In this document: piece after piece, positions 1 through 64,000 of the stretch
Layout: the number at the start of each line of letters is the position of its first letter
Numbering within the stretch: the first letter of the stretch is position 1
From: an uncultured Thermoprotei archaeon
Lineage (GTDB): Archaea > Thermoproteota > Thermoprotei > Thermofilales > B15-G2
Direction: 5' to 3'
Assembly (NCBI GenBank): GCA_965367815.1
Contig: CBDUKN010000004.1
Span: 32,001-96,000 of the forward strand
Length of the DNA stretch: 64,000 bases
The notes under the pieces: model-generated
Told to the model about the DNA's origin: nothing
Seen by the model: only the letters and a program-made list of their open reading frames with translations
Databases searched by the model: none
Made by a program: the position numbers and the translations under genes

Positions 1-3
1 TCT

Positions 4-822
4 TTGAGTAAAATAAAAGAAGCTATAAATAATATTGAGTATTTAAAACAGTTTTATGGAAGGAAATATGCCGTTAGAATTATTATGTTAAATAAACGAA
101 AGCTTAGATTAATGTTTGAGAGAACTATAGGTTATGTTATAGGAGAAATAACTAGAGGTAAAGTAGATCTAAACAGTCCTGAGGTGCTATTTCAAGGGTT
201 TTTCGTAAATGGTACGCTCTTTCTGGGTGTTCACTTATGTGGTTCTCAAAGGTCTATTCTTTTTTCTCGTAGAGCTAAATTCAGGCCTTTCTTTCATCCA
301 TGTACGCTTCATCCCATAATTGCTAGAGCCATGGTAAATTTGACTGAAGTAAGGGAGGGCATGACTGTATTAGATCCCTTTATGGGAACTGGCAGTATTC
401 TAATCGAAGCAGCTTTAATGAATTGCTATGGTATAGGAGTTGATATAAGTAGTAAAATGTGCTATGGCTGTGTAGTGAACTTGAAACACTATGGCGTGTA
501 CAGTAAAGTGCACGTAATTCGCGGAGATGCTTTTTATCTTCCGCTGAGAGACGGACTTAAGATAGATTCGATTGTAACTGATCCTCCTTACGGTAGGCTT
601 GCTCCTCTAGTTGACAGAAGTCATAAAGCTGTAGTGAGAAAGCTGCTTGAGTTTTCTTCGCAGTACTTGGAGAGAGGAAGATACTTGTGTTTCCTGACTA
701 CGATAGATTCACATGAAATAATATATGAGGTAGAAAAAGAGGGTTTTAGTGCGCTTAAAGTATATACTATACCGGTTCATGATAATTTATGTAGGAGACT
801 AGTTTTATGTAGAAGGTTATGA
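4..822 (+). CDS. trm11: tRNA (guanine-10-N2)-methyltransferase, THUMP/Trm11 family (probably 5'-truncated by window edge)
   Basis: RPFFHP motif, SAM-binding VLDPFMGTGS, catalytic TDPPYG. Confidence 0.85.
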   Translation: MSKIKEAINNIEYLKQFYGRKYAVRIIMLNKRKLRLMFERTIGYVIGEITRGKVDLNSPEVLFQGFFVNGTLFLGVHLCGSQRSILFSRRAKFRPFFHPCTLHPIIARAMVNLTEVREGMTVLDPFMGTGSILIEAALMNCYGIGVDISSKMCYGCVVNLKHYGVYSKVHVIRGDAFYLPLRDGLKIDSIVTDPPYGRLAPLVDRSHKAVVRKLLEFSSQYLERGRYLCFLTTIDSHEIIYEVEKEGFSALKVYTIPVHDNLCRRLVLCRRL

Positions 823-1745
823 GTAAAGTCAAACTAGTATTCATTGGTACAGGGGGTAGTACCCCCTCGAAAAAAAGAGGTTTGCCTGCAGTAGCTATAA
901 AGTATATGAATAAGGCGGCTCTACTTGATTGCGGTGAAGGGTGCCAGTATAGATTTTTTGAAGCCGGACTGGGCTTAAACAAAGTTAGAGTCGTGTTGAT
1001 TACTCATATGCACGGAGACCATGTTTTAGGTTTACCAGGACTTATACAGACATTAGCTTTCATGGGAAGAGAGGAAAAGTTAACGATAATAGGTCCTGAA
1101 GGTATAAGGAAGTTTCTTAAGGCAGTGCTTACTTTAGTCCCCTGCAATATCGACTTTGGGCTTGAAATAATTGAACTAAGAGACAAAGTGCATAAATCTG
1201 TTTATGAAGACGAGGTTTTTGAGATATCAGCAGTGCAAGTTAATCACACGATAGTGACGTATGCTTATCGAATAGTTGTTAAAGAGTACTACAAGAAAAT
1301 TGACTTAGAAAAAGTATCTGAACTAGGGCTGGAATTTTCTCCAGAGCTTATGAGAAAAATAATAAGGGGACAAGTAAGTATTGTTGAAACTCCGACCGGC
1401 ACTATACCTTCTTACAAACTACTCAAAAAGAAGAAAGAGTTCAAGATAGTGTATTCAGGAGATACTAGACCATGTAGCAGTTTACTCGAATTAGCTCGCG
1501 AAGCAGATGTATTAATACATGATGCTACTTTTTCTAGTGATCTTAGAGATAAAGCGGTAGCTACTGGGCACTCAACAGCGGCCGATGCTGCACTTATAGC
1601 TAAGACTGCAAAAGTAAAAAACCTAATTCTTTTCCATATTAGCGCCAGATATACCAACGCCTCTCAGCTGTTAGTTGAGGCAGCCAAAATATTTCCTCAT
1701 ATAATATTGCCTTCAGATATGGACGAAATAGAATTCGATTTTTGA
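819..1745 (+). CDS. rnz: Ribonuclease Z
   Basis: GTGGS.P, DCGEG, THMHGDH metallo-beta-lactamase motif, YSGDT, HDATF, GHST, HISARY. Confidence 0.95.
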   Translation: MSKVKLVFIGTGGSTPSKKRGLPAVAIKYMNKAALLDCGEGCQYRFFEAGLGLNKVRVVLITHMHGDHVLGLPGLIQTLAFMGREEKLTIIGPEGIRKFLKAVLTLVPCNIDFGLEIIELRDKVHKSVYEDEVFEISAVQVNHTIVTYAYRIVVKEYYKKIDLEKVSELGLEFSPELMRKIIRGQVSIVETPTGTIPSYKLLKKKKEFKIVYSGDTRPCSSLLELAREADVLIHDATFSSDLRDKAVATGHSTAADAALIAKTAKVKNLILFHISARYTNASQLLVEAAKIFPHIILPSDMDEIEFDF

Positions 1746-1746
1746 G

Positions 1747-2196
1747 TCAGGGGTCAGGAGGCTCTACTTCGTAGAATGGTTTACCATTTATTGTCATTGG
1801 CGTGAGCCAATCTATAAACTGATCTGGATTTTCGCAGGAAACTACAAAGGTTATTGCACCTAAGGGGCTTTCTTTTTCGGGCACTGAGCAGAAAGAGAGT
1901 GACCCTACGTAAGCAGCCTGTTTATGTATGTGAAAAACTATAGTTGTTCCGATTATGCTTTTCTTGAGGTGGGAGCGAGCTGCGTCTAGTATTCGTTGCC
2001 TTCTAAGAGCATCATACAACCTGAGTAGCGATTTGTGGCTTTCTGCTCTGCATATTATTATTATTCTCCTATTTTCTTGCTTTCTTATCTCTATTTTCTC
2101 TGGAGCGAAGAAGTTTAGTATAGCTTTTTTGACTTTCTCCAAGTTCTCGGTCGGTCTTACTTCACATCTAACTTCTATTCTCACCGAAGTATTCAC
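1747..2196 (-). CDS. UPF0201/DUF54 RNA-binding protein
   Basis: VRPTE..EKV, RRQRILDAAR, HKQAA.VG, ESPLG.I, WL.P.T..GKP motifs. Confidence 0.85.
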   Translation of the reverse strand: MNTSVRIEVRCEVRPTENLEKVKKAILNFFAPEKIEIRKQENRRIIIICRAESHKSLLRLYDALRRQRILDAARSHLKKSIIGTTIVFHIHKQAAYVGSLSFCSVPEKESPLGAITFVVSCENPDQFIDWLTPMTINGKPFYEVEPPDP

Positions 2197-2746
2197 CTGC
2201 TATTTTAGTTATAAGTCTTTCACATAAAGCTTCGAACTCTGATAATGAAATTTCTTCGTTGACTATCATGAAGTCGGCCAGTGCTATAACATTCCCTATA
2301 CCCAAAGATAACTCTCTCTCGTCTCTTTCTCTAAAGTCGCTCCAGCTCCTTGGATCATCTGGCCGCCCTCTAGCTCTTAATCTAGAAAAACGGGTTTTTG
2401 GAGATGTGTGAATGGCGACAATTACTACGTCGAAGAATTTCTTGAAGTACTCAACTTCGTCTAGACTTCTTACTCCATCGACTACGATAATAGGAGACTC
2501 GCTGTAAAGCAATTTGGTTATGACGCGTCTTGCCATAATATCTTTGCCATATCGCTGCCTAAGTTCTGTAGCTATTTTGCCTAAATTTTCGGCTGATAAG
2601 TCGAGCCCTCTCTTTCTAGCTTCTTCTCTAACGACATCTCCTAGCGAAACTACAGGTATAGAATTCTTTTCAGCTACTTTAGAAAATACGCTTTTCCCTG
2701 AACCCGGAAGACCTGCAACAAGTATAAGTTTCTTTCTACGTTTCAC
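2168..2746 (-). CDS. UPF0200 nucleoside-monophosphate-kinase-like P-loop protein (dephospho-CoA kinase-like)
   Basis: GLPGSGKS Walker A, GDVVREE, DGVRS, RGRPDD, RD.REL..G; usual neighbour of DUF54. Confidence 0.85.
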   Translation of the reverse strand: MKRRKKLILVAGLPGSGKSVFSKVAEKNSIPVVSLGDVVREEARKRGLDLSAENLGKIATELRQRYGKDIMARRVITKLLYSESPIIVVDGVRSLDEVEYFKKFFDVVIVAIHTSPKTRFSRLRARGRPDDPRSWSDFRERDERELSLGIGNVIALADFMIVNEEISLSEFEALCERLITKIAGEYFGENRS

Positions 2747-2836
2747 GGCTTGAAAATATTTTTCTAAGTATTTTTGTTTACCGTTTATAAGTGCAGTGAG
2801 TATAAGTTTATTAATTTGAGTTCGTTAATGCGATAA

Positions 2837-3928
2837 ATGGCGAGAGAAGGGCTTAAAGTAGCGGTTGTCGGTACAGGGCGCTGGGGAAAAAACCATGTTA
2901 GAGTTCTCTCGAGTTTAAGAAATAAGGGAGTATGCTCTGAGCTAATAGTATGTGATGTAAATAAAAAAATTGCGAATGAAATAGCAGAAATGTATAGTGC
3001 GGACAAAATATACTATGATGTCTCTGAGCTAGTGGCTCACGAAGACTTGGACTGCGCTATAGTGGCTGTGCCAACAATATATCATCACAAAGTATCGCTT
3101 GCCTTATTAAAAAGGGCGGATGTCTTAGTAGAAAAACCTCTTGCAGCTAGCTGTGAAGAAGGTCTAGAGCTTATAAAGACGGCTAGAAAAGAAGGTAGAG
3201 TGTTTGCAGTAGGTCATGTAGAGAGATTTAATTCAGCTGTACTTGCTGTCAGAGACTATCTGCGTGAAAAAGTATTTCCCTCGAACGATGATATAGTGTT
3301 TATTTTTACTCAAAGAATAGGTCCAGGGCCTCCCGGTAAGCATACCTTAAACCTAGGTGTAGCTCATGATCTTTTGACACATGACGTAGATGTAGTAGTC
3401 TTCCTGTCAGGAAAAATACCTAGATATGTAACAGCTCGAGCGATCACAGATAACAGTGTCTATGAAAATGATATATCAGCGCTTTACGAGTTTGACAATA
3501 GTACGATATATATCGCGAGGGCGAGCTGGAGAGCTAGCTCAACGTTTAAAAAGAGAGTCTTAATGATACAAACTAAGGAGAGCGTAATAGAGTTAGACTA
3601 TATCCTCCAGAAGTATGTTATTGAGAAGGGGCTTTCTCAACACATATCTCTTGGAACATTCCAGGAAGTGATTCAAGCTTATAGATCTAAAGATACTGTT
3701 ACTCGTGAGCTCATGTTGACAGCAGAAAATGAGCCTCTCTTCGTAGAAGATCAACACTTCTTAGAGTGTGCCAAGCACCGAAGAGAACCACTGAATTCTG
3801 CGAGATGGGGATATATTGCACTTAAGTGTGTGGAGTGTGCACTTCAGTCGTCGCGTGCTGGAGAAAGATTAGAAATACTGTGGGGCGATGAAGAGAGGGC
3901 TTTAATTAATTCAAGTATAATTGAATAA
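2837..3928 (+). CDS. Gfo/Idh/MocA family oxidoreductase
   Basis: VVGTGRWG..H, VEKPLA, GHVERFN, DL..HDVD. Confidence 0.9.
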   Translation: MAREGLKVAVVGTGRWGKNHVRVLSSLRNKGVCSELIVCDVNKKIANEIAEMYSADKIYYDVSELVAHEDLDCAIVAVPTIYHHKVSLALLKRADVLVEKPLAASCEEGLELIKTARKEGRVFAVGHVERFNSAVLAVRDYLREKVFPSNDDIVFIFTQRIGPGPPGKHTLNLGVAHDLLTHDVDVVVFLSGKIPRYVTARAITDNSVYENDISALYEFDNSTIYIARASWRASSTFKKRVLMIQTKESVIELDYILQKYVIEKGLSQHISLGTFQEVIQAYRSKDTVTRELMLTAENEPLFVEDQHFLECAKHRREPLNSARWGYIALKCVECALQSSRAGERLEILWGDEERALINSSIIE

Positions 3929-5109
3929 GGAGCATTTGTTTTGAATCCTTTTGAGTCGAAGTGAGTTAGCGAGGCTCTATATCCCTTCTTGACGAGATTT
4001 TCGACTATTATTTTGGCTGAAACTTCATTGAGTCGAGTAGCTTTCGATAAGATTTCAGTGGTTATATAGGGAGAGTCTATTGAACACTCTTTTAAAAGAA
4101 GCTCCATTTTTTCTAGAAGTCTAATGCTTGTAGTAATAGTTTTTAGCTTAGAATATGTTTTTTGGCAGAAGTCGCTATCAAAGATTTTGCCGATCCATAA
4201 AGGTCCTAGAAGACTTGCATCAGACCCACATACAGGGCATTTTGTACTACTGTAGTGGAACTGGATTAAGTTACGGTAACCACACTTACTGCAATAGTGA
4301 AGATAGCCTATCTGACTTAGATTTTCGTCAGCTTTTTTTCTAGACTTAAATACTTGTACAAAGCATCTGATGTAGTGTCTATCCTTAAAAGTGAGTAAAG
4401 GTTTTATTCCTATGTTTAGTGGCGAGGCTTTCTTAACTATATCGTAGTAAAGAATGCGGGCGGCAAGTTCTAGAGAGCAGTCAATTTTCATGGGGAATGA
4501 GAAATATCTACGAATACAAGATTGCCTATGGACGCCAGTTAACGGTGCTAAATCTGTTGCAGTCAAGCACAGCATACCTTTGTGTGTCAACGCTGTAAGA
4601 GCAGACCTTACGAAGGGTTCAGGAGAGCCGTAGGGATCAATGTCTATTACATTAAATTTAGAGAATTTCCTGCATAGAATAAGCAGTATATTAGCATCAA
4701 GATTGAATACTTCTACTTTATCCTCTACTTCATTTAGCATGATGTTAGCCTTAGCTATCGAAGCGGCTTTGATGTCTATATCGTTTAAGACCACGTAGTC
4801 TGCTGAAGCTTCTACAGCATACCTTAAGCCTCTAATACCAGTTGCTGTGAGAGGTTCACAAAGAGCTATTGAGTCGAATTCGCTGTACTCTTTAAAAGCC
4901 ATCACAGCTGCTACACTCAGGTCTCTGTTTGTTTTCATCGCTGGATTATAGAAAATAGGGATCCAGCAGGGGTCTACAAGGCCATTCTTCTCATACGACT
5001 TTAAGTCAGGTACTATTGCTTTTGTTTTGCCTTCAACAATAATGATTAAAGGAATATTTAAAATAGACTTAAGAGTATTTAGAAGATATTCTTCTCTAGT
5101 TAATTTCAT
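3844..5109 (-). CDS. trm1: tRNA (guanine-26-N2)-dimethyltransferase
   Basis: FYNP.M..NRD, ATGIRGLRY, DIDPYGSP, TATD, CxxC...CxxC, GPLW.G, THF. Confidence 0.95.
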   Translation of the reverse strand: MKLTREEYLLNTLKSILNIPLIIIVEGKTKAIVPDLKSYEKNGLVDPCWIPIFYNPAMKTNRDLSVAAVMAFKEYSEFDSIALCEPLTATGIRGLRYAVEASADYVVLNDIDIKAASIAKANIMLNEVEDKVEVFNLDANILLILCRKFSKFNVIDIDPYGSPEPFVRSALTALTHKGMLCLTATDLAPLTGVHRQSCIRRYFSFPMKIDCSLELAARILYYDIVKKASPLNIGIKPLLTFKDRHYIRCFVQVFKSRKKADENLSQIGYLHYCSKCGYRNLIQFHYSSTKCPVCGSDASLLGPLWIGKIFDSDFCQKTYSKLKTITTSIRLLEKMELLLKECSIDSPYITTEILSKATRLNEVSAKIIVENLVKKGYRASLTHFDSKGFKTNAPYSIILELIKALSSSPHSISNLSPARDD

Positions 5110-6070
5110 GTTGAATATTGTTTTTATCGACTATATTTATATCTTCGTATTTTTCTTTTTCAACGATCTTTGGTATCTTTTTATCAGATACGACTATCAT
5201 GTCTGACGAAGTGAGTTGAGCAACTTTTCGAGATAGCTCTATTTCTTTAAGTGTTTCTTCTATTTTGTTTGATTTGCCCAGTATTTTTATTAAAATTTTC
5301 TTTTCTTCTTTATGTCTAAAAGCTATCATGTCAAAGGGCATTCTAGAAAAGCAGAATATGTCGTATCCAAGACTTTTCACTTTACAGTATACTGCTCTAA
5401 GCAATGGACGTTTAGGTAAAGAGTTTTCTGCTATTCTTTCTTCTTTCCACTCGAATATATCGATAGGCTTGATTACATTCTCATCTAATATACTTTCGAG
5501 TTTTGAGACAATGTCTAGTGTTGCGTTCATTTTTTCTCTCTCGTAGTCGTATACTGCTTTCCTACTGACTCCTAGTTTCATTGCGAGTTCTCCTAGTGAG
5601 TATCCCTTCTTGAGTCGGGCTCTCTTTAAGCTGGAGCCGTTGATATTTACGTAAAGTCCTCCTCTTTCGGTAAATGCTATAGGTTTATGTCCTCTTAAAG
5701 CATCAATAAATGTTGATAGGTGTACAGCATAAACACCAAATCTCTTGTACACAACTCCGGAGAGAAGTTCTTCTCTACGTGATGTTAGCCCTACAATGAG
5801 CGGAATTGATCCCGTAGATACGCAGAATTTCTTTAATTCGTTTATATTTTGTCTCGTGCATTCATTTATGTCTATTACACATTTAAGTGACATTATGACT
5901 TTTTCTTTCTTTTGAGGCCTTAGGGCTATTATGTCTGAACAGTATTTCCTTGAAGAAGATTTTAATATTTCTACTACGAAATTCTTGTTTTTAAGTTCTT
6001 CTTTCAGTGTTTCTACAAGCATTCTAGCTTTCTCTAGCATTAACTGTGGCTTTGACATATCTGTTGTCAT
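5096..6070 (-). CDS. Archaeal XRE-type HTH transcriptional regulator (COG1395-like)
   Basis: [39 protein letters not shown]. Confidence 0.85.
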
Positions 6071-6759
6071 CTGAGAGCTACTACGAATGCGTGTGCTATA
6101 TCATATGGCTCGAGATGGACAACATTCTTTACTTCAAATCCTCTTTTCTCGAGATGACTTATCTCTTCTTTGTATGTCTCTGAAGGCTCTCTAGTGACGT
6201 CGATGCTCATGGCCTTTATTGCTTGCATAGCCCATCCTCCTTTCTTTAAGAAAAAGTCAGCGTTATCTGCAAGTATTTTGCTCTGGAAAGGTTGTGCTAT
6301 GTCGGCGTACACTATGTCTACTTCTTCTATGTACATTCGATAGAGATTAGGAAATCTTGCGTCGGCTAGAATCGGTATCATGTTCTTTCTGTAGTTGCAG
6401 CATTTTTCAATAAGTTCTCTCATTACTCTAGGAGAGAACTCTATACAGTAGATTATGCCCTCTTCTCCTATTATGTCTGAGACATGGCTTGCAGTAGTTC
6501 CTGAGGCAGCACCTAAGTACAGTACTTTGCTTCCTTTCTTAATTGGCATTACTTCGAGTCCCTTGAGAATGGCTGCTGCTAGTTTGCTTCTATAGGGGTT
6601 CCATACTCTGTACTCTTCTCCCTCATACGATATTATCTGCTCGCCGTACACTTTATGTCCTGGCGCAAGACTTTTTGTTGCTAATTTCTTGGCGCCATCT
6701 TCGAATATAACCCAATATACTCCTTCAAATTTTTCATGAGGTTTTATTTCAATACTCAT
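6067..6759 (-). CDS. flpA: Fibrillarin (C/D sRNP 2'-O-methyltransferase)
   Basis: [35 protein letters not shown]; start moved to ATG 6759, just after the nop5 stop. Confidence 0.97.
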
Positions 6760-6763
6760 ATTA

Positions 6764-7978
6764 TCACCTTCTCCTTCTTCTTTTACCACGTTTCCTCCTC
6801 TTAGGTTTTTCTTCTTTACGAGGAGGTGGTCTTGCGTAGAGGGTCTTTATCTCTTCTATTCTCTTCCTCAGTTCTTCTTCAAGCATATCTGCTTTATATT
6901 CTCCCGTGAATGCGTCTATTCTAGCGGCAATTGCCAGCTTTGCTGCAAGAGCTCTTGCTATTTTTCCTCTTTGCCAGCGAGGACTTCTAAAGATATCTGG
7001 GTACTGGAAGATTACTCCGTGCTTTGGAGGTTTTCCTCCAGTTCTGAGAGCTCTAAACAGAGCTTTTTCTGCTCCTAAGACTTGTATAGTGCTTGCAGGT
7101 AACATGGCTAATTTCTTTAGTCCTCCTGCTAGGGCGATTAGTCTAGCTCCTAGTAGAGGTCCTACTAGTGCTCTTATGTTAGGTGCTACTTCTTTCATGG
7201 CTTCGTCTACGTACTCTGCTAGTTTTCTTCTAAGGCTGTAAAGGTCTAGCGCTATACTGGCTAGGCCTCTAATAGCCTCTAAGTCGAATTCGGTAATGTC
7301 TGCGCCCATGCTTTCTCTAGCTAGCTCTTCTATTTTTGCGGCTTTTCCAGACGGTATACCTAGCTCCATTAACTTTTCTTTGGTGATGTTATCTCTAGAG
7401 CCGATCTCCTTTATTATTTTGATGTACGTCTCGTGTTCTCTTATCATTTCGTCGAGTTCGGGGAAGTGAAGCCCATACCATTCTCTGAGTCTTGAGGCGT
7501 ATAGATTTATTGTCTTGTCCGTTTCATCTATAGCTGAGATCGCTTGAGCTATGAACAAGTCTCTTTTTTCAGCCTCCTCCTTGACCTTGTTCTTTGTCAG
7601 CTTAACTGAAATTTCATAAAGTAGTCGAAGGTAGTCACTATAATTTATTCCAATAGATTCGAGAATTTTTCTTTTCGATTTCCTGTAGAGGAGGCCTCCT
7701 TTGCTAGGAATTTCTGCAGAGAACGATATCTCGGGAAACATTCGAGCCAGGCTTCTGGCTAGGTTTTCATCTTCTAAAATTATTTCCTTTACACCCTTGG
7801 AAATAAGATTTTTGCACAGAGTTTTTATTTCATCTAGTACTTCTCCTTTCTCAAGCGACAGCAGTTTCTTTACTATACTCTCAGGGAATTTTCGGTCGTA
7901 AATTATTTTGTCTAAAACGTTTCCCTCATCATCTATTGCTAGTACTCCTACAATATCTTCGACTATGTAACATTTCAT
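6764..7978 (-). CDS. nop5: Nop5 (Nop56/58) C/D sRNP protein
   Basis: RLREWY..HFPEL, APN...[26 protein letters not shown]; adjacent to fibrillarin. Confidence 0.97.
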
Positions 7979-8034
7979 TTCATCACCTAAAAATAGTTAG
8001 AAAGTTAAAATAAATATATTTAACTAACACTAGG

Positions 8035-8199
8035 CTAGTATCGTCTTCTTCCTCCAGCGAGGGCCGCGTAAAGTACTCGTCTTCTATAGTTTCTATAGTT
8101 ACGTCTGCGCGGAATTAGGTTCTTTTTAGGTTTCGGGGGTATCTTAGGTGTAGCATTTCTTACTTTACCAGCTTTAGTTAAGCTTCCGTGGCTAGGCAT
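8035..8199 (-). CDS. rps30e: 30S ribosomal protein S30e
   Basis: [19 protein letters not shown]; start at ATG 8199. Confidence 0.95.
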
Positions 8200-8252
8200 A
8201 AGATACTGGTTGTGGCTCAATATATAAATCTTCCTTACTGTAACTCTCTACG

Positions 8253-9569
8253 ATGGAAAAATACGGAGGATACTCTCAAGAAATCATTGAAGTGTTTGAG
8301 AGAAAAAGCATCGACATATACGACAAAATAAGGATAGTGAAAAACGGGAAAGAGTACGTAGGACTGTTAATGCCTAGACCATTTTATGGAGATCCTCGCT
8401 GTATAGTCATAAAGTTGTCTAACGGATACAATATTGGTGTAGCGTTCGATGAAAAGACCAGAGTAGAGCTTCTTGAAAAGTCGGAGGGAGTGAGGAGCCC
8501 TACGCTTACCGCTGAAGAGCTTGAGAAAAGCTTGGGTGAAGTAGTGATAGTCAATACTGGAGGAACTATTTCCTCGAAAGTAGATTACCTTACAGGAGCT
8601 GTTTATCCTGCTTTTTCGACAAAAGATCTCTATGCAATGGTCCCTGAAATCAAGGACATAGCTTCCATTAGAGCTCGACCTCTCTTTAATATACTGAGCG
8701 AGGATATGACACCTAAACACTGGGAAACTATGGCTAAGGTGGCGTATGAAGAGTTCAAAAAGGGAGCTGTAGGAGTTATCTTTACTCACGGAACAGATAC
8801 TATGCATTTTTCGGCGGCAGCACTCGCTTTTGCTGTACAAAGAGCGAGCGGGCCTATAGTATTTGTGGGTGCTCAACGTTCTCCCGACAGGCCTTCCTCG
8901 GATGCGTTCCTGAACTTGCTGTCAGCTGTCATTACAGCTAAGAAAGCACCTTTTGCTGAATCAGTTATAGTAATGCATGGAGAGAGCAGCGATACATACT
9001 GTTATGTGCATAGAGGAGTTAAGGCAAGAAAGCTGCATACGAGCCGCAGGGACGCATTTAAGAGCGTGAACGATATGCCTATAGCCAAGGTTGAAAATGG
9101 AAAAGTAGTAGTTATAAACGATAGATATATTTTTAGAGAAAAAACAGCGAATAATATTGTTCTCAAACCAAAGTTCGACGGCCGTGTTCTCCTGATAAAA
9201 GTATATCCTGGATGCAGCCCTGAAATTATCAGATGGGCCATAGATTCTAAGTATCACGGAATAGTACTTGAGGCTACAGGTTTAGGACACGTGCCTCAGC
9301 CTATGGTGAAGTATGTTGAGGAGGCGGTTGCCGAAGGTATACCTGTAGCTGTGACAAGCCAGTGCATCTGGGGGCGAGTTAACTTGAATGTTTATAGGCG
9401 TGGAGTAGAACTAATTAAAGCTGGTGCAATACCTTGTGAAGATATGACACCCGAGACAGCACTAGTTAAGCTTATGTGGATATTAGCTCAAACAAGGGAT
9501 TTAGAGGAAGTGAGAGAACTCATGTTGAGGAACTTTGTCTACGAGATTAATGAAAGACTTGGACTCTAG
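8253..9569 (+). CDS. gatD: Glu-tRNA(Gln) amidotransferase subunit D
   Basis: KLSNGYNIG, TGGTI.S.VDY.TG, HGTDT, GAQRS.DRPSSD, HTSRRDAF. Confidence 0.96.
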   Translation: MEKYGGYSQEIIEVFERKSIDIYDKIRIVKNGKEYVGLLMPRPFYGDPRCIVIKLSNGYNIGVAFDEKTRVELLEKSEGVRSPTLTAEELEKSLGEVVIVNTGGTISSKVDYLTGAVYPAFSTKDLYAMVPEIKDIASIRARPLFNILSEDMTPKHWETMAKVAYEEFKKGAVGVIFTHGTDTMHFSAAALAFAVQRASGPIVFVGAQRSPDRPSSDAFLNLLSAVITAKKAPFAESVIVMHGESSDTYCYVHRGVKARKLHTSRRDAFKSVNDMPIAKVENGKVVVINDRYIFREKTANNIVLKPKFDGRVLLIKVYPGCSPEIIRWAIDSKYHGIVLEATGLGHVPQPMVKYVEEAVAEGIPVAVTSQCIWGRVNLNVYRRGVELIKAGAIPCEDMTPETALVKLMWILAQTRDLEEVRELMLRNFVYEINERLGL

Positions 9570-9578
9570 GATGAGACT

Positions 9579-11477
9579 ATGGAGGATTTAGGGCTTAAGG
9601 TTGGAATAGAATTTCACCAAATGCTAGATACGAAGGAAAAGTTATTCTGCAGCTGTCCTACATCTCTAGTCAAGGAATTTAAAGGGCCTGTAGTCAGGCG
9701 CAGACTAAGAGCTACTCGCAGTGAGCTGGGAGAAGTGGACAGAGCAGCTATGCTCGAGGAAATTAGAGGAAGAGAGTATGTGTATGAGGCTCCTTGCGAA
9801 GCTTCGTGTCTTGTAGAGTTAGATGAAGAACCTCCTCATAGTATTAACCGAGAAGCCTTAGAAATAGCCTTAAAAATAGCTTTAGCGCTACACGCAGACC
9901 CTGTAGACGAGATTCATGTTATGAGAAAAATAGTTATTGACGGGTCAAACACGACAGGATTTCAGAGGACAGCGCTAATAGCCTTAGGAGGGTACATAGA
10001 CATAGGGCACAAAAAAGTGCCTATACAGACGATATGTCTTGAAGAAGATGCTGCGAGAAAAATCTCCGAGAGTGAGAAAGAAGTAGTGTATAGACTAGAT
10101 CGCCTCGGAATACCCCTAATAGAAATTGCTACAGCGCCTGTCATTACTTCTCCTAAAGAAGCAGAACTTGTTGCAGCAAAAATAGGTCAGCTTCTCAGAG
10201 TAATAGGTGGCGTGAAAAGAGGTCTCGGCACAATAAGACAAGATCTTAATATATCCATTAAAGGGGGAGGACTTGTTGAAATAAAGGGCGTGCAGTACTT
10301 GGAGCTTATACCCAAGGTAGTTAAGTACGAGGTAATGCGACAAGTAAACTTGCTCAAAATAAAGGAGGAACTCCAGGAAAGAGGTGTTGATTTAACTAAG
10401 GTCAAGATAAATATTGTTGATGTAACAGATATCTTCAAGGAAACTGGCTGTAAAATAATAAAAAATGCAATTAAGCGCGGCGGTCGGGTATTAGCGGGTC
10501 TCCTTCCTGGACTTAAGGGAATACTTGGAAGAGAAATTCAGCCTGGAAGACGTGTAGGCACAGAGCTAGCAGACTATGCAAGAGTATGGGGAGGGGTCAA
10601 GGGGATATTCCACTCGGATGAGCTTCCAAAGTACGGTATTACGGCAGATGAAGTAGCAAAAGTATTTTCTGCTCTAAAAGGAGACCCTGAGAAAGACGCA
10701 TTTGTGATAGTTGCAGACAAAGAAGACAAAGCTAGAAGAGCTCTGCAGGCAGTTGTTGAAAGAGCTAAGCTCCTGTCAGTATGTATTCCTTCTGAAACTA
10801 GAGGAGCGAATCCTGATGGAACAACACACTACAGCAGACCTAGACCTGGTGCCGCTAGAATGTATCCCGAAACAGATATCAGGCCTGTGAGAATTTCTTC
10901 AAAGTGGCTTGAAGAGCTGAAAAAACAGCTTCCAGAGCCTCCTGAGGTAAAGTTCAAGAAGTTTGTCGAAGAATACGGCCTGAGCGAAGAGTTAGCGCGT
11001 AAGATACTCTTGTCATATAGACTTGACTTATTTGAAAAATTGGTGAAAAAGTATCCACGAGTATCTCCTACATTAATAGCTTCAACAATAGAGAATATTC
11101 TCAAGAGCTTGAGAAGGGACGGAGTTCCAGTGGAAAACATTACTGATGAACATATTGAAGAAATATTCGAAAAAGTAAGCAAAAACTTGTTAGCTAAAGA
11201 GAGTATACCTGATGTATTGAAGTACCTAGCTGAGAATCCTGATTCAAGTGTCTCTGATGCAATAGAAAAGCTCGGTTTATTCAAGGTAACGGAGGATGAA
11301 GTGAGAAACTATGTCAAAGAAGTGATAGCTAAGTTCTCGGAGGGAATCAAGAAAAGAGGTTCTAAAGCAGACAAGCTTATAATGGGAATAGTTATGAAGA
11401 AATATAGAGGTAAGCTCGATGGAGCAATTATATACAAAATAGTCAAAGAAGAGCTAGAGCATTATCTACATCTTTAA
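9579..11477 (+). CDS. gatE: Glu-tRNA(Gln) amidotransferase subunit E
   Basis: GLKVG.E.HQ, DEEPPH, IDGSNTTGFQRT, LDRLGIPL.E, RPGAARMYPETD. Confidence 0.97.
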   Translation: MEDLGLKVGIEFHQMLDTKEKLFCSCPTSLVKEFKGPVVRRRLRATRSELGEVDRAAMLEEIRGREYVYEAPCEASCLVELDEEPPHSINREALEIALKIALALHADPVDEIHVMRKIVIDGSNTTGFQRTALIALGGYIDIGHKKVPIQTICLEEDAARKISESEKEVVYRLDRLGIPLIEIATAPVITSPKEAELVAAKIGQLLRVIGGVKRGLGTIRQDLNISIKGGGLVEIKGVQYLELIPKVVKYEVMRQVNLLKIKEELQERGVDLTKVKINIVDVTDIFKETGCKIIKNAIKRGGRVLAGLLPGLKGILGREIQPGRRVGTELADYARVWGGVKGIFHSDELPKYGITADEVAKVFSALKGDPEKDAFVIVADKEDKARRALQAVVERAKLLSVCIPSETRGANPDGTTHYSRPRPGAARMYPETDIRPVRISSKWLEELKKQLPEPPEVKFKKFVEEYGLSEELARKILLSYRLDLFEKLVKKYPRVSPTLIASTIENILKSLRRDGVPVENITDEHIEEIFEKVSKNLLAKESIPDVLKYLAENPDSSVSDAIEKLGLFKVTEDEVRNYVKEVIAKFSEGIKKRGSKADKLIMGIVMKKYRGKLDGAIIYKIVKEELEHYLHL

Positions 11478-11987
11478 GAGGCTTTCTATTTCGCTTCTCA
11501 GCTTAATATAAGTTATTTCGTCTATTTCTCCACGTTTTTTCATTTCTTCAAGCATTTTAAGTTTCTTAACTAAATCTTCCTTCTTTTCTATTCTAATAAT
11601 ACCAATTCTACTTAAATGTTTTCTTATAATATCATTGTAATTGCTGAGCTTTAAGCTTAAGTAGTCTATTACTGATTTAATTTTATTAATTTCCTTATCT
11701 AGCTCTTCTATTTTCTTTGCGGCTTCTTCCTCAGAAATTATACCTATGCTGCTGTTGATAGCAGTCTCTATTTTCATATTATTGTAAAACTCTATAATGC
11801 CTTTTAGAGAATTTATTTCAGCTTCTATTTCTTTTGATTTTTTGATCCAGTATTCATTTATTTGCTGTACAAATGACTTATACTCATTCCACACTTTCTC
11901 CGCTTTTTCTAGTTCGACCTCAAGTTTCTTAAATTCATTATCGTATTTCTTTTTTAAGGCTTCTAATTCTTCAAACTCTCTCATCAT
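11466..11987 (-). CDS. Coiled-coil protein with C-terminal SHOCT-like motif; paralog of the adjacent gene
   Basis: Heptad-rich; ends L.EMKKRGEIDEITY.KL; aligns by eye with 11995..12729. Confidence 0.7.
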   Translation of the reverse strand: MMREFEELEALKKKYDNEFKKLEVELEKAEKVWNEYKSFVQQINEYWIKKSKEIEAEINSLKGIIEFYNNMKIETAINSSIGIISEEEAAKKIEELDKEINKIKSVIDYLSLKLSNYNDIIRKHLSRIGIIRIEKKEDLVKKLKMLEEMKKRGEIDEITYIKLRSEIESLLKM

Positions 11988-11994
11988 AATCTAC

Positions 11995-12729
11995 CTAACC
12001 TGCTTTTTCTATATTTTTTAAATGATATTCAAGAATTCTCTTTATTTTCTCATAATATTCTTTTGATATTTTTCCTGACTTGTATAGCTCTTCAAGCTTA
12101 GCTAGTTCTTCTTTTAGTTTAGGAATGTTTGCTTTAATATAGTGTACTACTATTCTCTTTTCGTGAGGTTCTATTAATTTCTGTATTGTGTCGACTTTTT
12201 CTGAAATTTCTTTATGCTTATTTCTCAGCTCCTCGATTCTTGCTTCAAGATGCTTGACTAGTTTCTCTGCTGTTTCTTTATCAATCATTTCTAGCTTGAG
12301 CTTAGCTCCTATTTCTCTTATTTCAGACAAGTATCCTCCTATGAGACCTTCTATTCTAGTAAGCTCTTTGAGTGCGTTGTCCCTTAGGTAGAACCATTTT
12401 TTGAGAACTTGTTGTGCTGCTTTTTCATAGGCAGACCAGTAAACATTGAGTTTTCTTAAGTCTTCCTCGAGTTGCGATAGCGAATTAACAATTGATGCGG
12501 CATAGTCTGGCAATGTAGGTGCTTGTGTTTCAATAGCTTCTCTTTTTGGTGCAACCGGCTGTGCTTTTGAGATCTCTTTTTTCTTTTTAGTCCTATATTC
12601 GGTAAATATGGGGCATTCAAAAAAATTACCCAGGCAGGGATAAGCAACAGGATCTACAAGCGACTTTGTATAACTGCAGATAAAGTTCCCTTTATTATCC
12701 CTATAAAGTGCAGGACATACAGATGACAT
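11995..12729 (-). CDS. Coiled-coil protein with N-terminal 4-Cys domain and C-terminal SHOCT-like motif
   Basis: CPAL...C...C...CP N-terminus, P/A-rich linker, coiled coil, LEELYKSGKISKEYYEK. Confidence 0.7.
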   Translation of the reverse strand: MSSVCPALYRDNKGNFICSYTKSLVDPVAYPCLGNFFECPIFTEYRTKKKKEISKAQPVAPKREAIETQAPTLPDYAASIVNSLSQLEEDLRKLNVYWSAYEKAAQQVLKKWFYLRDNALKELTRIEGLIGGYLSEIREIGAKLKLEMIDKETAEKLVKHLEARIEELRNKHKEISEKVDTIQKLIEPHEKRIVVHYIKANIPKLKEELAKLEELYKSGKISKEYYEKIKRILEYHLKNIEKAG

Positions 12730-12889
12730 TCCTACCTTTTAATTTTATCTAAGGCTTATATTTCTAACTTTAACTCAAAGGTATAAGTAGGACTTAGCTG
12801 GGGCTGAAGCTGTTAAAAGAGGGATATTTAGAGTGACTAAGAGGGCTCAATATTTAAGTGGGTGCCGTTTTAGTTAGTTAGGACTAATT

Positions 12890-13615
12890 ATGCTGATAGT
12901 TGCGGTGGGAGACGTACATGCTCCAAAATATTTCAAAGAATTTTTATCTGCACTGAGCAGAGTTAATTGGTCTGGGAGTAACGCGTTAGTTCTGCTAGCT
13001 GGAGACCTAGTAGATAAAGGCAAAATAGAGTTCATGAAGCCTGTTATTAAAGCTATTCATAGCAGCATTAATGGCGTCATTATAGGTATTTTTGGTAATG
13101 AAGAGTATGACTCACTAAAAGACAAAATAAGAAGCGAGTACAACAGTATAATATGGCTTGATGATGAAGTTTATTACTACGAACACGAGGACTCCAAGAT
13201 AGCTATTATAGGGTCTAGAGGAGTTCTCGATAAACCTACACTTTGGCAAAGACGAAATATACCTAATATAGAGGAAGTATACGCTGAAAGGTTGGAAAAA
13301 ATAGAATACCTGTTGAAAAAAGTGCCTCTGGGATATACTATAATTCTTTTGACACATTACGCGCCAACATACTTAACTTTAGAGGGAGAAGACAAGAGAA
13401 TATGGCCTATGCTCGGGTCTAAACGTTTAGAGAAACTGCTTTTAAAGTATCAGCCTAAGCTCGCTATTCATGCACATGCGCATAAGTCGACGCGACATGA
13501 AGCCTATGTAAAGTCTACGCAAGTTATTAATGTATCCTTTCCAGCTAGGCGTAGCATAGTTACTATGAATTTAAAGCGCCAAGATAGTGGACTGGAAAGA
13601 TTTTTATTTAAATGA
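12890..13615 (+). CDS. Calcineurin-like metallophosphoesterase
   Basis: GDVH, AGD, FGNEE, THY.P, HAHAH motifs. Confidence 0.9.
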   Translation: MLIVAVGDVHAPKYFKEFLSALSRVNWSGSNALVLLAGDLVDKGKIEFMKPVIKAIHSSINGVIIGIFGNEEYDSLKDKIRSEYNSIIWLDDEVYYYEHEDSKIAIIGSRGVLDKPTLWQRRNIPNIEEVYAERLEKIEYLLKKVPLGYTIILLTHYAPTYLTLEGEDKRIWPMLGSKRLEKLLLKYQPKLAIHAHAHKSTRHEAYVKSTQVINVSFPARRSIVTMNLKRQDSGLERFLFK

Positions 13616-13630
13616 AGATAGCTATAGAGT

Positions 13631-13680
13631 GTGATGACGCAAGCTCGCGGCTGAAAAATGATGTAGCCTTCGAATACTGA
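13631..13680 (+). ncRNA. C/D-box sRNA
   Basis: Box C GTGATGA 13631-13637, D' CTGA 13651-13654, C' ATGATGT 13658-13664, D CTGA 13677-13680; 12-13 nt guides; lies between convergent genes. Confidence 0.85.
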
Positions 13681-13682
13681 TT

Positions 13683-15329
13683 TTAGTTAAAAGGTGATGG
13701 CTTGCCTGTGCTTCTGTATAGGCATGCTTTAACAAAGCCAAGGAACACTGGGCTAGGTTTAAGCGGGCGGCTCTTATACTCCGGGTGAGCCTGAGTGCCT
13801 AAGAAGAAATAGTGTCTTGGAAGTTCTATGAACTCTACTCTACGCTTGTCTACACTCCATCCCGAGAACACGAGACCTTTTTCTTGTAAAATTCTCCAGT
13901 AAGATGGATTTACTTCATATCTGTGTCTGTGTCGTTCAAATATTACTTGTTCTCCATAAAGCTTGTAAGCTAATGAGCCCTTGACTAAAATAGACGCCTG
14001 AGCTCCTAGTCTCATAGTGCCTCCTTTCTCCTTTACGTTCAGCTGTTCGGGAAGAAGGTCTATTACAGGATGAGGTGTCTCCGGATCTATTTCAGTACTA
14101 TTAGCTTTTTTCAGACCTATAACATTTCTTGCAAATTCTACTACGGCTAGCTGCATGCCGAAGCATATTCCTAGGAAAGGTATGTTGTTTTCTCTTGTTA
14201 TTCGAATGGCTTCAATTTTTCCTTCAGCTCCTCTAGCGCCGAATCCAGGTAAGGCTAATACACCGTCACTTTTCTTTATTTTTTCAACTATCTTTTCCTT
14301 TTCTTTGTTTTCTTTTTCAAGAAGTTCTGCTTCAATCCATATTAAATTGACTTTTGTCTTTAGCTTAGCTCCAGCATGATTGAGGGCCTCTATTATACTT
14401 ATGTACGAGTCCTTAAGTTTAGTGTATTTTCCGCACATAATTACGTTTACTTGGTACTCAGGGTTTAGGAGCGAGTTTATGAATCCACACCATAGAGTCC
14501 AGTCAGGTGTTTTCTTAGGCTTTAAGTGAAGTCTTCTGCAGATGTAATCTCCAATACCTTGTTTGTCGAGTATCAGTGGGACTTCGTATACTGTCCTTAC
14601 GGTGTATGAGGTGAATACAGCGGACGGTGGTACATTGCCGAAAAGCGCTATTTTTTGTTTAGCTTCTTCTTCAAGAGGTTTGTCGCATCTGGCAATAATA
14701 ATATCTGGCTGAATGCCTATGCGTCTTAGTTCATTAACACTGTGTTGCAGAGGTTTAGTTTTTTGCTCGCCTGTAACCGAAAGTATTGGGACTAAAGCTA
14801 CATGGACGAAAAGAGTATTATCGTATCCTTCTTCGAGTCTCATTTGACGGATGGCTTCAAGAAAAGGTAAGCCTTCTATGTCTCCTACAGTGCCGCCTAT
14901 TTCGACTATAACTATTTCGGCGCCGCTGTGTTCTCCTACATTTCTTATTCTCCTTTTAATCTCGTCTGTTATATGTGGGATTATCTGAACACATTTTCCT
15001 AAGTAGTCTCCTCTTCTTTCTCTCATTATTACTGATAAATATACTTGACCTGTTGTAATATTGTGTTCTTTAGACAAATATAGGTCTAGAAACCGCTCGT
15101 AGTGTCCTAAGTCTAAGTCTGTTTCACCTCCGTCTTCTGTAACAAAAACTTCTCCGTGCATGTATGGGTTCATTGTTCCGGCATCGACGTTGATATAGGG
15201 ATCTATTTTGACTAAAGTTACATCGAATCCTCGTTTCTTTAGGATAAGTCCTATCGATGAGGCTACAATACCCTTTCCAACAGAGCTCAGAACACCGCCT
15301 GTAATGAAAATGTATTTCCTAGGAGGCAT
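13683..15329 (-). CDS. pyrG: CTP synthase
   Basis: [45 protein letters not shown]. Confidence 0.98.
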
Positions 15330-15390
15330 ATTTCATAATGTTATAGCATGAAATAAGTTTATCTTTTGAGAAGAACAATATACCACAGTC

Positions 15391-16287
15391 ATGAAACATG
15401 TATTGGAAGCCTTGAAAAAACTCACAGAGAAAGATCACCGCATACTTGTGGCAATAGAGCATGGTATGAGTAAACATGAATATGTTCCTGTGAAGTTTAT
15501 TTCTAATTTCACAGGGCTGAGCGAGGAATACGTGCTCGAGAGGCTTAAGTATATTCGGAAGTTCAAGCTAGTTAAAAGAACAGGGGTTCCTTACATCGGA
15601 TATGTACTGACTTACAAGGGCTACGATTTTTTGGCACTTAAGGCTCTTCGAGAGCAGAGTACTTTGAAGGCAATTTCTCTAAAGCCTCTAGGGATAGGAA
15701 AGGAAGCTGATGTGCATGAAGGAGTAACGTTTTCTGATGAGCGTGTCGCAGTTAAATTTCACAGAATAGGTAGAACAAGTTTTCGTAAAACTAGAAAATA
15801 TAGAACATATGTCGGGGAAAGACGGCATATTTCTTGGCTATATCAATCTAGGCTGGCTGCAACTAAGGAGTTTGAAGCGCTTGTAATGGCTTTTCCCAAA
15901 GGAATTTGTTGCCCTAGACCTATATCGCATAATAGACATGTAGTAGTTACTTCAGTTATAGATGGAGTATTATTAAAAGAAGTCCCTCCTCTAGAAGATC
16001 CTGAAGAAGTAGCCTACGAGATTTTAGAAAATATAAAAAAGCTATGGAAAGATGTTGAAATAGTCCATGGTGATTTAAGTGAATATAATATAATGATTAC
16101 TGAAGATGAAAAAATATTGATAATTGATTGGCCTCAATGGGTTTCAAAATATCATCCAAGCGCATATATGCTTCTCAAAAGAGATGTAGAAAATATAGTG
16201 AAGTTCTTTAAACGTAAATACAGAGTGACACTTAACGGAGAAAGTTTTCTAGAAGAGGTAGTTAAAGAAGAAAATGAGAAAATTTAA
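15391..16287 (+). CDS. rio2: RIO2-type Ser/Thr kinase
   Basis: N-terminal wHTH with GY.LT..GYD.LAL, G.GKE..V, KFHR.GRTSF, HGDLSEYNI, IDWPQ. Confidence 0.93.
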   Translation: MKHVLEALKKLTEKDHRILVAIEHGMSKHEYVPVKFISNFTGLSEEYVLERLKYIRKFKLVKRTGVPYIGYVLTYKGYDFLALKALREQSTLKAISLKPLGIGKEADVHEGVTFSDERVAVKFHRIGRTSFRKTRKYRTYVGERRHISWLYQSRLAATKEFEALVMAFPKGICCPRPISHNRHVVVTSVIDGVLLKEVPPLEDPEEVAYEILENIKKLWKDVEIVHGDLSEYNIMITEDEKILIIDWPQWVSKYHPSAYMLLKRDVENIVKFFKRKYRVTLNGESFLEEVVKEENEKI

Positions 16288-16344
16288 TTTTTAAACTAGA
16301 GTATAATTTTTAAATTCCCTTAGGTCACTATTAACGGTAGGACT

Positions 16345-18399
16345 TTGACCATAAATGTAAAGGAGCTTACAGTACTTGGACTAGATCTAATGCCAGGAGC
16401 AGCACCTGAAGGTGAAGCTAGATACTCTATAGTAGTAGTAAGGGATGGTAGAATCGTGGAGAGAAAAGCCGATGTTAGTATTAAAGGGCTTTTCTCATTA
16501 GTTAAAAAATATAAGCCGGATTATATAGCAGTTGATAATATATATGAACTTGCCGTAAACCATAAAGACTTAATAAAGTTTGCGAAGAGACTTCCAGTTA
16601 AAACGAAAATAATTCAAGTGACTAGAGTTAATGGTGTAGACTACCCTTTAGAGATTTTAGCGAAAAAATATGGTCTAGTGAAAGATTCCTGTAAACTTCC
16701 TCCTCTAAAAACTGCGGAAGTTTGTGCTCAACTCGTGTTGAAAGGAGTAGGGTCAGTAGTGGAGCTCTTTGAAAACGAAACCAAGATCATAGTGAGTAGG
16801 GGTAGGAGTTTAGGAGCAGGTGGAATGAGTCAGGCCAGGTATCAGCGAAATATAAGAGGATTAATTTTGAGAGTAACAAGAGAAATTAAAGAGAAGTTGG
16901 AGAAAAGTGGTATTGATTACGACGTGTTTTACAGAAAGAGTACTGCTGGTTTAGAGTGGAGTGTATTCATAGTTTATACTCCGAGAGAAAAACTATATGG
17001 TTTAATTAAACCAAAAAAAGGACATGACATTCAAGTAGTAATAGAGCCTGTAGTCAAGTCGGACCTTATTTTCAGGTCTCTTGAAGGAAAGGAGGTTGAG
17101 TATCTGAAAAGAAAAGGCAATAATGTAAGTTCACGTTATTTGATAGTTGGAATAGATCCTGGAATCACTACAGGCGTGGCTATAATGGATCTATCTGGAA
17201 GAGTACTGAGTGTAAAGAGCGGCAGAGAAATGAGCAGGAGTGCAGTAATAGAGCTTATAAGTCAGTACGGAAAACCCATAATAATTTCTACAGATGTATG
17301 TAGAGTGCCTAATTTCGTTAAGAAAATAGCTAGTTCCTTAAATAGTGTATTATTTGCACCTGAAAGGAACCTTACTATTGAAGAGAAAAGAGAAATTGTT
17401 CAAAACTACTTAGAAAAGCAAAAGGCGTTAATTAGAATTTCAAATAGCCATGAACGTGACGCTCTTGCGGCAGCCATAAGAGCTTATCAGCATTACTTAC
17501 CTAAATTCAGACAAGTGGAATCATATGTAAAAGAGCTTCCATTCAAAGTGCCCTTATCTTATGTTAAAGCAATGGTTGTTAAAGGAAAAACTATCAAAGA
17601 TGCTGTAAAGCAATATATCGAGACAACTTATTCAGAAGCCTCAGGGCTTGCCAAAAAGAAACCCATTGGAGCACAGGTAGAGGATTTTGAAAAAATATTG
17701 AATAAAATAATGGGTTATATAACAAAGATAAATAGTTTAGAATCTGAAAACCTGAGATTAAAGGAAGAAATAAATAAACTTAGAAGAGAAAGGGAAGAAT
17801 TAATTCAGACAATAGAATATATGAAAACAGAGTATTTCGAAAAAATTATGAAAGATCGCATGTATTATACACTACAGTTAAGGCTACGTAAAATTAGTGA
17901 ACAAATTAAAGAGAAAAACGAGGAAATAAAGATTTTGGAAAGTGAAATAGAAAAGTGGAGAAATGTAGCTCTCAAGTTGGCGTCAAAGAAAGTGGTAGCA
18001 GTGCCAGTGATTAAGATGATTACTCTTAGTGCGCTTTCTGAGTTGAAAGAGCTTGTAGGAGACACTATACTAGTGAAAACTCTCTCCTTTATTGATGAAA
18101 GAGCGCTTAGTAAACTTAAAGCAATAGGAGTTAAAGTGATATTGACGCTGGATGAAATGAATGAAAACAGAAAGAGGATTTTTGCTCAAAACGATTTGGC
18201 ACTAGCTTATATCGGTAAGAAGGAAGTAGAAGTCTTAGGTAGCTATGCGCTTATTAGCAAGAATGTCTATAATAATGTTGTCGAGAACGCTTTAAAAGAG
18301 TTGGAGAGACTCCGAGACCAGATAGTAGAGGAAAGAATAGAGGAAATACTAAATGAGTACCGTAGAGAGAGGATGAAGGCTTGGCTTAATAAAGCGTGA
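16345..18399 (+). CDS. DUF460 (COG2433-like) RNase H-fold and coiled-coil protein
   Basis: GLD, AVDNIYEL, GGMSQARY.R, IVGIDPG.TTG.A, HERDALAAA, long coiled coil. Confidence 0.85.
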   Translation: MTINVKELTVLGLDLMPGAAPEGEARYSIVVVRDGRIVERKADVSIKGLFSLVKKYKPDYIAVDNIYELAVNHKDLIKFAKRLPVKTKIIQVTRVNGVDYPLEILAKKYGLVKDSCKLPPLKTAEVCAQLVLKGVGSVVELFENETKIIVSRGRSLGAGGMSQARYQRNIRGLILRVTREIKEKLEKSGIDYDVFYRKSTAGLEWSVFIVYTPREKLYGLIKPKKGHDIQVVIEPVVKSDLIFRSLEGKEVEYLKRKGNNVSSRYLIVGIDPGITTGVAIMDLSGRVLSVKSGREMSRSAVIELISQYGKPIIISTDVCRVPNFVKKIASSLNSVLFAPERNLTIEEKREIVQNYLEKQKALIRISNSHERDALAAAIRAYQHYLPKFRQVESYVKELPFKVPLSYVKAMVVKGKTIKDAVKQYIETTYSEASGLAKKKPIGAQVEDFEKILNKIMGYITKINSLESENLRLKEEINKLRREREELIQTIEYMKTEYFEKIMKDRMYYTLQLRLRKISEQIKEKNEEIKILESEIEKWRNVALKLASKKVVAVPVIKMITLSALSELKELVGDTILVKTLSFIDERALSKLKAIGVKVILTLDEMNENRKRIFAQNDLALAYIGKKEVEVLGSYALISKNVYNNVVENALKELERLRDQIVEERIEEILNEYRRERMKAWLNKA

Positions 18400-19603
18400 C
18401 TTTGTCTTGTAGAATTAGCTCTGTTATCTTTGTTATGTTGTCTAGGTGCTCTTGTGCTATAGCTATGGCTTCTTTCTTTAGTTCTTCAACGTTACTTGCT
18501 CCTTTTGCAGGTACTATTGATATGTGAAGCATTAGTGGATCATTTATAGGTTTGCCTATCTGGCTCAGTATTTTGACGTATACTTCTTCAATATCTCTTG
18601 TTTTTTCGGCAATAGAGTTAGCTATCAGCTGTGCTAAAACGTTGTATATTTTCCCTACATGACTTACTGGGTTCTTTCCGGCTGTCGCTTCAATGGACAT
18701 AGGTCTCATGGGAGTAATTAAGCCATTTACTCTATTTCCTCTGCCAGTCATACCGTCGTCTCCGTGCTCAGCTGATGTCCCAGTTACAACTAGGTAATAT
18801 GTCTTCGGATTGTCAGGCCGGTCTGCAGTATTTACATCAACTGTTACTTCGTAATCGACAAGTTTAGAAGCATAATCTAACACGTAGTTTTTTATCTCCT
18901 CTTTTACTGCAAGATAGTGATCTGCGTCTGGAGTCAAGCTAGATATTATTGCTGCTGCAATAGTTAAATGGACTTTATTTCCCCTCCGCAAGGCCATTAC
19001 TTTAACGTCTTCACCTACTTCGGGAAGTTTTTTCTTAAATTTTTTGGAGTTAAGAAATCTTTCAACACTGTAGACCAGTTTTTCAGTTGGTGTCAATGGA
19101 GCGAAAGCTACTCCCAGCGATGTATCGTTAGCATTAGGTATTTTTCCTATCCCTTCTTCAAAAATAGAGACTAAGTCTACGGAACCTCTGCCTATTCTGT
19201 AGTCTACGATTACATGTGTCTCGGGGTCAAGGAACCTGAAGTTCTTTCGTAGCCAGTTCTTGGCTGCGCGGACTGCTATTGCTCCCAGAGGAATTGCTTC
19301 TTCTTGACCGCCGCGCTTGACAGTACCTGTGGCTCTTCCCGAGACGAGAATATATATTGGATGAGTGACCTCACCTCCTCCAAAAACAGGCTTAGCCTGG
19401 CCTCCTACAACCAAGACTTTATCTACGTTATGATGCAATATTGTTCTAAATCGCTCAATATACTCCTTACACAATTCTCTGCTTACGGCCTCTGCGATCG
19501 AGTCCGCTATATAGTCCGGATGACCTAGTCCCTTTCTTTCAACAAACTCTATTTCACGCTTTGCTATTGGACGCTGGTCAAGGAACTCAACTGATATTAC
19601 CAT
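18386..19603 (-). CDS. mat: Archaeal S-adenosylmethionine synthetase
   Basis: VERKG.GHPD, LHHNVDK, ANDTS, GTSAE.GD.G..GRGNR.NGLITP.RPMS.EA.AGKNP. Confidence 0.97.
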
Positions 19604-19680
19604 TTAACCCCCAGTAGTGTTTTCATGTACTTTTTATAAATCTTTTGCTATAATATGTTGTGGGTTATTACTCTCAGTAA

Positions 19681-19953
19681 TTATTTTCCTGACTCTAAGA
19701 ACATTTTGTTTATGTCGGTTACTATGAATAGAATATTGCTACCCCTAATAAGCACTTTACCTAAATTCGCTATTGGTTCATGCTTTTCTTCGTCAACTTC
19801 TTTAGTGTCAGTTAAGTACAGATTCATGCACGGGTCGCATCTCACAAGCTGACCTATGTACTCGCTGCCATCTTTTAGCTTCACTAAAATAGTGTTATTT
19901 ACTATTTTGAATAGAAGTCTTAGAGGTAAGTCTCCGTGTGGTCTCGTCGACAT
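19681..19953 (-). CDS. Sm-like (Lsm/SmAP) protein
   Basis: Sm1 motif LK.G.EY.G.L...D..MNL.L and Sm2 motif G.VLIRGSNI. Confidence 0.92.
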   Translation of the reverse strand: MSTRPHGDLPLRLLFKIVNNTILVKLKDGSEYIGQLVRCDPCMNLYLTDTKEVDEEKHEPIANLGKVLIRGSNILFIVTDINKMFLESGK

Positions 19954-20063
19954 AAGTCTCCTTTATCTACTTAAACATCCTATATTTCAACTTTTCTGCT
20001 GAAACTCTAAAGTAGTCCACAGAATACGAGAAAAGCTTAAAGAGTACTTCGGCATGCTTTTAT

Positions 20064-20137
20064 ATGAGCCGCGCGTTGATAGAAGGTGACACGCCATGAA
20101 AGGTGATGAGGGCGGTGTGTTTAGTGAGCGCGGCTCA
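20064..20137 (+). promoter_or_regulatory. Structured leader: perfect 10-bp GC-rich terminal stem with inner K-loop-like hairpin and an 11-codon uORF
   Basis: TGAGCCGCGC 20065-20074 is the reverse complement of GCGCGGCTCA 20128-20137; inner ACACGCC/GGCGGTGT around ATGA-AAG-GTGATGA; uORF 20064-20099. Confidence 0.55.
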
Positions 20138-20290
20138 CGAAAAGTTCTATGTGTATCTTGTGGAAAGAGGCCGGCGAGTGCAATTATTGAAGGTAAAGCT
20201 CTGTGTTATGACTGTGGAGCTAAAATTGTCGGAGAGAAACTTAGAGCTCAGCTTGAAGAACTTAGAAGAAGAGGTATAATTGCAGTTTAG
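20096..20290 (+). CDS. Small Zn-finger protein (CxxC...CxxC)
   Basis: CVSCGKRPA....GKALCYDC; SD GAAGGTGA at 20082-20089. Confidence 0.7.
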   Translation: MKGDEGGVFSERGSRKVLCVSCGKRPASAIIEGKALCYDCGAKIVGEKLRAQLEELRRRGIIAV

Positions 20291-20291
20291 G

Positions 20292-20747
20292 CTAGTGTCC
20301 TCCTTTAGCTCTGCGAGCTTCGTGTCTCTTCTTAAGTTTTCTTTCCTTAATTTTTCTATTCCATTTGTATCTGTGTGTTTCTCTCAGTTTAACACTTAAT
20401 AGTCCTCGTATCCTTCGTCCTGCACAGGTAAGTCCTCTGAAGACTCTGCCTTTCTTTCTCTTAGCGGAAATTACTTTAGGTAAAGTTGGATTTATGTTAT
20501 TGACAGAAACTTCGCCGTTTTTAATTTTCTCTAACCACTCTTTGAGTGCGGCAATGTTTTCCTCATATACAGTATTTCTTCTCTCATCAACATATATTCC
20601 GAAAAGCCTTGCTTCCCGGACAGTAAGTCCTATAGCTTTAATTTCTCCTACAGAGAATCCTCTGCCTATTTTAAATTGTTTTGAAGGTACTCCGCCAAAC
20701 CTTATTAGCATCGGTACTTTAACCTTAGCTTTTGGTGGAGTCGCCAT
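20292..20747 (-). CDS. rpl13e: 50S ribosomal protein L13e (with C-terminal extension)
   Basis: GRGFS.GEI...GL....AR..GI.VD.RR.T..EEN. Confidence 0.9.
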
Positions 20748-20796
20748 AATATCGGGAAACTAGGAGTAGGTCAATATCTATAAACTTTTCGATTCC

Positions 20797-22203
20797 TTAA
20801 AATCGGAGTGCTGACAGGAGAAGTATAAGTAAAGTCGCTTGAGCAAATCCCGCGGCAAAAGGTCTTATTTTCTTTGCATATAACTTAATGTCGGTTTTAA
20901 TAATGAAATATTTGGCTGCCCCAGCAATTATGGAGAAAGCGAGCAGCGCTATATTTTGCCCGACAATTATACCGTGTGGAATAGCATAAGGGGTTAAAGG
21001 CAACCATTCGAAAAATGTTCTTAACAGTTCTACTGTAACAGCTACTAGCAGGAGAATATATACGTCATGAGAAATAGTCACTGCAGTAAATCTTGAAAAA
21101 AGTCCCAAGTTATAAGCCCCGTTTTCAAAGACGTACAGCATTGAAGCGATGACTGAAGTTACTCCTGATAGAAATAAAATGTATCTAGTTCTTTCTCGTT
21201 TTTTCTTTAGGCTTTGAAAGCATAGACCCTCGAAAAGCATAGCTGGTAGAGGGAAAAATAGAGTTAGCGCTAACAAGGCATTTGCAGGAGATTGTATTCC
21301 TAAAGGGATAAAGAGGCCCTCACCTCTAACACGTGCTAAACCTAAAGAAATTATTATTAAAGAAAGTGAAATAGTTATAAACGATATATTTATTTCAATT
21401 ATTTTGTGCTGAAAAATCGTTAATATAAATATAAATAAAAGAAATGTAAATAAATAAAGATAGTTTATTTTAAATGTTGTGTTCTCGAAAAATGTTCTAT
21501 TTTTATAGTAGAGTATTGCTATTTCTAGCAAAGAGACTATTCCTAAAGCTAGTACTGAGTCAAATAATGTTAATGCATATGGAGAACTCATATTTGACAT
21601 ATTGTACATAATGTTGAACATTATTGCAAATATGGCTGTACTTAGAATATATGATACTGGGCTCAAAAAGATAGCTAGAGCTTGAACAGCTATTGAAGCC
21701 TGATTAAAGAAAGCAAGTTTATTTGAGCGGAAAAGCATTGTAGCTGAGAATATTAGTCCAAAAATTAAGCCTATTAGTTGCTCTTTTTTCGAGAGATTTA
21801 TTTTCATTAAATGTATAATAGGGTAATTTAGATTCATGAGATCCAACCAAATAGTCTCCAGCAGGTCCAAGATAAGCAGTGATAGCGATAAATACGCAAA
21901 AATAAGTAGAAATCCTTGAATAGCATTAAATTTCATTAAAAAGAATACTAATGATGAAGCTACTGCTGCAATGTATGCTCCAGCAATAATAGCGTTTTCA
22001 CGACCTTTAGGTGTATGCAGTACTTTGAAGAGGAGAGGAATTCCTAGTCCTATTAGTGGCACGAGTAACATAGGTAAGTTAAACACTGTTGGCCACTTAT
22101 TTAGAGCGAAGTGTGCAATAGTAGCTGTTACTAATACTGCTATACTGAATGTAAGCAGATTGGTTCTAGTGTGGGGGCTCATTTTTCTCGTTCTTAACTT
22201 CAA
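20797..22203 (-). CDS. Polytopic membrane protein, possibly OPT-superfamily (DUF6785/DUF6784-like)
   Basis: More than 12 hydrophobic segments; LNYP, RVRGEG and LY.KK.RPF..G motifs recall that family. Confidence 0.55.
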   Translation of the reverse strand: MKLRTRKMSPHTRTNLLTFSIAVLVTATIAHFALNKWPTVFNLPMLLVPLIGLGIPLLFKVLHTPKGRENAIIAGAYIAAVASSLVFFLMKFNAIQGFLLIFAYLSLSLLILDLLETIWLDLMNLNYPIIHLMKINLSKKEQLIGLIFGLIFSATMLFRSNKLAFFNQASIAVQALAIFLSPVSYILSTAIFAIMFNIMYNMSNMSSPYALTLFDSVLALGIVSLLEIAILYYKNRTFFENTTFKINYLYLFTFLLFIFILTIFQHKIIEINISFITISLSLIIISLGLARVRGEGLFIPLGIQSPANALLALTLFFPLPAMLFEGLCFQSLKKKRERTRYILFLSGVTSVIASMLYVFENGAYNLGLFSRFTAVTISHDVYILLLVAVTVELLRTFFEWLPLTPYAIPHGIIVGQNIALLAFSIIAGAAKYFIIKTDIKLYAKKIRPFAAGFAQATLLILLLSALRF

Positions 22204-22246
22204 AGCTCAAGTATATTAATGAGACTGTGATTAAACATTAAGGAGT

Positions 22247-22618
22247 ATGTATATTATGCTTAGAGAAGCTCTAAAGGACTTTCTCCGAGAACATAATCTG
22301 ACTCTTGAGGAAGTGCTAAGCCTAATGGACGAGGAAGACAGAGATAGTTTACGAGCATCATTAATAAAGAGAATAGCGCTTTCACCTAAAGAGCTTGACG
22401 CATTAGAGAAAAACTATACAGCGCGCCAGCTTAACTTGCTAATATTGGCTATACAAGTGTTTTACTTGTCGAATCCAAGTGGACTATATAAAGGGAGACT
22501 GATAATTCCTCTTCGCGACGAAGTAGTAGGTCAAGATGGAAGAATTACATCAAAAGGGCTTAGGTTAATATTAAAGTCCCTCGGGCTTAAACCTAGATGG
22601 ACTACTGCAGCGTTCTAG
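22247..22618 (+). CDS. Conserved hypothetical protein
   Basis: SD AGGAG upstream, normal composition; followed directly by a C/D sRNA. Confidence 0.7.
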   Translation: MYIMLREALKDFLREHNLTLEEVLSLMDEEDRDSLRASLIKRIALSPKELDALEKNYTARQLNLLILAIQVFYLSNPSGLYKGRLIIPLRDEVVGQDGRITSKGLRLILKSLGLKPRWTTAAF

Positions 22619-22666
22619 ATGATGAGCCTCGTAAGGAGCGAGCAATGAGCGAAAACCCCTAGCTGA
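22619..22666 (+). ncRNA. C/D-box sRNA; D' guide complementary to the tRNA-Val(UAC) anticodon loop
   Basis: Box C ATGATGA 22619-22625, D'-like GCGA 22638-22641, degenerate C', D CTGA 22663-22666; guide GCCTCGTAAGG is the reverse complement of CCUUACGAGGC. Confidence 0.8.
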
Positions 22667-22667
22667 T

Positions 22668-23822
22668 TTAGTGAATTTCTACTATGTCGCCATCGCATAA
22701 TATAAAGTCAAGTCCTACTTTTTGGGGACTAAAAGGCAATCTTGAACTCCAGACTTTAGCATACTTTACTTTTCTGTTTGAAAGCGACGGAATTTTCTCT
22801 ATTAATTCTGAGACTTTAATTAAGCCTTTAACAACGAGTGGTCTTCTTGAAGGGGGTTTTCCAGGCTCCTTTAAGTATATTCTATTTAGGTCTAGAAGCT
22901 TCATTAGTGTATCAAATAGTTCTCCTATGTTTATATCGCCTGTAATGCATGAGACGAAAAACACGGAACACGTAATACCTATGCTTCTAACTATTTCTTT
23001 TTTGTCTTCATCTGATAGAGCTTCGCTTTTATTAACTAGGATTACTGCAGGCTTATACACAGTGCTTTCGAAGAGAGCGTTTTCTATGTCGTCTAAAGTT
23101 ACTTCTCCCACTATTTTTATTACCGCGTGATATATACCATAGCTTCTAAGTAAATTTACAGCATCGTCTCTAGTGAAGTTTTTGCATTCCCCTACAACCA
23201 TTATTCCTCCTGATCTTTTTCTTTCTATTTTTACTATTCCCTTTGGTTTTTTAAATATTATATTCAAGTTCTTTAATTTCTCTTCTAAGAGATAGAATTG
23301 ATTTATAGGATTGTTAAGTGCATCTAAAACTATTATCACTCCGTCTGCATTGCGAATCAGTGTGGCTACCTGTCTGTCAATAGTAGTAAATTTGTAAGGG
23401 TCTTCTGATAGTGAAGGTGTGTCTACTAGCTGTATATATATGTCTTTATGTACGGCCATGCCAGGTACAGGTTTCTTAGTGGCATAGGGTATCTCTGAAG
23501 CTTCTGTTTTTGCATTTGTTATTTTTGATAAAAGAGTGCTTTTTCCACTATTCGGAAAGCCAATTATAACAATCTGTATGTCTCCTTCTTTTTCAACAAA
23601 TAATTTCGGTCCCTTGCCCTTTTTTCTTTTCTTACTTTCCTCTATTTCTCTCCTCAGTACAGCGATCTTATGTCTTATTTGCGATACTAGTTTCTCTGTG
23701 CCTTTGTGCTTAGGTACTGCCGACAAGAACTCCTGAAGCGCTTTCAGTTTTTCTTCAGGAGTTCTTGCTTCAAGATATTTTCTCCACTTAGCCTTAGCTT
23801 CTGCTGGAAGATTAGCTGGCAT
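22668..23822 (-). CDS. DRG/OBG-family GTPase with TGS domain
   Basis: MPANLP.EA, PKHKGTE, GFPNSGKS, DTP, NK, Q.VGLD..L.DGDIVEIH. Confidence 0.92.
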   Translation of the reverse strand: MPANLPAEAKAKWRKYLEARTPEEKLKALQEFLSAVPKHKGTEKLVSQIRHKIAVLRREIEESKKRKKGKGPKLFVEKEGDIQIVIIGFPNSGKSTLLSKITNAKTEASEIPYATKKPVPGMAVHKDIYIQLVDTPSLSEDPYKFTTIDRQVATLIRNADGVIIVLDALNNPINQFYLLEEKLKNLNIIFKKPKGIVKIERKRSGGIMVVGECKNFTRDDAVNLLRSYGIYHAVIKIVGEVTLDDIENALFESTVYKPAVILVNKSEALSDEDKKEIVRSIGITCSVFFVSCITGDINIGELFDTLMKLLDLNRIYLKEPGKPPSRRPLVVKGLIKVSELIEKIPSLSNRKVKYAKVWSSRLPFSPQKVGLDFILCDGDIVEIH

Positions 23823-23951
23823 GTCGTGAAGTATATTTAAGGCAAAATTAATAAACTGTGCGCATTAATCTCGGTGCTGTTTTCATAGACCGGAAGTACA
23901 GAGTTTTTTGAAAGAATAGTTATTTATTGTTCTCGGGATATAGTCCTCACC

Positions 23952-24164
23952 ATGGGGAGTCAGTGTCCGTTCCTTCAGCAGACAGGGGACGGTAAGCGCT
24001 GTGTTCTATTATCTCCGGAGGACTGGAGAATACGTAAAAGTAGGCTTGAGCAATATTGCTTTAATGGTGGCAGAGATTGTCCAGTAATGTTCATGATGTA
24101 CAGAGCTAATGGAGGAAAAGTGTTCTTGAATGATTTAAGGAAGAAGGAAAACATGCTAAAGTAA
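23952..24164 (+). CDS. Small 4-Cys putative metal-binding protein
   Basis: CPFL...C...YC...CP in 70 aa. Confidence 0.65.
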   Translation: MGSQCPFLQQTGDGKRCVLLSPEDWRIRKSRLEQYCFNGGRDCPVMFMMYRANGGKVFLNDLRKKENMLK

Positions 24165-24214
24165 AAGAAATTATTTCGGTGGGCAGGTCTAAACTGTGTA
24201 TATTTTAAACGATT

Positions 24215-26431
24215 TTATTCGGTGAGAGATATATAGGTCGCTTTAGTAGTCTTTGCTATTTTTAGCATTACTTCTGTTCCTGTAAGGATTTCGTATGAAG
24301 TGTAAGAAAATAGTGGTAGTTTATGCCTAGTATTTATAACTACCATAGGTATTTCTGCTTTAGCTATTAGTCTAGCTACTTCAATTAAATCGTTTACAGC
24401 AGGATCTAGTGAATAGTAGTGGAAAGCCGATATTGGCTTTGGCAAAGGTACATTTGCATTGCCATCGCTTATAAGTACTATTAGGGGGATATAGCCTCTC
24501 CTTTTTTCTGTCAAAGCAAGTTTGTATGCCTCTAGCAGACCTGAGGCTAGTGGAGTGAAGTCGCTAAGCCCTACTTTTGATAGCTTTTGTTCAAATAAAT
24601 TGAAGTTAGTTACTGGGTGAAGGATTAAGTGAGCGCTGTAGCCTTTGCAGACAATGAGGGATATGCGGTCTCTCTTCTTGAGAACGTGACATCTTATGGC
24701 ATACAAGGCTCTCCTCAGTTCCTTAAGAGAATATATCATTGATGCGCTGCAGTCCAGCACGACAATTAGCGTTATTTTTGCTCTGCCTTCTCTTAAGTTT
24801 GCTCTAAGGTCTTCAGGCGATACTTTGAGACTCCTTTTTCGTCTCGCAGCTGTACGCAGAGAAGCTGGTATATTAATATCTTTTGATAGTTTGCGTGGAA
24901 GAATATGGCCTAGAATCCTGCCACCTGATCTTATTTTCTCTCGACCATATTTTCTCGCATGCAAGGTCTTGTATGTTATGCCCAGTTCAATTAACTTAGA
25001 GACATCTATTTCTTCTTTAAAGAACTTTACTCCTTTGGAAATAATGGGTCTTTTTGGAAATTTGCGAGGGAGAGACTGTGAATAATCTGCAATGAAGCCT
25101 TTAGAGCTGTATGCAATTATGGCTGTGTCTGAAAAATACTTCTTTCTAGATAGGAAGGCGTCCAATAGCAGTAGCAGTATGAGTGTTAATATAAGCAGGT
25201 TTATATCTATTAATGCTATTATTATTAATAGAGTTATTATAACTGTAAAAATTATATAGCGAAAAAACTTGAATTTAAGTAAATTCCATTTAATGTTCTT
25301 TATTTTATGTTGTGCAGTTCTCGAAAAGGAGAAGCAGTGGGTAGTATCTTTTTTTGTTTTTATAGAATCTTTAGGAGAAGCTTTTGAAAAAAGCTGCATT
25401 TCTTTAGTGGCTTCGCGGAGAGCCTTATCTATCTCAAGAGGTTCTGGAGGAGGCTTAAGCCCGCCAGCCCTAGTTCTATGCGCTAAAGAAAGTTTAAGCG
25501 CCTTAGATACATCTTCTATAGTGACTTCAGTTCTTCCGTCAAGTGCTGCTATTGTCTTGGCAACTCTAGCTGTTACTATATCTGGTCTGTAGCCGTCGAC
25601 GTCTAGTATACTACATGTTTTAGCAATTAGCAAAAGAGTATCTTCGCCTATAGTGACTCTATGTAAAATATGGCGGGCACGTATTATCTTGTGTTTAATA
25701 TCTTCTTGAGCTTTTTCAAACATGTTAAATACTTCTGAAGGATTTTCGTCAAAGAGCAAGTTTAATCTTATTATTTCGGCTCTGAGCTTAGGGTCTTTGA
25801 TTGTATGTAGTTTAACACAAATAGCGAAACGGTCTAGTAGCTGGGGACGGAGTTCACCTTCTTCGGGATTCATGCTGCCAATGAGAATGAACTTAGAGGG
25901 ATGTTTTAGGGATACTCCTTCTCTTTCAATAATACTCCATCCAGATGCAGCGGCATCTAATATTATGTCTACGAGGTGATCTGGAAGCAAGTTAACTTCA
26001 TCTATGTATAAGATATTTCTATTGGCTCTAGCTAGAAGACCAGGTTCGAATACTGTTCTTCCCTCCTTTAATGTGCGCTCAATATCTATTGTACCCAATA
26101 CGCTGTCCTCAGTGGCGCCTATAGGAAGTTCCACGACCTTCATTTTCTTGTACTCGACTGGAAGTTTCCCGTATTTCTCGAGTCTTTTTCTACAGTTATC
26201 ACACATTTCTCTTACATCGAATGGATTACAGTTAAAGGGGCAGTCCTTGACTACAGGAATTTCAGGTAGCAAGTCTGCAAAAGCTCTAACAATGCTTGAT
26301 TTTCCTGTACCTTTAGGACCTAGTATTAAAAGCCCCCTTATTTGCGGATTCACGGCTAAGCACATTAATGCGAGTTTTAGATCATCTAGTCCCACAAATG
26401 CTGCGAAAGGTAGTGTTCTCACTGTCTTCAA
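24215..26431 (-). CDS. Mg/Co-chelatase ChlI/ChlD-like AAA+ ATPase with internal membrane segment and vWA domain
   Basis: PF.A.VG, GPKGTGKS, LYIDEVNLL, MNPEEGELRPQLLDRF; about 40-aa hydrophobic stretch; MIDAS DCSASM, TPL, ISDG. Confidence 0.85.
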   Translation of the reverse strand: MKTVRTLPFAAFVGLDDLKLALMCLAVNPQIRGLLILGPKGTGKSSIVRAFADLLPEIPVVKDCPFNCNPFDVREMCDNCRKRLEKYGKLPVEYKKMKVVELPIGATEDSVLGTIDIERTLKEGRTVFEPGLLARANRNILYIDEVNLLPDHLVDIILDAAASGWSIIEREGVSLKHPSKFILIGSMNPEEGELRPQLLDRFAICVKLHTIKDPKLRAEIIRLNLLFDENPSEVFNMFEKAQEDIKHKIIRARHILHRVTIGEDTLLLIAKTCSILDVDGYRPDIVTARVAKTIAALDGRTEVTIEDVSKALKLSLAHRTRAGGLKPPPEPLEIDKALREATKEMQLFSKASPKDSIKTKKDTTHCFSFSRTAQHKIKNIKWNLLKFKFFRYIIFTVIITLLIIIALIDINLLILTLILLLLLDAFLSRKKYFSDTAIIAYSSKGFIADYSQSLPRKFPKRPIISKGVKFFKEEIDVSKLIELGITYKTLHARKYGREKIRSGGRILGHILPRKLSKDINIPASLRTAARRKRSLKVSPEDLRANLREGRAKITLIVVLDCSASMIYSLKELRRALYAIRCHVLKKRDRISLIVCKGYSAHLILHPVTNFNLFEQKLSKVGLSDFTPLASGLLEAYKLALTEKRRGYIPLIVLISDGNANVPLPKPISAFHYYSLDPAVNDLIEVARLIAKAEIPMVVINTRHKLPLFSYTSYEILTGTEVMLKIAKTTKATYISLTE

Positions 26432-26529
26432 TAATATATTGGCAGACCATAAAATAATATTTATTCTCTTTACGGCTAAGTTTATAAAGCCTCGTTATGT
26501 TATCACTTATTGTGTCTAAGGAGCATTTC

Positions 26530-27552
26530 ATGTATAAAGAGATCTACGAGGGACCTGACGCTATTCTGAAAACTTTAAGCGAGGAAAAAGACAATGCTGA
26601 GAAAATAGCTCGAGAAATTCCTGAAGGCAAATTTAAGGCAATACATATTATCGGAAGTGGAACGAGTTTTCATGCAAGCTTAGTGCTACAATACTATTTA
26701 AGTGCCTTAGGAAAAGTAGAAAGCACGGCAATTCCGGCCTCAGAATATCTTCTCTGGAACCCTGAATTAGACAAGTATGCCGTAATAGCTTACAGCCAGT
26801 CAGGTGAAAGCGGCGATATAATCGAGGCTCTTGAAAAAATTGACAGAAGCAAGGCGAGGATCTACGGAATAACCAATACTCCTGGAAGTACTCTAACCAA
26901 GATATCCGATTTCTCTATAGTAACAAGAGCTGGTGAAGAAAAAGCAGTTACCGCTACAAAGACCTTTGATGTGCAAATAGCTGCGGCAATAATGATTTCA
27001 GCGAGTATTAAGGAGGAGAATAAGCGCATTAGAGAGGGATTGGCTGAAGTTGCTGAAGACTTAAAGAAGATTCTGCCCGAAATAGACAAGGAAGCTGAAA
27101 AAATAAGCAGTGAGATCAAGGGAGCCGAAGACCTTTACGTGCTGGGAACTGGAAAATGTTATCCAATTGCCCTAGAGGCTGGACTCAAATTTAAGGAAGC
27201 GGCCTGTATTCACGCAGAAGCATTTGCCCTAAGAGAATTCCTGCATGGACCCGTGCAGCTAGTAGATGAAAGCACTCCTGTCATCATAATTCTTCACAAT
27301 AAAACAGCTAGAGAGCGAGCAGAAAAAGTCATTAAAAAGCTCAAACAGTACAAGCCACCTATAATAGCTATTCACAGCGAAGAAATAAAAGTAGATGACT
27401 TTGCAAGCGAAGCAATAAGCATACCTATAAAGGATGACATATATGCAACACTATACACTGTGAAAGCTATTCAACTGCTATCATATCACACAAGTATAGC
27501 TCGCGGATTAAACCCAGATAGTCCCACTAAGCTCACAAAGGTCGTTAAGTAA
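26530..27552 (+). CDS. SIS-domain sugar-phosphate isomerase/deaminase (GlmS C-terminal-like, no glutaminase domain)
   Basis: M..EI.E.P, GSGTS.HA, SQSGE, ATKT, E.GLK.KE, EF.HGP, PD.P..LTKVV; start moved to ATG 26530 after SD AAGGAG. Confidence 0.88.
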   Translation: MYKEIYEGPDAILKTLSEEKDNAEKIAREIPEGKFKAIHIIGSGTSFHASLVLQYYLSALGKVESTAIPASEYLLWNPELDKYAVIAYSQSGESGDIIEALEKIDRSKARIYGITNTPGSTLTKISDFSIVTRAGEEKAVTATKTFDVQIAAAIMISASIKEENKRIREGLAEVAEDLKKILPEIDKEAEKISSEIKGAEDLYVLGTGKCYPIALEAGLKFKEAACIHAEAFALREFLHGPVQLVDESTPVIIILHNKTARERAEKVIKKLKQYKPPIIAIHSEEIKVDDFASEAISIPIKDDIYATLYTVKAIQLLSYHTSIARGLNPDSPTKLTKVVK

Positions 27553-28577
27553 TGTTGGCGGTAGTTGTTGGAGGTTTTTTTGGAGACGAAGGAAAAGGAA
27601 AAATTTGTGCTTATTTGTCACTGGCAGATAAAGTAAAAGTTTCTGTTAGAACAGGGTCTGTTAACGCTGGACATACAGTAGTATACAAGGGTCGAGAGTA
27701 TAAGCTGAGAATTATTCCCTCAGCTTTTGTGAACAAAGAAGCCAGATTACTGATAGCTCCAGGAGCCAACTTAAGGCTTGACGTATTTTTTAGTGAGCTA
27801 AAAGAGCTCGAATGTTTTAACATAAAAAACAGAGTTGGCATTGACCAACATTGTAGCATTGTTGAGAGAAGGCACGTTGAAGAGGAAATGGCAAACGAGC
27901 ATCTGACTAAGAAAATAGGGAGTACTCGCCAAGGAGTAGGCGCGGCGGTTAGAGACAGAGTTATGAGAGTAGCTCGACTTGCAGAAGATATAGAGGAGCT
28001 TAAAGAGTTCATAACAGATGTTCCTTCAGAAATACAGAAGGCTTTGTCACGAGGAGACAATGTGTTAATAGAGGGCACTCAAGGAACATTTCTATCACTC
28101 TATCACGGAACCTATCCTTACGTAACTAGCAGGGACACTACAGCATCGGGAGTCTGTAGTGAAGCAGGAATAGGACCTAAGGATGTAGATGAAGTAGTAA
28201 TAGTTTTTAAGTCGTATGTTACGAGAGTAGGAGCAGGGCCTTTAGAGGGAGAATTGCCTTTAGAGGAGGCTAGGCGTAGAGGGCTACTAGAGTACGGTAC
28301 AGTTACAGGGAGACCTAGAAGAGTAGCACCCTTTAATTTCGAATTAGCTAAAAGGGCAGTTCTTCTAAATAGCGCTACTCAAATAGCTTTGACGAGAGTA
28401 GATTCTCTTGAACCATCTTGTAGAGGTATAAGAGAATATAGTAAATTACCTAAAAGCATCAAAGAGTTTATAGAAAAAATAGAAGATTATCTAAAAATAC
28501 CAGTATCTATTATAAGCACAGGTCCAGAAGTCGAGCACACTATAGACCGTCGAAAAGATCTTGGACTGTTAAGGTAG
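27552..28577 (+). CDS. purA: Adenylosuccinate synthetase (short archaeal form)
   Basis: GDEGKGK, NAGHT, IGST..G.G, EGTQG, YPYVTS, TVTGR.RR. Confidence 0.96.
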   Translation: MLAVVVGGFFGDEGKGKICAYLSLADKVKVSVRTGSVNAGHTVVYKGREYKLRIIPSAFVNKEARLLIAPGANLRLDVFFSELKELECFNIKNRVGIDQHCSIVERRHVEEEMANEHLTKKIGSTRQGVGAAVRDRVMRVARLAEDIEELKEFITDVPSEIQKALSRGDNVLIEGTQGTFLSLYHGTYPYVTSRDTTASGVCSEAGIGPKDVDEVVIVFKSYVTRVGAGPLEGELPLEEARRRGLLEYGTVTGRPRRVAPFNFELAKRAVLLNSATQIALTRVDSLEPSCRGIREYSKLPKSIKEFIEKIEDYLKIPVSIISTGPEVEHTIDRRKDLGLLR

Positions 28578-29336
28578 TGTAACGTAGTCTTCTCCGCCTG
28601 TATATATTTGCTGAAGAAGAATGTACAGCTTATCTAGGCCCTCGCCCGTATTGGAAGATACTGGGACTATTTTAAACGTCTCTACAATATCTGTAATTAG
28701 TTCGCATATTTTTTCATTGAAATGCCTTGAAGGAGTTTCTTCTTTAGCAAATTCCGCGAGTAGAGATTCTGGAGAGGAGATCCAAGTTTCTGCTTTTTCT
28801 ACATCTTTTTCACTTAATAAATCGCATTTTGTTAAAACTACTATTTGGGGCATGCTGAATCTGTAGAAGACAGAGACAGAAAGTAGCAAGGAGGAAATAA
28901 ATGTAGAAGGCGAGAGAGCAAAAACTGAGTCTATCAAAAATAAAATAGCGCTCCTTTCTTCTGCTAACTCGTTGACAATGTAGGTTCCAACAGTTCTAAA
29001 AGCAAAAATCTCCATTTGTCCTGGAGTGTCTATGAGCACATATCCGGTCTTGTAGCTTCTTATTTCGTCTTTAATTGTGTAGAGAGCTTCTGTTGCAAGT
29101 AAGTCAGTTGCAGCGATTATGGCTCCATTAGGACCTAGATTATATTTTCTCATGAGGTCTTGTGCTGTTAAATAATTTCTGACGTCGATATCAGGTTCAT
29201 ATGGAAGCCATTCTGCTGCGGGGTCTAAATTTACTGTAATGGCGGGGATATCGTTTGCGTCAAGCCATTTAGAGAATGATGCTGTTAAAGTGCTTTTGCC
29301 ACTACCTGCAGGGCCAATGATGAATACTGTCAACAT
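28569..29336 (-). CDS. GPN-loop GTPase (paralog 1)
   Basis: GPAGSGKS, NLDPA, LGPNGA, DTPGQME. Confidence 0.93.
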   Translation of the reverse strand: MLTVFIIGPAGSGKSTLTASFSKWLDANDIPAITVNLDPAAEWLPYEPDIDVRNYLTAQDLMRKYNLGPNGAIIAATDLLATEALYTIKDEIRSYKTGYVLIDTPGQMEIFAFRTVGTYIVNELAEERSAILFLIDSVFALSPSTFISSLLLSVSVFYRFSMPQIVVLTKCDLLSEKDVEKAETWISSPESLLAEFAKEETPSRHFNEKICELITDIVETFKIVPVSSNTGEGLDKLYILLQQIYTGGEDYVTLP

Positions 29337-29731
29337 TGTTCATGCACCAGTTTGAATAAGGGCTTTTTATTGGTTCTAATCTTTTTATAGACTTCTATTA
29401 CTTGTAGCGCGAAAACTCCATCGATATAGTCTTCTTGGTCTTTTAGAGTTCTGAATCCGTGGATCTTTAAGTCATGAATTACTTCTTCTACTTTCTTTCC
29501 TCTTCTTCTCTCGATATCACGTATAATGTCTTTAAATACTCTTTCATTGAAGTCTCCGTAGTCGTATATGCATGGAGGCTTAAGCTCGGGATCTATTTCG
29601 TTAATTAAGTCGAATAGTAATACACATGTTTCGGCGTCTCGTTCAGCGGGGCATCGTTCGTAGCAGTGAGTTAGAGCATAGTTGAGTAGCTTACGTAGAA
29701 GATCTTTACTTATTAAAACGTATTCGGTCAT
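29330..29731 (-). CDS. Hypothetical protein with HCxxxC...C...C cluster
   Basis: HCYERCP...TC...PPC; translationally coupled to the GPN GTPase. Confidence 0.65.
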   Translation of the reverse strand: MTEYVLISKDLLRKLLNYALTHCYERCPAERDAETCVLLFDLINEIDPELKPPCIYDYGDFNERVFKDIIRDIERRRGKKVEEVIHDLKIHGFRTLKDQEDYIDGVFALQVIEVYKKIRTNKKPLFKLVHEQC

Positions 29732-29782
29732 AGCTTTTCAGAATAATTTAGAAGTCCTTACTATAAGGTTAACTGAGATTGG

Positions 29783-31120
29783 TTAAAATCCTGCTCGAAC
29801 AATGTCTCTTGGTTTCATGAGTTCTCTAAGAAAAACTGTAGCATAATTGCCTTTTCTTAGAATAAACTGTACTGTAATAGATTTACTAGAAATATTTGAT
29901 AATTTAAAGTTTTCTACTGTAAAACTTAAGTGTCTATAGCCACCCTTATTAGACACTTCAGGTAACGATTCTACTCTAAAATTCTCCAGCTTTATTCCTT
30001 CTTCTTCAAGCACTTCTCTCTCTATTTCACCTGGAATTCCGTCACATAGTCGCGTATTAAAGCCAAACAGATTACCCACTAGAATAGCTTTATTGTTCTT
30101 TATTAATTGTAGTAGATCTTTGAAGTTTGTTTGTGAAACTTTTATAATACTGCTGAAGCTGCCTATAGGAGTTAGTAAAGCCACATAGTCTCCTATCTCT
30201 GGAAATTTTAAGGAGAGCCCTCGTTCTATTCTCTTGCTTAGCAGTAGATTAAATAAGTATGATTGATAGGCTTGAACAAACATTCTTCTGAGTGTTAGCG
30301 GAAGACGTCTAAGAGCACCGACATAGTCGTTTGGATGTTTCACTAAATAGCTAGCAATAGCCCTCTCGTGGCGCAGCTTTGAGGGGTATATTTTAAGAAT
30401 TACCTTCGGGTCTCGAGAGTTCCAAGCTTCTCTTCTTGCTTCATAGTTTTTTTCCAGAGGAAAGGGTCTAGCTACATATTCCCAGACTGCTGCTTCAAAG
30501 TCTCCCCTAATGATATATTTGCCCACAATGTGAGTGACGGGTCTAATTGTGCCGAATCTCTGATAACCGTAGTATGCGGGGACGCCTCCTTGAGTTCTTA
30601 TTTCATGCAAAGCCTTTTCAACTATCCTTTTTGCTTCTTTTTCATTTTTTACTTCTATATCTGAAATTTTTATTTGGAACCAATTTCCGTAGAGCATTCC
30701 AGGAGACAGTTTAAAGGGGCGTCTGAAAAAACCGTATAACTTTATTTGATTATGTTTAAATTCCTTTAAAAGAGTTTCATATGATGGATAGGTTGATACG
30801 AATTGCCTTGTTATGGCCTTAGCGTCCTTAATGCCAGCAAAGTAAAAATGATTAAAAGGTATTCTCAGCGCCTTAGATAGCTCCATTATTGCTGAAATCA
30901 TATCTATTCCTCTTTTTTCTAGAATGAACCACAAGTATTCTCCTTTAATATCGCTACTAGTATTAATTGAAAAATTTGCTCTCAAGCCGTCTACGCTTAT
31001 TTCTTCTACTATAAAGTCTTCGAGACGAACTCTAATTCTTCCACCAATTGGTCTTGTAGAGGTGATGTAGAATTTTAGCCCAAGTTGATGGTCTAATTCT
31101 GCCGAGCTTAAGGTAGGCAT
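29783..31120 (-). CDS. truD: tRNA pseudouridine(13) synthase
   Basis: GG.I....EDF.VEE, AG.KD..A.T.Q, GN.F.I, YYGYQRFG, AYQSYLFN, G.YAT..LRE. Confidence 0.95.
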   Translation of the reverse strand: MPTLSSAELDHQLGLKFYITSTRPIGGRIRVRLEDFIVEEISVDGLRANFSINTSSDIKGEYLWFILEKRGIDMISAIMELSKALRIPFNHFYFAGIKDAKAITRQFVSTYPSYETLLKEFKHNQIKLYGFFRRPFKLSPGMLYGNWFQIKISDIEVKNEKEAKRIVEKALHEIRTQGGVPAYYGYQRFGTIRPVTHIVGKYIIRGDFEAAVWEYVARPFPLEKNYEARREAWNSRDPKVILKIYPSKLRHERAIASYLVKHPNDYVGALRRLPLTLRRMFVQAYQSYLFNLLLSKRIERGLSLKFPEIGDYVALLTPIGSFSSIIKVSQTNFKDLLQLIKNNKAILVGNLFGFNTRLCDGIPGEIEREVLEEEGIKLENFRVESLPEVSNKGGYRHLSFTVENFKLSNISSKSITVQFILRKGNYATVFLRELMKPRDIVRAGF

Positions 31121-31122
31121 AA

Positions 31123-31491
31123 TTACCTAAGCAGTTTAAGTGACCCCGTTATTTTATCTATTTCCTTGGAGGGTGCAGGACCTATTGCTACAGCAGTTAA
31201 CGTATTAGGAGGAATTTCGGTTAGCCCTTTATCTCTCACAATTGCTGTAGGAAGATTCATTTTTCTGGCTTTTTCGTATATCTCAAGTAGCTCCTTTTCG
31301 CCCGGGACTTGGAGTACTACTTTTTTCTGAAAACCATTAAACCATTTTTCCCACCATTGAGGATAACCTCTTCTAGCGTTCTCTGAGGCCATTACTGCTG
31401 CATGAGCAACTTGAGCAGCTATTTTGCCCTTACTCATCTTAATATCTGTTCGCACTACAATTACTTGCTTTAACTCTTCTTCAGAGGACAT
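31123..31491 (-). CDS. pth2: Peptidyl-tRNA hydrolase 2
   Basis: KQVIVVRTD.KM.KGK.AAQVAHA, D.G.TEI.P.T.T...IGP. Confidence 0.96.
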   Translation of the reverse strand: MSSEEELKQVIVVRTDIKMSKGKIAAQVAHAAVMASENARRGYPQWWEKWFNGFQKKVVLQVPGEKELLEIYEKARKMNLPTAIVRDKGLTEIPPNTLTAVAIGPAPSKEIDKITGSLKLLR

Positions 31492-31547
31492 GGTCTAAGC
31501 AATTAGCTATATTTGCTGTATAATTTTAATTTATCTGGGGATCGAGA

Positions 31548-32048
31548 ATGAGTGGCGAGACCGTGAAAATAGAAGTTGTTGAAATGAAGATACCAGAAGA
31601 GTGTAATATCATCATAGGCATGGCGCACTTTATTAAAACCATAGAAGATTTGTACGAGGCTCTAGTTAATGGAGTACCAAACATAAAATTTGGACTTGCG
31701 TTCTGCGAGAGCTCGGGTCCGTGTCTTATAAGGGCGGAAGGAAATGATGAAGAATTAAAAAAAGTAGCAATAGAGAATGCACTTAAACTCTCGGCAGGAC
31801 ATGTCTTCGTTATAGTTTTAAAGAATGCTTGGCCTATAAATATACTTAACGCTATTAAAATGGTTCCCGAAGTAACTCGAGTATTTTGTGCAACAGCAAA
31901 TCCTGTACAAATTATTGTGGCAGAGACAAGCCAGGGAAGAGGAGTCTTGGGAGTGATTGATGGCTACAAAACTAAAGGTATAGAGGGACCAGAGGACGTT
32001 AAGAAAAGGAGAAAGTTCTTAAGGGAGATTGGATATAAGCTAGGCTGA
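31548..32048 (+). CDS. DUF355 adenosine-specific kinase / AMP-binding family protein
   Basis: G.AHFIKT.EDL, FG.AFCE.SGP.L.R, CATANP, GRG..GV.DG. Confidence 0.88.
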   Translation: MSGETVKIEVVEMKIPEECNIIIGMAHFIKTIEDLYEALVNGVPNIKFGLAFCESSGPCLIRAEGNDEELKKVAIENALKLSAGHVFVIVLKNAWPINILNAIKMVPEVTRVFCATANPVQIIVAETSQGRGVLGVIDGYKTKGIEGPEDVKKRRKFLREIGYKLG

Positions 32049-32399
32049 ATGTGCAACATTAGCGGTTGTAAAAAGCCAGGAGACATAGTAGTAGAATTAG
32101 AGGGCAAACACTATGTACTTTGTCAAGAGCATTTTGAAGAATTAAGTGATATTCTTTACGCTATAGCTCTGAAAAAAGGTGAAGCCGATCTTTCTCACAT
32201 TAAATTTTCGAAAGCAAGAATTAAAGTGAAAATAGAGCCTGTTGAGAAAGTAGACTTAGGGTCTTTAAAGCAACTAGAGGTCAGAGTCTACGAGTACCTA
32301 GGAGTATCTAAAGAAGAGTTAGGAGAAGTTCCTCAAGAGAAAAAGAAGAAAAGAAAACGTAAAAGAAAGCGAAAGAGGTCAACAAAGAAGACGAAGTAG
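32049..32399 (+). CDS. Hypothetical Zn-binding protein with very basic tail
   Basis: MC...GC...LC..H; C-terminus KKKKRKRKRKRKRSTKKTK. Confidence 0.6.
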   Translation: MCNISGCKKPGDIVVELEGKHYVLCQEHFEELSDILYAIALKKGEADLSHIKFSKARIKVKIEPVEKVDLGSLKQLEVRVYEYLGVSKEELGEVPQEKKKKRKRKRKRKRSTKKTK

Positions 32400-33023
32400 T
32401 TTAGTCAAAGGAAGCAATTTTTCTGAGAAAATAGCAATATCAGCTGAAATCAAAACATCGATCGACTTAGGATTAAATGCTATAGAAAAACCAGATTTCT
32501 TCATCATAGGAATGTCTACTTCGCTATCACCGATAGAAATAACTTCACTCGGATCAATTCTCAATTCCTTACAAGCCTTCGTCAGTACTTCGCCTTTATT
32601 ATAGTACTCCACAAACACTTCAACATCTCCTGAAACGACACCATTCTTAAAAATGAGTTTATTAGCATATGATGAGTCAAATCTTATTCCGGAACGCTTC
32701 TCGATCTCTTTTATAACAATATCAAGTCCGGCTGATATAGCTATTAACTTCACTCCTCTCTGTTTAAGTTCACGTAAAAGATCTACAGCATACTCTCTTA
32801 AAGGAATTTCACTTAAACATGCATCAATATCCTTAACACTAATACCTTTCCATAACGATGCGTCTAAAATAGCCCATTCCTCATAAGAAATTTTGCCAGC
32901 CCTAAATAATTCAGCATTTTTCTTAGCGTTTTCCAGCGTATTGAATTTAATATGAAGATATCTCCAAATACTATCTATCTTTGTAAGAACACCGTCAACA
33001 TCAAAGCAGACAGCTTTAAACAC
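32379..33023 (-). CDS. HAD-IB phosphatase (phosphoserine phosphatase-like)
   Basis: FDVDGVL, ISAG, NK, IGDS..D; GTG start 33023 after SD GGAGGTGA. Confidence 0.88.
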   Translation of the reverse strand: MFKAVCFDVDGVLTKIDSIWRYLHIKFNTLENAKKNAELFRAGKISYEEWAILDASLWKGISVKDIDACLSEIPLREYAVDLLRELKQRGVKLIAISAGLDIVIKEIEKRSGIRFDSSYANKLIFKNGVVSGDVEVFVEYYNKGEVLTKACKELRIDPSEVISIGDSEVDIPMMKKSGFSIAFNPKSIDVLISADIAIFSEKLLPLTKLLRLLC

Positions 33024-33088
33024 GCTTTCACCTCCCTTAGAACAGCATCTTCCAGTCATGTGGTTCCAAAAATTCGGAAGGGCATACC

Positions 33089-33130
33089 CTTATATACCCT
33101 CCTACCCTTTAACCCCCAGCTCTCAGGTGA
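33089..33130 (+). promoter_or_regulatory. TATA box and SD of the S-layer-like gene
   Basis: CTTATATA at about 33089-33096 and CAGGTGA 8 nt before ATG 33139. Confidence 0.55.
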
Positions 33131-33138
33131 GATAGAGT

Positions 33139-36100
33139 ATGAGTAGGCATATGAATAAAATATTAGTTACTGCCCTACTAGCTGCCCTCCTAGTAGCCCC
33201 CTTAATAGCCTACGTACCAAAAGCTCAGGCCCAGCCCTATGAATGGAAAGCCATCTATATCAAATTAGTAGACCAGCTAGGTAATCCAATTAGATGTGCA
33301 GAAGTAATAGTAATTTTATGGAATGCCTCAGTAAACCACGGAGCCTGGGACAGCACAAATAAGACAGAATGTCTACTATTATTCACTAGAACAAGTACCG
33401 ATGCTAACGGTACGCTAACTTTAAAACTTAATCTACCAGATAGTGCTCTAAGAAGTGATTCGGCCGGTCTCTATAACTTCACAATAATACTAGTAAAAGA
33501 TATCGGAGGAACAACATACTACTTCTTATTAAACTGGACCTATGACTCCTATCCCGATGGAGTACCAGCAAGCGTTCTTACAAGCTACTTCAATACCTCA
33601 GCAAACATACCGGGCATAATTACATGCTATCATTACTGGAACTTTAACTTCACAGTACTAGACAACTGTACACCAGATCACATTCCACTATACTATGAAG
33701 ATCCTAATACAGGAAAAGTAGACAAAGCCCTAGTAAAAGTATACTTCCCAGACAAAGACGGAACTAAAGTATTTGAAGAATATATCGACTCTAATGGCTA
33801 CACACCATACTTCAACTTCTCTGACACAAGAGTCGAGCTAGCCGCAGACCAGTGCCACATAAAGAACCTATATAACGTAACACTGTACAAAGAAGTATAC
33901 TGGAGCTGGGGCAACATTCTAGTAACAAAAGATTCTCTACAGTTTGTATCATACGTAGCCAATAGTAGCTGGCCATTAGGATGGGAGCCTTTCAGACATG
34001 ATTCAGTCATAACAGTAGGCACTGCACCATGGTATAACGTAACTACATACCTAGGACCAAACCTCTACGTAAATGACTTAATACTCACAGAAGATTTCAA
34101 CCCGACGACAACTCTACCATCAAATACAAATGACGTAAACATGACAGTAAGGCTAGACAGCGACCTAACAGTAGTTGATTACGCTTACACAGCAATGCTC
34201 AACTTTACTTTAACAGATGCGTGTGAAAATCCAATAGCTGGAACAACACTGATTAAGGTAGCTCTTGAATATGGAGACACTGTAGTGAGAGAAGCTCAGA
34301 CAACAAACGACACCGTACCATTACCAAACTATGGATACGAGTACCCATCTGGTTCAGGAAACTGGTATCTATGGGTTCCTGACGTTGAAACAGTATACGG
34401 CGGTAAGTACACACTCAAAGTAGTAGCAGAAAATGTCGGAGGTGGAGTGAGAATACCAATATTCGTAGACTACATATCTTACCCAACAAACTGCTCTAAG
34501 ATAGGTTATACACTGGGCATAAAGACAAGCCTAGTACCAATATCTATAAAGGTAGTAGATTCTGAGGAACCCGCACAGCCTCTAGTAAATGATCCATTTG
34601 GTGGAATAGAAGTGAAGATAGTAGTTAAAGGACCTTGGGGCGAGCTAGAAACAACCACAGCAGACTATGCTGGTTACAGAGGTTATGTCCTATTACCGCC
34701 TGCAAAACCCTTACCTACACCAGCACCTTGGTCAGCACTATATCCATATGGATACGTAGTAGTACCATATGGTGCATCTTCAGCTACATACGAAATTAAA
34801 GTATACTTCAAGGCAACTCATGGAGCCGAGTTCGTTGATGTAACTGATCCAAATAACTCAACAATAAAGGTTACAATAGACGATTGTCATAAAAACTATA
34901 TAGTAATAGCCAAAGTATATCAAGCAAAGATTAAGTTGTTAAGCCTCTGTGATGAGCCACTATCGTCAAAAGACTACCCAGATGCTAAAGTAGAAATATA
35001 CACTGAAGATGGTCTAAAGATAGCTGAAGTGCACTCAATACCAGAAGATGGAACAGTATTCATACCTAAGCTACCAGCAGGCGTATATAAGCTCAAGCTC
35101 TACTGGAAGTGCAGAGAACTAGAACCAACAGACGGAAAAGTACTAAATGTGACTGACAACATAAGAATAGCTGAAACATTCACATTCCCGGTAAGAAATC
35201 TTGCATTCCAGCTACTTTCATGGAACCCAGTACCAGGTAAAGAAGGAGTAACAGACGAAACTATAGGACTAATCGACGGCTATCAGGCAATAAGCGGACT
35301 AAACGCTACAATAATTTATGGCTGCGACTATAATGAGCCATGGCAGATAAGCAACTGTACAGGATGGGTAGAATTCAAGAAAGTACCAGTTGGATTAAAT
35401 GTAACACTAGTAGTTTACACGAACCAGACACCATTTACAAGACGCGAAGGCAAATTCGACGACAATATACTAGTATACGAGAAAAACATAACAGTACCAG
35501 TAGAGCCATGCACATACATTGAGAAAGTACACGTATGGATCTACAGCTTCTACATGCAGGCAGAGACATGTGAAGGAGAAGTACTAAAGAGCTTCAAGGT
35601 GAACGGAACAGCTTGGTACAACGTAACAGTAGTAATATGTGACACAACTTGGCAGAAAGAACCACCATACTGTGTAGAGCCAACACTACCATCCTGCCCA
35701 ACATGTGCACCACAGGCAGGTGAAATAACAGTAGACTTCAGAATAATGAACGTAAGCTATGCAAAGCCGTACCTACAGAGGGTAGGACTACCAGCAGATA
35801 TTGCTACAACTGAGCCAGAGGCCAAGTTCCTAATAACCTCAGCACAGTGGGATCCAGCTCATCCACACCTATTCGTAGCAGGAGCACGCTACACAGTCAA
35901 AGTATTCTACGGAGGAACCCTCGTATACAACTACACATTCAAGCTACCAAGACCAGACAAGGACGTAACATACATCTTCAACGAAACATACAGACTAATA
36001 CCATCCCTTGTAAACACAGCTGAATGGGACGAGTATCCAGACGGAGCAATCAAGGTAGTAGAAGAATATGACTATGAGGACGACTACAACTGGCTATATC

Positions 36101-38568
36101 ACCCAATACTCACAGTAAAAGGAGTAGAAGTAGGCGAGTATCCTGTCATCGAGCTCAGAACATGGGTAATACCACTGAGAGTCTGGACTTGGACAAAGTC
36201 CTACGCTCTAGAAGCTTGTGGAATAACACCAGACCATGAACCTTACTTAATACCCGGACTAAGAATCTACTTAAACTACAGTAGAGTACTAAACAACACA
36301 TTCACAGTAGACTACACACTATACAGCGCGATATGCGATGATGCAGAAACAGGATGGACTGAAGCGATATATAACGTATCAGCTACCGATGTAGACTTAA
36401 ATGGCTATGTAACATTCAATGTACCAGTATGGGTACCGAGAACAGCTGCAGCCAAACACTTCAACGGAATATCCTTCGGCAACAAGATAACTGGAGTACG
36501 GGTATATGCTGTAGGCGGAATAACGCCAGGTATACCGGGTGACAAAGAAGAAGTAGGACCGATTAACGAGTACTATGACTGCGACAACGAGGAATGGGTA
36601 CACTGGAACGACACTAAGGTAATTAACCCAGTTTATTACTTCCCGCCATGGAACGTAAGCGCAATTAACGAAGAGTGTATAACAATAACTGTCGTAGAGA
36701 AGGTGGGCGAAGAGTATGTATGCACAGAAACAGGCTACGAGACAGTACCAAAGTATGAAGAAGTAGAGCACATATTATGCGCTGGTCCAACATGGTGCGG
36801 TGTCGAGAAGAATGTGTCAACATCTTGTCTAGAGTGCTTCGCGGTACAAATTTATGGTTACGACGTCTGCGGTGAGGAAACACCAATAGCTTATCAGAAA
36901 GTAACAGTTGAAGTAAACACTGGTGAAGCTACACTCACAGTAGCCTCTGGTACAAAGAAGACAACTGACCCAATTAAGTTCGAGCCAACAACAGTTGAAG
37001 TATCAACACCATTCGGTACAGTCAAGAAGATAGTTGAAGGAGAGACACTGCCAGTATTCGCTTACATAGGCAAAGTCTACACAATCAAAGCGACTCACGA
37101 CATTGCAGCCAAGCTCAAAGACCTAGGATATTCACCAGACCTAGCAGACAAGTTCTGCCCAGAAGTATACTTAAGCACAACAATCGAGTTCACAAATGAC
37201 CACAATTGCGGTAAGACACCGATAGAATACGGCTGGAAGGCAATACTAATAGACCTCAAGGACATAGCTAACGTCAAGCCACTATCAAATATGGCAGTTG
37301 TTGCAGTCAAAGTAGGCACAAATGCTCCAGCAATATTCGACATTACTGACAAAGATGGTAAAGCAGTACTGTTAGTAGATGAAGGAACATACATAGTGCA
37401 AGTATACTGGAAAGACACACTATTCATCGAGACACCAATAAAGATATTCGACAGCTTCACAGACCAGCCGAATGCTTTCATAAACGGAGTAGTCGACATG
37501 AAGAGCGAAGGACCAGTAACAACAAAGACCATTGAAGCATACGTCTATGCACTAAGACTAAGACTAGTAAAGGCTGACGGAAAGACACCACTCAAGAAAG
37601 ATAATATATGGGTAGTAGTAGAGTGGCCAGATGGAACAAAGACAATACACGACTTCTGTGGAAAGTGTATAGCAGGCATTGCAGAGAACAAGGACACTAG
37701 ACTCGAACTAACAAGCAAGCTAACTCTAGAAGACAACCCAGAGTCCTGTTCAAGAGTACCTATCGGTACATACAAGGTAACTGTATACTACATTGCATCT
37801 GCTAAAGAAGGAGAGTACGCAAAAGCTAAAGAAGCAATAGAGGCCGGTAAAGTAGTCGTAATAGGAAGTGACACAGTAACTGTTGAAAAGATGAGACTTG
37901 GTACAGCGTCGAAAGTAGTAGACATTAAGTGTGATGTATACGACTTTACAGTAACAGTAGTGACACCATGGGGTACACCACTAGCAGGTGCTAAAGTCAA
38001 AGTAGAAGTACCTGCAACAGGTGAAACAATCGAAGGAACACTAGACGAAACAGGATCAATAACTCTAACAGACATTGCTAAAGGAGAAGTAAAAATCACA
38101 GTAACTGAGTGGAAGAATGTTGCAGTAAACTGGGAGACAACAGTAATTTACACTGCACCTAAAGTAGTATGTAGCAATATCGGAAAACTTGTAATCAAGA
38201 CTGTTGGTGCTCGTGGACAGCCACTAGATGCTGCTGTAGCAATCAAAGGAGTAACAACAGCTACTGCTAAGGAAGGAGTACTAGAAGTAGAGCTACCAGC
38301 AGGTAGCTATGAAGTAACAGTAGAGTACGGAGGAAAGAAGGTTACTGAAACACTCACAGTAGAGGCTGGCAAGGTAACTGAGAAGACATTCCAGCTAGAC
38401 ATCTTCATACAGCTAGCAGGATGGCCAATGACATTACCAGAGTTCTTCGGCTTCATACTGCTCATTGTCTTCATCATCATTGCACTGTTCTTATTAATGC
38501 ACGAGTACAGCGTCTGGAGAAGAAAGCGCCTAGCTAAAGCACTAGTACAAGCAAAACCAGCAAAATAA
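33139..38568 (+). CDS. Large secreted surface glycoprotein, probable S-layer protein
   Basis: Signal peptide, repeated beta-sandwich (carboxypeptidase-regulatory/PEGA-like) modules, many NxS/T sequons, about 35 Cys, C-terminal TM plus HEY..WRRKR; distinct A/C-ending codon usage. Confidence 0.8.
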   Translation: MSRHMNKILVTALLAALLVAPLIAYVPKAQAQPYEWKAIYIKLVDQLGNPIRCAEVIVILWNASVNHGAWDSTNKTECLLLFTRTSTDANGTLTLKLNLPDSALRSDSAGLYNFTIILVKDIGGTTYYFLLNWTYDSYPDGVPASVLTSYFNTSANIPGIITCYHYWNFNFTVLDNCTPDHIPLYYEDPNTGKVDKALVKVYFPDKDGTKVFEEYIDSNGYTPYFNFSDTRVELAADQCHIKNLYNVTLYKEVYWSWGNILVTKDSLQFVSYVANSSWPLGWEPFRHDSVITVGTAPWYNVTTYLGPNLYVNDLILTEDFNPTTTLPSNTNDVNMTVRLDSDLTVVDYAYTAMLNFTLTDACENPIAGTTLIKVALEYGDTVVREAQTTNDTVPLPNYGYEYPSGSGNWYLWVPDVETVYGGKYTLKVVAENVGGGVRIPIFVDYISYPTNCSKIGYTLGIKTSLVPISIKVVDSEEPAQPLVNDPFGGIEVKIVVKGPWGELETTTADYAGYRGYVLLPPAKPLPTPAPWSALYPYGYVVVPYGASSATYEIKVYFKATHGAEFVDVTDPNNSTIKVTIDDCHKNYIVIAKVYQAKIKLLSLCDEPLSSKDYPDAKVEIYTEDGLKIAEVHSIPEDGTVFIPKLPAGVYKLKLYWKCRELEPTDGKVLNVTDNIRIAETFTFPVRNLAFQLLSWNPVPGKEGVTDETIGLIDGYQAISGLNATIIYGCDYNEPWQISNCTGWVEFKKVPVGLNVTLVVYTNQTPFTRREGKFDDNILVYEKNITVPVEPCTYIEKVHVWIYSFYMQAETCEGEVLKSFKVNGTAWYNVTVVICDTTWQKEPPYCVEPTLPSCPTCAPQAGEITVDFRIMNVSYAKPYLQRVGLPADIATTEPEAKFLITSAQWDPAHPHLFVAGARYTVKVFYGGTLVYNYTFKLPRPDKDVTYIFNETYRLIPSLVNTAEWDEYPDGAIKVVEEYDYEDDYNWLYHPILTVKGVEVGEYPVIELRTWVIPLRVWTWTKSYALEACGITPDHEPYLIPGLRIYLNYSRVLNNTFTVDYTLYSAICDDAETGWTEAIYNVSATDVDLNGYVTFNVPVWVPRTAAAKHFNGISFGNKITGVRVYAVGGITPGIPGDKEEVGPINEYYDCDNEEWVHWNDTKVINPVYYFPPWNVSAINEECITITVVEKVGEEYVCTETGYETVPKYEEVEHILCAGPTWCGVEKNVSTSCLECFAVQIYGYDVCGEETPIAYQKVTVEVNTGEATLTVASGTKKTTDPIKFEPTTVEVSTPFGTVKKIVEGETLPVFAYIGKVYTIKATHDIAAKLKDLGYSPDLADKFCPEVYLSTTIEFTNDHNCGKTPIEYGWKAILIDLKDIANVKPLSNMAVVAVKVGTNAPAIFDITDKDGKAVLLVDEGTYIVQVYWKDTLFIETPIKIFDSFTDQPNAFINGVVDMKSEGPVTTKTIEAYVYALRLRLVKADGKTPLKKDNIWVVVEWPDGTKTIHDFCGKCIAGIAENKDTRLELTSKLTLEDNPESCSRVPIGTYKVTVYYIASAKEGEYAKAKEAIEAGKVVVIGSDTVTVEKMRLGTASKVVDIKCDVYDFTVTVVTPWGTPLAGAKVKVEVPATGETIEGTLDETGSITLTDIAKGEVKITVTEWKNVAVNWETTVIYTAPKVVCSNIGKLVIKTVGARGQPLDAAVAIKGVTTATAKEGVLEVELPAGSYEVTVEYGGKKVTETLTVEAGKVTEKTFQLDIFIQLAGWPMTLPEFFGFILLIVFIIIALFLLMHEYSVWRRKRLAKALVQAKPAK

Positions 38569-38594
38569 AGAAAACAAATAATAGTTAAATAAAT

Positions 38595-38640
38595 ATAATT
38601 AAATTTTTGTCTTTCTTTACCTCTTCTCTCTAATTTTTCT
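38595..38640 (+). terminator. Pyrimidine/T-rich archaeal terminator region
   Basis: AAATTTTTGTCTTTCTTTACCTCTTCTCTCTAATTTTTCT downstream of the S-layer-like gene. Confidence 0.5.
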
Positions 38641-38674
38641 AGTAAAGTATATTAGGTGGCTCTCTAAGTGACAC

Positions 38675-41152
38675 TTGTATATGAGAAATCCGTGGATATA
38701 TAGTACTATAATTATTCTTTTCGTATTGCTTTCATGTATAAGTGCGTTTGAAGTAAACGTAAACTATGTGATTAGAGTGAGTCTTGTGGGAGAATATGTA
38801 AAGGCTTTATGTATTGACGGTATGTTATATCTAGTAACGAAGTACAATAATTCGTTTTATATGTTTGTTTTCAAGGGGGACAGCATCATTCGTGTCACTA
38901 AGCTAGATTCAGGGATTGTTGCTTACTGTCCTTATTTAAATACTCTAGCTACCTTTAATACTAGTGAAGGAAGCATAGTATTCAGGAGATTAACTTCTCT
39001 TGAAGAAAACAGTGTATTTTATTTAAATAAAAGTAATGTACATGACATTAATTTTGTAGACGACTTTTTAATAGTAACTGGCAATAGGTTTCTTCAAGTT
39101 TATTCACTAAAAACTCGTAAAAAGATCTGGGAAATATTTTTGCCTGTTATTTATAAATATGAAGCTTCTCCAGATAAAAAATACTTAGTTATTTACGCTA
39201 GTGACACTGAATGTGTAACATGTAGAGAATCCGAGGACTTTATAGAAGTGTGGAGTCTTGCTAACGGTACAGTAATTTGTCCTCGAAAAAACCTGAGGTT
39301 CGGTAGAAGTTGGTTTAAAATAGTAGAACAAGGTATTTTAGTCAGTATTGAGCAGACTTATGTTTATAATCAGAAAATTCTTCTATTAAACTATACTGGC
39401 GGAGAAATATGGTCGAAGCCTAAGAAAAGAATCGAGCATCTTTATGACGTCATAAGTAATTCAGAGTATATTGTTTTATCTAAAAGTGTAGGTAAAAATA
39501 GTAGTATTGAAATACTAAATGCGTCTAACGGAGAAACTCTGCGTACAGTTTTCTGGATTAATGAGGCTCCCTTTAAACTTCTCTTATTTAATAACACAGC
39601 GTTTCTAGCCTGCAATAATAGAGGCATATACCTCTACAATTTCGACGGAAAAATATTCTGGAACTATACGTTTGGTGAAGAAGAGCCTGTATATAAGTTG
39701 CTTAAAGTAGAATCCAATATAATTGTAGTTAAGCCGAAATACATTTACATAATTGCTTTAAGTAATTTTAGCGGTAAAAACGTTTTTAGAGAAAAATATA
39801 CTCTGCTAATTAAACTCAATAAGAAGAGCAATATAGATATTTTGAAAAATAACTCGTTACTGAAGAGAATCTACTCTACTCGGTATACAGCAATAGTTCT
39901 TTCGCCTAGTAAGTACATTGTGAATATAACTAGGGCAGGCTATACTAAAAGTATATACGTGAATATTACTTCACATAGCGTAGTATTAGATTTAACAAAA
40001 AAGGAGTATTTTAAAGAAAATACTACGAGTAAAAATGAAGTCGACATTGATTACTTAGTTGATTTATTAAAGAAAAATACTGAAAAGCATATAAAGTTAG
40101 ACAAGTATGAGGAATCCTATGTTTTAAAAGATATTTATGGTAAGCATGTTACAATAGATTCTTCAAAAAAGATAGTATTACTTTATTTCTTCTACATAGG
40201 GTGTACTGGATGTGAAAAAGCTTTGCCTTGGCTCAAAAATATAACAAAATACAGTAACTTAATGATAGTATGCGTAGATACTAGACCGAATATCGATACT
40301 TATGATAGGCTAGTAGACTATGCTTTAGGGCACGGAATGCCTTCTACTTGGCATATTATACTGGACTATAGCAACGAGCTTGTGAAAAAGTATAATGTAG
40401 TAGTTGCACCGACAATTGTTCTGCTGCATAGCAATAAGGCGTTATATAAGTTTGAAGGATATGCTGAAAAAAAGGAGGAGTATGAAATCAACATATTTTT
40501 CTACTTAGATAAATTTATCAAAGATTCCACATATTTCTTTAAAGATCTTGGAGTGGAAGGAGTACTAGTTGTTGCTTTACTTTTAGTAGCTGTGCTTACT
40601 GTATTTAAAGCATCTAATTCTAATATTTTGCGTGAAATAAAAGAGCATCCAGAGTTTTGGAGAAAGAACTTTTTCTTGCCTCTAACTTTAAGTCTGACAG
40701 CATATATAGTAGGTATACAGGTGATAGGTATTTTAACTTATTATGATAAAAAGATATGTATTATTCTGTGTAAGAATTTATATATTCTTGCTAGAAATAT
40801 TTTAAAGCTTGCAGAGCTTCAGGCTCTTATACAAGAAACAGGAATTGTTATTGAAGGAGTATTTATACCTTTTTCGGAATCACTTTTCTTTATACCTTTA
40901 TTCATTGCTGTTATTGTATTATTTTTAACTACTTCATGTATTAAAATTGGAGATAGAATAATACTGACTATACTGTCATGTATTGCTGTTACATTGGCCG
41001 AAGCTACGAGGATAATATTGATTGGTGTTATTGGGAAAGAGTACGCAGATATTAGAGTTTTCTTGGACTATATGAAGAGTCTGTATGTGCTTTTTGTAAT
41101 TATTTGCTGGAGTCTTTATATAAAGAGATACGCGTGTGAAGAAGAGGAGTGA
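38675..41152 (+). CDS. Multidomain membrane protein: PQQ-like beta-propeller, PEGA-like domain, TlpA/thioredoxin domain and exosortase/archaeosortase-like C-terminus
   Basis: N-terminal TM; G.EIWS and DGKIFWNY repeats; PSKYIVNITRAGY; LLYFFYIGCTGC...VVAPT; final TMs with AEATRI and terminal W. Confidence 0.7.
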   Translation: MYMRNPWIYSTIIILFVLLSCISAFEVNVNYVIRVSLVGEYVKALCIDGMLYLVTKYNNSFYMFVFKGDSIIRVTKLDSGIVAYCPYLNTLATFNTSEGSIVFRRLTSLEENSVFYLNKSNVHDINFVDDFLIVTGNRFLQVYSLKTRKKIWEIFLPVIYKYEASPDKKYLVIYASDTECVTCRESEDFIEVWSLANGTVICPRKNLRFGRSWFKIVEQGILVSIEQTYVYNQKILLLNYTGGEIWSKPKKRIEHLYDVISNSEYIVLSKSVGKNSSIEILNASNGETLRTVFWINEAPFKLLLFNNTAFLACNNRGIYLYNFDGKIFWNYTFGEEEPVYKLLKVESNIIVVKPKYIYIIALSNFSGKNVFREKYTLLIKLNKKSNIDILKNNSLLKRIYSTRYTAIVLSPSKYIVNITRAGYTKSIYVNITSHSVVLDLTKKEYFKENTTSKNEVDIDYLVDLLKKNTEKHIKLDKYEESYVLKDIYGKHVTIDSSKKIVLLYFFYIGCTGCEKALPWLKNITKYSNLMIVCVDTRPNIDTYDRLVDYALGHGMPSTWHIILDYSNELVKKYNVVVAPTIVLLHSNKALYKFEGYAEKKEEYEINIFFYLDKFIKDSTYFFKDLGVEGVLVVALLLVAVLTVFKASNSNILREIKEHPEFWRKNFFLPLTLSLTAYIVGIQVIGILTYYDKKICIILCKNLYILARNILKLAELQALIQETGIVIEGVFIPFSESLFFIPLFIAVIVLFLTTSCIKIGDRIILTILSCIAVTLAEATRIILIGVIGKEYADIRVFLDYMKSLYVLFVIICWSLYIKRYACEEEE

Positions 41153-41154
41153 AG

Positions 41155-43032
41155 CTAGCCGCGTAATATTATTGTTGACGGCCCTGGGATTATTTTTAAT
41201 AAACTATTTGTATTTACCTTAATGCCAGTTCTTTTATAGAAGAATAGCTGTATTTTTTTAGAAATGAGATTTTTATCGATTCGTCCTGGTACTAGCACGA
41301 CGTAACACAGGGATTTTTCTAGTATTGCTGAGGGAGGGCCATAGATTACTTTATAGTCGTTTTTTCTTAAGCCTATGGCCAGTTTAAGCTCTGCTTTAAT
41401 GTAGTTTCTTTTTCCTCTTATCATGAAGGCTCCCTTAGTTAAGTATTCTCCTGAAGGAGGTGTTTTTGATACTTGGTCTGCTTTAACGTAGTAGACGTCT
41501 ATTGATGAGAATCCTGCGGTCCATGCTCTCGAGTAAGAAGCGGCGAATATGGCGGCTTCTTGTATTGACTGTGTTCCTGCTTTTTCGCCTTCTTTGAGTA
41601 CTACAGCTGAGCCTCCGTGTATATCTGCGTGGAAAAAAAGGTCTCCTGGTTTCAGATACTTTTTGACTACTACTTCGTTTTGAGCTGCAGTTTTTCCTCC
41701 AATGACTAAGAATCCTTCAGACGTATAGAACCACAGGAATTGCTCAAACCACTTCTCTTTAGCTTCGGGCTTCTTTATACTCGATAGAGTTTTTTCTAAA
41801 ATAAGCGTTTTCTTTGACTCTAGTTCCTCTATTTTCTTTAGAAGTTCTTTTATTTTCTCTCTGCCGACAGAGGCCTTTCTCTCGTATTCTTTCGCTTTTT
41901 CAAATACTTTTTCCACAATTTTTCCTGCAGTTGTGGGCAGAGGCACTTCTATGCCTTCGACAATTACTTTTCTAGAGTTTAGCTTAATGGCTGCAGGCAG
42001 GTCTACTTTTTCTCCTTGGAGAAGTTTTTCAAGTAAATGCATGTTGCTTAAAAGTATGTGGCCCTTTTCTTTAAGTAGCCTAGCTTTTTCCTCATTTTCT
42101 TTAACAGCCTCCTCTAGCTTCCTTATAGATGCTTCAAGCTTCATTTTCTTTTCTTCAAATTCACTATACTTATCTTTTGAAAGAGACTCAACAACAGTTT
42201 TCTTAAAATACTCGTATACTAGCTGACAGAAACTACTGTACTTTCTTTTAACTAAATCTCTGTATATAGTGAGGTCTACAGGTGAAAAAGAATAGTAGTT
42301 ACTGTCCTTGATGTATAGAGTAGGGTCTAGAGAATTCTCAGCAACCCTCGATAGAAGGTCTAGTGCGGCTTCTCTCAGCTTTTCGATTTCTTTTACTTGA
42401 AGAGAAGATGCTTTAGAGTTCTTAGGAACTCCAGCTCTAGCGCATACTTCTTCAGCTAGTTCGCCGGATAAATTGAAGTACCGGGCGAGAGTGCGGACTA
42501 CATCTGAGTTAGATTCACTGAAGTACTTCAAATAGTCGTCTAAACTAGAATCAGGCCTAGTTCCCCTCACCGGAGGATAAGTATAAGCAGTATTTGGTTT
42601 AACTACGTGGTCTCTGTATTCTACAAAACAGTGTGCTGAAACTACTCTACGCGCAGAATCTAAGAGAATAATGTTTCCTCCGCGCATAAGTTCGAGGACC
42701 AAGTACTGGTCACCGGCTCTGCTGCTGACTTTTACTTCAATTATTCTGTCTAACTGTGGCTGAAAAATGTCTTTGATAATACCTCCTCTCAAGTACTTTC
42801 TCAGAATTTTACAAAAAGCAGTAGGCTCTCTTTTTTCACCGAGATCTTCTTCTGATACAGTAATGAAGCTGCCCAGCTTATAGATAATAAATAATGTTTG
42901 TTCACGGGACTTTATTTTCAGTAAGAGAATGTCGCCTAAATGATATACATTTGCTATACGCCCTCCCTGAACCAAGCTGCGTGCTTCTCGGACAAAAGCA
43001 GCTACATCTAAAATATTCATTTCTCTTTTCAT
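41155..43032 (-). CDS. rqcH: Ribosome quality-control factor Rqc2/RqcH (NFACT)
   Basis: M..LD, LRKYL.G, Q..DRI, EL..GGN.IL, WFE.F.WF.TS.G.LV.GG, HAD..G, QVSKTPPSGEYL.KGAFMI.GKRNY. Confidence 0.93.
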   Translation of the reverse strand: MKREMNILDVAAFVREARSLVQGGRIANVYHLGDILLLKIKSREQTLFIIYKLGSFITVSEEDLGEKREPTAFCKILRKYLRGGIIKDIFQPQLDRIIEVKVSSRAGDQYLVLELMRGGNIILLDSARRVVSAHCFVEYRDHVVKPNTAYTYPPVRGTRPDSSLDDYLKYFSESNSDVVRTLARYFNLSGELAEEVCARAGVPKNSKASSLQVKEIEKLREAALDLLSRVAENSLDPTLYIKDSNYYSFSPVDLTIYRDLVKRKYSSFCQLVYEYFKKTVVESLSKDKYSEFEEKKMKLEASIRKLEEAVKENEEKARLLKEKGHILLSNMHLLEKLLQGEKVDLPAAIKLNSRKVIVEGIEVPLPTTAGKIVEKVFEKAKEYERKASVGREKIKELLKKIEELESKKTLILEKTLSSIKKPEAKEKWFEQFLWFYTSEGFLVIGGKTAAQNEVVVKKYLKPGDLFFHADIHGGSAVVLKEGEKAGTQSIQEAAIFAASYSRAWTAGFSSIDVYYVKADQVSKTPPSGEYLTKGAFMIRGKRNYIKAELKLAIGLRKNDYKVIYGPPSAILEKSLCYVVLVPGRIDKNLISKKIQLFFYKRTGIKVNTNSLLKIIPGPSTIILRG

Positions 43033-43071
43033 TGGTTAAACACCCTTAAATACTGGAGACTCGCCTTAATA

Positions 43072-43332
43072 TTGATGGAGGACTACGATAAACTTTACCT
43101 CATTCGAGTATTTACAGGAGTAGCTGTAGGAGTAGTCTGCGGTATACTATCGCTGAACTTACTCTACGGAGCTGGACTATCGATTATCGTGTACTACGTG
43201 TCTCACAAGATCTCTAAGAAAATATATAAAGGGGAAAAACCCTGGGCAGTAGGCCTTGGCGAATACATAGGACTCTGGATAACACTTTGGTGTATAGTCT
43301 ACAGCCTGCTCTACTGGAAGCCGTCTATTTGA
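43072..43332 (+). CDS. Small 3-TM protein, EMC6/Rab5ip-like
   Basis: R...G...G..CG.L, G.....Y, GL..Y...W...W...Y.L pattern. Confidence 0.6.
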
Positions 43333-44039
43333 CATACAACAGAACGCCCCACTGAATCTGAAAATACTACTTTATTCTCTTCTTCCCTGAAAAACACTAT
43401 CTTAGAGAACCTCTTGAAGAAAATATTTCCTAGTCTAGGTTCGCGTATAAAAAAGAAGACAACAGCAACATTTTTCTCGAAAGCTATATGAACAGACTTT
43501 AAGTAAAGCTTAGCAATATTAGAGAGAATATTAAGTGACGATTTGCCTAAACTTAGCTCATATGATATAACATTATCGAGTGAAGAAATTAAAAGAATTT
43601 TAAAATCTTTATTAAAAAGGTCTTCAATTAGTAGAATGAGCGAAGATAGCGAGCGTGCTCTAGCGTAAATGATGTTTTTCAACACACTTTTAACATCTAT
43701 GCCTCTATCCTTAGCTAGCTGAACTATTCTCTCAGGTCTAAATGCACCCTCAGTATCGATACAGACTGCCTTAGCGCACGAGTCTTCTTCTTTGAACATC
43801 AGTTGAACTACAAAGCACAGCCAGTGCAATAGTAGACTTTTGATACGGCTGCTTTCTCCGACGAATTCTGTTACTGCTTGTGTTTCTATTCCTCCTCCGA
43901 GGAGTTCGTCTAGTGCTTTACATCCTGTTGAAATGTATTGAACCTTCTGCCTCTTACTCCAGTACTCTTCAGCAGTAATAAACCTAATACCAAGAAGCGC
44001 TGCTAGAGATTTTAAGGGATTAACTGTTTCTAAGTCCAC
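43311..44039 (-). CDS. RadA paralog lacking the N-terminal domain, with degenerate Walker A/B
   Basis: 48 codons identical to radA, then GESSRIKS for [33 protein letters not shown] for VDSL. Confidence 0.75.
43855..43998. repeat. 144-bp exact direct repeat, copy 1 (in RadA paralog)
   Basis: Identical to 44680..44823 (offset 825 bp), compared by eye. Confidence 0.92.
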
Positions 44040-44057
44040 ATAAAAAGTACTCTGACT

Positions 44058-44999
44058 CTATATATCTACAATGCCCTCTTCTGTTATCATGAATACTGCC
44101 TCTGATTCGGGGTGTTTTGGGGAGTCAAAAATCTTAGCGATTCTTCTGCCATCCTTACTTTTTCTTAGCCATATTCTGTAAGTGCATCCATGGGCTACTA
44201 CGTGGCCGCCAGCGGGTCTAGTTGAATCTCCGAAGAATGCTTCTGGGTTTGCTAGTACTTGGTTTGTTACTACTACTGCTAGGTTGTATACGTCTGCTAG
44301 TTTAATGAGCTGGTGTACATGCCTATTAAGCTTCTGCTGCCTAACAGCCAAATTCTCCCTACCAGGATACTCTGCTCTAAAGTGACTTATCAGGCTGTCT
44401 ACTACAATGAGCTTTATGTTTTCTTTCGGCACCAAGTCCTTAAGCTCATCTACCAGCAACATTTGGTGGTCGCTGCTGTATGCTCTAGCATAAATAATGT
44501 TTTTCAGTGCTTGCTTCGGGTCAAGACCCCTATACGAGGCTATTTGTATTATTCTTTCTGGCCGGAATGTTCCCTCGGTATCTATGTATACTGCTTTAGC
44601 ATTAAGTCCTCCTTTGTCATAGGGTAATTGAACCATTACACATAACTGGTGACACAACTGAGTCTTACCAGCACCAAACTCTCCGACGAATTCTGTTACT
44701 GCTTGTGTTTCTATTCCTCCTCCGAGGAGTTCGTCTAGTGCTTTACATCCTGTTGAAATGTATTGAACCTTCTGCCTCTTACTCCAGTACTCTTCAGCAG
44801 TAATAAACCTAATACCAAGAAGCTCTCTGGCGGCTTGTGCTATTTTTGCAGCCCTGTCTTCGCTTATACCGAGTACTTCTGCGAGTACTCTCGCTGGAGT
44901 TACTGCTATAGACTCTACTGTAGTAAACCCCGCCTCTTTAAGTTTCTGTGCGGTAGCTTTCCCCACTCCTCTTATTTCAGTAATTTCGTGTTCAGTCAT
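44058..44999 (-). CDS. radA: DNA repair and recombination protein RadA
   Basis: HhH N-domain [37 protein letters not shown]...FR.EY.GR..LA.RQQKL. Confidence 0.98.
44680..44823. repeat. 144-bp exact direct repeat, copy 2 (in radA)
   Basis: Identical to 43855..43998. Confidence 0.92.
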
Positions 45000-45115
45000 A
45001 TTTCCTAAGTAAATGTCGTCTGCAGTGGGATATTTATAAATGTCTTAGAGGTGACTGAAAGTATTCTTTGCTATAGTGAAAGTAAAAGTTAACTGGATCG
45101 GCGCGGATTCTTTTT

Positions 45116-45304
45116 GTGGTTCAGGGAGTTAAGAAGAAAATACTTGAGCTACTTCAAGTAGAAAAGAACGAAGAGTTTTCATTAGAGGAAATAGCGGAAA
45201 GGATAGGTGAGCAGAGAATAAGCATAATTAAAGCTCAGCTGACGAGACTTATTCGAGAAGGAAAGGTAGTAGAAGTAAGAAAAGGAGTATACAAGGCTCT
45301 TTAG
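45116..45304 (+). CDS. Small winged-helix DNA-binding protein
   Basis: ILELL...EFSLEEIAERIG....IKAQLTRLIREGKV..VRKGVY. Confidence 0.75.
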   Translation: MVQGVKKKILELLQVEKNEEFSLEEIAERIGEQRISIIKAQLTRLIREGKVVEVRKGVYKAL

Positions 45305-45352
45305 AGTAAAGACTATCACAGAACCCACTAATCAATAAAACTTATAAAGACT

Positions 45353-46132
45353 ATGTGCAGTTCCCTTTTTGTGCAGTTTCTGGAGTGGGGAATAGAAAAA
45401 GTTTCACTTAAACCTCCTCCTACAACAGAGCCTGAGAGAAAATTAAGGGATCTTGTCAAGAAAATAGTTAAAGAGAAAATAGATCATGCTGTAGTAGTTG
45501 GCTCAGAAAATAGAGTCCTCGGGAGTATAAATATTTTTGAAATAATGAGAATAATACTATTCGATCCACTGGAGTCTCTTGATTCAAAAACTATAAACTA
45601 TACTAAACGCAATATAGAAAAAATGAGAGAAAACTCTTCTGTAGCAGACTTGCTCAGACATTGGAAGAATAAGTCTTTGAGCGAGGTATGTATTTTTTCG
45701 AGAAGAGGAGGAACTTTAGTGTCTTCTACTAGCCCCCTCATTTTTATATATAAAACTATAGGATTGTTGAAAGACATAGTATCTCCTAAAATATTTAAGA
45801 AAAGCGAGTCGCTGATAGCAACAAATACAACATTAAGGGGAGTCTTAAAGAGAGCCGTAAAATACGAGCTGACTTGCTTTTTAGTACATAGGCGGGGGAA
45901 TATCCTCGGAGTAGTCGACTGCTTTGATATATTAAATATAATAGCCGAGAATCCTGAAGAAGCTCTCCATTATACGTGTTCATCTATTTACAAGAAGTTA
46001 GAAGAAGTGACATTTCTTAATTGTCAAGAGTGCCGCTTTTCTCCCGTAGTTAGACACGAAAATGATGTTTATGTGATAAGCGAGAGAGATATAGTAAGAG
46101 AGATATGTCGAAGATATCTTGGCAGCGTGTAA
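45353..46132 (+). CDS. Divergent CBS-domain protein
   Basis: AVVV....VLG.I...EI and LV...G.ILGVV...DIL CBS-like motifs. Confidence 0.6.
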   Translation: MCSSLFVQFLEWGIEKVSLKPPPTTEPERKLRDLVKKIVKEKIDHAVVVGSENRVLGSINIFEIMRIILFDPLESLDSKTINYTKRNIEKMRENSSVADLLRHWKNKSLSEVCIFSRRGGTLVSSTSPLIFIYKTIGLLKDIVSPKIFKKSESLIATNTTLRGVLKRAVKYELTCFLVHRRGNILGVVDCFDILNIIAENPEEALHYTCSSIYKKLEEVTFLNCQECRFSPVVRHENDVYVISERDIVREICRRYLGSV

Positions 46133-46611
46133 AGTTCATAGTAGATGCAATGCTAGGGGATGTCGCAAAGTGGCTGAGAGTTCTGGGATACGATACTTTC
46201 TACTTTCAGTCTATAGATGATGCTGCAGTACTCAAAATTGCTGCTAGCGAAAAAAGAGTTATTGTGACTAAAGATAAGGAGCTCTCTACTAAGGCTAAGA
46301 AAATGGGCTTAAAATGCATACTTCTGAGAGGTGAAAATCTCGAAGAAAAGCTACTTCAGATAGCGAGGGAGACAGGCTTAGAGCTATACATTAACTTGAA
46401 TTATACTCGATGTCCTAAATGTAATTCTAGGCTAGTACCTGTGCCCTCTATAGAAACAATAGAAAGAGTGCCACCTTCAGTCTCCCGTCTGCAGTCTACT
46501 ATATGGCTTTGTCCTAATTGCGGAAGCGCCTACTGGACAGGGTCTCATTACAATTCAATGAATAAGATTTTAAAGAGTATTAGAGAAAAATTAACCGAGG
46601 TGAACAAATGA
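46105..46611 (+). CDS. Mut7-C (DUF82) PIN-like RNase domain protein
   Basis: F.VD.MLG..AKWLR.LGYD, DD, T.D.EL, RCP.CN, C..CG..YW.GSH. Confidence 0.92.
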   Translation: MSKISWQRVKFIVDAMLGDVAKWLRVLGYDTFYFQSIDDAAVLKIAASEKRVIVTKDKELSTKAKKMGLKCILLRGENLEEKLLQIARETGLELYINLNYTRCPKCNSRLVPVPSIETIERVPPSVSRLQSTIWLCPNCGSAYWTGSHYNSMNKILKSIREKLTEVNK

Positions 46612-47246
46612 AGTACTTAACTCTAGAGGAGGGGGCATTTTTAGTAAAGCTTGCGAGAAAAGCTGTAAAGGAGTATTTAGACAAAGGTATGATAATACCC
46701 CCTCCAGACGATGTCTCAGAGAGACTGAAAGAAAAAAGAGGAGTGTTTGTAACTATTGAAAAAATAGAAATAGATGAAAAGGGTGTCTGGCAGCGTAAGT
46801 TGAGAGGATGCATAGGCTTTCCGGAACCAGTATACCCCCTTGTAGAGGCTACAATACAGGCTGCTGTTGCTGCGTCGGAAGATCCTAGATTCCCGCCGCT
46901 AACTTTGAATGAATTAAGTAGAGTAGTATTTGAAGTAAGTGTACTTTCGCCACTAGAGCTTATTAAAGTAGAAAAACCTCTTGAATACCTCAAAGTAATA
47001 AAAATAGGCAGAGATGGACTTCTAGTAGAGAAAGGTATATTCAAAGGACTTCTCTTACCGCAAGTTCCTGTAGAATACGAGTGGGATGTTGAAACGTTCC
47101 TTAACTATGCGTGTATGAAAGCAGGGCTTCCTCCAGATGCCTGGCTTGACCCTGATACTAAAATATATAGGTTTACTGCACAGATTTTCTATGAGCTAGA
47201 GCCTGAAGGAAGAGTTATTGAAAGACAGTTAGAAATATCACGTTAA
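46608..47246 (+). CDS. AMMECR1-domain protein
   Basis: GVFVT, LRGCIG, DPRF.P, EVSVL, G.LLPQV, KAGL. Confidence 0.94.
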   Translation: MKYLTLEEGAFLVKLARKAVKEYLDKGMIIPPPDDVSERLKEKRGVFVTIEKIEIDEKGVWQRKLRGCIGFPEPVYPLVEATIQAAVAASEDPRFPPLTLNELSRVVFEVSVLSPLELIKVEKPLEYLKVIKIGRDGLLVEKGIFKGLLLPQVPVEYEWDVETFLNYACMKAGLPPDAWLDPDTKIYRFTAQIFYELEPEGRVIERQLEISR

Positions 47247-47984
47247 GTCGCCGCAAGTACACCATATTTCATGTAGTAGATCGTATAGCTGATCCATTCC
47301 CTCGCCTTCTTTAGCCGAGACAGCTACTATGCGAGATGCTCTACTAAGCCTTTTTACGAGCTCTGCACAGGAAGCCGCTAAGTCTGCCATAAGTCCTACT
47401 TCTTCTTTTGAAAGTTCTTGTTCTATGTTTTCTATATCGAAGACAAATTCTCTCGAAAGCAGATCAGATTTATTAATGACGAATACGCTTTCTGTCTTTA
47501 AGCGTAATTGAACTACTAGACCTAAGAGGTTTAATATAGCGTATCCTGATGCGCTTTTTACTAGAGTAGGATCGAAGACTACGACTGTGACTACTCTACC
47601 TATGTTCTTAAGCAAGTCTAGTAGAGCTGGACCAGCATCCTTAAAGACGAATAGCTCCATTTGACCTGGAGTGTCTATTAAAATAAAAAGGCTTTCAAGT
47701 TTTTCTATACGTCGTATTATCTCTTCTCTTCTCTCATACATTATGTCCATGCTTCTCAGGTAGGCTCCATTAGGTCCTAACTTTTCTTCTTTCATTATCT
47801 TGTTTATTGAAATTAATTCTCTCACATCAAAGTCAGGAGTGTAAGGTAAATACTCGCAGCCAGGATCTAAGTTTACATAGCTTACAGGGAAATCCATGAT
47901 CTTCGTCAACCATGAGCCGAAACATGCAGTTAGTGTAGATTTTCCGCTACCAGCGGGACCTACGAACACTATTATATCTTTCAT
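47238..47984 (-). CDS. GPN-loop GTPase (paralog 2)
   Basis: GPAGSGKS, NLDPG, LGPNGA, DTPGQME, C-terminal CTCGDLT. Confidence 0.93.
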   Translation of the reverse strand: MKDIIVFVGPAGSGKSTLTACFGSWLTKIMDFPVSYVNLDPGCEYLPYTPDFDVRELISINKIMKEEKLGPNGAYLRSMDIMYERREEIIRRIEKLESLFILIDTPGQMELFVFKDAGPALLDLLKNIGRVVTVVVFDPTLVKSASGYAILNLLGLVVQLRLKTESVFVINKSDLLSREFVFDIENIEQELSKEEVGLMADLAASCAELVKRLSRASRIVAVSAKEGEGMDQLYDLLHEIWCTCGDLT

Positions 47985-48058
47985 CGGCTAAGTAATGTCA
48001 GGAGGCTTACTTATTTTTAGCGCAATATCTTGATAAAGTAGACAGCAGTATTTAATAT

Positions 48059-48385
48059 GTGCATGTACTCGAGATAATTCTGCCTTACGATGTCGATCCG
48101 GAGCTCGAAGAAAAGTACCGTAGACTTAAGTATATGGTAAAAGCAGAGGTTAAGGTAGTTACTGTAAATTATAGTACATTTAAAGAATATTTAGAGTATA
48201 TTAAGGAGATGTACGGAGGACGGAGGCTTGTAGAGTATATTTATGTTGATGCAGAAGACTTACCGGTATTTATTTTAGACGGGCAGGTTATAGTCGAGGG
48301 AAATTATCCCGAAGTATATGAATTACTCGAACTTTTGCGCTATTATGGAATAAGGACGAGAAGAAAAAGACAATATGTTTTCTAG
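48059..48385 (+). CDS. Hypothetical protein, possibly thioredoxin-fold-like without CxxC
   Basis: LPVFILDG.VI.EG.YP motif; intact ORF. Confidence 0.55.
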   Translation: MHVLEIILPYDVDPELEEKYRRLKYMVKAEVKVVTVNYSTFKEYLEYIKEMYGGRRLVEYIYVDAEDLPVFILDGQVIVEGNYPEVYELLELLRYYGIRTRRKRQYVF

Positions 48386-48437
48386 AGTTTCGGTATCTGA
48401 CAAAAGCTTCTCAAATGTTCTCCGGTTCAAACCTCTT

Positions 48438-48942
48438 TTACGGCTTTCTCTCTGCAGAAACACAGTAGCAGTAGCGCCCTATTAACAGGTGAATTGGATG
48501 TAAAAAGCCTTCACGGCTACGCTTAAACCTGATGTAATCTAATTCGACTTCATCTACTTCATATTCGTAGGCAATATTTGTAGCTAGTCCCCTAAGATAC
48601 TTCCTTACTTCAGGATTGTTAGGACACAGGGCCCTTGGATGAGGAGTTCCCCTAAAATCTATTAGCCTACACTCAGGATTCTGCTCAGCGTATATTGGAT
48701 CTACTACACAGACCATATTTAGCTTATAATTGTTTTCTTTTTGTTCCACCAATATAGGAATCTGTATGGTACTCCCATTAAGCTTTCCTCTACGACAACA
48801 ATTACTGTGCTATTAATCTATGAACCGAGCACTCTACCATTCACCTTAAACTCCTTTGGTAGCCTATACTCAAGTCACTCATCGTCTTCTAAAGTAAGAA
48901 CTCAAGCCCTGCATAGATACCTAAATTAACATCAAGATTCAT
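48438..48942 (-). pseudogene. Decayed glycoside-hydrolase-like (GHL10/DUF187-type TIM barrel) gene fragment
   Basis: LCPNNPEVR.Y....A..Y.VD...LDY.RF...CYC; upstream part interrupted by stops; truncated C-terminus. Confidence 0.65.
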
Positions 48943-49067
48943 CGCCGCCCTCTAGCCCACTCCTATCGCTCTGAAAGAAGTAGTTGTGGAGAGCTATAAG
49001 GGAGGAGAATTTTGTTTTAATTGAGTCATGGAAACTAATATACTGTATGGCTATTTATGCAAACAGC

Positions 49068-49075
49068 TTATATAT
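49068..49075 (+). promoter_or_regulatory. TATA box upstream of the tnpB leader
   Basis: AAACAGC-TTATATAT about 25-30 nt before the GC-rich leader starts. Confidence 0.55.
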
Positions 49076-49097
49076 CTCTGAAACAACTATTACTTTA

Positions 49098-49206
49098 GAT
49101 GACCCACTCTACCTCTAGGGTAGAGTAGCGATGAGGCGAGAGCCCTATGGCTCAGTGAGCCCCACCCCAGGCCCACAGCTATCTAAGTGAACGACGGGGG
49201 TGTCTT
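49098..49206 (+). ncRNA. Structured 5' leader RNA of tnpB with canonical K-turn
   Basis: Hairpin ACTCTACC/GGTAGAGT 49106-49126; K-turn GGC-GA-GAGCC-ctat-GGCTC-AGT-GA-GCC 49135-49161. Confidence 0.6.
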
Positions 49207-50628
49207 ATGGGGCGGGAGGAGTTTGTTAAGATAATTAGGTCTAATGTTTTGAGAATAGAGGTAGATGAGAAAACAGAGAAGTTATTGAAGTGTCTTCAGA
49301 GAGAGTTTAGAAAGTATTTTAGGCTAGCGAATAGGTTTGTTAAACAGTATTATCAGAAAAACAGTAGGCTTCCTAGCGCAGCAAATGTTTACAGGCTTCT
49401 CAGGGAATATGGTGTATCTAGTACTGCTGCAAACGAGGTTTCGAAAAAGGTTCTGAAGCTTAGGAAAGCTACATTGAGCTTGAGAAAAGAGGGTTTAAGG
49501 CTAAGCCACCGGAGTTCAGGAATCCGCTTATAATTCTTCATAATCAGCAATATAGGGTTTATGTTGTAAAAGAAAGAGACGAGTGGATCGCTGAGAAAAT
49601 TGAAGTAAGGTTAAGTAGGAAGTGGGTTGAAGTAAGGGTTAGAGGTAAGTTACGGTAGGTTCCGAGGCTTGAGGAAGGACTAGTCTTCTATCTAATGGGA
49701 GGACTAAAGCATCCTATTATAGAGCTAAGACACCTGTTTACTGAAGACTACTTGATTTTAGGAGAAAAATGTCTTAGTAAGAATAAGGCAGAGGTTTTCC
49801 AACGAAACGGTAAATGATATTTTGCTTTTTCAGCGAAATTAAAGATTCCAGTGCTTCAGGGAAAGGGTGTAGCTGCTATAGACATTGGTGCACGAAATCT
49901 TATTGCTTTAATTGGAGTTGATAGTGAAGGCAACACTTTTTCACTATTGTTTAAGAGTGGTACTCCTAGAGCCTATTGGCTTAAGTGCGGGAAGCTTGCT
50001 AGACGGAGACAAAAAATCGCTTACAAGTATTTCTGGGATGCAACGGAGCACTCTGAAAACAATGATGAGGAGAAGGAGAAAGAGTTTTTCAGTAAATATG
50101 AATTGTATTTGAGGAAAGCTGGACGGTTTAAGAGGAAGGCTAGGGAGGTGAGGAAGAAGGCTGTAAATAGTATGTGTCGATTGATTGCAGAGTTTCTTGT
50201 AGAGAAAGGTGTTTCAACTATTTATGTAGGAAATTCAGTATGCTACTGTGTCTGTGGAGAAGACTTGGTTGAAGAGATCACTTCAAAGCCTGCTAGAGAG
50301 CTTTTAAGAAACTTTTTTGCTCCCCCTCAAATCATCAATTCTTTGAGAAGACACTGTGAGGTTAAAGGTATTCAAGTGGTTGAAGTAAGTGAGCGTGGTT
50401 CTTCGTCTCGGTGCCCGATATGTGGTCAAAGTGTTCAGCGAGTGTATAGAGGCTTAATTGTCTGCAAAGACCGTGGAAGCTTTAATGCGGACTTAGCGGC
50501 AGCCTACAATATTTTACGGAAAAATAATAGTGTAAAGCTTAGTGATAATGTCTTAAAAATTAGTTAATTACCCTAAGATATACATTTACTTAATTAAGGA
50601 ACAGAAATGGTTTGAGAAAAGTATTTAA
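49207..50628 (+). pseudogene. tnpB: TnpB (RNA-guided RuvC endonuclease) pseudogene
   Basis: AIDIG..NL, IYVG, VSERGSS.RCPICG, C, NADLAAAYNIL; frameshift near 49500, TAG 49656, TGA 49815, probable second frameshift near 50560. Confidence 0.88.
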
Positions 50629-50656
50629 ATAAACTAAAATAAATTAAATTAGTTTC

Positions 50657-50770
50657 TTTACCCCCGATAGAGAGACACCCCCCGCGGCTAGCCCCACATA
50701 GGGGGTAACCCGCCTGACCCTCCAGGTCGCAATGAAAGGCCAGCCTAGAGCCGAAAGAGGGGTCTAGAGA
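50657..50770 (+). ncRNA. Putative omegaRNA/reRNA (3' structured RNA of tnpB)
   Basis: TTACCCCC/GGGGGTAA stem 50658-50708, GCCT-GACC/GGTC-AGGC stem, terminal CTAGA...TCTAG hairpin; position typical of TnpB guides. Confidence 0.6.
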
Positions 50771-50830
50771 CAAGTATACATAGACTTTTGCGTAAAAGTA
50801 TTAAAGGAGTAGATATAGTGTATAAAGGCT

Positions 50831-51088
50831 ATGAAGGGGACAATAGTCTCCTTCAGATTAGGTCTACGAAGACAGTACCCTAATCAAGTTATCCTAGAAA
50901 TAGAAGGAATAAAAAGCTTCAGAGAGGCCAGCAAACTCATAGGGAGAAAGGTTGTTGTAGTGGTGGGTAAAGGTAAAAGAGTTATGGGGAAAATAACTAA
51001 GGTTCATGGCAAAAAAGGAAGAGTAGTTGCTCGCTTTAGAAAACCTTTACCAGGACAGGTTCTTGGAACACCCGTCGAAATACTTTAA
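50831..51088 (+). CDS. rpl35ae: 50S ribosomal protein L35Ae
   Basis: G.I.S.R.G...Q...Q, A.KLIGRKV, GKI...HG..G.V.ARF...LPGQ.LG. Confidence 0.94.
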   Translation: MKGTIVSFRLGLRRQYPNQVILEIEGIKSFREASKLIGRKVVVVVGKGKRVMGKITKVHGKKGRVVARFRKPLPGQVLGTPVEIL

Positions 51089-51139
51089 CTTTCGGAGGGA
51101 TAGCAATATATAGTTTTATTTGAGTAAAGCATTAGAAGT

Positions 51140-52921
51140 ATGAAATACTCTATTTTGGCTGAGTTTTACGAGAAAATAGAGAAGACTACTAAACGTACTG
51201 CGATGACAACTTACTTAGTAGAGTTATTTAAGAAGACTCCGCCTGAAGTAATAGACAAAGTAGTTTATCTTACTCAAGGAAAACTTTACCCTGATTTCGT
51301 GGGAGTTGAATTGGGTGTTGCCGAAAAGCTTGCGATGAGAGCTTTATCAATAGTATCGGGTGCATCTATTAAAGAAATTGAAGCGATTTACAAAAAGGAA
51401 GGCGACATAGGGCTTACAGCTGAACGTGTGCTCGCTAGGAAGAAAACAGCATCTATTCTCGATTATTTTGGAGTCACGCAAACACAAAGAGAGCTCACAG
51501 TAGACAGAGTATACTCAACTTTAGATAGAATAGCTAAGGCTAAGGGAGAAGGGTCACAAGACGTGAAAATAAACCTTTTGGCGAGTCTTCTTCGCGATGC
51601 TTCTCCTAAGGAGGCCAAATACCTTTTAAGAACTATTACTGGAAGACTTCGTTTAGGAATAGCAGACATGACAATATTAGATGCCTTAGCTATAACATTC
51701 ACAGGCTCTAAGGCGAACAGAGACATTATTGAGAGAGCATACAATGTTCGTCCAGACTTAGGCTACATAGCCAAGGTATTGGCTACAGAAGGGCTTGAAG
51801 GGGTAAAGAGAATAAAGATAACAATAGGAATACCGGTTCAGCCAATGCTCGCTGAAAGACTAAGCAACCCAGTAGAGATTTTAGAAAAACTTGGAGGTGA
51901 GTGTATAGCTGAGTACAAGTATGATGGCGAGAGAATACAGGCCCATAAAAAGGGCGATGAAGTAGTCTTGTTTAGTAGAAGGCTTGAGAATATTACGCAT
52001 CATTATCCAGATGCATGTGAACTTATTAGAAAACATATAAAAGCTAAAGAAGCTATTATTGAAGGAGAATGTGTTGCTATAAATCCTGTTTCAGGTGAAA
52101 TGCTGCCTTTCCAGGAACTCATGCATAGAAGACGAAAGTATGATATAGAGGAGGCTATGAAGAAGTATCCGATTGCACTGTTTCTCTTCGACTGTCTCTA
52201 CGTAGATGGAGAGGACTTAACATTAAAGCCTTATCCTGTGAGACGAGAATTTTTGAAGAAAATAGTTGAAGAAGGAGAAAAAATAAAGCTAGCTATCTCG
52301 AAGCATATCAAGAGTCCTAAAGAGCTAGAAGAGTTCTTTGAAGAAGCCATATCCGAAGGCTGCGAAGGAATTATGTGTAAGTCTCTCAAAGACGACTCTA
52401 TTTACCAGATGGGAGCTAGAGGCTGGCTTTGGATTAAGTTCAAGAGAGACTATCGTTGTGAAATGACAGATACCGTAGATTTAGTAGTTGTTGGAGCATT
52501 TTACGGTAAAGGAAAAAGAGCAGGAACGTATGGAGCACTGCTCATGGCCGCTTATGATCCTTCGGCAGATATGTTCAGAACAGTCTGTAAAGTAGGTAGC
52601 GGTTTTACAGACGAAGATTTAGAAAAACTACCCGAGATACTTGACCCATATAAAATACCTCATAAGCATCCCAGAGTAGATTCTAAAATAGAGGCCGATG
52701 TATGGTTCGTACCTGCAGTCGTACTGGAAATAATGGGTGCTGAAATAACTTTAAGTCCACTACATACGTGCGCTTATGGAGTTATTAAAAGTAGCGCAGG
52801 CTTAGCTATAAGATTCCCTAGATTTACTGGCAGGTATCGATTTGATAAAAAGCCTGAGCAAGCTACTACTGTTGACGAGCTAGTAGAAATGTACAGAGCG
52901 CAGCGCAAGACAGCAGCCTAA
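51140..52921 (+). CDS. lig: ATP-dependent DNA ligase
   Basis: EYKYDGER.Q.H, EGE, FD.LY, EG.M.K, W.K.K.DY, D.VDLVV.G, IRFPRF. Confidence 0.98.
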   Translation: MKYSILAEFYEKIEKTTKRTAMTTYLVELFKKTPPEVIDKVVYLTQGKLYPDFVGVELGVAEKLAMRALSIVSGASIKEIEAIYKKEGDIGLTAERVLARKKTASILDYFGVTQTQRELTVDRVYSTLDRIAKAKGEGSQDVKINLLASLLRDASPKEAKYLLRTITGRLRLGIADMTILDALAITFTGSKANRDIIERAYNVRPDLGYIAKVLATEGLEGVKRIKITIGIPVQPMLAERLSNPVEILEKLGGECIAEYKYDGERIQAHKKGDEVVLFSRRLENITHHYPDACELIRKHIKAKEAIIEGECVAINPVSGEMLPFQELMHRRRKYDIEEAMKKYPIALFLFDCLYVDGEDLTLKPYPVRREFLKKIVEEGEKIKLAISKHIKSPKELEEFFEEAISEGCEGIMCKSLKDDSIYQMGARGWLWIKFKRDYRCEMTDTVDLVVVGAFYGKGKRAGTYGALLMAAYDPSADMFRTVCKVGSGFTDEDLEKLPEILDPYKIPHKHPRVDSKIEADVWFVPAVVLEIMGAEITLSPLHTCAYGVIKSSAGLAIRFPRFTGRYRFDKKPEQATTVDELVEMYRAQRKTAA

Positions 52922-53457
52922 GTGTAACTTTTTTCCTTAGCTAACTTTTCTAAAGTCCACTTGAAAGTATTTCTTATTTCTCTTAAACGAGAATCGGTTC
53001 TGTAGTTGTAAACAATTACTTTCTTCACTAAGCCTTCTTCATCTTTTTCAATTTCGTATCTCAACACTTCATCGACAGTGAGGTCTCCTCTATCTAGAGC
53101 TTCTTCATCTTCTTTTTGCATGCCTCCAAGAATTCTTTTTATGAAGAATGTTGAGAAAGGAATATCTGTGGATTTAAATGGAACATAAGGCAGTAACTCA
53201 ACTTTATCCTTATAGATAGTTATTCTCCCTAATTCTCTTCCTTTTTTATCTCTAATAAAGTATTCTCTTAATGGCTTTTCTTCAACGCTTACTTTTGTTT
53301 TTATTAAATCAGCAGCAGATTTGAAACTTTTTTCGCTTAATGTTCTATCTATTAATTTTAATATTAACTGAAATAGCTCTAGTTCAGTCTTAAGTTCTTC
53401 TATTCTTTTCTCTATAATTTTTCTGATTTCAACTAGCTGCTTTATTTCCTCATCCAC
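52918..53457 (-). CDS. Hypothetical protein with N-terminal coiled coil and SFxxA motif
   Basis: Intact ORF convergent with lig; SFKSAADL; PF..FF..RIL..M, RLREI....KWTLEK. Confidence 0.7.
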   Translation of the reverse strand: MDEEIKQLVEIRKIIEKRIEELKTELELFQLILKLIDRTLSEKSFKSAADLIKTKVSVEEKPLREYFIRDKKGRELGRITIYKDKVELLPYVPFKSTDIPFSTFFIKRILGGMQKEDEEALDRGDLTVDEVLRYEIEKDEEGLVKKVIVYNYRTDSRLREIRNTFKWTLEKLAKEKSYT

Positions 53458-53513
53458 TTTCTCATATAATGTTAGGCAAATACATATTTAAGGTAATTGG
53501 CTTTTCATTTGTT

Positions 53514-54167
53514 GTGATAAAGTGTGTCATATTTGATTTCGATCAAACTCTGGTAGATACTCTTGGTAGATTTTATAAAGTATATAATAGTACTCTTAAA
53601 TTATTTGGATTGAATGAAATTTCTTGGAAGGACTTTATAAAAAGCTACGCTGAAGATACTTTAGATGAATACGTTCCTGCAGAACTGAGAGAGAAGTTTT
53701 GGAGAATATTTTTAGAGAAATATGGTGATTTTTTAGGCGAAATTAAACCTATTGAGGGATCTGAGTATTGTTTAAAGTATCTCAAGGCAGTGGGATTAAC
53801 AGTAGTAGTCACTACAGGTAGAAGAGCCCCTAATTCAGAGCTTATATTCGAGCTTGTGAGGGCAGGATTTATACACTATGTAGACTATGTTTTCACAGCT
53901 GAAGGTATAATGTTCAAGAATCATGTCTTTAATAAAGTTTGTTTATTGAAAAAAGTTTTAAATGAATTGATGCTTAATGTAGATGATGTTCTATTTGTAG
54001 CCGACTACAGGGCAGATGTTCTGGCTGCAAGAAAACTTGGTGTAGCTATAGTTGCGGTTGAAACAGGACTAGAAGATCCTCGCCTACTTAAAGAACTTGG
54101 AGCACTTGCTGTTCTGCCTTCAGTAAAAGAACTACCTCCCCTTTTAGAAGCTTCAAAACTTATTTAA
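53514..54167 (+). CDS. HAD-superfamily hydrolase
   Basis: IFDFDQTLVDT, VTTGR, K, AD...D..AA...G; GTG start 53514 preferred. Confidence 0.88.
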   Translation: MIKCVIFDFDQTLVDTLGRFYKVYNSTLKLFGLNEISWKDFIKSYAEDTLDEYVPAELREKFWRIFLEKYGDFLGEIKPIEGSEYCLKYLKAVGLTVVVTTGRRAPNSELIFELVRAGFIHYVDYVFTAEGIMFKNHVFNKVCLLKKVLNELMLNVDDVLFVADYRADVLAARKLGVAIVAVETGLEDPRLLKELGALAVLPSVKELPPLLEASKLI

Positions 54168-54189
54168 TACTTAGTTCGGTAATTTTAAT

Positions 54190-55113
54190 GTGATATTGAG
54201 CATAGGTAATGCTAATCTGGACTATTTCTTTGTGGTTGATCGTATGCCTAAGGGAGATGAAGAAGTAGAGGCGCTGGATTTTTATGTAGAGCCGGGTGGG
54301 TCGGCGTCGAACTTTGCTGTTGCAGTAGCTAAACTAGGCGAAAAAGCGGGTATTTTATGTTGCGTAGGAGACGATAATGCGGGAGAGTTCTTGATAAGAA
54401 GCTTTGAAAGAGAAAATGTAGATACATCACTTATTAGGGTGCTAGAGGGAGTTAATACAGGTAGAGTGTTTGTAATTCTTGCTAAAGGAGAAAAATACAT
54501 GATAGCGTTTCGTGGCGCTAACAGATATTTATCTGCAGATATAATTACTGAAGAAAAATTAAGTAGTGTAACACACGTTCATGTCAGTGGAGGACGTATA
54601 GAAGTGGCTGAAAAAGCATTTAGAGTAGCAAAAGAAGCCGTTAATGCAGCAACATCGTATGACCCCGGAAGCGTTAATGCGAAAAAAGGACTGAGTTGTT
54701 TAGAGAGAGTGATTTCATTAACGGATATACTTTTTCTTAATACTCATGAGCTAAAATACTTGCTTAAAGGGAATGATCTAGGCAAGCTTTTTAGCATTAA
54801 TCCTGAGATAATTATAGTCATTAAAAGGGGGTCTAAAGGGTCTGAAGTAGTGACGTCCACGGGGTCTGAGTCTGCTGCAGCATTTAAAGTACAGGTCGTA
54901 GATGTAACGGGAGCTGGAGATGCTTTTGATGCAGGATTTTTAGTAGGATATAGAAGAAATCTTCGCCTGAAGGAATGCTTGATATTTGCAAACGCTGTGG
55001 CGGGAATAAAGGTTACTAGAAGAGGTGCTAGAAGCAGTCCTACTCTCTCTGAAGTAGTAGAGTTTTTAAGAGAGAAAGGACTATCACACTTAGCTGAAAA
55101 GGTGAGAACTTGA
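54190..55113 (+). CDS. PfkB/ribokinase-family carbohydrate or nucleoside kinase
   Basis: PGGSA.N.A...AKLG, VGDD..G, K.G..G, D.TGAGDAF. Confidence 0.93.
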   Translation: MILSIGNANLDYFFVVDRMPKGDEEVEALDFYVEPGGSASNFAVAVAKLGEKAGILCCVGDDNAGEFLIRSFERENVDTSLIRVLEGVNTGRVFVILAKGEKYMIAFRGANRYLSADIITEEKLSSVTHVHVSGGRIEVAEKAFRVAKEAVNAATSYDPGSVNAKKGLSCLERVISLTDILFLNTHELKYLLKGNDLGKLFSINPEIIIVIKRGSKGSEVVTSTGSESAAAFKVQVVDVTGAGDAFDAGFLVGYRRNLRLKECLIFANAVAGIKVTRRGARSSPTLSEVVEFLREKGLSHLAEKVRT

Positions 55114-56009
55114 ATAAGATAATAGTCTCGGGCTCCTCTGCTAGAGCACTAGCACTCAAAGTATCTAAGCTAAGTGGAGTAGATTACGTTGAAGTTCAGA
55201 CAAAGAAGTTTCCTGACAACGAGAAGTATGTGAGAATATTAGGCGACGTCGAGGGGAAAACTGTTTTTGTTATTCAAAGCATGGGCAGGGCTCCTGATGA
55301 ATATCTGCTAGAGTACTTCTTGTTGGTAGATGCTTTAAAAGACTTAGGAGCTAAGAAAGTTATAGGCTTAATACCTTATTTCGCTTATGCGAGACAAGAT
55401 CAGAGATTTAAGCCAGGGGAAGCACTTAGTATAAAGACAGTGAGCCGGCTCATTGAGTTTGTCGGCACAGATAAACTATATACTATAGACTGCCACAGAC
55501 ATCGTGTAAAAGAAGCAGAATTCAGAGAACTGGTCAAAATACCTGTTGTAGATTTATCGGCAATGCCTCTTCTCGCGGAATATATCAAAAAGAATTATGA
55601 ACTGGAAAATCCAATAGTTATGGGCCCGGATGCAGAGGCTATTGGGTGGGCGCGAAAAGCTGCCGAAGTGTTTAACTGCGAGTATGATGTACTAGAGAAG
55701 AAGAGAATAAGCGAGAGAGAAGTAGAAATAAAGCCCCGTAAACTCGATGTAAACGGAAGAGATGTAGTCATAGTAGACGATATAATAAGCACTGGTGGAA
55801 CCATGGTTGAGGCGATAAAGGTTATAAAGAAAGAAGGTGCTAGAAAAGTAATTGTTGCGTGCACGCACCCTATATTAGTAGAAGACGCGCTAGCTAAAAT
55901 ATACGCCACAGGAGTATTTGATGTGATAGGTACAGACACCGTACCTAGCCCAATTAGCGTGGTTTCTGTTGCTCCATTACTCGCTGAAGTTGTTAAGTCA
56001 GAACAATAA
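55110..56009 (+). CDS. prs: Ribose-phosphate pyrophosphokinase
   Basis: FPD.E.YVR, PYFAYARQD, VDDIISTGGT, CTHP. Confidence 0.96.
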   Translation: MNKIIVSGSSARALALKVSKLSGVDYVEVQTKKFPDNEKYVRILGDVEGKTVFVIQSMGRAPDEYLLEYFLLVDALKDLGAKKVIGLIPYFAYARQDQRFKPGEALSIKTVSRLIEFVGTDKLYTIDCHRHRVKEAEFRELVKIPVVDLSAMPLLAEYIKKNYELENPIVMGPDAEAIGWARKAAEVFNCEYDVLEKKRISEREVEIKPRKLDVNGRDVVIVDDIISTGGTMVEAIKVIKKEGARKVIVACTHPILVEDALAKIYATGVFDVIGTDTVPSPISVVSVAPLLAEVVKSEQ

Positions 56010-56033
56010 ATTTCATGAGGCAGGTGAGTTTAT

Positions 56034-56351
56034 GTGAGAAAATGTACTCCTCTATGCCCGCACTTTAGATGTCAAAGAAATGCCCTAACTTTCCGGAAAA
56101 GCCCTAGAGGAAGAACTATTGCATGGTGTACTTTTGCTGACGACTTATGTCAAGGCTATAGGTGTATGTTTGCCCAGTGCTCAGTGCATGCTCTTAATCC
56201 GAGCACTGGCGAATGCTTGATAACTCTCCGCTCTAAGAAGAGAAAAGCCGAGAAGTCTATAGAGGAAGAAGCCCGATTATTAGATGAAGAATACATGCGT
56301 ATTAAAGATAAGCTCAAGCGACTCGGAGGAAGGCTCGAGGACATAGAGTGA
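56034..56351 (+). CDS. Cys-rich small protein (8 Cys) with C-terminal helix
   Basis: C.P.CP.FRC...WC....D.C.GY.C.FA.C..HAL....G.C; SD AGGTGA. Confidence 0.7.
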   Translation: MRKCTPLCPHFRCQRNALTFRKSPRGRTIAWCTFADDLCQGYRCMFAQCSVHALNPSTGECLITLRSKKRKAEKSIEEEARLLDEEYMRIKDKLKRLGGRLEDIE

Positions 56352-56355
56352 TAAA

Positions 56356-57588
56356 TTGAGATTTTCGTTCAGAGAATACATTTTTCTAAAAGAGAGTATT
56401 CTGCGGAAATTAGAAAGTAAGCTTTCCAGAGAGTCAAAAAATAAAGCTAGGAGCGATTGGCACGCCAAACGTAAGCCAAGGCCTTGCGGTATGACTATTC
56501 ATCCAGCGCTGGGCTGCAGTAACAGATGCCTATACTGCTACATTCAAGACATGGGATTTGATTTCACTGAATCTAGACCCTATGCTCTAAGTGGAGATGA
56601 ACTTGTCTATGCTCTACTCTCGAATAAGTATTTTGTGCCCGGGCCCTATGGTACATATCTAGCTTTCGGAAGTGTAACAGAGCCTTTTTTAAGCAAGGAA
56701 ATAACGAGTAAAACTATAGACTATTTACTATCCGCAGCCAGGCTTCTCGGCAACCCTATGCAGATCTCGACAAAAAGCAATGTATCTTCTGAAGTAGTGT
56801 CGAACATTAAGCGAGCAATTAAAGGAGCTTCGCTGAGTGTTTTAGTAACTGTACTGACCTTAAATGAAGAAAAAAGTAAAATTATTGAGCCCAGAGTTCC
56901 CTCTCCTGAAAAGAGACTTGAAACAATAAAGTTTTTTGCAAAAGAGGGATTTACGGTGTTTGTTTTCTATAGACCAATCATACCCAGTTTTCTCTCTACT
57001 GATGACTTTGAAGACGTTGTAAGTGAGGCTAAAAGATACGGAGCAGCAGGAGTAGTTATTGGAGGGCTGAGAATAACGCCGAATATAGTTAGCAGGTTAA
57101 GTAAAGCTGGAATAAATGTGTCTGAAATATTGCGAAGAGCTAAAGAGAAGCCTACTGCTACTAAACAAGTTTCTGTAAACGTAAGTGATTATAAAAAAGA
57201 GTTTTTGGTTATAGCAAAAGAAAAAGGTTTGTATTCACTTAAATCGGCTTGCTGTGCAAATACTATCAGTTATCTCCTTCAGAAGCACGAAATTATTCCT
57301 TGTGCGGGGCTCTGCTATGCAACAGGTATGTGCGCTGACTGCGGTATACAGTGCTACAAAATGGTTCCAGAAGTACTTGAAGAAGATATCGTATATGCTT
57401 TAAATAACTTGATAAAACTGAATTACAAGCCTGAGATTTTGGTGAAAAAATATAGTATTGGAATTTACTTAGATAAGAGAAGCTTGAGACGGGCCAAGAA
57501 AGAAGATATAACTAAGGTCATGAATGTTATTTACCGTAGAAAAGTAGTGCTAAAGCTTAAATCCGCACTTAACACAAACTTTAGCTAA
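56356..57588 (+). CDS. Radical SAM protein (SPL/COG1533-like)
   Basis: RPRPCG-like N-terminus, GCSNRCLYCY, GSVTEPF, Q.STK, C-terminal Cys cluster. Confidence 0.85.
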   Translation: MRFSFREYIFLKESILRKLESKLSRESKNKARSDWHAKRKPRPCGMTIHPALGCSNRCLYCYIQDMGFDFTESRPYALSGDELVYALLSNKYFVPGPYGTYLAFGSVTEPFLSKEITSKTIDYLLSAARLLGNPMQISTKSNVSSEVVSNIKRAIKGASLSVLVTVLTLNEEKSKIIEPRVPSPEKRLETIKFFAKEGFTVFVFYRPIIPSFLSTDDFEDVVSEAKRYGAAGVVIGGLRITPNIVSRLSKAGINVSEILRRAKEKPTATKQVSVNVSDYKKEFLVIAKEKGLYSLKSACCANTISYLLQKHEIIPCAGLCYATGMCADCGIQCYKMVPEVLEEDIVYALNNLIKLNYKPEILVKKYSIGIYLDKRSLRRAKKEDITKVMNVIYRRKVVLKLKSALNTNFS

Positions 57589-57984
57589 AGTCATTTTTGA
57601 CCCGCATTTTGGACAGATGAAGGGATATTTTTTACCGCATTTAGGACATACTAATGAGTTTTCTTCCATGGGTGCGCCGCAGTAAATGCATATGCTTGGC
57701 ACAAAGTTGATGTATTTTTTACTTAAATATGCTTGTGTAAATTTTTCTTCATTGTAAATAAGGTAGTATCCTAGTTTTCCTCTGAGGGCAGCGTTTAGGT
57801 CTTTTAAAACCTTTTCTTTTATGTCTTCATTTGGAAGCAGATACTTTGCTCTAATAGTGTCTAATCCTATGTCACTAGATACTTCAATAGAGGCATTAAG
57901 TCTTGATAAAGAATACTTTTCTTCGAGAATTTCTTTTATCTTACTGAATTCTCTCCTAGGGACTATCACTTCGAGTACTTTCAC
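57550..57984 (-). CDS. Double zinc-ribbon protein
   Basis: CIYCG, CPKCG, CPKCG, CVKCG. Confidence 0.8.
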   Translation of the reverse strand: MKVLEVIVPRREFSKIKEILEEKYSLSRLNASIEVSSDIGLDTIRAKYLLPNEDIKEKVLKDLNAALRGKLGYYLIYNEEKFTQAYLSKKYINFVPSICIYCGAPMEENSLVCPKCGKKYPFICPKCGSKMTLAKVCVKCGFKL

Positions 57985-58019
57985 TAAAATTAAATACTGA
58001 AAATAAAGTTAATAAGTGT

Positions 58020-58310
58020 ATGGTATTTAGGCTCAGGGACTTCTTCAACAAAATTAAGTGGGATTCTAGAGAAAATCCTGGAGACTACGTAGTAATATTT
58101 CTTTCGAGAGGAGCTCCTGGAGACCGTGAAGAGGTATCGCTAGATCGCTTAATTAAGGTGTATCACAGAGGCTTTGAGGTACTCTCAGATAGAGGTGTAA
58201 AGTATATACCTTTTCACCGGGTTATAAGGATAGTTAATGTTAAAGAAGGAAAAATAATTTTTAGTAGTCCGAGACTTGATAAACGGGATGACGAGGCTCG
58301 AAAGGGATGA
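58020..58310 (+). CDS. DUF504/UPF0248 (MJ1316-like) protein
   Basis: R...NKIKWD, RGAP, IPFHRV..I. Confidence 0.88.
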   Translation: MVFRLRDFFNKIKWDSRENPGDYVVIFLSRGAPGDREEVSLDRLIKVYHRGFEVLSDRGVKYIPFHRVIRIVNVKEGKIIFSSPRLDKRDDEARKG

Positions 58311-58337
58311 TCTGATGATTACCCCGCGCAGGGCTGA
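58285..58337 (+). ncRNA. C/D-box sRNA overlapping the DUF504 3' end; D' guide complementary to the tRNA-Glu(UUC) anticodon loop
   Basis: C-like GGGATGA 58285-58291, D' ATGA 58307-58310, C' CTGATGA 58312-58318, D CTGA 58334-58337; guide GGCTCGAAAGG is the reverse complement of CCUUUCGAGCC. Confidence 0.8.
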
Positions 58338-58339
58338 CC

Positions 58340-58774
58340 TTACTCTACTCTTATTTCGTGACCATAGCTCTTTTTCGGCAGGTCTAGAATCAGTATTCCT
58401 CTCTTAAAGGTCGCTGAAGCTTTTTTCGGGTCTATTTCATGAGGCAATCTGATAACTTTCCTGTATGCAGAGAACTCTGTTTTCTTGATGTTTGAAAGAA
58501 GATCCGAGGTACTCACTTTACGATACATTTGTGCTTCAACAATAACTGTGTCTTCAGTGAGCTTGATGTTAATATTGTTCTTGTCTCTTACATAGGGTAA
58601 GTCTATTGTCACTATGTAGCGGTCAGGTAATTCTCTTACTTCAGCGAGCGGCTCTATGCATTCAGTCCAATGGTCTCCCATTAGCTCTTCTGCAAATTGC
58701 CGCTCTATATATTCTACGAACTCATCTACTTCTCTTTTAAGTCTCCTAATTATTTCGAAGAACTCGTAGGACAT
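58340..58774 (-). CDS. hsp20: Small heat-shock protein Hsp20
   Basis: EPL..V, DLP.V, I.LP..IDP..A.A.F..GIL...LPK; ATG 58774 after SD GAGGTGA. Confidence 0.9.
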   Translation of the reverse strand: MSYEFFEIIRRLKREVDEFVEYIERQFAEELMGDHWTECIEPLAEVRELPDRYIVTIDLPYVRDKNNINIKLTEDTVIVEAQMYRKVSTSDLLSNIKKTEFSAYRKVIRLPHEIDPKKASATFKRGILILDLPKKSYGHEIRVE

Positions 58775-58787
58775 TATCTCACCTCTG

Positions 58788-59543
58788 CTATACATATGTT
58801 AAGGGAGGAGTATATTCGTATGATTTTTGAGCATGTTTAAATGTTTCAATAGTTCTTTTCATGAGTTCTTTCAGCTTAATTCTATACTCTTCTTCCTGCT
58901 CTACTAGGGGCTTTAAATCTATATCTATGTTGAAGATTTTACTAAATGTTTCTAAAACTGATGCTGCGGCTCCTGGGTCAGGATACTGTAAGTGAGATTC
59001 TGCAAGTAGAGCGATACATGATGTTTTCTTTTTCATTCGTTCCTTGAGTAGAAGTGCATAGTATCCTGCCATAAATCCCTCTTTAAGGAGTTTGACATTG
59101 TTTTTTCTTAGAAAGTCTCTGTCTTCTTCTGTTGCTCCAATGCCATAAACTTTTGGTTTTTCTATATCAATTCTATTTGGCACAGGGATTCCTCCAAAAG
59201 TAATTACTGTTTTGACGGCTTTTTCCTCAGCCCAGTCGGCGATTCTTTTGGCTAAGTGACGTAGAGCTTCAAGAGGTAGAGCTATTTCTGATAAAACTAC
59301 TGTTAAATTATCTTTAATATATATTCTCACTGGCGAAAGAGGACGTTCTTTATGGAGGACTATTATAGGAGGGAAAAGTGCTGAATCAAGATATCCAGCA
59401 TATTTCATGTCTAACTTTTCTACGAGATATGAGGAAGCTATAGCTCCTACAAGCCCTACATCCGGCAGGCAGTTGATTAATATAGAATTTTTTGGTATTT
59501 TTTCTTCCTCAACAATGAGGATTTTTTCCATACAATTGTACAC
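58788..59543 (-). CDS. Proteasome assembly chaperone (PAC2 family)
   Basis: PDVGLVG.IA, PP, P.RIY, YPDP.AAA; true start may be 59531. Confidence 0.9.
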   Translation of the reverse strand: MYNCMEKILIVEEEKIPKNSILINCLPDVGLVGAIASSYLVEKLDMKYAGYLDSALFPPIIVLHKERPLSPVRIYIKDNLTVVLSEIALPLEALRHLAKRIADWAEEKAVKTVITFGGIPVPNRIDIEKPKVYGIGATEEDRDFLRKNNVKLLKEGFMAGYYALLLKERMKKKTSCIALLAESHLQYPDPGAAASVLETFSKIFNIDIDLKPLVEQEEEYRIKLKELMKRTIETFKHAQKSYEYTPPLTYV

Positions 59544-59588
59544 TAGTTGAGAGATAATAAAACTTTTTGTTGAAATCTTTTGGTACGC

Positions 59589-60275
59589 TTAAGATTTTTT
59601 CTTATCCGTTAGATACCCGTCGATTCCGGGATACTTTGTGTCTAAGATTTCTATAATTTTCTTAATTCTCTCTGAACCGAGGCCTACTTTTCTAAGTTCA
59701 TAAGGATGAGCTGTGAAAAATTTTCTTGGACAACCAAAAAACTCAAGGATTCTTTCAGCTAATGCCGGCCCTATTCCAGGAATAGCTGTAAGTAGGCCTA
59801 TTTGGGCGTCCTTTACAGTTTTGTATATTTTAATATGTTTAGTTTTAACTGATATCGCTTTGACCGAATTTTTCTGTTTTTTCTGAGCTTTACGTAATAG
59901 GGATAGAATTACGTAAGCTGTTTCTTCTTGGTCACTAGTGTACACCACAGGAACTTTTAGCAGAGCAAGCGAAGCTAAAGCACCTAAAATCTGTTGTTTT
60001 TTCACGAGGCGGTCTTCTAGAACTGAATCTATGTTTCCCTCTATAATTACTATTGGATTTTCGTAATACTTTTTCATATATGTTATTTGTTTGAATAAAC
60101 GTTTATCTATTATTGAGTTTATAAAGTCGTTGGCAGTTTTTCTTTCTACTATAATGTCGTCTGAAATTAAGTAATCTCCTACGGGTAGTCTTTTGACTTC
60201 TACATATACTTTCATTTTTCTAAGATAGTCTATAACTCCACTACTCTCCTCTCTGTCGTCAGCTATGACTTTCAT
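59589..60275 (-). CDS. xpf: Short crenarchaeal XPF/ERCC4 nuclease
   Basis: DDRE, L.VGDY, VERKT..D...SI.D.RLF.Q, HhH IPGIG. Confidence 0.93.
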   Translation of the reverse strand: MKVIADDREESSGVIDYLRKMKVYVEVKRLPVGDYLISDDIIVERKTANDFINSIIDKRLFKQITYMKKYYENPIVIIEGNIDSVLEDRLVKKQQILGALASLALLKVPVVYTSDQEETAYVILSLLRKAQKKQKNSVKAISVKTKHIKIYKTVKDAQIGLLTAIPGIGPALAERILEFFGCPRKFFTAHPYELRKVGLGSERIKKIIEILDTKYPGIDGYLTDKKKS

Positions 60276-60286
60276 AGGATTACGCC

Positions 60287-61519
60287 TTAGCTCTGTTGTT
60301 TTTTACCTCTTCCTAGTCTTATGTGTGACTCAGCGAGCTGTCTTGTAGCTAGAACCGCTAATAAGTTTAGTTCGCCTGCCAGAACCGCCGAAGCTATAAT
60401 CTCGGCTAACTTAATAGCATTTGTTCCAGGAGGGTCTCCGGAGCCTTCACAGCCTAATAGTCGAAGAGCCTCTCTTTGAGTAGGAAGTCTTGTACCTCCA
60501 CCCACTGTTCCTACTTCAAGCGAGGGAAGAGTTACACTGATGTAGAGACTTTTGCCCCGCACTTCTGTCCACGTTATACCCATAGAGCTTTCAACTATTT
60601 GGGCGCAGTCTTGTCCTGTTGCTATATAAATAGCGGCGATAATATTGGCTATATGTGCATTAAAGCCTAATGATACTGCTCTCGCGGAGCCTAGGAGATT
60701 TTTCCTAACGTTTACTTCGTGTATGGCTTCAGCTGTAGTGTGTAAAACCTTATTTAGCACATCTTCACTTATTTCTGCCTCAGCGACTACAGTTTTGCCT
60801 CTTCCCAGAAGAAAGTTTACTGCGCATGGTTTTTTGTCTACACACATATTTCCACTTATTGCTATGCATTCTGCACCCGGATAGTGTTCCTCTATGTACT
60901 TTACTGCTTGAGTTGTAGCTATAGTGACCATGTTCATGCCCATGGCGTCTCCTGTCTTAAACTTGAATCTAAGCCAAACATTGTTGCCTGCTATGAAGGG
61001 CTCTATACCTATAAGTTTCCCATGCCTAGTTGTGCGCTCAGCTTCGTGTTTTATTTCCTCGAAATGCTCATTAATCCAGTTAATGAAGTCTATCGCTTTG
61101 ACAACTGAAGATAGCTTAAAAAGAGGAGCTCGAGTCATGTTGTCGCTAATCACTCTCGCCCGCGCTCCTCCAGAGAGAGTTATAGCTTTGCATCCTCTAT
61201 TGATCGAAGCTATTAAAGCTCCTTCGGTTGTTGCAAGGGGTATATAGTACTCTCCTTTAGCATATTCACCCTTTACGAGAAGAGGTCCTGCTACCCCTAA
61301 AGGTATTTGAGTTACTCCTATTGTATTTTCGCAATTTCTGCCTACTACTGTATTAAAGTCTATGGAGTATGTACCTATATTAGTGAGGTCTACCGAAAGC
61401 TTTATTTCGAGAAATTTTTTTCGATACTTTGTTGCTTTGTTGGAGTCCCCAAGTATTTTATCTAGTTCATGAAGTTTAATAGTGCCGGTCAATAACTTGT
61501 TCAATATCTCGTCTGTCAT
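60287..61519 (-). CDS. hmgA: HMG-CoA reductase (NADPH, class I)
   Basis: [41 protein letters not shown]. Confidence 0.97.
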
Positions 61520-61591
61520 TATAGAAAATCACAACTATAGTAGATTTAAGTTTTTTTAGCTATTTTTATAAGGCATAGAGAAGCATGAATA

Positions 61592-62608
61592 GTGATGTCA
61601 TCTCTTAAGGTGGCTATACTTGGCGCAGGATATATGGGGCAAGTTCACGCCAAGAGCTGGAGCAAGATACCGTACATTGAAGTAAAACTAGTTTATTCTC
61701 GAACACTAGAGAAAGCGAAAAAACTAGCAGAGAAATATAGTGCTGAATACACTGCGTCTTGGAAAGAGGCGGTTAGTCGAAGTGACATAGATATAGTCGA
61801 CATATGTCTTCCTACATTTTTACACAAAGATGTGGCTATCGAGGCTCTTTCTCGGGAGAAGCATGTGTTGCTTGAAAAACCTATGGCTGTAAACTTGGAA
61901 GAAGCCTATGAAATAATCGAGGCTGCTAAAAGATCTAAGGCAAAGATAATGGTAGCACACTGTCTACGCTTTTTTCCAGAATACTCTAAGATAAAAAGAA
62001 AGGTAGATGAAGGAGTTCTCGGAGAAGTTTTCTCAGTCAGAGCATTTAGGCAGAGCTCTTTCCCAGCTTGGGGAAGCGAAGCATGGTTTAAAGACCCCGA
62101 GAAAAGTGCTACGTTTTTTGCAGATTTACTGATACATGATTTCGATTACATTAGATGGCTTATTTCAGCAGAGCCTAAAAGAATTGTAGCCCGATTTATT
62201 CCTCGGCCTGTTCACAGTTTTGTCAGGCCAGCAGACTATGGCGTAGCGAAAATATTCTTTGAAAATAAGGTAGTAGCTCACGTAGAAGGTGGATGGGCCA
62301 TGCCAAATTCGTGGATATTTACGATGGCTATTGAAGTTTACGGAGAGAAAGGAGTTCTCGAGTATAACAGCGTTTCATCTCTTCCACTACTGATATATAA
62401 GCATGAGGGTATAGAACCTGCAAGACCTGATTTAAGTCTAGGCTACGAACTTGAAATAAAGCACTTCGCAGAATGTGTAGACAAAAATAAAGAGCCTGCA
62501 GTAACGTTATTCGATGCATATAAGGCTTTAGAAATGTCTCTGGCAGCCTATAAATCTGCTTTAATGAGAGAACCTGTATCATTACCCTTGCGTGAGGTGA
62601 AAGAATGA
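61592..62608 (+). CDS. Gfo/Idh/MocA family oxidoreductase
   Basis: ILGAGYMG..H, PT..H, LEKPMA, DL.IHDFD. Confidence 0.92.
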   Translation: MMSSLKVAILGAGYMGQVHAKSWSKIPYIEVKLVYSRTLEKAKKLAEKYSAEYTASWKEAVSRSDIDIVDICLPTFLHKDVAIEALSREKHVLLEKPMAVNLEEAYEIIEAAKRSKAKIMVAHCLRFFPEYSKIKRKVDEGVLGEVFSVRAFRQSSFPAWGSEAWFKDPEKSATFFADLLIHDFDYIRWLISAEPKRIVARFIPRPVHSFVRPADYGVAKIFFENKVVAHVEGGWAMPNSWIFTMAIEVYGEKGVLEYNSVSSLPLLIYKHEGIEPARPDLSLGYELEIKHFAECVDKNKEPAVTLFDAYKALEMSLAAYKSALMREPVSLPLREVKE

Positions 62609-63495
62609 GAATGAAAGTAGGAGTATTTTCGTTTAACAGAAGTCCTGCGGAAGAAATAGTTAATGGACTTATTGCTAGAAACGATGTATCAGAAATTCAT
62701 ATGCTTAAAGAAGACTACATTAAGGGAAGAAACAGTATATCTGATGTAACTAAGATTAATGTTCATGAAGACTATGATAGCCTATTAAGAAAAGTAGACG
62801 TTGTTGTTGCGATTTTAGCTAAATTAAAAGACTATGAAATATTATCAGAGGCACTAAGTCGCGGCAAACTAGCATTAATTGAAGGACCCTTAGCTTTAGA
62901 TAGAGACAAATTTGAAGAAATCGCTAAAAGGAGGGAGTTGATATATATTCCTAGGGTATTGGACTTCAATCCCTACTTAAAAGAATTAGTAAATGTTAAG
63001 CGGAATATAGGGGAAATTCTTTCAGTGTCTATTTTAACGAGGGTAAAAATACTTGATGAAGGGAGTTCGGCAGAATTAGCACTGAGTGCGTTATATAGAA
63101 GTCTCGAAGCGGTCTACGCTTTTCTTGAAACTGAAATAAGGGATGTAGTATGTGCAGAGAAAACTAAAGACGAGTCGCTTATGGTTCTTCTTGAGAGTAG
63201 TACTGGAACTGTAGTAAGCATCGATGTTTTCTTAACAAAAATGATTAGCGATATGAAAGTAGTTGTAGTAGGGTCGGAGGGCTCTGCTACTTTAGATACA
63301 TCAAAGCAAATTTTCAAAATTTGTACAGAGAAAGAGACACAAAGTGAGTTCTTTGGCCCCGAAGTATACAGTAATTTTCTTGAATACTTCTTTGGGGCAG
63401 TTTCTAGAGGTAGTAAACCGAAAATAGACATAGATTACGTGAAGAGAGTTAATGAAATAATATTTAGGGTTAGAGAATTACTTAAAAGAATCTAA
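62605..63495 (+). CDS. Degenerate Gfo/Idh/MocA-like protein
   Basis: Fold remnants (ALSRGK...IEGPLA, FNP, V.GSEG) but GxGxxG, EKP and the catalytic His are lost; ATGA-coupled to the previous gene. Confidence 0.65.
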   Translation: MRMKVGVFSFNRSPAEEIVNGLIARNDVSEIHMLKEDYIKGRNSISDVTKINVHEDYDSLLRKVDVVVAILAKLKDYEILSEALSRGKLALIEGPLALDRDKFEEIAKRRELIYIPRVLDFNPYLKELVNVKRNIGEILSVSILTRVKILDEGSSAELALSALYRSLEAVYAFLETEIRDVVCAEKTKDESLMVLLESSTGTVVSIDVFLTKMISDMKVVVVGSEGSATLDTSKQIFKICTEKETQSEFFGPEVYSNFLEYFFGAVSRGSKPKIDIDYVKRVNEIIFRVRELLKRI

Positions 63496-63906
63496 AGGAA
63501 CAGTTTTGTCAGCTAATGCACAAAGGTCCCTTAGAGTTAGTGCTTTATTTAATTTATCTAAAGTTACTTTGTAGCTTTCAGGAGTCTCTTCTAGATCCTC
63601 GACTCTTATAAATCTCCATTTTTTATTAGCTTTTGTTCTAATGGCTATTAATGCATACCCACCGGCTCTTTCAGCGAAGTCTTTTAATTTAGAAATTTTG
63701 TCTTTCTCTAAGTATATTGTTCTATCTCCTTTTCTATACTTTATCTCAAATATAAATATTATCCTATTCTTTAGAGCTACAAGATCCGGGCAAAACCTTT
63801 TCCTTAATCTAGCTCCGCTAGCAGGGCCTCTTATACAGGCAAATCCTCTATCCCAGAGTATTTGTGCAAGTTCTCTTTCAGCCCTTATTCCCTTTCCTCG
63901 TGGCAT
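63478..63906 (-). CDS. hjc: Holliday junction resolvase Hjc
   Basis: G..AEREL...L...GFA..R.PASG, PD..A, EIK; start probably ATG 63906. Confidence 0.93.
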   Translation of the reverse strand: MPRGKGIRAERELAQILWDRGFACIRGPASGARLRKRFCPDLVALKNRIIFIFEIKYRKGDRTIYLEKDKISKLKDFAERAGGYALIAIRTKANKKWRFIRVEDLEETPESYKVTLDKLNKALTLRDLCALADKTVPLDSFK

Positions 63907-63953
63907 GTTATTCAAATAACTTTTTTATGTTTTCTTCGTAAGGAGGATACACT

Positions 63954-64000
63954 ATGCCTTTCTCTGTAATTATAGCTGAAACTTTATCTGGCGGAGTTAT
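63954..64000 (+). CDS. Start of a CDS running off the window
   Basis: SD AGGAGG then ATG; MPFSVIIAETLSGGV open to the end. Confidence 0.5.
   Translation, partial: MPFSVIIAETLSGGV

Follow-up and report, generated by a model that had tools for sequence, protein, structure and literature searches.

A truncated RadA paralog in an uncultured Thermoprotei archaeon: evidence for segmental gene conversion with the neighbouring RadA-type gene

RadA is the core recombinase of the archaea and a much-used phylogenetic marker. The window, a stretch of 64,000 nucleotides from an uncultured Thermoprotei archaeon of vent origin, carries a RadA-type recombinase gene, designated U in the following, and directly behind it a gene for a truncated RadA paralog, designated D. 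Comparisons within the window and across related genomes show that gene conversion acts on one segment of this pair, that the pair is old, that D is under constraint and that it has lost its ATPase and DNA-loop motifs. From the analysis as a whole we infer that D is a non-catalytic RadA-binding subunit. An old pair under conversion, with a D that is still selected and most likely has this function, is probably the correct explanation of the locus.

Results

Organization of the gene pair

U and D are co-directional, and D starts 18 nt past the stop codon of U (Table 1). The short spacer between them is T-rich and contains TATA-like strings, which might be read as promoter elements. Sequence reading of its 18 nt revealed no clear ribosome-binding site for the GTG start codon of D. 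The TATA-box-like element in front of U is likewise a putative one. In the window the pair is accompanied by NFACT, an EMC6-like gene, a wHTH gene and a CBS gene, and the EMC6-like gene overlaps the last 22 nt of D. Its product is a two-helix membrane protein (Pfam EMC6, E 0.003). The gene is convergent to D across the order (window, L009, L010, L011, L134, L135) and serves as a marker of U-D synteny.

Table 1. Positions of the features of the U-D locus in the window.
Feature	Position	Strand	Basis
U, short-form gene of a RadA-type recombinase (313 aa)	44058..44999	-	ORF, Pfam, NCBIfam
D, RadA paralog, truncated (242 aa, starts with GTG)	43311..44039	-	ORF, BLASTP, Pfam, AF2, Foldseek
Island copy in U, codons 59-107 (...VTEFVGE)	44680..44826	-	Repeat search
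Island copy in D, codons 14-62	43855..44001	-	Repeat search
Spacer, 18 nt, U stop to D GTG	44040..44057	-	Sequence reading
Gene of a small membrane protein (matches EMC6 weakly), convergent with D	43072..43332	+	ORF, Pfam
TTTATAAATA, putative TATA-box-like element, about 32-41 nt upstream of the U ATG	45031..45040	-	Sequence reading
Identity with the final 77 nt of contig C13, which holds the long radA 5' part; start of a tract common to U and the long radA	44610..44686	-	
Identity with the initial 77 nt of contig C28, which holds the long radA 3' part; end of a second common tract	44231..44307	-	

BLASTP aligned D with U over 144 aa at 65% identity (E 1e-61). The two genes share a direct repeat of 147 nt, termed the island, with one mismatch, an exact run of 144 nt and a spacing of 825, and the frame is equal in both copies. 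This is the repeat ending at Walker A that the initial annotation had described. Outside the island the codon-aligned nucleotide identity of U and D drops abruptly to 23–77%, and the identity profile shows a step from 100% to 20–60%. Of the approximately 32 synonymous sites of the island none differs apart from the third position of its final codon. In contrast, the 78 codons following the island yielded a pS of 0.95 and a pN of 0.32 with a third-position identity of 33%. Since pS is about 0 in the island and 0.95 in the adjacent part, selection at the protein level cannot explain the identity of the island.

Properties of U and D

U possesses the HhH N-terminal domain, the FxxA motif (FITA, residues 65–68), intact Walker A and Walker B motifs, L1 and L2. 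Pfam matched it to Rad51 with 316 bits and to HHH_5. The scores against the RadA equivalogs NF003301 and TIGR02236 were 495.7 and 483 bits, above the respective cut-offs of 259 and 361. Between the window and the closely related strain of the metagenome contig L134 an ω of 0.05 was obtained for U.

The D protein has 13–14 residues ahead of the island and hence no HhH domain. Its Walker A motif reads GESSRIKS and its Walker B motif ILLISS where U has LIVVDS, the Asp being lost. L1 is replaced, and L2 carries a deletion of 12 residues. The Walker B Asp is absent from D in both species of the genus, and in the D protein of strain L134 the invariant Lys of the P-loop is changed to Arg. The motifs of the D protein encoded in the window read as the initial annotation had described them. 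Only positions 1–170 of the 244 positions of the Pfam Rad51 profile are covered by D, and the protein is devoid of a zinc ribbon.

In the profile comparisons D is nearest to RadA, yet by curated cut-offs it belongs neither to RadA nor to RadB or the KaiC-type proteins. The RadA equivalogs NF003301 and TIGR02236 gave 127.1 and 119.2 bits, below the cut-offs of 259 and 361, and the RadA motifs (HhH, Walker A GxxxxGK[ST], Walker B hhhhD, L1, L2) likewise place D outside RadA. The score was 44.3 bits for RadB (TIGR02237, cut-off 172.4) and 19.1 bits for aRadC and related KaiC-type profiles (TIGR03881 and similar, cut-off about 248), in accordance with the earlier view that D is unlike either of them. 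When a profile of the D family was compared to PDB structures, RadA was again the nearest match with 233 bits, followed by RadB with 133 bits. An assignment of D as the iRadA of a PolB2 operon was considered and rejected because no family-B polymerase gene is near and the zinc ribbon is missing: PF00136 matches in the genome are located on contig C9 and at C4:6239-7429, and the nearest of these genes, the latter, is about 69 kb away from the locus.

The AF2 model of D has a mean pLDDT of 72.5, with values of 87–95 for the core over residues 70–200 and values under 55 for the last 40 residues and the P-loop region (P-loop under 50). The best Foldseek matches of the model were Rad51, Dmc1 and RadA with a probability of 1.00 and E of about 1e-12. 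RAD51-paralog capping complexes were matched as well, again with E of about 1e-12. The model thus predicts a RecA-like core fold for D. Predictions of a complex of U and D with alignments as input gave scores of 0.00, 0.43 and 0.36, and the control in which chain 1 was replaced gave 0.34, so that the scores speak neither for nor against binding.

Gene conversion between U and D

Forty relatives of the same order were screened. In 13 of them a U-like and a D-like match were present within about 1 kb, which makes 14 tandems together with the window. A direct repeat with an exact tract of at least 100 nt was found in all 14. Twelve of these repeats are 96–100% identical across 102–294 nt; the other two are 84–88% identical with exact runs of 107–109 nt. 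The comparison set of six single-gene loci gave no repeat. The 12 tandems with an island at or near 100% are spread over eight families of the order. Consequently, frequent conversion over a long time is needed.

At the strain level, the island of the window differs from that of L134 by six substitutions, and all six occur at matching positions in U and D. The two island copies of L134 are identical at 147 of 147 positions. In a tree of the C-terminal halves every tandem D falls outside a clade of U and long RadA (support 93/93). The D of the window is located on a long branch and is the sister of the D of its congener (100/99). In contrast, a tree of the N-terminal core (residues 82–168 of the window U) unites the U and D that occur together in one genome, and does so for 10 of the 12 genomes. 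The grouping of the N-terminal core by genome and of the C-terminal half by gene shows an old duplication with concerted evolution restricted to a segment. The observations made on the 14 tandems, the two trees and the six co-varying substitutions support recent and recurrent gene conversion; the initial annotation had postulated recent or recurrent conversion. It is such ongoing conversion between U and D, and not mis-assembly, that maintains the repeat, a case of segmental concerted evolution.

Gene conversion between tandem paralogs is well known as a process. For radA and a paralog in tandem with it, the literature searched (subscription journals were outside its scope) yielded no report of such conversion, and neither did passages of a 2025 RadA phylogeny (PMC12722695).

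Position of the island and the FxxA motif

FxxA is the interface motif of Rad51 and RadA, as known from work on Rad51 and BRC4. The position of the island was mapped in the numbering of the window U for 12 genomes including the window. In the window the island includes FxxA and ends at Walker A. In the 11 other mapped genomes it lies between residues 74 and 179, with FxxA outside in all 11 and at least part of Walker A inside in 10. The sister species (contig L135) has an island of 352 nt from U nt 174 to 524, which spans FxxA and Walker A and continues up to NIIYARAY. In both species of the genus the 5' edge of the island equals the start of the U/D homology at U nt 174; therefore, a selective explanation of this edge is not needed. 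The initial annotation had stated that the identity is confined to the polymerisation motif and that the interface is thereby kept matched. The first statement is correct for the species of the window, but it does not apply to the 11 other mapped genomes, where FxxA is outside, or to the sister species, where the identity continues through Walker A. The second is supported only in part, FxxA being inside the island in both species of the genus. Since most relatives have an island without FxxA, the matching of the interface is not a general rule.

The following sequence of events is the most probable explanation of these data. U and D are an old tandem pair of the RadA family, D having arisen before the order diversified, with a C-terminal half of D that is its own and evolves fast. 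Homologous gene conversion between the neighbours repeatedly replaces a segment towards the N-terminus of the ATPase core, and this stretch is identical within each genome while drifting between genomes. As the homology starts at U nt 174 in the genus, D bears the FxxA polymerisation motif of U. In the lineage of the window the tract has shrunk at its 3' side to 147 nt, by which the P-loop region became free to diverge. The released part, P-loop included, has diverged and left D without a working ATPase. D is still selected and retains a predicted RecA-like core, the FxxA donor motif and the putative residues of the FxxA pocket. Most likely it docks via the filament interface formed by FxxA and its pocket on U or on the long RadA and, much like Rad51 paralogs, serves there as a cap, spacer or mediator without catalysis of its own.

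Conversion might also be real but neutral, the identity merely inviting more conversion, while the function of D is independent of the matched interface of U. This explanation is possible, if on the whole unlikely, and it is the most serious competitor. It agrees with an island position that varies between genomes, with a 5' edge that in either species of the genus lies where the homology begins, with islands that in 5 of 13 genomes tie U and D to the dispersed long radA as well, and with the location of the island in the most conserved part of the RadA family. The island may persist by inertia alone. On the other side stand the islands at or near 100% in so many families and the retention in D of FxxA and of the residues which we take to line the FxxA pocket as in the Rad51 structure; both would still be compatible with neutrality.

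A more far-reaching proposal is a conversion network of long RadA, U and D that is driven by RadA itself, in which the position of the tract sets the filament face that D has in common with its partner. In the species of the window D would be an ATPase-dead FxxA protomer that caps or poisons filaments of U or RadA in a BRC-like manner, matched by conversion. We regard this as doubtful. The BRC repeats of BRCA2 mimic the Rad51 interface by means of their FxxA. Like them D presents an FxxA, identical to that of the adjoining recombinase, but D is a whole RecA-fold protein and not a peptide repeat. If the proposal were true, D would be a protein-sized analogue of a BRC repeat that is kept matched to its target by conversion.

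Constraint on D

The post-island part of D was compared between the window and L134. There are 13 nonsynonymous and 11 synonymous differences, corresponding to an ω of 0.32 (binomial p = 0.008 versus neutrality). This ω is about six times that of U; for NFACT beside D the value is 0.28. The partial SNP list (40 of 85) from four metagenomes holds 7 nonsynonymous and 6 synonymous changes for D, not significant by themselves, and 1 and 11 for U. No indels in D were reported in the Logan contigs of the four metagenome runs. The window, L134, L135 and G001 all have an uninterrupted frame for D, and the indels in it are shared. The diverged part of D is 43% identical between the two species of the genus, in which the flanking proteins are 49–62% identical. 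For the D orthologs of the window genome (G000) and G001 dS is saturated for dN/dS. In other genera the C-terminal part of D has an ω of 0.07–0.25, and certain D orthologs there bear N-terminal domains of their own. The ω of 0.32, the open frames in two species and the low ω in other genera together show that D is a maintained gene under constraint, less constrained than U. The D family is an unnamed family which occurs across the order and is under selection.

Alternatively, D could be a relic in decay, whether as a gene end that was displaced or duplicated and is being lost, or as the former 3' part of radA that an insertion moved downstream. The loss of Walker A and B, the exchange of the invariant Lys for Arg in L134, the deletion in L2 and the long branch of D are what such decay would produce. 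We consider it improbable in view of the significant dN/dS result, of a frame that stays open in two species whose neighbouring proteins have diverged so far, and of the constrained orthologs in other genera, a few with N-terminal domains of their own. The paralog is neither absent nor decaying in relatives, the outcome that the initial annotation had named as a refutation of its reading.

Assembly of the locus and the long radA

The genome (G000) consists of 37 contigs with 2.45 Mb and encodes several RadA proteins. The canonical long radA lies in two pieces, one at the end of contig C13 and the other where contig C28 starts. The ends of both contigs overlap the window by 77 nt, typical of k-mer overlaps at a graph branch, and hence the radA region is repeat-tangled. 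The genes egsA and UDG next to the C13 and C28 ends are single-copy; thus the long radA of C13 and C28 belongs to the same genome. By frame arithmetic, reading it through the common tracts predicts an uninterrupted ORF of about 361 aa. Judged from the 2198-nt metagenome contig L136, the tract common to the long radA and U from Walker A on comprises about 139 nt, and a second tract, reaching NPEAFF, comprises 142–144 nt in L136. A continuous identity of 456 nt between U and the long radA (44231-44686) was dropped because G000 shows only the two 77-nt overlaps. In L136 the two tracts are parted by a distinct middle of the long type, which was probably a short edge lost from the G000 assembly. 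The dispersed long radA shares tracts of 93–100% with U and/or D in 5 of the 13 genomes compared, all of one family. That D lies downstream of a radA, as first annotated, is correct regarding the adjacency, but U is not the sole radA of the genome, which has the long RadA and two distant full-length copies as well.

Logan contigs (k = 31) of four vent or sediment metagenomes were placed on the locus. Contigs of this k-mer size can neither phase the island copies nor reveal an 825-bp deletion junction, and their depths are not copy numbers. No RNA run containing the locus was found. In all four metagenomes the contigs run from the U 3' end through the spacer and the unique D 5' end as far as 30 nt into the island, and in all four they also connect the upstream part of U with the island. 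The transition from the D body into the island was spanned in two of the four and that from the U core in at least one. Island contigs had about twofold depth in X3 and X4, a hint only since depth does not equal copy number. L134, a metagenome contig of 112 kb, contains the same tandem and neighbours from a strain with a 93% identical D, and L135, a metagenome contig of 169 kb, contains them from the sister species.

An assembly artefact, with the repeat arising from a de Bruijn path that is chimeric or collapsed, is therefore very improbable. Such an artefact is suggested by the exact 77-nt overlaps of the C13 and C28 ends, by the seemingly chimeric L136 and by the sister genome G001, which is broken at these genes. 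All unique junctions, however, are present in independent metagenomes, L134 and L135 are long contigs with the same tandem, and 13 relatives share the architecture. Mis-assembly, which the initial annotation had foreseen as a possible refutation, was not found.

L136 itself starts with the genes upstream of U and the first 462 nt of U and continues with a core and tail of the long radA type and egsA. It is probably chimeric; a real recombinant of two radA loci is the alternative. Assemblies through these repeats can accordingly be chimeric. In the short-read assembly G001 the radA-family genes on C12, C88 and C114 (L031, L034, L032) break inside the common tracts. Contig C152 of G001 encodes a protein identical to the long RadA of another genus and looks like bin contamination.

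A programmed pop-out that fuses the U 5' part to the dead core of D as a recombination switch is hardly credible. The geometry is as the initial annotation proposed: the repeats are in frame, and a fusion would have 287 aa. In the relative G004 the syntenic locus consists of one fused gene whose junction lies at the 3' edge of the island. Against a switch stands that a second canonical radA remains, so that a pop-out would not turn recombination off. The bridging contig had about the depth of the flanks in four runs (a weak hint), and no junction read was seen among the k = 31 contigs, in which one could not show up. The fused gene of G004 (L009, G004:C2:288090-291656) encodes 311 aa, is U-type in its 5' half and D-type in its 3' half, and may equally be a natural pop-out product or a collapsed tandem.

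Comparison to known systems

In methanogens, gene conversion between the tandem paralogs mtrA-1 and mtrA-2 has persisted for long times and is restricted to one domain (Wang et al. 2015, PMC4632066). Within the literature searched they are the nearest published parallel to U and D: an old archaeal tandem duplication in which one domain is homogenised per genome while the rest of the paralog stays distinct. U and D differ in that they belong to the recombinase family itself, that the tract is short (100–352 nt) and shifts its position between lineages, that a third, dispersed copy (the long radA) joins in certain genomes, and that the tract in the window no longer covers the catalytic motif. 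Contributions of the present analysis are a tract whose position shifts by species, a network of three genes and the co-variation at the strain level.

D resembles the Rad51 paralogs (Rad55-Rad57; BCDX2/CX3, PDB 9svx, 9q29), which are diverged recombinase paralogs of the RecA fold thought to bind filament ends. D differs from them by the loss of Walker A and B, by an FxxA segment identical to that of the partner via conversion and by its origin from an independent archaeal duplication; the likeness is one of predicted fold.

With RadB, aRadC (KaiC-type) and the iRadA of PolB2 operons, the last of which is ATPase-dead, D has in common that it is a short RecA-fold protein without HhH domain. Unlike these, it scores far below the RadB and KaiC-type cut-offs, is closest to RadA (127 bits) and has no zinc ribbon.

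In this order radA is a small gene family whose members exchange tracts of 100–350 nt and become mosaic genes. This exchange breaks short-read assemblies at radA loci (G001; C13/C28) and may yield chimeric contigs such as L136. The species of the window offers a natural ATPase-dead variant with the polymerisation motif of its partner and could serve as a clean test case for the docking of RadA paralogs on filaments.

Further radA-family genes

Two full-length RadA-type genes of G000, C27:18681-19616 (L002) and C13:51715-52644 (L003), are 48% and 45% identical to U and cluster in the C-terminal tree (95/99). The small-protein cassettes around them are alike (wHTH, C2H2 zinc finger), and each includes a neighbour that ends in the same NPWL.VL.KRGR tail. 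These cassettes may represent a mobile element or an accessory recombination module. Pfam detected no SWIM domain in the small Cys-rich ORF beside the C13 copy.

The canonical long RadA of the order (L005 at the C13 end; L013-L019, L040-L048) has an N-terminal extension of 30–70 residues ahead of HhH. This extension is basic at first and then strongly acidic, and it is absent from U.

A search of other genome contigs with the D alignment, the patterns of which are general to all RadA and not specific for D, returned at least 80 loci; 7 of 80 had two RadA-like ORFs. In one of these, on a contig of a Geoarchaeota MAG (L060), a RadA gene is followed 1.2 kb downstream by a paralog of 259 aa, and both share a tract of 132 nt with 93% identity. 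This hints at partial conversion between RadA paralogs outside this order as well.

Follow-up and report, generated by a model that had tools for sequence, protein, structure and literature searches.

We find that the tnpB gene and its two GC-rich flanks in a 64,000-nt stretch of DNA from an uncultured Thermoprotei archaeon (hereafter, the window) form a dead copy, shortened by an internal deletion, of a family of TnpB elements that is nearly confined to its genus. We lean slightly towards a composite reading of this locus, namely that it is a decayed TnpB copy with a structured leader and an omegaRNA scaffold, that a deletion gave it its present form, and that the pairing between leader and scaffold amounts to cis-encoded regulation. 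The proposal for intact elements, in which the leader, encoded in cis, would act as a regulatory partner by pairing with the omegaRNA or the 3' UTR, is more tentative, plausible without being the outcome we would expect. Feature coordinates are collected in Table 1.

Table 1. Features of the tnpB locus, in window coordinates
Feature	Positions	Strand	Basis or remark
Passenger fragments in the inserted block (DUF4015-like gene fragment and unit A)	48438..48936	-	
DUF4015-like gene fragment	48438-48809	-	DUF4015 E 4.6e-4, under curated cut-off
Unit A	48719-48936	-	3' part of a small-protein gene family; paralogous copies
TATA-like box TTATATAT	49068..49075	+	Opening GATGA of the leader lies ~26 nt downstream
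Leader 5' module (unit B)	49095..49195	+	Hairpin H1 and hairpin with k-turn-like loop; covariation in relatives
Hairpin H1	49104-49114 with 49118-49128	+	Leader 5' module
Hairpin with k-turn-like internal loop	49133-49163	+	Leader 5' module
m1/m3 fusion: GGGGGTGTCT, then ATG (49207-49209), then GGGG	49196..49212	+	Likely Shine-Dalgarno (SD) sequence
tnpB pseudogene	49207..50622	+	tblastn with intact paralogue P0001; Pfam domains
Right-end RNA, omegaRNA scaffold	50660..50769	+	Covariation; homology between copies ends here
Motif m4 (CCCC GATAGAG AGACACCCCC)	50662-50682	+	5' start of scaffold
Central hairpin IR-R	50705-50726	+	In scaffold
Flank past right end	50770..50790	+	Predicted guide segment; differs between copies from here on

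The inserted block and its tnpB pseudogene

The element lies in a block (48381..50769) that is missing both from an empty-site contig belonging to a relative with ~90% identity and from G001, a genome of the same genus in which a GTPase gene, a small ORF and the gene for ribosomal protein L35Ae are adjacent. On the one empty-site contig (run X4), position 48380 is joined to 50763, so that 2382 nt are skipped, with 7 ambiguous letters; the joint, at 50762-50769, coincides with the right end of the element, where the insertion stops. The block is flanked by a 7-nt direct repeat, TCTAGAG (48381-48387 and 50763-50769), which was rejected as a general trait of the family since such repeats were found at the window copy only. 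Upstream of the leader the block carries passenger fragments, among them unit A, whose counterpart on contig C2 is the C-terminal part of an open frame of 145 aa. No repeat-spacer array was found at the right end of the element, 61 nt past which the L35Ae gene starts (50831).

The initial annotation described GC-rich blocks on both sides of a tnpB ORF with at least three lesions, and this description holds. GC content is 0.60 at 49100-49199 and at 50650-50749 as against 0.19-0.49 between them, and the 3' end of tnpB with the spacer after it is particularly AT-rich (0.19-0.25). Pfam places the gene: the fragment at 49851-50567 matches Cas12f1-like_TNB (3.2e-11) and OrfB_IS605 (7e-8, 33.2 bits, over the cut-off), and P0001 matches TNB at 1.2e-13 and OrfB_IS605 at 5.4e-5 (23.8 bits, under the 30.5 cut-off). 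A weak alignment to Cas12f (9nzq, E 0.009) puts REDL on MEDL and NAD on NAD of the catalytic D-E-D, the first aspartate of which (VDIG) is aligned with 9nzq only in an insignificant stretch. With P0001 as the tblastn query, the window gene shows two frameshifts (near 49455-49488 and near 50557) and three in-frame stops; the second CxxC of its zinc ribbon is also gone. It is likely that nothing in the window copy is functional.

Beyond the window, further copies of the element occur in the genome that the window comes from, at 11 metagenome loci and at one MAG locus. A class-level search at E<=1e-15 matched 4 of 120 genomes, two of them weakly, and a 401-genome sample of the phylum at E<=1e-25 matched the window's own genome alone; zero relatives were found in a single-protein scan of genome contigs and in viral contigs. 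The sample is small and its members are related, with ~10 distinct full copies and frequent recombination between them, and because so few relatives were found, the covariation tests below rest on ~10 distinct copies.

Structured RNAs on either side of the gene

Comparison with relatives identifies the 5' block as the opening module of a leader RNA, conserved and structured on the plus strand, with a TATA-like box ahead of it. The box is kept upstream of the leader in all 12 aligned rows and is the putative leader promoter; the promoters and RNA ends given here, and the existence of the leader as a separate RNA, are likewise predictions. Among seven sequences of unit B, which corresponds to helices 1-3 of the long-leader alignment below, three of 34 pairs carry compensatory changes, and hairpin H1 is kept in three other leader variants whose stem sequences are unrelated. 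In full-length relatives the leader is a multi-helix structure of ~310 nt, followed by an AT-rich stretch and then by a ~30-bp hairpin over the SD and start codon. An alignment of six long leaders has 143 pairs, in which 96.6% of cells are paired. Both sides have changed in 27 of these pairs, against 0-6 in slid controls and with 0 of 500 shuffles attaining the observed value; a predicted long-range helix (leader columns 40-46 with 472-478), which had no compensatory change, was taken out before this count. The consensus energy of the leader is -183.6 kcal/mol on the plus strand vs -169.7 on the minus strand, and its helices contain many plus-strand G.U pairs.

The 3' block is a right-end structured RNA, the omegaRNA scaffold, for which four of 20 pairs in 12 sequences show compensatory changes. 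Homology between the copies stops at GGGGTC plus a few nucleotides, beyond which the flanks differ, and by likeness to characterised TnpB elements the first of this flank is predicted to be the guide segment. The right-end RNA alone measures ~105-120 nt and has four conserved helices, and it looks complete by itself. At its 5' start, m4 forms a small hairpin and then a single-stranded AGACACCCC, which is unpaired in the consensus of the 12 sequences. Pairing of m4 with the 3' GGGGTC(T) of the same scaffold is possible in every copy and was set aside, as it shows zero compensatory change.

The initial annotation also called both window blocks structured, better preserved than the ORF and perhaps still able to serve TnpB in trans. 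Only the first of these statements stands. Covariation in relatives reveals conserved RNA-like elements; the window blocks on their own fold no better than shuffles (z of -0.38 for the 5' block and -0.68 for the 3' block), so it is covariation that shows them to be structured. Preservation is poor on both sides: the leader is cut off after unit B, which is the first ~100 nt of the conserved leader (95.6-97.4% identical to the C7 and C8 copies), and two conserved scaffold helices are damaged. The first hairpin of the 3' block carries GGG>GAG, a covarying hairpin has been destroyed by the loss of 5 nt, and 5 nt have been inserted. Service in trans is unlikely with the blocks themselves damaged.

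At E<=1, an Rfam search of the window region and five relatives left leader and scaffold unmatched. The sole matches, to microRNA-precursor families on the start hairpin, fell far under their gathering scores. The idea of one RNA gene split by an insertion was rejected because truncated Rfam matches were absent and both blocks repeat together with tnpB.

Origin of the match at the start codon

What first drew attention to this locus was a 10-nt motif, GGGGGTGTCT, at 49196-49205 (+), whose exact reverse complement stands at 50673-50682. No further exact copy occurs in the window, and the sequence does continue through TAT/ATA and GGGG/CCCC as described; together the motifs form a duplex of -30.2 kcal/mol (RNAduplex). 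For the entire blocks RNAduplex gives -83.1 kcal/mol, a value that spans very large loops and is given no weight here. A chance coincidence between G/C runs, which the initial annotation named as its own refutation, has some statistics on its side. Both blocks are rich in such runs, their single-sequence folds are unremarkable, and in 1000 dinucleotide-preserving shuffles of both blocks the longest Watson-Crick match averaged 7.0 nt and reached at most 11, with 1.9% of shuffles giving 10 nt or more. Allowing at most one mismatch, the motif has three matches in the window vs 1.22 expected, a number reached by 11 of 100 shuffles. Against coincidence, both motifs are kept wherever a copy includes the region concerned, except in C5, whose right end lacks m4, and we consider a meaningless match highly improbable.

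The relatives point to a different history for the window match. In full-length relatives the G-strand motif occurs twice: as m1, which pairs with m2 inside the leader, and as m3 at the start codon, which pairs with a local upstream arm. Both local pairings covary. The m1:m2 helix (helix 4) has compensatory changes in six of its 16 pairs across the six long leaders, and the start hairpin (helices 16 and 17), which covers SD and start codon in the six long-form relatives, has them in five of 30. A switch of the start motif from UGUCUG to UGUUCU is compensated by the local upstream arm, which goes from CAGGCA to AGGGCA, rather than by the 3' block. When long and short forms are compared, the junction that fuses m1 to m3 is common to the window copy and C26, and short forms arise between two copies of a CCCCCGCTACC...GGAGCGATGGGGG hairpin. 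By this comparison, a deletion between m1 and m3 made the window form and removed both local partners. The window copy consequently has no start hairpin, its upstream arm being deleted, and m4 is left as the sole complement of the fused motif. The overlap with the SD on which the initial annotation built was thus created by the deletion. Across the forms, open ORFs are found in six of eight long-form rows (two of the six run off their contig still open) and in two of seven short or shortest rows.

A related proposal holds that in the shortest forms (the window copy and C26) the 3' RNA occludes the SD and so represses tnpB translation, either in trans or by fold-back of the mRNA. The arm of the local hairpin is gone in both, the duplex with m4 (-30.2 kcal/mol in the window, -29.1 in C26) covers SD and start codon, and C26 retains an intact ORF of 469 aa. 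Even so, we hold this to be very improbable: the arrangement is limited to deletion derivatives, the local hairpin of the long forms is far stronger (-38.8 to -51.3 kcal/mol), and the window copy is unable to make TnpB. Nor do m3 and m4 covary, and over 11 copies their binding is equal for cognate and non-cognate 5'/3' pairs (-24.95 vs -25.07 kcal/mol). The leader-trailer covariation suggested in the initial annotation therefore fails between start region and 3' block, where cognate energies equal non-cognate ones and the compensating change sits in the local arm; it is found in part for m1, which is complementary to m4 family-wide, with one compensatory change.

Complementarity between leader and scaffold

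Across the aligned copies, complementarity between leader and scaffold emerges as a property of the whole family and involves two separate segments. Motif m1 is complementary to m4 over 12+4 bp in 8 of 8 copies that have both, and at -27.6 to -38.4 kcal/mol this pairing is stronger than m1:m2 (-25.0 to -31.3) and m3:m4 (-17.0 to -30.7). In addition, a leader segment, IR-L, complements the central hairpin IR-R in all four long forms with a right end, mostly over 19-22 nt (22/22 in L037, 20/20 in L039, 19/19 in L040 and 14/15 in C8). A second TnpB family shows the same relation (19/19) in a different sequence.

The compensatory change in m1:m4 is a single event: L040 has GTGTTCCC in m1 and GGGAACAC in m4, the other copies GTGTCTCCC and GGGAGACAC, and the match is 14/14 in both L040 and C8. 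Cognate m1:m4 pairs are slightly better than non-cognate ones (-35.2 vs -33.7 kcal/mol). In L046 and L047, two changes in m4 disrupt pairs; IR-L:IR-R contains uncompensated mismatches in C8 and L043; and the two complementarities do not line up in the order that one antiparallel duplex would require. Moreover, m2 and m4 are alike, and copy-correction could mimic the covariation in L040.

The main competitor of regulatory pairing is that the complementarity acts on DNA or is a relic, as inverted repeats of the element ends, recombinase sites or an inverted partial duplication of the right end, with RNA-RNA pairing playing no role. The layout favours it, since the left IR-L (outer) and m3 (inner) mirror the right m4 (inner) and IR-R (outer) like transposon ends, and in L036 and L042 IR-L runs on into the reverse complement of scaffold ACTAG...GGTAA. 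Recombination is evidently frequent, with leader modules 95.6-97.4% identical beside tnpB genes ~70% identical and with C21a carrying the 5' module of the second TnpB family; complementarity that differs between families would also be expected of a family-specific binding site. On the other hand, m4 finds its best match in m1 (35-40 aligned columns in C8), which has no place in this mirror layout, and 20-nt repeats 1.7 kb apart are poor substrates for copy-correction. Four of five one-sided m1:m4 transitions give G.U on the plus strand, which is not significant, and plus-strand G.U pairs are also many in the leader helices. Finally, the Y1 HUH transposase TnpA (PF01797) has 0 matches in the window's own genome, which is 99.4% complete (control matches in 6 of 14 known genomes), and no other candidate mobilising enzyme was identified. 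On balance we regard an action or origin at the DNA level as unlikely, though it deserves serious attention. A stricter version, inverted duplication of the whole right end, was rejected, as there are two short inverted matches only, in an order unlike that of one inverted copy.

When transferred to m1 and IR-L, the bipartite guide put forward in the initial annotation would have these two leader segments pair with the right-end RNA inside an active TnpB ribonucleoprotein, in the manner of a tracrRNA. The two separate complementarities described above agree with it, as do the leader's own TATA-like box and the position of m4, unpaired at the extreme 5' end of the scaffold. Characterised omegaRNAs have their 5' half embedded in the ORF; here the 3' end of tnpB and the spacer are AT-rich, and such an ORF-embedded half seems to be missing. 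However, the length of the right-end RNA and its four conserved helices lie within the range of self-sufficient scaffolds, and in long forms m1 is taken up by m2 in cis. The ORFs of C26 and C21a are intact although m2 and IR-L are missing, so the full leader is not needed for ORF survival. C5, whose right end lacks m4, has a frame open to the contig end. These copies count against the cis-regulatory reading as well. The available text of a published account also places TnpB guide RNAs downstream of the gene (PMC10691335). We judge a bipartite guide quite improbable. A somewhat broader formulation, still improbable, is a two-RNA TnpB lineage in which a k-turn leader with its own promoter would use m1 and IR-L to bind the right-end RNA, either as a needed part of the guide ribonucleoprotein or as a dedicated anti-guide regulator.

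Splicing of the element as an archaeal bulge-helix-bulge intron was rejected on the shapes of the duplexes. The bulge-helix-bulge motif has two 3-nt bulges on opposite strands with a 4-bp helix between them, at the paired ends, whereas m1:m4 has one 3-nt bulge beside a 4-bp helix, m3:m4 a 3x7 internal loop, and IR-L:IR-R is unbroken.

Discussion

TnpB, from which Cas12 descends, is a compact nuclease for genome editing, and descriptions of its guide give one RNA, encoded at the right end of the element. The family studied here resembles TnpB-omegaRNA (OMEGA) systems of the IS200/IS605 type, such as ISDra2, in its OrfB_IS605 and zinc-ribbon TNB domains, in the structured RNA at its right end, where homology stops a few nucleotides past the scaffold and gives way to a variable flank, the predicted guide, and in the many decayed copies that lack a transposase. 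It differs in having no detectable Y1 TnpA in the window's own genome, in a scaffold that follows an AT-rich spacer rather than overlapping the 3' end of the ORF, and in a structured leader of 130-520 nt that is complementary to the scaffold. In the literature searched, we found no description of a TnpB leader complementary to a guide scaffold.

In the cis-regulatory reading that we favour, pairing of the leader with the omegaRNA or the 3' UTR would regulate guide-RNA availability or tnpB expression, and the start hairpin would limit tnpB translation as in IS200. In IS200 a stem-loop in the 5' UTR of tnpA hides the SD; the ~30-bp local hairpin of the long-form relatives similarly covers SD and start codon and covaries, although the gene here is tnpB, not tnpA, and the window copy has lost the upstream arm to the deletion.

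Other systems offer partial parallels. In type V CRISPR (Cas12f and others) the tracrRNA is a separately encoded RNA near the nuclease gene, and here too a predicted RNA near such a gene is complementary in two stretches to a guide-bearing RNA with its guide at the 3' end. Nevertheless, there is no repeat-spacer array here and the guide-bearing RNA retains a full scaffold; the likeness is one of complementarity only. IStrons, as presented in the available text of two sources (PMC4227781; 10.1101/2023.11.20.567912), are fusions of a group I intron to the 5' side of an IS605 or IS607 tnpB, and in them a large structured RNA upstream of tnpB interacts with a right-end sequence that overlaps the guide RNA. 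Our element differs in that its host is an archaeon, splicing evidence is absent, and Intron_gpI was unmatched at E<=1 in window positions 47000-53000 and in L037, L039, L040, L044 and L015. The IscB/IsrB omegaRNA (HEARO) is, in the portion of PMC10691335 that treats it, encoded upstream of its nuclease gene, and like our leader it is a large structured RNA that precedes the gene for an RNA-guided nuclease within a mobile element; here the nuclease family is another, the 3' end is where the variable, guide-like sequence lies, and HEARO was unmatched in the Rfam search of the window region and five relatives.

The window copy itself is a dead relic that matters only as a pointer to its family. 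A conserved structured leader with two family-specific complementarities to the guide scaffold, occurring in two TnpB families within a single archaeal genus, would give TnpB elements a new regulatory or structural layer, and leader-scaffold complementarity would bear on the origin of tracrRNAs. A two-RNA lineage, if true, would offer a natural halfway stage from single omegaRNAs to the tracrRNA:crRNA pairs found in type V CRISPR. Should the repeats work at the DNA level only, they would instead point to an unrecognised mobilisation of TnpA-less TnpB elements.

The two complementary blocks and the border of the insertion

The initial annotation described a damaged tnpB flanked by two GC-rich blocks that share a 10-nt exact complement 1.47 kb apart, and the sequence bears this out: neither GGGGGTGTCT nor its exact reverse complement has a further exact copy in the 64 kb, GC content is 0.60 in each block versus 0.19-0.49 between them, and the proposed extension through TAT/ATA and GGGG/CCCC is present, giving a predicted duplex of -30.2 kcal/mol (RNAduplex). 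A complement of at least 10 nt appeared in 1.9% of 1000 dinucleotide-preserving shuffles of both blocks. Folded singly, neither window block exceeds its shuffles in stability (z of -0.38 and -0.68), so the argument for structure depends on relatives. The ORF pieces match Cas12f1-like_TNB and OrfB_IS605, and the lesions, put earlier at three or more, amount to two frameshifts and three in-frame stops relative to the intact 469-aa paralogue P0001, with the second CxxC also lost.

Further copies, about 70% identical in their tnpB portions, lie on contigs C8, C7, C26, C21 (two), C5, C27 and C9 of the same genome. Among 41 genomes (its own and 40 relatives, E<=1e-20), the TnpB protein matched outside its own genome only in the same-genus genome G001; 120 genomes of the class (E<=1e-15) added two weak matches to these, and a 401-genome phylum sample gave no match beyond its own genome at E<=1e-25. 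Scanning metagenomes with a four-paralogue alignment recovered 11 loci, and MAG contigs one. No Y1 transposase was found in the window's own 99.4% complete genome.

The 3' block is the right-end RNA of the element. Twelve distinct copies can be aligned over 101-119 nt, and similarity among them ends a few nt beyond the conserved tail. In an empty-site contig of the public metagenome run X4 (~90% identical), position 48380 is fused to 50763 with 2382 nt absent, the joint being ambiguous by 7 nt because TCTAGAG is present at both borders; the right border of the insertion therefore lies at the end of the right-end RNA. The inserted block is likewise absent from G001. No flanking direct repeat of this kind was found at the other copies in the window's genome. 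The right-end RNA of the window copy carries lesions of its own: the first hairpin reads GAG for GGG, the covarying hairpin has lost 5 nt, and a further 5 nt have been inserted.

Features of the element and its surroundings (window positions unless a contig or locus is named; leader lengths run from GATGA to the start codon)
Feature	Position or length	Sequence or form	Occurrence
Direct repeat	48381-48387 and 50763-50769	TCTAGAG, 7 nt	bounds the 2.38-kb block missing from X4 contig
DUF4015-like fragment	48438-48809 (-)		within inserted block
Unit A	48719-48936	repeated fragment	also C2, C5, C7, C8, C15, C25 of G000, the window's genome
Open frame of unit A protein	C2:142957-143391	145 aa	
Leader module compared with C7, C8	49025-49205		
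TATA-like box	49068-49075		conserved, upstream of 5' block
5' complementary motif	49196-49205	GGGGGTGTCT	
3' complementary motif	50673-50682	exact reverse complement	
Right-end small hairpin		CCC GAUA GGG	common to 12 aligned copies
Right-end single strand		AGACACCCC	with small hairpin, motif m4
Right-end hairpin of variable length			common to 12 aligned copies
Right-end central hairpin		IR-R	common to 12 aligned copies
Right-end covarying hairpin		AU:7/GC:5 and CG:6/GC:4	common to 12 aligned copies
Right-end tail		GAAAGAGGGGUC	conserved in 12 aligned copies
Long leader	~515-540 nt		C8, L036/L037, L039/L041, L040, L043; also L042 (contig begins within leader)
Short leader	~190 nt		C7/L044, L045, L046
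Shortest leader	~130 nt		window copy; C26 (same junction, leader cut by contig end)
Second TnpB family (L053)	C21:39895-41830	455-aa open frame, TNB domain	
Unit B-like module (L055)	1501-1597	GAUGA-hairpin-GAUGA	G058:C15
ORF beside L055 module	1823-3013	396 aa	G058:C15

The leader as a structured RNA

The 5' block is not confined to the window locus. Its module, unit B, recurs upstream of the C7 and C8 tnpB genes at 95.6-97.4% identity although these genes are only ~70% identical to the window's, a disparity that implies recent recombination or copy-correction restricted to the leader. Eight metagenome loci out of the 11 contain the block as well, and a ninth, L042, starts inside it. A covariance model of unit B matched three copies in the window's own genome and, across 120 genomes of the class, returned one weak match in G058, from another family (E 2.3e-4, roughly calibrated). 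The ORF downstream of that match contains LAGLLDSDG, a LAGLIDADG-like motif, and GGTGTACCA-like repeats follow one another directly upstream.

Leaders come in three forms, and two copies, C27 (long layout) and C21a (short layout), have a different 5' module. Six long leaders yield a multi-helix consensus fold; after one unsupported long-range helix was dropped, 96.6% of cells are paired and both-side changes occur in 27/143 pairs versus 0-6 in slid controls, a value reached by none of 500 shuffles, and consensus energy favours the plus strand (-183.6 versus -169.7 kcal/mol). Unit B comprises a hairpin immediately after GAUGA and a second hairpin with a putative k-turn-like internal loop. The leaders of C21a, C27 and the second family retain the first hairpin, built there from unrelated stem sequences.

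Unit A directly precedes the TnpB leaders in the window and on C7 and C8, and on C15 it stands upstream of a second-family tnpB; read on the minus strand, it codes for the C-terminal end of a small protein, whose open frame on C2 has no Pfam family. The DUF4015-like fragment (E 4.6e-4, below cut-off) is ~80% identical to C1:175831-176119, so the block seems to carry part of another locus. Between units A and B, a hairpin-like module, GGGTTCTATTGCTTCTGAGAC...AGAAGCAATAGGGC, with compensatory stem changes among its copies, occurs on C7 (L016) and C8 (L015) and in L044, L045 (~865-960 nt into the locus) and L046, and not in the window copy.

Pairing at the start codon and origin of the window's arrangement

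Intact elements hold the G-motif twice. The first copy, m1 (GGGGUGUCUCCCCGGGA), is found where unit B ends and forms helix 4 with m2 (UCCCGCGGGAGACAC), ~170 nt downstream; 6/16 pairs of this helix show compensatory change. The second, m3, sits at the SD and start codon and forms the 3' arm of a local ~30-bp hairpin (helices 16 and 17; compensatory change in 5/30 pairs), and where m3 reads UGUUCU for UGUCUG the upstream arm reads AGGGCA for CAGGCA. The local hairpin is predicted at -38.8 to -51.3 kcal/mol versus -17.0 to -30.7 for m3 with m4, the motif opening the 3' block, and over 11 copies cognate and non-cognate m3:m4 pairs are equal (-24.95 and -25.07 kcal/mol). Since the local arm compensates m3 and cognate pairs are no better, the pairing of SD and start codon with the 3' block that the initial annotation proposed lacks covariation support, and we are confident that the start codon is locally sequestered in intact copies.

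The window copy and C26 share one junction, at which unit B just before m1 continues directly into m3 and the start codon; the deletion removed everything between, m2 and the local hairpin arm included. In the short leaders the deletion runs from one copy of the CCCCCGCTACC...GGAGCGATGGGGG hairpin to another. We are confident of the identity of both blocks and of this deletion origin. Frames are open in 6/8 long-form rows (two run off the contig still open) and 2/7 short or shortest rows, which, the rows being related, no more than hints at the long form as the working one.

Complementarity between leader and scaffold

Leader and right-end RNA complement each other at two places. The m1:m4 match spans 12+4 bp, is predicted at -27.6 to -38.4 kcal/mol in all eight copies with both motifs, which exceeds the pairing of m1 with m2 in cis, and in C8 reaches over 40 aligned columns. 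In L040, m1 is shortened (GUGUUCCC) with a matching change in m2 and m4 alike, and the match is 14/14 there as in C8; four other one-sided differences become G.U on the plus strand, and two in L046/L047 disrupt pairs. The second place is IR-L, a hairpin in the leader that matches the reverse complement of IR-R, the central hairpin of the scaffold (L037 22/22, L039 20/20, L040 19/19, C8 14/15). The second TnpB family on C21, its TNB domain confirmed, has the same long-leader layout, and its two corresponding places are complementary 19/19 through a different sequence. Its leader carries GAUGA with a hairpin and the shared CCCCCGCTACC hairpin twice; the first-family copy C21a bears this family's 5' module, and modules have therefore been exchanged. 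Of the earlier idea, complementarity between leader and trailer is supported at these two places; pairing of the SD/start with the 3' block is not supported.

Complementarity that acts at the level of DNA, or that is left over from an inverted duplication, competes seriously with RNA-RNA pairing as the explanation. Counting against RNA pairing, the sample is small and recombining, m2 resembles m4 so that copy-correction could imitate covariation, some copies hold uncompensated mismatches, C26 and C21a have intact ORFs with m2 and IR-L absent, and m4 is missing from C5, whose frame stays open as far as its contig runs. That the guide needs both RNAs is possible, though less likely, since the right-end RNA looks complete by itself.

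In layout, the nearest analogue among the systems compared is the IStron (PMC4227781, 10.1101/2023.11.20.567912, PMC13521648); no group I intron was detected here. According to PMC10691335, the guide RNA lies downstream of the gene for TnpB and upstream of it for IscB. The literature searches listed no paper on an RNA that is encoded as a leader ahead of tnpB and pairs with the omegaRNA. IS200 control, Cas12f tracrRNA pairing, k-turns and bulge-helix-bulge motifs form the general background. We favour the reading in which leader and scaffold would pair as RNAs in a regulatory role, because the leader is a structured RNA of the plus strand that follows a TATA-like box, the scaffold begins at its 5' end with the unpaired m4, and most one-sided changes are wobble-compatible, with one compensatory change besides.
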